Shown: one piece after another, positions 1 through 4,524 of the stretch
How positions within the stretch are numbered: the first letter of the stretch is position 1
How the letters are laid out: every line of letters starts with the position of its first letter
DNA from: a virus
Taxonomy: Duplodnaviria > Heunggongvirae > Uroviricota > Caudoviricetes
Virus record (IMG/VR): IMGVR_UViG_2671180603_000005
Reading direction: 5' to 3' (one strand)
DNA length: 4,524 nucleotides
The notes under the pieces: generated by a model
Database searches by the model: none
Seen by the model: only the letters and a program-made list of their open reading frames with translations
What the model was told of the DNA's origin: nothing
Program-made: the position numbers and the translations under genes

Positions 1-22
1 TCCTGTGCCGTTTTTCAGGTAT

Positions 23-46
23 AAAAAAACCCGCATAAAGCGGGCT
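23..46 (-). terminator. Rho-independent terminator downstream of the Q-like gene (tR'-like)
   Basis: On the minus strand: GC stem CCCGC (44..40) pairing with GCGGG (34..30), 5-nt loop TTTAT, followed directly by a run of 7 T (29..23). It lies about 75 nt downstream of the Q-like stop codon. Confidence 0.7.
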
Positions 47-123
47 CTTTCAAATGTCCATGTCTGCTATTCGCCTCGCGGTACAGCTTTGCGAAGCGTA
101 CAAGAATTGAAGCAGTTTTTACG

Positions 124-678
124 TCAAAAAGCAATAACTTTTTTCTCTATACCAAAAGCCATAACCATTGGTTTGTACAAAATAAATTCTGCCACCTTTA
201 GCCAATGCTCAATGCGTCTTTCACAGGTTCTTAAACTCCATTTCGGGTGTGCATCATTCAGCAGTTCAGCCATTTTGCGTTTGGTCATCCCCCGCCCCTC
301 ATACCGTTGCCGAAGGACGCTAATCAATCCTGGATGCTCTGCCAGCACCTCACTTATGACCCGATCAATACATAACGCCTCTGCATCAGTACAATGCGCC
401 AGCCAGCTCTTTTGCTTACCGTTAATCATATCCCGCAAAAAAGCCTCAAGTTCAGACTTGTTCAGACCTGCTTTTTTCATCCTCCGGAGCGCCTCGTTAA
501 TTGCCGTTTTTGTCAGCTTTTTAGAGGTCAACATCAGGTTAAACATATTCCCCGTCTTACCGCCACCAATATACGACCAGCGCCCCCACATACGTAGTTT
601 TCCCTGAATCCAGACACTTTCCAGCGTGGTGAGACGAAGGTGTTCTCCGCTTTTTCCTGTATTCGTTGGGTAAATCAT
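124..678 (-). CDS. Putative late-gene antitermination protein Q (phage 82/21-type family), 184 aa
   Basis: ATG at 678..676 is preceded by GGAGGG 5 nt upstream; the track ORF (start 798) is a longer upstream extension. Contains a WGRW motif and a C-terminal basic region as I recall for non-lambda Q families. Position is typical for Q: last gene before a strong terminator and right after DUF1367/DUF1364 genes. Family assignment is from memory, not searched. Confidence 0.55.
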   Translation of the reverse strand: MIYPTNTGKSGEHLRLTTLESVWIQGKLRMWGRWSYIGGGKTGNMFNLMLTSKKLTKTAINEALRRMKKAGLNKSELEAFLRDMINGKQKSWLAHCTDAEALCIDRVISEVLAEHPGLISVLRQRYEGRGMTKRKMAELLNDAHPKWSLRTCERRIEHWLKVAEFILYKPMVMAFGIEKKVIAF

Positions 679-965
679 AAATATCCCTCCTTTCTCCAGA
701 TTTCTTGTGTGCGAAAAACACCTTCTGCATGCATCAGGCGTAATTCTTCTTTGGTGTAATCGCTGGTTTTTACCCGCCCGTCGATTAAATCGTGGCACGA
801 GCTACAGGCAATCGCTGCCTGCATATCGTGTGGCTTTATCGCTGTTCCGCACGTTCCCGCCAGTCGGTAATGCGCCAGCACAGACGTTTCCGGATCGTGA
901 TTGCAGTAGCCAGGAATTCTGACGGTGCACATCTGCCCCCGCGCCGCTTTACGTAAATCCACCAT
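675..965 (-). CDS. DUF1364 family protein (YbcO-like, Cys-rich putative zinc-binding/nuclease-like), 96 aa
   Basis: Translation MVDLRKAARG..CTVRIPGYCN..ETSVLAHYR..ACSSCH resembles my recollection of DLP12 YbcO. GGAG sits 8 nt upstream of the ATG at 965. Its stop overlaps the Q start (ATGA), and its start overlaps the upstream stop (TAATG), suggesting translational coupling. Confidence 0.6.
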   Translation of the reverse strand: MVDLRKAARGQMCTVRIPGYCNHDPETSVLAHYRLAGTCGTAIKPHDMQAAIACSSCHDLIDGRVKTSDYTKEELRLMHAEGVFRTQEIWRKEGYL

Positions 966-1270
966 TACGCAAACTCCAGCAGCTGCGCGGCCACATTTTC
1001 GACTTGTTCCGGAGAGGAAAATTTACGGAACAGAATCCAGTTCCACAGCACATTCAGAACAGATTTATAAACCTGCTGAAACTCGGTTTCGTCCATATTC
1101 GCAAAAGCGATGGATTTTGCCCGACGCCCGCGGCTACCGTCCGGATAAAAATGTTCGGTGTAAAATCCAGCCTGAATGGTTACCCACTCGCGAAAAGCCT
1201 CAAACGACTTTAGCAATGCCGTATCCCGGGTTCTGCGTGTCGCAACTGTATTCAGATATTGCTCTGCGGC
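965..1270 (-). pseudogene. 3' fragment of a DUF1367-family gene (C-terminal ~101 codons), in frame but with no ATG start
   Basis: Open frame runs from the TAA at 1273..1271 down to the stop at 967..965. It encodes ..AAEQYLNTVATRRTRDTALLKSFEAFREW..QQVYKSVLNVLWNWILFRKFSSPEQVENVAAQLLEFA. The track's start at 1216 is a TTG codon. The first ~70 codons duplicate the 3' end of the upstream ORF (1271..1774). Confidence 0.55.
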
Positions 1271-1273
1271 TTA
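1064..1273. repeat. Tandem repeat unit 2 (210 bp) of a divergent in-frame tandem duplication
   Basis: 1064..1273 aligns base-for-base with 1274..1483, with about 12 mismatches in 210 bp (~94% identity). The offset is exactly 210 bp (70 codons). Confidence 0.85.
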
Positions 1274-1774
1274 TTTATAAACCTGCTGAAACTCGGTTTC
1301 GTCCATATTCGCAAACGCGATAGATTTCGCCCGACACCCACGGCTACCGTCCGGATAAAAATGCTCGGTGTAAAATCCGGCCTGAATGGCTACCCACTCG
1401 CGGAAAGCCTCAAACGACTTTAGCAATGCCGTATCACTGGTTCTGCGTGTCGCAACTGTATTCAGATATTGCTCTGCGGCTTCGCTCAGAGCTGGCGTAT
1501 GTTCCCGGCCTACTGATTCACACAGGTAATCAACGAAACCGGACACCAGTTTTCGTTCGCGAGGCGTGATCGCCCCACCGACCGGAGTCCAGTAATCGAA
1601 ACCCAGTTGCAGGAGTTTGAAAAAACGCTTGTGGAATGCGTAGTTACACACACGCTTAAAGTCTGCGTGTATCCACTCACCTATTTTGATTTGATGCAGA
1701 AAATCGCAACTCTCCGGCGTCGCCGGGAGAAGTAATCCGGAAGAGGTTTGTTTGATCAGTTGTATATGCGCCAT
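1271..1774 (-). CDS. DUF1367 family phage protein, 167 aa, C-terminally truncated by a stop at the duplication junction
   Basis: ATG at 1774..1772 with GGAG 6 nt upstream. Translation MAHIQLIKQTSSGLLLPATPESCDFLHQIKIGEW... The intact protein is inferred to be ~199 aa (167 aa plus the 32 aa that follow the repeat in the downstream fragment). Confidence 0.6.
   Translation of the reverse strand: MAHIQLIKQTSSGLLLPATPESCDFLHQIKIGEWIHADFKRVCNYAFHKRFFKLLQLGFDYWTPVGGAITPRERKLVSGFVDYLCESVGREHTPALSEAAEQYLNTVATRRTSDTALLKSFEAFREWVAIQAGFYTEHFYPDGSRGCRAKSIAFANMDETEFQQVYK
1274..1483. repeat. Tandem repeat unit 1 (210 bp), inside the DUF1367 ORF
   Basis: Partner of 1064..1273. The junction triplet at 1271..1273 (plus-strand tta) reads TAA on the minus strand and terminates the upstream ORF, where the corresponding codon in the other unit is GAA. 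Confidence 0.85.
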
Positions 1775-1800
1775 CGTAGTTCTCCGCTGGCGCAGTAGAA
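1553..1800. repeat. Dispersed direct repeat, copy A (5' end of the DUF1367 gene plus ~25 bp upstream)
   Basis: 1553..1774 matches 2283..2504 with only 2 mismatches. The upstream portions (1775..1800 vs 2505..2530) are more diverged. The copies lie 730 bp apart in direct orientation and flank the IS2 fragment. Confidence 0.85.
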
Positions 1801-1816
1801 TGGGTGTTCAGCCCGT

Positions 1817-2282
1817 TGGATTTGCCCCTATATTTCCAGACATCTGTTATCACTTAACCCATTACAAGCCCGCTGCCGCAGATATTCCCGTGGCGAGCGA
1901 TAACCCAGCGCACTATGCGGATGCCATTCGTTATAATGCTCGAACGCCTCTGCAAGGTTCTTTGCTGCCGTTAACCCGTCTGGTTTGGGCATGATACTGA
2001 TGTAGTCACGCTTTATCGTTTTCACGAAGCTCTCTGCTATTCCGTTACTCTCCGGACTCCGCACCGCCGTGTTCTTCGGTTCAAGTCCCAACATCCGGGC
2101 GAACTGGCGTGTTTCATTAGCCCGGTAGCATGAACCATTATCCGTCAGCCACTCCACTGGAGACGACGGAAGATCGTTGCCGAAGCGGCGTTCCACCGCT
2201 CCCAGCATGACGTCCTGTACTGTTTCACTGTTGAAGCCGCCGGTAGTCACCGCCCAGTGCAGTGCCTCACGATCACAGCAGA
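1817..2282 (-). mobile_element. Truncated IS2 (IS3 family): right-hand ~466 bp including the terminal inverted repeat
   Basis: Plus strand 1817.. reads TGGATTTGCCCCTATATTTCCAGACATCTGTTATCACTTAACCC, which matches the IS2 right inverted repeat as I recall it. The adjacent minus-strand ORF encodes the InsD C-terminus. Homology ends abruptly at about 2282, so roughly 865 bp of the 1331-bp element are absent. Confidence 0.8.
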
Positions 2283-2283
2283 T
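1828..2283 (-). pseudogene. insD: IS2 transposase InsD (OrfB), C-terminal ~150 codons only
   Basis: Translation ..[150 protein letters not shown] matches the IS2 InsD C-terminus. The N-terminal part and insC are missing. Confidence 0.8.
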
Positions 2284-2504
2284 CGTTCGCGAGGCGTGAT
2301 CGCCCCACCGACCGGAGTCCAGTAATCGAAACCCAGTTGCAGGAGTTTGAAAAAACGCTTGTGGAATGCGTAGTTACACACACGCTTAAAGTCTGCGTGT
2401 ATCCACTCACCTATTTTGATTTGATGCAGAAAATCGCAACTCTCCGGCGTCGCCGGGAGAAGTAATCCGGAAGAGGTTTGTTTGACCAGTTGTATATGTG
2501 CCAT
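2247..2504 (-). pseudogene. Truncated second copy of the DUF1367 gene (first 74 codons) fused into IS2-derived sequence
   Basis: ATG at 2504..2502. Translation MAHIQLVKQ...AITPRER is nearly identical to the N-terminus of the 1271..1774 ORF, then continues as [11 protein letters not shown] out of frame through IS2 sequence to a stop. The track's start at 2546 is a TTG extension. Confidence 0.6.
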
Positions 2505-2530
2505 CGGCTTTCTCCGGTGGCACGGTGTTA
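2283..2530. repeat. Dispersed direct repeat, copy B (second 5' end of a DUF1367 gene)
   Basis: Near-identical to 1553..1800 (see copy A). Confidence 0.85.
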
Positions 2531-2542
2531 CACAGCAGGAGT

Positions 2543-2830
2543 TCAATCCTGCTCAAGATTGTAGATGAGTTTATTCTTCAGCAAAAGCAGAAAACCAGCC
2601 TTAAAACCAATCTCTTTCAAAACCCGTAATGATGTGACAAATTCGTCCTCACGCAAAATAAAACCGTCCGTCAGAAGTCCATTACAAAAATAAAATAACA
2701 CAGCACCGCTCTTCCTTTGTTGAGATTGCAAACATCTAATGCGGCAATGGCTGACAATCGCTCCATTCTCAACGCGCACAGCATAGAGGCCATTTTCACT
2801 AAAAATTTCACGCAATTCTTCGATTTTCAT
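2543..2830 (-). CDS. Hypothetical small protein, 95 aa (phage orphan ORF; occupies the position of rem in Qin-like prophages)
   Basis: ATG at 2830..2828 with GGAAGGA about 8 nt upstream and a candidate promoter further upstream. No recognisable motif. Its stop abuts the upstream region of the truncated DUF1367 copy. Confidence 0.45.
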   Translation of the reverse strand: MKIEELREIFSENGLYAVRVENGAIVSHCRIRCLQSQQRKSGAVLFYFCNGLLTDGFILREDEFVTSLRVLKEIGFKAGFLLLLKNKLIYNLEQD

Positions 2831-2911
2831 CTTCAGAATCCTTCCAGATAAATAGCTCTCCCCTGTTCGGGGTCCATCCCTCTTCTCCCTGCGCGCTACT
2901 TAAGTGAGTCG

Positions 2912-2939
2912 ATTCTATCTGCGAAGGTGCGCGAATCAA
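2912..2939 (-). promoter_or_regulatory. Candidate sigma70 promoter for the 95-aa ORF
   Basis: Minus strand: -35 TTGATT (2939..2934), 16-nt spacer, -10 TAGAAT (2917..2912), about 80 nt upstream of the ATG. Hexamer match only. Confidence 0.35.
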
Positions 2940-2954
2940 ATTCACCGGAAATAA

Positions 2955-3002
2955 ACAACAAAAAACCCGCCGAAACGCTGAGAGATCACAGCGATGGGCG
3001 GG
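2955..3002 (-). terminator. Intrinsic terminator at the 3' end of the hok transcript
   Basis: Minus strand: CCCGCC..CGCTG / CAGCG..GGCGGG interrupted stem-loop (3002..2966) followed by TTTTTTGTTGTTTATTT. It lies about 80 nt downstream of the hok stop. Confidence 0.6.
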
Positions 3003-3079
3003 TTAAGTGCGGGTGCGTTGAGGATGCCTGACACATCAGAGGTGGGCAGGGATGGGATCAGCTCCCCGCCCGGTCACTC

Positions 3080-3235
3080 TTACTTCCTGGATTCGTAGTC
3101 TACGAAGACAGCGACCTCCGTCTGGCCGGTTCGGATTCGTACCTCACAGAGGTCTTTCCTCGTTACCAGTGCCGTCACTATGACGGTTAAACAGATGACG
3201 ATCAGGGCGATTAACATCGCCTTTTGCTGCTTCAT
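3080..3235 (-). CDS. hok: Hok/Gef-family type I toxin (small membrane peptide), 51 aa
   Basis: Translation MKQQKAMLIALIVICLTVIVTALVTRKDLCEVRIRTGQTEVAVFVDYESRK closely resembles HokD/RelF as I recall it, with the hydrophobic helix and conserved Cys. AAGGAG sits 9 nt upstream of the ATG at 3235. The track ORF (start 3292) is an in-frame upstream extension. Confidence 0.85.
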   Translation of the reverse strand: MKQQKAMLIALIVICLTVIVTALVTRKDLCEVRIRTGQTEVAVFVDYESRK

Positions 3236-3411
3236 AGCCTGCTTCTCCTTGCCTTTCGGCATGTAAGAGGCTAACCTACATGTGCAAAGCATGAAATTGG
3301 CCTCAGATTAATGTTAAGCGTCTTGCCGGACGCGTAATGTTAACTGGGGCTTTTCTCTATCTGCCTTTTGGTGTTCATGCCTGAAGCAGATAGCCTCAAG
3401 CACCCGCAGTC

Positions 3412-3441
3412 ATTCTACTTACCTCGCCAATATGAAATCAA
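3412..3441 (-). promoter_or_regulatory. Candidate promoter for hok mRNA
   Basis: Minus strand: -35 TTGATT (3441..3436), 18-nt spacer, -10 TAGAAT (3417..3412). It would give a ~170-nt leader before the hok ATG, consistent with the long structured leaders of hok mRNAs. Hexamer match only. Confidence 0.35.
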
Positions 3442-3462
3442 TCAGAAAGGTGCCCCATAAAA

Positions 3463-4149
3463 TCACTCCTTCTCTTCTTTACCGTAGTGGAGTTGACCAA
3501 TTTTGATAAGAGGGCGTCCCTGAGATTTGCGGTGTAGATTGGTATCGCGCAGAGAATACACACAGCCACAATATTCCTGCTGATAGAATTTTTCGCGCTT
3601 GCTGATTTCAATCATACGGGACGAGCCGCCCTGCTTGCGCCAGTTATAATCCCAGTACACCATGCCCGGATAATGCGCGACGGCTCGCCGCCCACAGTCG
3701 TTAACCTGCTGCATATTTTTCCAGCGTGAAATGCCCAGTGAACTGCTGATCACACTGAAACCATTTTCAGCGGCGTACAGCGCTGTCCGCTCAAAACGCA
3801 TGTCAAAACACATGGTGCAACGGATCCCTCGTTCGGGCTCCCATTCCATTCCTTTGGCTCGTTCAAACCAGTTGTCTGTGTCGTAATCAGCATCAATAAA
3901 CGGCACGCCGTGTTGTTCAGCAAAGCGAATATTCTCATCCTTACGAATTAAATACTCTTTCTGAGGATGAATGTTCGGGTTGTAGAAAAAGATGGTGTAG
4001 TCGATTCCCGAGGCCTGAAGCGCCTCCATCACCTCACCGGAACATGGAGCACAGCAAGAGTGCAGTAGTAGTTTGTTTGCCCCGTTTGGGAGCTCCAATT
4101 TGGGCCGTTTGAAATCAGCAACTGTCATAAATATGTTTATTGGGGTCAT
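3463..4149 (-). CDS. DUF208 / QueH-like protein (putative B12-independent epoxyqueuosine reductase homologue), 228 aa
   Basis: N-terminal [11 protein letters not shown] motif, a central RCTMCF CxxC pair and C-terminal YCGCVYS, matching the cysteine pattern I associate with the QueH/DUF208 family. Two candidate ATG starts (4149 and 4128), neither with a clear Shine-Dalgarno. Assignment is from memory and unverified. Confidence 0.55.
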
Positions 4150-4210
4150 AAAAATATCAAAGAGTGTAGCATTAGAACGGGGCTATCGGAAACAGATGTG
4201 TGACTGCTCC

Positions 4211-4226
4211 CCGCCCTTTCGGGCGG
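4211..4226. other. GC-rich hairpin (6-bp stem, tetraloop) between the partial CDS and the QueH-like gene
   Basis: CCGCCC-TTTC-GGGCGG perfect inverted repeat. No adjacent U-tract on either strand, so not a canonical intrinsic terminator. Confidence 0.4.
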
Positions 4227-4296
4227 TCTCCTGATGATTTGAGGGTGCAGAAATCCCTCCGGTTAAGGATTAAATTTTTAACAGTGCTAAATTTAA

Positions 4297-4524
4297 TTAT
4301 TCAGTTCTGGATTTTGTCGCCCTGCGTATCCGCGCTTTCGCGTTACGCTCAATCTGTATCAGCTTTTCTATATTTCTCCGCCTTTCCTGTTCCTCCTGGC
4401 GCAATAGCCTTACATCATCTGCCAGTCTGGTTTCTCTTTTTGCCACAGAGAGCATCCAGTCAAACGGCTCCACAACCGCACCGCAGATTTTACAGCGGAC
4501 CTGACGCTCTTTTTCGTCAACCCG
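4297..4524 (-). CDS. Partial CDS (3' end only, 75 codons; 5' end lies beyond the window), hypothetical protein with CxxC and a charged helical tail
   Basis: Minus-strand frame is open from the window edge to the TAA at 4299..4297. Translation ..RVDEKERQVRCKICGAVVEPFDWMLSVAKRETRLADDVRLLRQEEQERRRNIEKLIQIERNAKARIRRATKSRTE. Not in the ORF track because it runs off the window. Confidence 0.45.
   Translation of the reverse strand, partial: RVDEKERQVRCKICGAVVEPFDWMLSVAKRETRLADDVRLLRQEEQERRRNIEKLIQIERNAKARIRRATKSRTE

Follow-up and report, generated by a model that had tools for sequence, protein, structure and literature searches.

False "heterotype" duplications have been described in genome assemblies as two diverged versions of one sequence that are kept side by side, often with a gap between them, producing false gene gains and broken genes (Ko et al. 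2022, PMC9516828). Such a gap is a recognized hallmark of false duplications (PMC9516828). In the described heterotype cases, the two versions are the two haplotypes of diploid vertebrates. Genuine tandem duplications arising by unequal or illegitimate recombination can look similar, with head-to-tail units that remain in frame, a novel codon at the junction, and two alleles in one pair. The gene concerned here belongs to the DUF1367 family (PF07105), which occupies the late-regulatory region of lambdoid prophages in the usual order Rem, DUF1367, YbcO/DUF1364, DUF1133. Mosaic joints also affect this gene. Among the related loci that we compared, such joints place a 3′ segment of DUF1367 behind an unrelated gene, namely DUF1376 in L005, L008, L011, and L012, and another gene in L013.

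We analyzed a 4,524-nt stretch of viral DNA (the window, by which we mean this whole stretch) in which part of a DUF1367 gene is duplicated. Like the heterotype duplications, the locus holds two diverged versions side by side; it differs in that they are versions of paralogous prophage genes in a haploid bacterium, that the false copy would measure 210 nt, and that the joint in the window is ungapped, whereas a gap is present in two sister scaffolds (L007 and L010). The head-to-tail arrangement, the reading frame, the novel junction codon, and the presence of two alleles would all suit a genuine tandem duplication. In contrast to such a duplication, the joint has no microhomology and no independent contiguous occurrence, its breakpoints lie at a k-mer distance from the nearest variants, and complete genomes carry the gene as single copies. 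The surrounding gene order is the usual lambdoid one, but the gene in the window is in three overlapping pieces where relatives have one gene of 199 aa. The lambdoid mosaic joints, for their part, are contiguous, have been recovered from several independent assemblies, and connect DUF1367 to foreign sequence, not to a further DUF1367 copy. Taken together, we consider the 210-bp duplication most likely to be a false duplication from genome assembly.

The repeat consists of a tandem pair of 210-nt units on the minus strand, unit A at 1063-1272 and unit B at 1273-1482, with 11 differences and no indels. Tandem Repeats Finder reported it at 1063-1482 (period 210, 2.0 copies, 94% matches, 0% indels, score 763), and a second repeat search paired 1063-1272 with 1273-1482 at 95%. 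Both searches thus recovered the two adjacent units of about 94% identity that the initial annotation had described, although its coordinates (1064-1483) were one base out of register and should read 1063-1482. A two-copy repeat of 210 nt far exceeds what chance would produce in the window. Expressed in the coordinates of unit A, the differences between the units fall at 1106, 1112, 1118, 1126, 1130, 1154, 1169, 1180, 1193, 1226, and 1228. All 11 are therefore confined to the central 123 nt (1106-1228), and the outer parts, 43 nt at the start and 44 nt at the end, match fully between the two units.

Each unit spans approximately codons 98 to 167 of DUF1367. The two units abut at 1272|1273, and the joint is continuous and contains no N in the window; one 31-mer that crosses it is GCTCTGCGGCTTATTTATAAACCTGCTGAAA. 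The joint creates a TAA stop codon on the minus strand (1271-1273), so that the sequence reads ...GTT TAT AAA T|AA GCC GCA.... In an intact gene, ...QQVYK is followed by a Ser codon, T|CT, which supplies the T; the AA is supplied by G|AA, the Glu codon just before AAEQYL. The stop had been ascribed to a single base difference, which is the wrong mechanism: T|AA is a novel codon formed where the units abut, and no point difference is involved. We found no microhomology at the joint (GGCTT|ATTTAT), which has no base in common with ...ACAG|ATTT or ...GCTT|CGCT, the ancestral flanks.

As a result of this stop, the upstream open reading frame ends at 167 aa (1274-1774, minus strand, with the TAA at 1273-1271), and it matches PF07105 over positions 1 to 167 of 198 (261 bits, E = 6.6e-78). 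The remainder of the gene (965-1272, minus strand) is a startless 3′ part in the same frame, made up of unit A, the last 32 codons, and the stop codon, and it corresponds to about positions 98 to 198. Within it, an 83-aa open reading frame that begins with TTG matches PF07105 over positions 118 to 198 (136 bits). Open reading frames and Pfam matches thus agree with the earlier description of a 167-aa product and a startless remainder in frame with it. Because the stop falls at codon 168, the window has no single full-length DUF1367 open reading frame of about 199 aa, the length found in relatives. As assembled, the gene is present as codons 1 to 74, 1 to 167, and 98 to 199, and all three pieces score well above the PF07105 cutoff of 25, with 261 bits (positions 1 to 167), 136 bits (positions 118 to 198), and 119 bits (positions 1 to 76). 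The 83-aa protein is also encoded in L005, L008, L011, L012, and L013, the last with nine nucleotide differences that are all synonymous.

We looked up the proteins encoded in the window in public assemblies, which led to complete chromosomes. In each of two of these, CP060117.1 and UGZB01000001.1, there is a pair of prophage loci, X and Y, that lie more than 1 Mb apart and that each hold one intact 199-aa DUF1367 gene. The gene order is HNH-DUF551-hok-70 aa-DUF1367-YbcO-DUF1133 at locus X and QueH-hok/sok-Rem-DUF1367-YbcO-DUF1133 at locus Y. An intact order, with one 199-aa DUF1367 gene between Rem and YbcO, is also found in E. coli FDAARGOS_944. Using the two loci of CP060117.1 as marker references (L033 for X and L032 for Y), we typed each unit at the 11 sites that differ. 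Unit A is X-type at all 11 and unit B is Y-type at all 11, with the haplotype CACAACGCGAT. Unit A is identical (210/210) to the single-copy genes of L024, L025, L028, L030, L033, and L004, and the identity to locus X of complete genomes extends over the whole of window positions 1-1272 (1272/1272). The haplotype of unit B is that of the single-copy genes in L016, L019 (HE616528.1, which we take to be S. sonnei 53G), L027, and L032. This haplotype includes a private T at 1438, which these four carry and the E. coli relative lacks. Both intact proteins are named as Shigella sonnei by database sources, one of which labels the X protein "IrsA." Going by allele identity, the window appears to come from Shigella sonnei.

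These comparisons with intact genes of related prophages assign unit A to the X lineage and unit B to the Y lineage. The proposal of two diverged alleles, derived from paralogous lambdoid prophages, therefore holds, and both loci are present within the same complete S. sonnei chromosomes. It was likewise correct that the divergence does not stem from recent slippage, nor does it reflect drift after duplication, since at every one of the 11 sites each unit equals a preexisting allele.

Loci X and Y are not equally diverged along their length. They are 100% identical over 1,242 nt (3861-5102 in L032 and L033; 1-1105 in the window), a stretch that covers the 3′ end of DUF1367 (the last ~140 nt), YbcO, DUF1133, and a tRNA gene, and they are 5 to 9% diverged just upstream of it. 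This identity suggests that the prophages recently underwent gene conversion with each other or that they have a recombinant module in common. Because the loci are identical downstream for 1,242 nt, short reads and inserts cannot phase them there. Upstream of the dense patch of 11 sites, the markers are separated by common stretches of 46 to 72 nt.

The edges of the units lie 44 and 43 nt outside the outermost variant sites. From the X and Y loci of CP060117.1 we derived the k-mers specific to each allele, and we compared the extent of the resulting unitigs with that of unit A. With k = 45, the unitig predicted over the patch spans 1062-1272; the observed unit spans 1063-1272, which agrees on the right and differs by one base on the left. 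There is no biological reason for a breakpoint to fall at a k-mer distance from the outermost variant on both sides. By our rough estimate, breakpoints 44 and 43 nt from the variants would occur by coincidence in a few per cent of cases.

Beyond the repeat, the window switches between the two loci more than once, with the overall pattern X | Y | X | IS2 | Y. The 5′ part of DUF1367 that adjoins unit B (1483-1755, minus strand) is Y-type at eight of eight markers. The first DUF1367 codons and the sequence upstream of them (1756-1816, minus strand) are X-type at all markers, and the switch from Y to X lies inside a common stretch of 72 nt. The X-type upstream allele at 1756-1816 is common among E. 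coli. Two further assemblies, which are independent S. sonnei-like scaffolds in public records, have the A-then-B order with the same unit sequences, L007 (GCA_001259615.1, CXDS01000177.1) and L010 (GCA_001258435.1, CXCX01000203.1). L007 is pure Y, then N, then X, and L010 follows the pattern X6-Y2-X6-Y11, N, X11; the three assemblies with this order are thus three differing X/Y mosaics. By contrast, 11 loci were typed from contigs of 3.5 to 5.0 Mb, several of which are complete genomes, and every one of them is X throughout or Y throughout. The switches are confined to common stretches of at least 46 nt, and the pattern that they form is the one expected from traversal of a collapsed graph.

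In L007 and L010, a single N stands precisely at the joint, and 8 to 11 bases are missing around it. Gene calls of 170 aa in L007 (3925) and 171 aa in L010 (3915) run through the N, and their products contain an X residue. In the public records, these calls probably represent false pseudogenes. The style of the accessions and the pattern of the N suggest that both scaffolds were made by a pipeline that combines Velvet, SSPACE, and GapFiller. We also considered whether one value of k fits the contig edges in both scaffolds and rejected it, as the flanks disagree (40/36 and 36/43). Gap fillers can trim contig edges, and such trimming may account for the disagreement. The edges could also come from ambiguous gap filling across a real duplication. 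The right piece of L010 begins exactly at the position equivalent to 1273.

We searched for the joint and its truncated product in a range of collections. An 80-nt junction query against E. coli genomes had joined halves that were found 210 nt apart in single-copy genes; hence, we used a 46-nt query that can be matched only by a word spanning the joint. This 46-mer had no match in 5,426 complete E. coli genomes. Exact scans did not find the joint in IMG/VR, in GTDB representative genomes (two patterns), or in JGI metagenomes, and it was absent from all 33 of the loci that we fetched. In an exact look-up among approximately 15 billion proteins, none of the three possible 167-aa products was present. 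About 998 contigs carry the intact Y protein, and 204 carry the intact X protein.

A sequence of assembly steps could generate the arrangement in the window. The starting point would be an S. sonnei isolate with two lambdoid prophage remnants, X and Y, each holding one intact 199-aa DUF1367 gene; the loci are distinguished by 11 close-set differences mid-gene and by scattered single ones further upstream. Short-read de Bruijn assembly would collapse the flanks that are identical in X and Y, and the scattered single differences would be resolved to either allele. The dense 123-nt patch would instead give rise to two allele-specific pieces, each flanked on both sides by about k-1 (~44) common bases. 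Read pairs could then lead a scaffolder to set these pieces in series, the tail with A first, followed by B with the 5′ part. Placed in this way, the pieces would mimic an in-frame tandem repeat of 210 bp, the joint of which happens to read T|AA.

A pipeline that joins Velvet, SSPACE, and GapFiller has been applied to 299 S. sonnei genomes among others, with a mean of 405 contigs and with k set at 66 to 90% of read length (PMC5320598). According to its authors, the improvement steps that use SSPACE and GapFiller are greedy and can make false joins (PMC5320598). The target fragment size of the pipeline is 300 to 500 bases (PMC5320598). The X/Y identity of 1,242 nt exceeds such fragments, so the flanks would collapse. 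For the window itself, we infer both the assembly method and the step that removed the N: because the joint has no N, and a de Bruijn assembler alone cannot make k-mers that span it unless reads do so, a step after assembly must be assumed. Four observations count against an origin in assembly, namely the N-free joint, the asymmetry of 43 versus 44 nt, the edges of L007 and L010 that no single k explains, and a second junction in the window (2281|2283, described below) that does not follow the k-1 rule.

The initial annotation preferred an out-of-register recombination scar between alleles of paralogous prophages and named an assembly chimera as its fallback. The two alleles have been borne out. 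Four observations favor the fallback over a biological scar: the joint and its product are absent elsewhere, the sister scaffolds have an N, the edges lie at a k-mer distance, and the mosaics differ.

Among the alternatives to a false duplication, the strongest is that the repeat is real in the isolate, with an out-of-register (illegitimate) recombination or an ectopic gene conversion between the X and Y genes having put X codons 98 to 167 beside the Y version, and with the stop at the joint pseudogenizing DUF1367. We regard this as unlikely. Both parental alleles coexist in S. sonnei chromosomes, the joint in the window is clean, and Shigella genomes are rich in rearrangements and in IS elements (IS1, IS2, and IS3-family elements were seen), all of which would suit such an exchange. 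Moreover, if the duplication were real and a second A-type copy existed, gap filling would halt at exactly 1272/1273, as at the right edge of L010. An exchange of this kind would nevertheless have to produce a joint without microhomology, with breakpoints whose distances of 44 and 43 nt from the outermost variants would be a coincidence of the low probability estimated above. It would also have to have left no contiguous example in the collections searched and no 167-aa product among the 15 billion proteins, despite the roughly 1,000 contigs that carry the intact Y protein. With X and Y more than 1 Mb apart, the outcome of a reciprocal crossover would be a rearranged chromosome, not a local repeat. 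Finally, the three differing mosaics would need several more recombination events, and S. sonnei is generally regarded as clonal.

A second possibility is that identical units were duplicated in tandem within the Y gene and that gene conversion with the X allele later overwrote the center of one of them. A central tract of differences with identical flanks has the shape of a conversion tract, and the X donor is available within the same genome. This course of events requires two rare events, however, and a tract that took in the full set of 11 markers in one unit while leaving those of the other untouched; it leaves the symmetric flanks of 43 and 44 nt unexplained, and the joint and product that it predicts are absent from the same collections. 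We therefore judge it highly improbable, and less probable than a direct exchange between the two genes. An old slippage duplication whose units later diverged by point mutation would explain the reading frame, the exact 210-nt period, and the lack of indels, but the differences are clustered rather than spread and each unit is a preexisting single-copy allele at all 11 sites, so that divergence after duplication is in practice rejected and we give this origin almost no weight.

The window contains a second irregularity upstream of the repeat. On the minus strand, its order is QueH, hok/sok, a Rem-like gene, DUF1367 codons 1 to 74, a 3′ part of IS2, 42 nt of differing upstream sequence, DUF1367 codons 1 to 167, the joint, codons 98 to 199, YbcO, and DUF1133. 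The IS2 part (1817-2281, minus strand, 465 nt) encodes the C-terminal part of the transposase and includes the right inverted repeat, whose end is at 1817; it is 100% identical to the IS2 of L023. It has Pfam matches to rve and rve_3, and its E. coli matches are annotated as "IS3-like element IS2 family transposase." A complete IS2, with both inverted repeats and both open reading frames, is absent from the window, where only the last 465 nt are present and homology stops abruptly at 2281. Position 2282 is an orphan base (a) on an X/Y polymorphic site, where IS2 has t, Y has t, and X has c. From 2283 to 2526 (minus strand) there follows a second copy of the DUF1367 5′ part with codons 1 to 74 (coding 2504-2283) and upstream sequence, which is pure Y-type and continues into the context of locus Y at 99.9% identity. 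The two 5′ copies form a direct repeat (1553-1796 and 2283-2526; 244 nt, 97%, of which the 203 nt at 2283-2485 are identical) that brackets the IS2 part.

The junction between IS2 and DUF1367 at 2281|2283 is likewise nonhomologous and looks like a second assembly joint. The piece that meets IS2 there ends exactly on the next X/Y polymorphic site. The k-1 rule was tried on this junction and does not fit, as the flank is 48 nt and a variant among IS2 copies lies 9 nt from the joint. An 85-aa open reading frame that fuses DUF1367 and IS2 had no record in an exact look-up. L023 (CP026875.1) has a full-length IS2 (5462-6791) at DUF1367 codon 45, where the sides of DUF1367 overlap by 5 to 6 bp. This insertion is apparently a genuine disruption of the gene, and the overlap fits a target-site duplication. 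We rejected derivation of the window from an L023-type insertion, since in L023 the element sits at codon 45 with its target-site duplication, whereas the right end of IS2 in the window abuts the X upstream region.

The neighboring genes are those of the two prophage loci. Downstream of DUF1367, YbcO/DUF1364 (675-965, minus strand; PF07102, E = 7.7e-45) and DUF1133, of the Q-like antiterminator family (124-678, minus strand; PF06576, E = 3.8e-107; 184 aa in relatives), are the same in X and Y. The upstream neighbor at locus Y is the Rem-like gene of 95 aa (2543-2830, minus strand). Its product had no match in our Pfam scan of the window, and PF27490 (Rem) is on record for an identical product. 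Next comes a complete hok/sok type I toxin-antitoxin system (3080-3405, minus strand), with hok at 3235-3080 (HOK_GEF, E = 9.8e-23) and sok at 3405-3230 (RF01794, 117 bits, full-length model). A gene for QueH, an epoxyqueuosine reductase (3463-4149, minus strand), lies inside the prophage early region. The related phage contigs L005 and L006 have a gene with the tRNA-guanine transglycosylase-like domain PF20691 (TAGT), and together QueH and TAGT hint at a phage queuosine or 7-deazaguanine pathway. In complete S. sonnei chromosomes, the position equivalent to the right end of the window at 4524 (1382|1383 in L032) is exactly where an IS3-family element with the terminal sequence TGAGGTAGCCTGAGTTTAACGG has its outer end. 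This agreement suggests that the window is a whole contig bounded by repeats, as would be expected of a short-read assembly.

The mosaic joints of related phages fall close to the joint in the window. They are located at 2909 in L005, 2885 in L008, 2884 in L011, 2247 in L012, and 3057 in L013, which correspond to approximately 1233-1267 in the window, so that at least two independent mosaic joints lie within about 40 nt of the joint between A and B. These mosaic joints may mark a recurrent boundary, or a domain boundary near residues 100 to 112 of the protein.

If the duplication is an artefact, there is no biology to pursue in it, and DUF1367 is probably intact, or disrupted only by an IS element, at both loci. 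In that case, S. sonnei short-read scaffolds, at least those of GCA_001259615.1, GCA_001258435.1, and the source of the window, hold a false in-frame duplication and truncated gene calls. Such false DUF1367 truncations would score as pseudogenes in studies of genome decay. Assemblies could be filtered by a signature that can be checked, in which all differences lie in the middle of the units and identical flanks of about k-1 stand on both sides. If the duplication is instead true, it would be a small and modest case of recombination between prophages, with the decay of a prophage gene caught in the act in Shigella sonnei.

Follow-up and report, generated by a model that had tools for sequence, protein, structure and literature searches.

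Traces of a probable two-lineage tandem array, with IS2 as a passenger, in the nin/Q region of a defective prophage

A close known counterpart of the locus considered here is the Qin-type block Q-YbcO-DUF1367-Rem-HokD/sok-QueH, as found in FDAARGOS_944 (NZ_CP065613; L001). The closest intact relatives, L001 among them, have a single intact 600-bp DUF1367 gene that lies 38 bp from Rem. The second component of the locus is IS2, an insertion sequence of the IS3 family in E. coli and Shigella. A mobile IS2 is 1331 bp long, is bounded by left and right inverted repeats (IRL and IRR), and carries insC (OrfA) and a complete insD (OrfB) with a programmed frameshift. Loss of IRL, OrfA and most of OrfB bars transposition according to established IS3-family requirements. 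Insertion sequences can also act as substrates for homologous recombination, and large rearrangements in E. coli are reported to arise between homologous IS copies (PMC5009759).

The window analysed here, which is the whole 4,524-nt stretch of IMG/VR record IMGVR_UViG_2671180603_000005 (Caudoviricetes), is the nin/Q block of a defective, Qin-like lambdoid prophage. All of its genes lie on the minus strand in the ORF list. Pfam matches place a Q-like antiterminator (DUF1133) at 124-678, YbcO at 675-965, Rem (PF27490) at 2543-2830 and QueH at 3463-4149, while hokD and the sok antisense RNA occupy 3080-3405 (HOK_GEF Pfam match; Rfam RF01794, 117 bits). DUF1367 material, as delimited by ORFs and Pfam, extends over 965-2504. 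Gene order is that of the L001-type block, and identity to L001 is 99-99.9% outside the rearranged part. Compared to that block, the window has 940 extra bases (730 + 210), which consist of repeated DUF1367 pieces and IS2. YbcO and Q have been left intact, and DUF1367 has been destroyed, with no intact gene left in the window. The comparisons presented below suggest that the region is a non-functional scar, in which two prophage lineages, here named P_A and P_B and co-residing in some enterobacterial chromosomes, would have formed a tandem array that was later reduced by two deletions, with IS2 carried along as a passenger. We assign this history a probability of about 0.6.

Three DUF1367 pieces are recognised with PF07105, and none of them covers all 198 profile positions within a single ORF. 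The main piece, copy A (1273-1774), holds DUF1367 nt 1-502; its ATG is at 1774-1772, and ORF 1271-1774 (167 aa) matches profile positions 1-167 with E=7e-78. Copy B (2283-2504) holds nt 1-222, which are 74 codons of the P_B allele, and matches positions 1-76 with E=3e-34 (2247-2546). The third piece matches positions 118-198 (965-1216). Along the minus strand, the partial copies run D_B (1-222), D_hybrid (1-502) and D_A (293-600). Copies A and B are related by a 244-nt direct repeat (1553-1796 and 2283-2526; 97% identity) with a spacing of 730 bp. Intervals 1553-1755 and 2283-2485 both match one reference allele with 0 mismatches, so that 203 nt are identical; the first differences are at 1756/2486 and 1769/2499, beyond which the upstream flanks diverge. 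Copies A and D_A meet in an in-frame tandem repeat of 210 bp (1063-1272 and 1273-1482; 95% identity), whose left copy is the P_A allele and right copy the P_B allele by SNP typing. The joint of this repeat makes a TAA codon that ends ORF 1271-1774 at 167 aa; the 210-bp repeat has thus cut the main DUF1367 copy to 167 codons. This second repeat lies just outside the coordinates of the first-pass annotation, which missed it, and is part of the same rearrangement.

Between copies A and B lies a 465-bp IS2 remnant (IS2 nt 867-1331; window 1817-2281, minus strand). A 1331-bp IS2 copy with canonical ends was extracted from L003 as a reference and aligned directly to the window, where it is identical at 465 of 465 positions; the remnant is also 100% identical to IS2 copies in L014 and L018. 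The reference aligns at 2281..1817 and elsewhere yields just 10-14-nt chance words, which puts the exact breakpoint at IS2 nt 867, or window position 2281. Megablast extended the IS2 matches to 2303-2307, which is weak chance similarity past this breakpoint. The right inverted repeat is intact from 1817, at a distance of 42 bp (1775-1816) from the DUF1367 ATG. InsD retains its C-terminal 140 codons only (ORF 1828-2250), with partial rve and rve_3 domains. Direct alignment shows that IS2 nt 1-866, with the left inverted repeat, insC and N-terminal insD, are absent from the window. Unlike a mobile IS2, the window keeps only 35% of the element, with the IRR end as its sole terminus and neither insC nor a complete insD. 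The piece is an immobile remnant that cannot transpose because it is without IRL, OrfA and most of OrfB.

The first-pass annotation had described this anatomy accurately apart from small corrections. It reported an IS2 right-end remnant with intact IRR and C-terminal insD only, ending 42 bp upstream of the DUF1367 start; its length of ~466 bp is to be amended to 465 bp. A second copy of the first 74 DUF1367 codons does adjoin the truncated IS2 end, through an orphan base A at 2282. The chimeric ORF listed at 2247..2504 is also present, and its 85 aa comprise the 74 DUF1367 codons and 11 out-of-frame codons through IS2. The more diverged upstream flank that had been remarked upon corresponds to the difference between the P_A and P_B intergenic modules, which lie beside IS2 and Rem, respectively. 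An IS2 that extends across 1817-2530, in which the DUF1367-like segment would be internal to the element, is at odds with an alignment that stops at 2281.

Look-ups of Rem and Q proteins, by which the two lineages were found, show that many Shigella-type and E. coli chromosomes carry two versions of the block. P_B has the order QueH-HokD-Rem-DUF1367-YbcO-Q (e.g., L010, L019, L022), and P_A has the order HokD-(IS1)-hyp70-DUF1367-YbcO-Q (L016, L017, L018, L020, L021, L024). Chromosome CP061367.1 holds both, with L021 (P_A) and L022 (P_B) mutually inverted and about 1.09 Mb apart. Base-by-base comparison with these loci reveals a mosaic in the window. Positions 1-1272 are a P_A-type arm with the Q-like antiterminator, YbcO and DUF1367 nt 293-600 (965-1272); they are 100% identical to L016, L017, L018, L020 and L024 and include 11 diagnostic SNPs at 1106-1228. 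Positions 1273-1755 are P_B (100% identical to L022), with 19 diagnostic SNPs versus P_A at 1316-1683. P_A sequence returns at 1756-1817 with 100% identity, including the 42-bp upstream flank of DUF1367 (1775-1816), for which L016 has the uninterrupted target. IS2 follows at 1817-2281. Positions 2283-4524 are again P_B with two mismatches to L022 (3048 and 4224), and comparison with L022 identifies 2505-4524 as a P_B-type arm with the 38-bp flank, Rem, hokD/sok, QueH and an upstream partial ORF. Copy A is itself a hybrid, with P_B alleles at nt 20-502 and P_A alleles at nt 1-19 (0 mismatches to P_B over 1273-1755 and to P_A over 1684-1817). The homologous P_B/P_A crossover in this copy is confined to 1684-1755, between the last P_B SNP at 1683 and the first P_A SNP at 1756. 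Lineage SNP blocks switch at discrete points and both parents occur intact elsewhere, which is the pattern of an inter-prophage recombinant. A contribution of two related prophage lineages to the window is supported by this mosaic. P_B-type SNPs in copy A reach DUF1367 nt 459 and copy B has only 222 nt, which implies that a full-length P_B DUF1367 once stood in tandem.

Three joints were read from comparison of parental with recombinant sequences. J3 (1816/1817; GGGTGTTCAGCCCGTTGGATTTGCCCC), where the IS2 right end enters the P_A flank, is an ordinary IS2 insertion joint in the P_A sequence ...GTTCAGCCCGT/TATGTAG..., with the slash at the joint. J2 (2281/2283; GATCACAGCAGATCGTTCGCGAGGCG) connects IS2 nt 867 to P_B DUF1367 nt 222 with no homology and a 1-nt filler, the A at 2282, which is templated by neither parent. 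J1 (1272/1273; TTGCTCTGCGGCTTATTTATAAACCTGC) connects P_A DUF1367 nt 293 to P_B DUF1367 nt 502; it is blunt and has no microhomology. As a second P_A/P_B joint, it belongs to the same rearrangement history. An 8-nt inverted word (CGTTCGCG / CGCGAACG) near J2 was considered as a hairpin or template-switch cue and is too short to count. No novel joint lies at an IS terminus; the one at IRR goes back to the original insertion and is shared with a relative described below (L026). No transposase chemistry is therefore indicated. IS2 is a passive passenger, as the novel breakpoints all lie away from its ends and the rearrangement requires no transposase step.

These joints bear directly on whether IS2 itself mediated the inter-prophage exchange, through recombination between two IS2 copies or an aberrant transposase reaction, with the fragment and the duplicated DUF1367 5' region as direct products. 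The remnant does lie exactly between the P_B arm and the P_A flank, IS2-family insertions recur near the DUF1367 5' end (L004, L014 and window/L026), and recombination between homologous IS copies is a known cause of large E. coli rearrangements. Such mediation is nevertheless unlikely. A complete IS2 would be expected after exchange between IS copies, instead of a truncated piece that abuts DUF1367 codon 74, and the novel joint is at internal IS2 nt 867, with no homology and a 1-nt filler. Neither a second IS2 copy nor an IS end takes part, J1 and the P_B SNPs that extend to nt 459 of copy A would be left unexplained, and the IS2-internal joint of L026 is a plain 10-bp microhomology. Rearrangements of the type described in PMC5009759 have in common with the window an IS at the joint and a genome rich in prophages and IS elements, but they occur between two IS copies, whereas the window breakpoints are inside or outside the IS and have no transposase-type joint. 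IS-associated recombination between related prophages, which the first-pass annotation had proposed, can be retained for the two lineages in view of the SNP mosaic and not for the role of IS2, given the internal homology-free joint and the lack of a second IS2.

The relative that informs the history of the window most is L026 (IMGVR_UViG_2690316210_000010), in which the J3 sequence occurs twice, 2181 bp apart; this is its sole other occurrence in the collections searched. L026 has three tandem units with a 2181-bp unit composed of IS2 302-1331, the 42-bp flank, DUF1367, YbcO and Q'. In window orientation, it reads Q_A-YbcO-D_A-42 bp-IS2(1331 to 302), Q'-YbcO-D_hybrid-42 bp-IS2(1331 to 302), Q'-YbcO-D_B-Rem-HokD-QueH. 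Units are joined (GGCGGCAGCAAGTTCAGACTTGTTCAGACC) at a 10-bp microhomology, CAAGTTCAGA, which corresponds to IS2 nt 302-311 and to window positions 447-456 in Q; 14 positions and one indel distinguish the two repeat units. As 47% of the unit is IS2, there is nothing remarkable in a random deletion endpoint that falls inside it. The IS2 site is identical to that of the window, 42 bp upstream of P_A-type DUF1367, and the P_B left arm likewise lies behind Rem. The order of DUF1367 copies, with D_B behind Rem, then a hybrid with P_A 5' end and P_B body, then D_A, is also that of the window. In the middle unit, the outermost P_B-to-P_A switch falls within 1684-1755, as in the window, and a middle DUF1367 with a P_A 5' end and a P_B body is to be expected if a P_B first unit and a P_A last unit underwent unequal crossover.

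When 1971 bp and 1451 bp are removed from L026 in silico and one A is added, window positions 1-3771 are reproduced with seven mismatches. The 1971-bp deletion extends from nt 503 of the hybrid copy through D_A nt 292, and the 1451-bp deletion extends from D_B nt 223 through IS2 nt 866. Six of the seven mismatches belong to a single P_A-type conversion patch at 1508-1601, which the L026 middle unit carries in addition and which is not in the window; the seventh is at 3048. The right P_A arm of L026 is 100% identical to window 1-1272. L026 differs in having three complete units and a microhomology joint, whereas the window has stubs of units 1 and 2 and two different homology-free joints; microhomology at a novel joint is thus found only in L026 (10 bp), as opposed to the blunt J1 and the 1-nt filler of J2 in the window. 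The QueH-side arm of L026 also departs from the window, with 25 SNPs beyond 3772 and no alignment after 4199, and is a 100% match to common E. coli prophages. L026 is not the direct ancestor of the window. Shared descent of the two is plausible at most. The arrangement is indeed beyond the reach of a simple insertion or deletion if the ancestor had a single copy, but this fails as a general rule, since two deletions in an L026-type array reproduce the window.

The proposed history would begin in a P_A-type prophage, with a normal IS2 insertion at a point 42 bp upstream of DUF1367. An upstream DUF1367-YbcO-Q' block would then have been joined to IS2 nt 302 through short homology, which would have produced a direct repeat with its first unit behind Rem (P_B) and its last unit of P_A type. 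Unequal homologous crossover between the repeats could have expanded this to a three-unit array, in which the middle DUF1367 would have a P_A 5' end and be P_B thereafter. Finally, in the lineage of the window, most of units 1 and 2 would have been lost through two deletions independent of homology (about 1.45 kb and 1.97 kb), to leave DUF1367(1-74), IS2(867-1331), the 42-bp flank, DUF1367(1-167) and DUF1367(98-199)-YbcO-Q in succession. We infer this succession of steps, and the origin of the window in an array of this kind, from the comparison with L026. The array route is preferred over IS2-mediated exchange, a single replicative event and an artefact because copy A needs a full tandem P_B DUF1367, and L026 shows such a configuration. 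Several points weigh against it: one relative only (L026) was found, the proposed deletions remove both array unit joints and so leave no direct trace in the window, and the window structure, with J1 and J2, comes from a single assembly.

A single replicative event of the MMBIR/FoSTeS type could in principle account for both odd joints and for the homologous switch through serial template switching. The path would lead from P_B DUF1367 to IS2 nt 867 in P_A::IS2, through the P_A flank and DUF1367 5' end to P_B DUF1367, and from there to P_A DUF1367 nt 293. In keeping with such an event, the sequence changes three times between two templates in the space of 1 kb, its segments alternate strictly between parental alleles, and its joints are blunt or have a 1-nt filler. 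It is quite unlikely all the same: microhomology is normal at such joints and J1 and J2 have none, L026 is an existing stepwise intermediate with a full array and matching allele order, and multi-switch events are without independent evidence here and unnecessary. A bolder variant, in which the whole P_B/IS2/P_A/P_B/P_A alternation arose in one multi-template-switch event between prophages 1 Mb apart and the IS2 breakpoints at nt 302 and nt 867 mark a fragile or pausing site, is very improbable.

Searches for further copies, progenitors and intermediates covered several collections. Exact searches did not recover J2 in genome_contigs, viral_contigs or metagenome_contigs, or J1 in viral_contigs, and J3 was absent from genome_contigs and metagenome_contigs and occurred in viral_contigs only in L026. 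Among 5426 complete E. coli genomes, there was no window structure, no IS2 at the J3 site and no predicted IS2 left-end joint; the latter was also absent from viral_contigs. No exact-protein record was found for the 167-aa truncated DUF1367 or the 85-aa chimera, and a homology search with the chimera returned no protein that shares its IS2-derived tail. A progenitor with intact IS2 at the J3 site, or an intermediate, was found neither in E. coli (n=5426) nor in GTDB representatives, IMG/VR, JGI metagenomes and the protein collection; Shigella was covered through a small sample of exact-protein look-ups. Uniqueness of this kind could point to an assembly or library artefact, with mis-joins among near-identical prophages or within a tandem array, as no other sequence searched contains J1, J2 or the chimeric proteins, repeats abound in the region, and the allele switches coincide exactly with the joints. 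We consider an artefact rather improbable: the parents at J1 and J2 share no k-mer, which leaves a graph or overlap assembler without a path across, array collapse happens at homologous positions, and L026 independently has both the IS2/P_A-flank joint and the hybrid DUF1367 5' switch.

Neither the 140-aa 'integrase core' ORF nor the 85-aa chimeric ORF is a gene, and the same applies to the three DUF1367 pieces; annotation should label all of them pseudogene fragments of a single scar. The locus has little importance beyond annotation; it represents ordinary prophage and IS decay and no working or new system. It does offer a neat illustration of segments being exchanged, amplified and deleted by near-identical prophages in IS-rich Escherichia/Shigella genomes, and it makes clear that a joint with an IS fragment need not have been caused by that IS. 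Should the array-then-deletion history be confirmed, J1, J2 and J3 could serve as lineage markers. Look-ups with the truncated InsD ORFs gave only unrelated frameshifted IS2 copies. L004-type genomes (n=3) were rejected as progenitors because their IS2-like element is another one (94.7% identity) and is inserted elsewhere, 124 bp upstream. L014 was likewise rejected as an ancestor. Its intact IS2 has a 5-bp target-site duplication (GTAGT), whereas the left end is missing in the window and L026, and it lies inside DUF1367 codons 44-45 as an independent insertion.

The DUF1367 gene carries an in-frame tandem repeat of 210 bp (window 1063-1482), the left copy of which has the allele of P_A and the right copy that of P_B, the two prophage lineages whose alleles alternate along the window. 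The joint between the copies is blunt (1272/1273) and creates a TAA stop. The repeat is part of the same rearrangement as the IS2/DUF1367 scar. It lies beyond the interval 1553-2530, in which the first-pass annotation had described an IS2 fragment between two DUF1367 5' copies.

Three IS2-family insertions in different genomes all lie no more than about 260 bp from the DUF1367 5' end, are independent of each other, and are all oriented as the DUF1367 gene is. An IS2-like element (94.7%) lies 124 bp upstream of DUF1367 in one compared locus (L004:4357), IS2 lies 42 bp upstream at window 1817 and in L026, a three-unit tandem array with IS2 at the same site, and an intact IS2 interrupts DUF1367 codons 44-45 in another locus (L014:6462-7794), with target-site duplication GTAGT. 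The DUF1367 5' region may be a local hotspot for IS2-family insertion. Within the L026 array, the joint between a truncated Q gene (Q') and IS2 makes a 453-aa ORF on the plus strand (L026:8309-9670) that starts in Q' and continues into IS2 transposase sequence; its counterpart in the other unit is disrupted by a 1-nt indel.

On another E. coli contig, protein P0008 (141 aa) fuses DUF1367 residues 1-69 to the Q protein, a further independent deletion within the DUF1367-YbcO-Q block. Several other matches are frameshifted DUF1367 stubs, so decay of the DUF1367 gene is frequent.

Across window 2283-4223 the only SNP that sets the window apart from all P_B loci is at 3048, with A in place of G. 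In L011 an IS21-type insertion is flanked by a duplication of its 4-bp target, GCGG; position 3048 falls within this target, and L025 has an insertion at the equivalent position. The overlap with the IS21-type target may be a coincidence or a footprint. The hok/sok type I toxin-antitoxin module at 3080-3405 (minus strand) is complete, with a hokD ORF that matches HOK_GEF (E=1e-22) and a sok antisense RNA that scores 117 bits with Rfam RF01794, whose gathering score is 59. The QueH gene (epoxyqueuosine reductase, PF02677; 3463-4149, minus strand), with replication genes on one side and hokD on the other, is prophage cargo that is kept across P_B-type prophages.

Follow-up and report, generated by a model that had tools for sequence, protein, structure and literature searches.

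The 4,524-nucleotide stretch of viral DNA analysed here (the window) very probably contains, within a lambdoid prophage, a hok/mok/sok type I toxin-antitoxin cassette that is complete and belongs to the hokW/hokD subgroup. The organisation of the cassette is conventional, with no departure from the known hok/sok family, and loci of this kind are already known. The initial annotation had described hok as having a promoter and a terminator of its own but an atypical organisation in which mok and sok were missing; the first part of that description stands, whereas the second does not, both mok and sok being found at homologous positions. Alignment to characterised loci places the following elements where the family would lead one to expect them, listed along the minus strand from the hok promoter to the terminator and then for the antisense gene.

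3412-3441, minus strand: hok mRNA promoter, TTGATT (3441-3436), an 18-nt spacer and TAGAAT (3417-3412), from a consensus scan
2957-3405, minus strand: full-length hok mRNA of about 445 nt, from the Rfam match and fold
3394-3405, minus strand: tac element GGGUGCUUGAGG at the mRNA 5' end, from leader alignment and folds
3377-3403, minus strand: metastable 5' hairpin of the nascent transcript (nt 3-29), from the fold
3346-3355, minus strand: ucb or anti-SD box GAAAAGCCCC, from leader alignment and folds
3301-3304, minus strand: mok Shine-Dalgarno (SD) GAGG, 8 nt ahead of the mok AUG, from leader alignment
3080-3292, minus strand: mok ORF of 70 codons, in frame with hok and ending at a common stop codon, from the ORF list and annotated relatives
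3263-3272, minus strand: dcb block AGCCUCUUAC, from the consensus fold and alignment
3245-3250, minus strand: hok Shine-Dalgarno AAGGAG, from leader alignment
3080-3235, minus strand: hok toxin ORF of 51 aa, from Pfam PF01848
3011-3023, minus strand: fbi element CCUCAACGCACCC, 56 nt past the hok stop, from the duplex and MFE fold
about 2957-3003, minus strand: intrinsic terminator, a CCCGCC...GGCGGG stem with an inner hairpin, then UUUUUUGUUGUUU, from the MFE fold
3249-3277, plus strand: Sok promoter, -35 TTGCCT (3249-3254), a 17-nt spacer and -10 TAACCT (3272-3277), from positional homology
3284-3354, plus strand: Sok antisense RNA of about 71 nt, with a 15-nt single-stranded 5' tail, a long hairpin and GGGGCUUUU as its 3' end, transferred from sokW
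3299-3354, plus strand: Sok hairpin and terminator, from homology to the annotated sokW, sokC and sokB

The toxin gene and its ribosome-binding site were already described correctly. The 51-residue product of 3080-3235 matches the Pfam family HOK_GEF (PF01848) with 79.9 bits against a cut-off of 22 and retains the residues that are invariant in six aligned Hok proteins (C15, T25, R26, L29, E31, R35, G37, E40, V41 and A42), while AAGGAG at 3250-3245 belongs to a motif in which CAAGG is invariant, and the next A and G nearly so, across 27 aligned leaders. The protein is identical to HokW at 50 of 51 positions (98%), and shares 90% identity with K-12 HokD, 78% with the hokC product and 43% with R1 Hok. 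Its sole difference from HokW is an R in place of E at residue 50, within the poorly conserved C-terminal tail. By analogy with HokW, we infer that the window Hok is toxic and is neutralised by Sok.

The hok gene also has the promoter of its own, some 170 nt upstream, and the downstream terminator that had been proposed for it. The promoter matches the consensus at 9 of 12 positions, was one of two sites returned by a generic scan in which 0.4 were expected, and sets the +1 at about 3405, 170 nt ahead of the hok AUG; its -10 hexamer TAGAAT is shared with 933W hokW, and K-12 hokC has TATAAT there. We placed the 5' end of the mRNA by the start of the Rfam model and by homology, and its 3' end by the terminator, which appears in the MFE fold as a hairpin followed by a U-run and aligns with the K-12 hokD terminator, plus an insertion in the loop. 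The generic terminator scan, which allowed loops of up to 8 nt, reported none, the hok terminator being missed by so simple a scan because its loop is long.

Where, then, is mok? The initial annotation expected a mok frame in another register than hok, found none, and noted that the only upstream ATGs, 3292 and 3262, are in frame with the toxin. The ORF list confirms the frame of both, and the first of them is mok: GAGG-N8-AUG occupies 3304-3290, at a position homologous to mokW and mokC, and the frame runs to the hok stop. GAGGC is kept in 26 of the 27 leaders, and the mok SD of R1 lies at the same position as the window GAGG (PMC9841398). The other start, ATG 3262, was rejected as mok, as it has no SD and is a GTG in 933W and most close relatives. 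In length and layout the frame is the same as the annotated mokW of 933W and mokC of K-12; mokW and hokW (933W and the VT2-Sakai prophage) measure 213 and 156 nt with the same end, and mokC and hokC of E. coli K-12 measure 210 and 153 nt, again with the same end. The expectation of a different register is sound for loci encoding the R1 protein with a 58-nt spacing and for K-12 hokB, with which mokB is out of frame, but it fails for mokC/hokC, for mokW/hokW and for about a third of the loci that we sampled.

That sample comprised 79 loci encoding Hok relatives, one genome per species, in which the SD-preceded start was located, giving 50 distinct sequences. The mok start lies 57 nt upstream of the hok AUG, in frame and running to the hok stop, in 15 of the 50; it lies 58 nt upstream in the +1 frame in 20, and 56 or 59 nt upstream in the +2 frame, with a stop at about the hok AUG, in seven, with eight left unassigned by the simple GAGG rule. 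(At nine loci the tblastn match began within the upstream in-frame extension, and seven of these hok starts were recovered later.) The frame varies even where the Hok proteins are almost or wholly the same: two loci of a single strain, E. coli ECMA0423, differ in mok frame (L013 with 57 nt, L014 with 58 nt), and so do loci encoding an identical R1 Hok protein, with L037-L039 having 58 nt and a 70-aa Mok in the +1 frame and L007 having 57 nt and an in-frame mok. The position of the mok start is conserved and its register is not, and an in-frame mok is one normal state of the family. These flips of the mok frame raise the question of whether an in-frame Mok-Hok fusion has an activity of its own.

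The Sok gene, also reported as missing, has both its promoter and its hairpin terminator on the plus strand at positions homologous to those of characterised loci, the promoter occupying, antisense to hok, the interval that separates the hok SD from the mok AUG. Its hexamers are identical to those of 933W sokW, with the spacer differing at one base, and R1-type loci have TTGCGC-17-TATCCT at the same offset. Among 51 distinct loci, the best promoter-like pair stands at this conserved offset in 34 and 1-2 nt closer in nine more, six of which are hokB-type, with a shorter spacing between hok SD and AUG. The assignment of this putative promoter rests on positional homology. Agreeing with the sigma-70 consensus at 7 of 12 positions, it stays below the 9-of-12 threshold of the generic promoter scan, which did not report it; neither this negative nor that of the terminator scan is informative. 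The earlier search missed it because of this weak consensus and because that search was placed inside the hok coding region, about 40 nt off. The pair put forward there, TTAACA (3211-3216) and TAGCCT (3235-3240), is present as described; we rejected it as the Sok promoter, since it falls within the hok coding sequence, in overlap with the start codon, and a transcript from it would start about 40 nt to the wrong side of the conserved Sok start. For the relative sokW, mutation of the promoter abolished antitoxin activity (PMC8621323).

The Sok transcript can be delimited in a similar manner. The independently annotated sokC, sokB and sokW start 48-49 nt upstream of their own hok AUG on the opposite strand, which maps to 3284 in the window, and the RNA predicted from there folds at -28.6 kcal/mol (z = -4.7). 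It is identical to sokW at 64 of 71 positions, all seven differences falling in the first 16 nt, and its 5' tail is complementary to the sequence around the mok start. When ten close relatives are compared, conservation within the transcribed part is lowest at 3275-3304, which comprises the Sok 5' tail and the mok start region, with a mean pairwise identity of 0.59-0.75 there versus 0.92-1.0 in the hok coding region, the last few codons aside. Divergence at 3275-3304 would be expected if coexisting cassettes diverge against cross-talk.

The regulatory RNA elements complete the cassette. The Rfam family RF01794 (sok), which as matched covers the hok mRNA sense from tac to the hok SD and AUG, finds the window at 3230-3405 on the minus strand over the full model, scoring 117 bits against a gathering score of 59; side by side, hokC scores 118.3, hokW of 933W 113.5, hokB 109.7 and an R1-type locus 87.2 bits, and the truncated K-12 hokD gives no match to this model. 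Across the 27 aligned leaders the tac element is nearly invariant, AGCCCC of ucb is invariant and the dcb block is kept in nearly all. Read on the opposite strand, dcb accounts for the bulk of the spacer in the Sok promoter, its final base supplying the T of the -10 hexamer.

Folding assigns tac three partners: it pairs with nt 19-29 when the transcript is nascent, with fbi when it is full-length, and with ucb when the leader is folded alone. A metastable hairpin of -16.9 kcal/mol is predicted from the first 32-50 nt. The full-length RNA (3405 to 2962) has an MFE of -187.4 kcal/mol, with z = -7.5 versus shuffles, and in it tac is paired with fbi and ucb with the mok SD region. The tac/fbi duplex has 12 bp with one bulge at -21.5 kcal/mol, a value equalled by three of 200 shuffled UTRs; in relatives the tac partner always lies about 46-58 nt past the stop, and the two elements covary between subfamilies (GGGUGC/GCACCC, GGCGC/GCGCC and GGGCGCC/GGCGCCC). 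For this survey of tac we used a short core, the R1-type 5' end being one base shorter, and left out nine loci that have no recognisable tac within 230 nt. The consensus fold of the 27 diverse leaders contains the tac/ucb stem, in which a UA-to-CG change is compensatory, an inner stem, and the pairing of the mok SD with dcb, where GGC of the former pairs with GCC of the latter (consensus columns 127-129 and 163-165); six pairs are held through two-sided changes. These pairings are those of the open form described for R1 (PMC9841398). The isolated 62-nt leader likewise folds tac with ucb, at -25.8 kcal/mol, and the MFE of the 3'-trimmed mRNA (3405 to 3034) has the metastable hairpin, the tac/ucb stem being absent. 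Because the MFE of the trimmed RNA is discordant, the open form rests on the isolated-leader and comparative folds.

The presence of these elements at homologous positions is observed; from the R1 paradigm, homology to hokW-sokW and the anatomy of the window, we infer how the cassette is expressed, processed at its 3' end and made toxic. The hok promoter would make a stable mRNA of about 445 nt, in which tac would be sequestered by the metastable hairpin as long as the transcript is nascent. Once the RNA is full-length, tac would pair with fbi, and the mok SD would be hidden by ucb, allowing neither translation nor Sok binding. Slow trimming from the 3' end would take off fbi, whereupon tac would pair with ucb and the mok SD region with dcb, a refolding predicted to make the site of mok initiation accessible and, with it, the target of Sok. 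Ribosomes that initiate at the mok AUG (3292) would then traverse the hok SD and AUG, making Hok synthesis possible, and the in-frame mok would yield a 70-aa Mok-Hok product as well. The unstable 71-nt Sok, made from TTGCCT-17-TAACCT, would pair with the mok start region, resulting in a block and in decay of the duplex, such that Hok would appear only when Sok is lost, for example upon loss of the element or prophage induction. In R1, the hok mRNA is described as being processed slowly at its 3' end, and the Sok/hok duplex as being cut by RNase III (PMC9841398); for sokW the dependence on RNase III is partial (PMC8621323).

The cassette is flanked by a QueH gene on one side and by a block of DUF1367, YbcO (DUF1364) and DUF1133 (Q-like) genes on the other; all genes discussed in the window are on the minus strand.

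3463-4149, minus strand: QueH
2543-2830, minus strand: ORF of 95 aa, without a family match
DUF1367 gene fragments, minus strand: split by an IS3-family integrase fragment
675-965, minus strand: YbcO/DUF1364
124-798, minus strand: DUF1133/Q-like gene

In a prophage of E. coli FDAARGOS_943 the gene order of the window is kept, without the IS fragment, and the block lies downstream of cI/cro-like, replication and nin-type genes and upstream of tRNAs and lysis genes; because of this order and position, we take the setting of the window to be a lambdoid prophage. Prophage genes next to the cassette have been broken up by an IS2-like fragment and by duplications, and because the surroundings are rearranged in this way the element may be a remnant. 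Inside the cassette there is no inactivating lesion, with IS insertion, frameshift and stop all absent. The locus is 99.8% identical to the copy in FDAARGOS_943 and 99.4% identical to those in E. coli ECMA0423 and Shigella flexneri SFBU1023, and of 5426 complete E. coli genomes, 2130 have a match to at least 80% of it, the same search giving roughly 10,800 places in E. coli; hok/sok cassettes of this type abound in prophages. Likeness to other prophages is limited to about 2998-3428, essentially the transcription unit, and this confined similarity fits a self-contained cassette that has been inserted at differing places in different prophages. At the far end of the window, Rfam matches to Trp_leader (23.1 bits) and isrK (19.9 bits) at 21-108 on the minus strand, both under their gathering scores, look like terminator-hairpin matches.

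Could the locus nevertheless be something less than a working hok/sok module? The initial annotation left room for an unregulated or decayed hok, in the manner of K-12 hokD (relF), which has lost its leader, mok and sok and would be expressed or silent within another transcript. The near-identical E. coli copies are indeed labelled 'hokD' by PGAP, and K-12 hokD truly has no leader and no Rfam match, but the name derives from protein similarity, and the window protein is 98% identical to HokW versus 90% to K-12 HokD. The alignments contradict decay, as the window has a 170-nt leader, an SD-preceded mok, the Sok promoter and hairpin, fbi and the terminator, all at homologous positions, with an Rfam score on a par with hokC and hokW, and we regard this explanation as extremely improbable. 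A cassette that is intact in sequence yet inert in its host, owing to E50R in Hok, a constant excess of chromosomal Sok or silencing in a degraded prophage, is unlikely. It would accord with the single amino-acid difference from the tested HokW, with the breakage of prophage neighbours by the IS2-like fragment and duplications, and with work by Pedersen and Gerdes in 1999, which reportedly found the chromosomal hok loci of K-12 largely inactivated. Against inertness stand the absence of any IS insertion, frameshift or stop within the cassette, the copies at 99.8% (FDAARGOS_943) and 99.4% identity (ECMA0423, SFBU1023), and the location of the varying residue in the poorly conserved tail.

Another possibility concerns the product. 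If ATG 3292 were the true start of a single 70-aa toxin, Sok would act on the toxin's own start, and AUG 3235 would be secondary. The common frame and stop of mok and hok mean that a product from 3292 includes all of Hok, and this start has the conserved GAGG SD; yet hardly any member of the family departs from the internal hok SD AAGGAG or its AUG, and close relatives with nearly the same Hok have a +1 or +2 mok from which a fusion is impossible. Because such relatives cannot make the fusion, the function of the family is independent of it. HokW, moreover, is toxic as the 51-aa ORF alone (PMC8621323), and we consider a single 70-aa toxin very unlikely. The reading of the locus as a complete, conventionally organised hok/mok/sok cassette remains the one that we prefer.

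A related and more speculative idea leaves the 51-aa toxin in place. At in-frame loci, each ribosome starting at mok would make a 70-aa Mok-Hok fusion that contains the whole toxin, and Sok would directly control this second, N-terminally extended isoform. Flips in spacing (56, 57 or 58 nt) between near-identical loci would then switch between a one-product and a two-product design and, with the fast-diverging Sok tail, could tune toxicity and insulate coexisting cassettes. We think it rather unlikely that in-frame loci work in this way.

These results matter mainly because they correct the record: an intact hok/mok/sok module of hokW type is the annotation that the locus should have, and orphan or decayed hok would be the wrong one. 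The label 'hokD', the PGAP name for the near-identical E. coli copies, reflects protein similarity only and is misleading because K-12 hokD is a truncated form without leader, mok or sok; the locus should not be equated with it despite the automatic name. Two lessons for annotation follow from the family at large. Frame relative to hok is no guide for recognising mok, given that single-nucleotide changes in spacing alter the frame among close relatives, and Sok promoters are too weak by consensus, positional homology being needed for their detection.

Comparison with known systems places the window closest to the hokW type. The hokD (relF) locus of the K-12 Qin prophage has a similar 3' UTR, with fbi and a terminator core, but it aligns with the window only from a point shortly before the hok SD onwards; it has neither mok nor sok nor any of the leader, all of which are present in the window, and it lies behind relBE. 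With R1, for which loci with the identical Hok protein (L037-L039 and L007) stand in here, the window shares the order of tac, metastable hairpin, ucb, Sok hairpin, mok SD, mok AUG, dcb (AGCCUCUUAC), hok SD, hok, fbi and terminator. We take L037-L039 to be of R1 type, their Hok and 70-aa Mok matching those of R1. Unlike plasmid-borne R1, the window cassette is prophage-borne, and the 5' hairpin of the R1 group has a longer apical part; mok of the R1-type L037-L039, at 58 nt and in the +1 frame, also differs from that of the window, whereas the IncFII variant L007, at 57 nt, is in frame like it. The hokC (gef)/mokC/sokC locus of K-12 resembles the window in its in-frame mok starting 57 nt upstream of hok, in a sokC start 49 nt upstream of the hok AUG, in the same tac and in an equivalent Rfam score (118 vs 117 for the window). 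By contrast, the window Sok hairpin has an extra segment of about 18 nt, and its fbi is intact, whereas the K-12 hokC copy ends beside IS186 without significant fbi pairing.

The nearest relative is hokW/mokW/sokW of the Stx2 phage 933W and of the Sakai prophage Sp5, as annotated in AF125520 and AP000422, to which the window DNA is 92% identical over the transcription unit. Both have a mok of 70 codons in frame, a Sok of 71 nt with the same extended hairpin, and the same tac and fbi sequences. They differ in that fbi lies 56 nt past the stop in the window and 49 nt in 933W, in the sequence beyond fbi (the terminator) and upstream of the -10, and in location, the 933W cassette being near the right end and that of the window beside QueH in the nin/Q region; the seven differences between the window Sok and sokW all fall in the tail opposite the mok start. 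Expression of the 51-aa HokW ORF by itself is toxic, with growth arrest on induction, and sokW from its own promoter prevents this arrest (PMC8621323). Cells lose this protection when the sokW promoter is mutated and regain part of it when sokW is supplied in trans (PMC8621323). The sokW RNA was seen by northern blot, its level dropping after mitomycin C, and the authors linked hokW-sokW to phage-mediated lysis or phage release after induction (PMC8621323).

The cassette varies chiefly where its antisense RNA meets the mok start: among ten close relatives, positions 3275-3304 (the Sok 5' tail and mok start) form the least conserved transcribed stretch, with a mean pairwise identity of 0.59-0.75, an observation tied to the Hok-encoding loci L005 and L010-L022. 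The window Sok differs from sokW, its counterpart in phage 933W and prophage Sp5, at seven positions, all seven of them within the first 16 nt of Sok. This divergence may reflect diversified antisense specificity among coexisting cassettes; in genomes with any match, the number of matching places has a median of 2 and a maximum of 9. Spacing varies as well, and single-nucleotide changes switch the mok frame relative to hok between loci whose Hok proteins are identical or near-identical (L007 versus L037-L039; L013 versus L014). The R1-type locus occurs in two forms, with mok starting either 57 nt upstream of the hok AUG, in frame, or 58 nt upstream, in the +1 frame.

The Rfam RF01794 'sok' model, as aligned to window 3230-3405 (minus strand), runs in the sense of the hok mRNA, beginning at tac, the 5' mRNA element, and finishing with the hok Shine-Dalgarno sequence and AUG, so that its matches land on the opposite strand to the real Sok gene, spanning the whole 157-nt leader, not the 55-71-nt antisense RNA. 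Hok loci typical of Enterobacteriaceae appear in assemblies under foreign genus labels, namely Veillonella, Acinetobacter, Xanthomonas, Ferruginibacter, Streptomyces, Oscillibacter, Dysgonomonas and Vagococcus (loci L011, L023, L028, L037-L039, L055 and L073). Most of these lie on short contigs, and contamination, or the mis-binning of plasmid or prophage DNA, probably accounts for them.

Outside the cassette, the window holds several further features:

1063-1272 and 1273-1482: 210-bp tandem duplication inside the DUF1367 gene, copies 95% identical
1553-1796 and 2283-2526: 244-bp direct repeat in the DUF1367 gene, copies 97% identical
1797-2282: piece of a transposase gene of IS2-like (IS3-family) type, between the two 244-bp copies
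21-108, minus strand: GC-rich hairpin plus U-run (AAAGAGCCCGCUUUAUGCGGGUUUUUUUAU), lying downstream of the Q-like DUF1133 gene
2912-2939, minus strand: promoter-like site TTGATT-16-TAGAAT, with the hexamers of the hok promoter
3463-4149, minus strand: QueH (epoxyqueuosine reductase) gene, within the prophage and directly upstream of the hok cassette

In the window, the DUF1367 gene has a scrambled structure. None of the complete E. coli genomes searched contains the whole window as a single collinear piece, and the best of them covers 89% of it, split into 3-4 pieces. The hairpin is probably only a terminator; its Rfam matches, at 23.1 bits for Trp_leader and 19.9 bits for isrK, were sub-threshold. 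The promoter-like site directly follows the hok terminator and precedes a 95-aa ORF (2543-2830) that matched no Pfam family.

Similarity to the hok cassettes of 933W, Sp5 and other prophages is confined to about 2998-3428 of the window, limits that coincide almost exactly with the ends of the transcription unit. QueH and the hok cassette are neighbours again in many E. coli matches. Where the window has QueH, 933W has L0139/L0136 beside the cassette, and such differing flanks, together with the sharp limits of similarity, are as expected of a self-contained, moron-like insert.

Follow-up and report, generated by a model that had tools for sequence, protein, structure and literature searches.

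What is a gene for an enzyme of tRNA queuosine modification doing in a lambdoid prophage beside a hok toxin, and does it serve the host, the phage or neither of them? The question is raised by a 4,524-nt stretch of tailed-phage DNA (hereafter, the window), in which an initial annotation made from the letters alone had recognized a QueH-like (DUF208) gene carried as prophage cargo next to hok. Our analyses make it likely that this gene is a working QueH, captured by a phage, which would give E. coli lysogens a B12-independent route from epoxyqueuosine (oQ) to queuosine (Q). The argument draws on the following features of the window.

4195 to 4199, no strand: upstream mosaic junction of the queH module, where homology to the window stops.
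4163 to 4171, minus strand: putative extended -10 element TGCTACACT, 34 nt upstream of the start at 4128.
3463 to 4128, minus strand: queH coding sequence, 221 aa from the second ATG (PF02677, 7lc5 and RefSeq match).
3293 to 3462, minus strand: queH-hok spacer, which holds the hok/mok leader and a promoter-like site.
3441 to 3412, minus strand: promoter-like site TTGATT-18-TAGAAT (sigma-70 scan).
3230 to 3405, minus strand: sok model region (hok mRNA leader and Sok antisense target; Rfam RF01794).
Up to 3292, minus strand: mok-like in-frame extension of hok.
3080 to 3235, minus strand: hokD-type toxin gene, 51 aa (HOK_GEF 79.9 bits; NCBIfam Hok subfamily; RefSeq hokD).
2955 to 3004, minus strand: hairpin CCCGCC...GGCGGG plus T-run after hok (direct sequence reading).

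The affiliation of the protein is confirmed: it is a full-length member of the QueH/DUF208 family. Pfam PF02677 (QueH, formerly DUF208) matches it with 220.6 bits, far above the cut-off of 23.5 (E 1.9e-65), over profile positions 1-174 of 175, and the three cysteine motifs on which the family assignment was first based are present as HSCCAPC (residues 30-36), C111-T-M-C114 and C194-G-C196. A phmmer search of PDB sequences retrieved only QueH of Thermotoga maritima and its mutants (7lc5, 9dco, 9d86; E about 5e-22), the best being 7lc5 (E 5e-22), and Cys9, 10, 87, 90, 169 and 171 of the T. maritima enzyme align with Cys32, 33, 111, 114, 194 and 196 of the query. Li et al. in 2021 reportedly described the metal ligands of QueH, with a [4Fe-4S] cluster and an adjacent iron. 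The fifth residue of the first motif is a cysteine, CCxPC, in 109 of the 113 diverse representatives that have a CCxP motif (from a sample of 150 representatives of a 50%-identity library, 37-82% identical to the query), so that it is T. maritima, and not the window protein, that departs from the usual form. The window protein also retains each position that is invariant among 24 close homologues. An AlphaFold2 model, built from 25 sequences, reached moderate confidence (mean pLDDT 71.9, pTM 0.74), with low pLDDT around residues 191-201, the CGC motif included. At that confidence it has the QueH fold, with its adenine-nucleotide alpha-hydrolase-like core: the solved T. maritima QueH entries (among them PDB 7lc5, 7lc7 and 9deu) take the top five places among Foldseek matches in the PDB, with E values of 1e-11 to 1e-9 and TM scores of 0.79-0.82 (normalised to target), followed by TtuA-type sulfurtransferases with much weaker scores. 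The profile search and the structural comparison that the initial annotation had proposed as checks thus both bear out its reading of the family.

The limits of the gene called for a refinement. The minus-strand ORF of 228 aa that was first proposed does exist (3463 to 4149, with an in-frame upstream ATG at 4149), but RefSeq and the orthologues place the start at the next in-frame ATG, at 4128, and the N-termini of the orthologues together with a constant spacing to the upstream motif make this the likely start of a 221-aa protein. Sequence reading revealed no clear Shine-Dalgarno before either ATG. The identity of the gene is already public, as are the name and the family of the enzyme: E. 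coli FDAARGOS_944, the best-matching genome, has an identical gene in the matching place, annotated in RefSeq as ‘epoxyqueuosine reductase QueH’ of 221 aa (WP_012421537.1), and this exact sequence is a RefSeq ‘MULTISPECIES [Enterobacteriaceae]’ protein found in at least 1000 contigs. No NCBIfam model matched the window protein, so the RefSeq name must stem from another rule. The phage resources present an annotation gap, as the matching PHROGs family (phrog_3217, 460 bits) is labelled ‘unknown function’ and the gene of Escherichia phage HannyBb, an isolated phage that carries queH (11576-12262 of the compared stretch), is annotated as hypothetical, while Pfam and RefSeq have the QueH name.

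That the gene is prophage cargo beside a toxin gene, as originally suggested, also holds. It lies inside a lambdoid prophage, in the nin-type region, with the replication genes on one side and the Q antiterminator on the other, and HannyBb carries the same gene. The neighbours of queH in the window match those of the FDAARGOS_944 prophage, integrated beside ybhA/modC, which reads on one strand cro-like, ydaT, hypothetical, ydaV, DUF977, hypothetical, queH, hokD, rem-like, DUF1367, DUF1364, DUF1133/Q antiterminator, four tRNA genes and lysis genes. The toxin is supported by the Pfam HOK_GEF match, which covers 3080-3292, by PHROG 251 (‘MokW-like host killing’) and by a full-length Rfam sok match (RF01794, 117 bits versus a gathering score of 59, model positions 1-157 of 157). 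The hairpin at 2955 to 3004 is likely to form the 3' terminus of the hok transcript and to bound the module downstream; it was missed by a terminator scan, probably on account of its long loop. Identical hexamers, TTGATT and TAGAAT, occur at two promoter-like sites on the minus strand, the one at 3412-3441 preceding the hok/mok leader and the other, at 2912-2939, the rem-like gene.

Other details of the region deserve mention in their own right. The DUF1367 (ydfU-like) gene is scrambled (window positions 965-2546), with a tandem 210-bp duplication (1063-1272 and 1273-1482, 95%) and a 244-bp repeat (1553-1796 and 2283-2526, 97%) flanking a 465-bp IS2 transposase fragment at 1817-2281; this exact arrangement was found in no complete E. 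coli genome, the best two covering 89% of it in 3-4 pieces. Between queH and the hypothetical gene upstream of it, immediately beyond the module junction, lies a GC-rich hairpin, CCGCCC-GAAA-GGGCGG (4207-4231); it has no T-run on the coding strand and might act as an early-right terminator that is weak or sensitive to antitermination. In the FDAARGOS_944 prophage, the four tRNA genes downstream of the Q antiterminator (14624-14934 of the compared stretch) are those for Ile, Arg, Thr and Gly, none of them among the queuosine substrates (Asp, Asn, His and Tyr).

If queH is cargo, what does it replace? The initial annotation proposed that, in the Qin prophage, relBE lies upstream of hokD where queH lies here, and saw in this a cargo swap. 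This order is right, as K-12 MG1655 reads ydfT(Q)-ydfU-rem-hokD-relE-relB, and the slot is indeed shared, but the exchange is not a simple one. Window and Qin are about 80% identical at the DNA level from rem through hokD (Qin stretch 10000-10420 against window 2940-3470), the homology starting only 15 nt before the hok ATG, with relE upstream of that point in Qin. Since K-12 Qin, in addition, gives no match to Rfam sok, relBE appears to have replaced the mok/sok leader in Qin, whereas in the window queH precedes an intact hok/sok.

The slot is variable well beyond these two cases. Surveyed across genomes, as the initial annotation had advised, homologues of the gene occur in prophages at three chromosomal settings and in HannyBb, the only well-defined phage with QueH in a tblastn search of GenBank phages. 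Another 24 GenBank phage matches were unannotated faecal contigs or very large records, probably with host DNA, and were not counted. Homology to the window ends at 4195-4199 in 62 of 81 phage/prophage loci, and only 14 loci share its gene upstream of queH; at the other side it ends at 2990-3019, just past the hok 3' hairpin, in 45 of the 81, and near 3300 in 13. The spacer is kept with queH in 80 of the 81, and hok lies downstream in 66 of the 79 loci with enough flank, the remaining 13 being without hok. In APEC O1, queH belongs to a Rac-type prophage adjoining trkG and is followed by hok and a Doc-family toxin; in the Z1832 prophage of O157:H7, it is followed by a cytosine methyltransferase and an NgoMIV-type endonuclease (2806-4816 of the compared stretch) and in the CUVM3 prophage by a DUF1971 gene and an IS3-family element, hok being absent from both. 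Judging from these breakpoints, queH and hok/sok seem to form a small mosaic module, roughly 1.2 kb long, that is shuffled among lambdoid phages. Lying within a prophage, between mosaic junctions, at a slot whose content varies among related phages, queH has the setting of a moron. The slot itself gathers defence and addiction cargo, such as the restriction-modification pair of Z1832 and the Doc-family toxin pair of APEC O1.

The frequent company of hok raises the suspicion that queH is a neutral passenger without useful activity in E. coli, kept by its linkage to hok/sok addiction and by the success of the prophages that carry it. Besides the counts of shared spacer and hok given above, this would accord with the presence of QueG in every host genome: queG occurs in all of 5426 complete E. 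coli genomes, in agreement with the statement of the initial annotation that E. coli normally uses QueG for this step, and queH in 995 of them (~18%), so that queH is always a second gene for an oQ reductase in these genomes. The queH copies are near full length in 985 of the 995, almost always single and chromosomal, and 90-100% identical at the nucleotide level. A neutral gene, however, would be expected to gather replacements and frameshifts, and queH has not. In the best 80 of the 188 matching IMG/VR stretches, the ORF is intact in 80 out of 80 and 19 nucleotide alleles encode 6 protein alleles with four variable residues; the most divergent pair differs by 22 synonymous versus 3 non-synonymous changes (dS 0.17, dN 0.0055), and the median dN/dS is 0.033 for pairs with dS > 0.02. 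Comparison of these alleles shows queH to be under purifying selection in prophages. Together with the invariant residues kept, a dN/dS of ~0.03 and intact ORFs argue against both decay and change of function. The 13 loci without hok, as well as Z1832 (with its adjoining restriction-modification pair) and CUVM3, are further evidence that queH persists without the toxin, which leaves a mere passenger a distinctly improbable explanation.

Where did a conserved QueH come from? Its closest relatives outside Escherichia, 89-92% identical at the amino acid level, are chromosomal and stand among metabolic and regulatory genes and not among phage genes. In Scandinavium, Kluyvera and Enterobacter (89-92%), queH is amid genes for a dehydrogenase, a glycosyl hydrolase, DeoR, LysR and a methyltransferase; in Erwinia, it lies between purL and a two-component sensor kinase gene and, in Providencia, close to tmcA. 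The representative of a 90%-identity cluster with Citrobacter, Klebsiella and E. albertii as named members adjoins a LysR regulator and acetyltransferases. Only one of 80 species-representative loci, that of E. albertii, has lambdoid neighbours. The phage-borne gene therefore seems to have been captured from a chromosome of the Enterobacteriaceae and to have spread since within Escherichia prophages. In general, QueH is unusually well conserved, with 75-80% protein identity across gamma-, beta- and alpha-proteobacterial species; a few records, such as a Bacillus subtilis contig (78%) and a Candidatus Avacidaminococcus MAG (86%), look from their titles like contaminations.

This kinship also bears on whether QueH has been repurposed in the phage, acting on a substrate other than oQ-tRNA, for instance 7-deazaguanine in DNA, or in defence or counter-defence. 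The cargo that related phages have in the slot (relBE, hok, a Doc-family toxin and an NgoMIV-type restriction-modification pair) would be fitting company for a defence gene, and phages do use enzymes of Q-precursor synthesis in DNA modification (PMC6884629). Yet the protein remains 89-92% identical to chromosomal QueH with every invariant residue in place, PADLOC gave no match to a defence family at E <= 0.01 for the window QueH, and the annotations of HannyBb and of the 33-kb prophage stretch list neither DpdA/Tgt-like nor preQ0-pathway genes. A published survey of 7-deazaguanine genes in viruses, moreover, reported no homologues of QueA, QueG or QueH in those analysed and none linked to DNA modification (PMC6884629). 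All this favours a conserved enzyme, as far as its residues and neighbours tell, and makes a new function very improbable indeed, even more so than a passenger role.

A short motif upstream of queH suggests how the gene may be expressed. The element TGCTACACT fits the extended -10 pattern TGnTAnnnT and occurs in 79 of the 79 prophage copies for which upstream sequence was read. In Scandinavium, Kluyvera, Enterobacter and Symbiopectobacterium, the chromosomal queH is preceded by TGCTACA(C/A)T, 33-36 nt before the start, the flanks having diverged, and the looser GCTA[CT]A[ACT]T lies upstream of queH in 10 of 79 species loci versus 0.5% of random 141-nt windows. Shared as it is by prophage and chromosomal copies, the motif suggests that queH arrived with its own promoter, and we infer that the module can be expressed in the lysogen from this element. 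An Rfam search found no cobalamin or preQ1 riboswitch that would tie queH to B12 or Q status.

Expression could nonetheless follow the phage cycle. Because the gene is within the phage early-right operon, it may be expressed mainly on induction, and queH might then serve the phage itself, being transcribed from pR in lytic growth, topping up Q and tuning the decoding of NAU/NAC codons in late genes. In favour of this, queH sits inside the early-right (nin-type) region, from the replication genes to Q, and points the same way as its neighbours there, and a generic sigma-70 scan requiring both hexamers reported neither a strong promoter nor any other upstream of queH, nor a terminator; according to a preprint, moreover, queG expression and Q levels go up in Shewanella on phage infection (10.64898/2026.03.05.709803). 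On the other hand, the conserved extended -10 motif, native in type, points to autonomous expression, a single lytic cycle would seem short for remodelling the tRNA pool through turnover, and none of the tRNAs that the related prophage encodes (Ile, Arg, Thr and Gly) is a Q substrate. As the main explanation for the gene, a lytic role is thus unlikely, albeit less so than the two alternatives already discussed; it is compatible with service to the lysogen.

We therefore return to the reading that we prefer, a B12-independent queuosine route offered to the lysogen. QueA makes oQ on tRNA-Asp, -Asn, -His and -Tyr, and QueG or QueH reduces it to Q (PMC9508795, PMC4646009, PMC13443448); QueG uses cobalamin and iron-sulfur clusters and QueH is iron-dependent (PMC9508795, PMC4646009). 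The E. coli host supplies the tgt/queA pathway and, hence, the oQ-tRNA (PMC9508795). Probably along with its native promoter, queH would have been taken by a lambdoid phage from a chromosome of the Enterobacteriaceae, and would have landed in the cargo slot that follows the replication genes and precedes the Q antiterminator. From there, the module of about 1.2 kb, usually with hok/sok, would move between lambdoid prophages of E. coli and E. albertii. In the lysogen, QueH would act as a cobalamin-independent iron-sulfur enzyme converting oQ to Q at position 34 of the four tRNAs, a lysogenic conversion that would add a second Q route independent of imported corrinoids. E. coli has no de novo B12 synthesis, and the reduction of oQ in this species is said to depend on cobamide (B12), a result ascribed to Frey et al. 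in 1988 (cited in PMC4646009). Since the host QueG needs B12 and E. coli does not make it, a prophage QueH would let lysogens finish Q without imported corrinoids.

Both the activity of the enzyme in E. coli and the benefit of B12-independence are inferred here. The benefit is conjectural, as no phenotype has been reported, to our knowledge, by which oQ-tRNA and Q-tRNA could be told apart. Queuosine as such affects the speed and accuracy of decoding at NAU/NAC codons and has been linked in E. coli to biofilm formation, virulence, and metal and oxidative stress (PMC10570037, PMC9508795). Staphylococcus aureus is reported to have both QueG and QueH, with different expression patterns (PMC13443448).

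The wider proposition is that lambdoid phages convert the tRNA modification state of their hosts through a self-expressed, B12-independent QueH, freeing about one in five E. coli strains from imported corrinoids (BtuB uptake) for queuosine, and we see even chances that it is right. If so, the decoding of Asp, Asn, His and Tyr codons would change under B12 scarcity, or where pressure from phages or colicins has led to the loss of BtuB, and QueH would be the first enzyme from the tRNA-specific steps of queuosine synthesis to be described on a phage. It would constitute a simple and testable example of a phage auxiliary gene acting on host tRNA modification and not on metabolism or defence. Carriers of queH include APEC, NMEC and O157:H7 strains. 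Our search of the open-access literature found no paper on phage- or prophage-borne QueH; the primary QueH papers lay outside that search and may contain an earlier mention, but the phage location of queH seems not to have been discussed previously.

Set against known systems, the protein matches the profile of the QueH family (DUF208, PF02677, COG1636) over its full length and has all six cysteines of T. maritima QueH in register, differing from that enzyme in Cys36, where T. maritima has Asp13. The reaction predicted for it, oQ34-tRNA to Q34-tRNA, is that of QueG (PMC9508795, PMC13443448). QueG belongs, however, to an unrelated protein family with a different cofactor, and queG is a core gene of E. 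coli whereas queH is an accessory one. Compared with the chromosomal QueH of Enterobacteriaceae, 89-92% identical, the difference is one of setting, a housekeeping locus there versus lambdoid prophages and one isolated phage here. As cargo, queH occupies the same slot upstream of hok-rem-ydfU-Q as relBE-hokD in Qin, where the hok/sok leader is missing and in the window intact, and resembles other nin-type cargo (‘moron’) genes in its sharp mosaic junctions and putative own promoter. The cargo of Qin is nevertheless a toxin-antitoxin system and that of other nin-type regions restriction, whereas here it is a tRNA-modification enzyme. Finally, FolE, QueD, QueE, QueC and DpdA are, like queH, queuosine-pathway genes found on phages (PMC6884629), but those enzymes make preQ0-type bases for phage DNA, while QueH acts after insertion of the base into tRNA.
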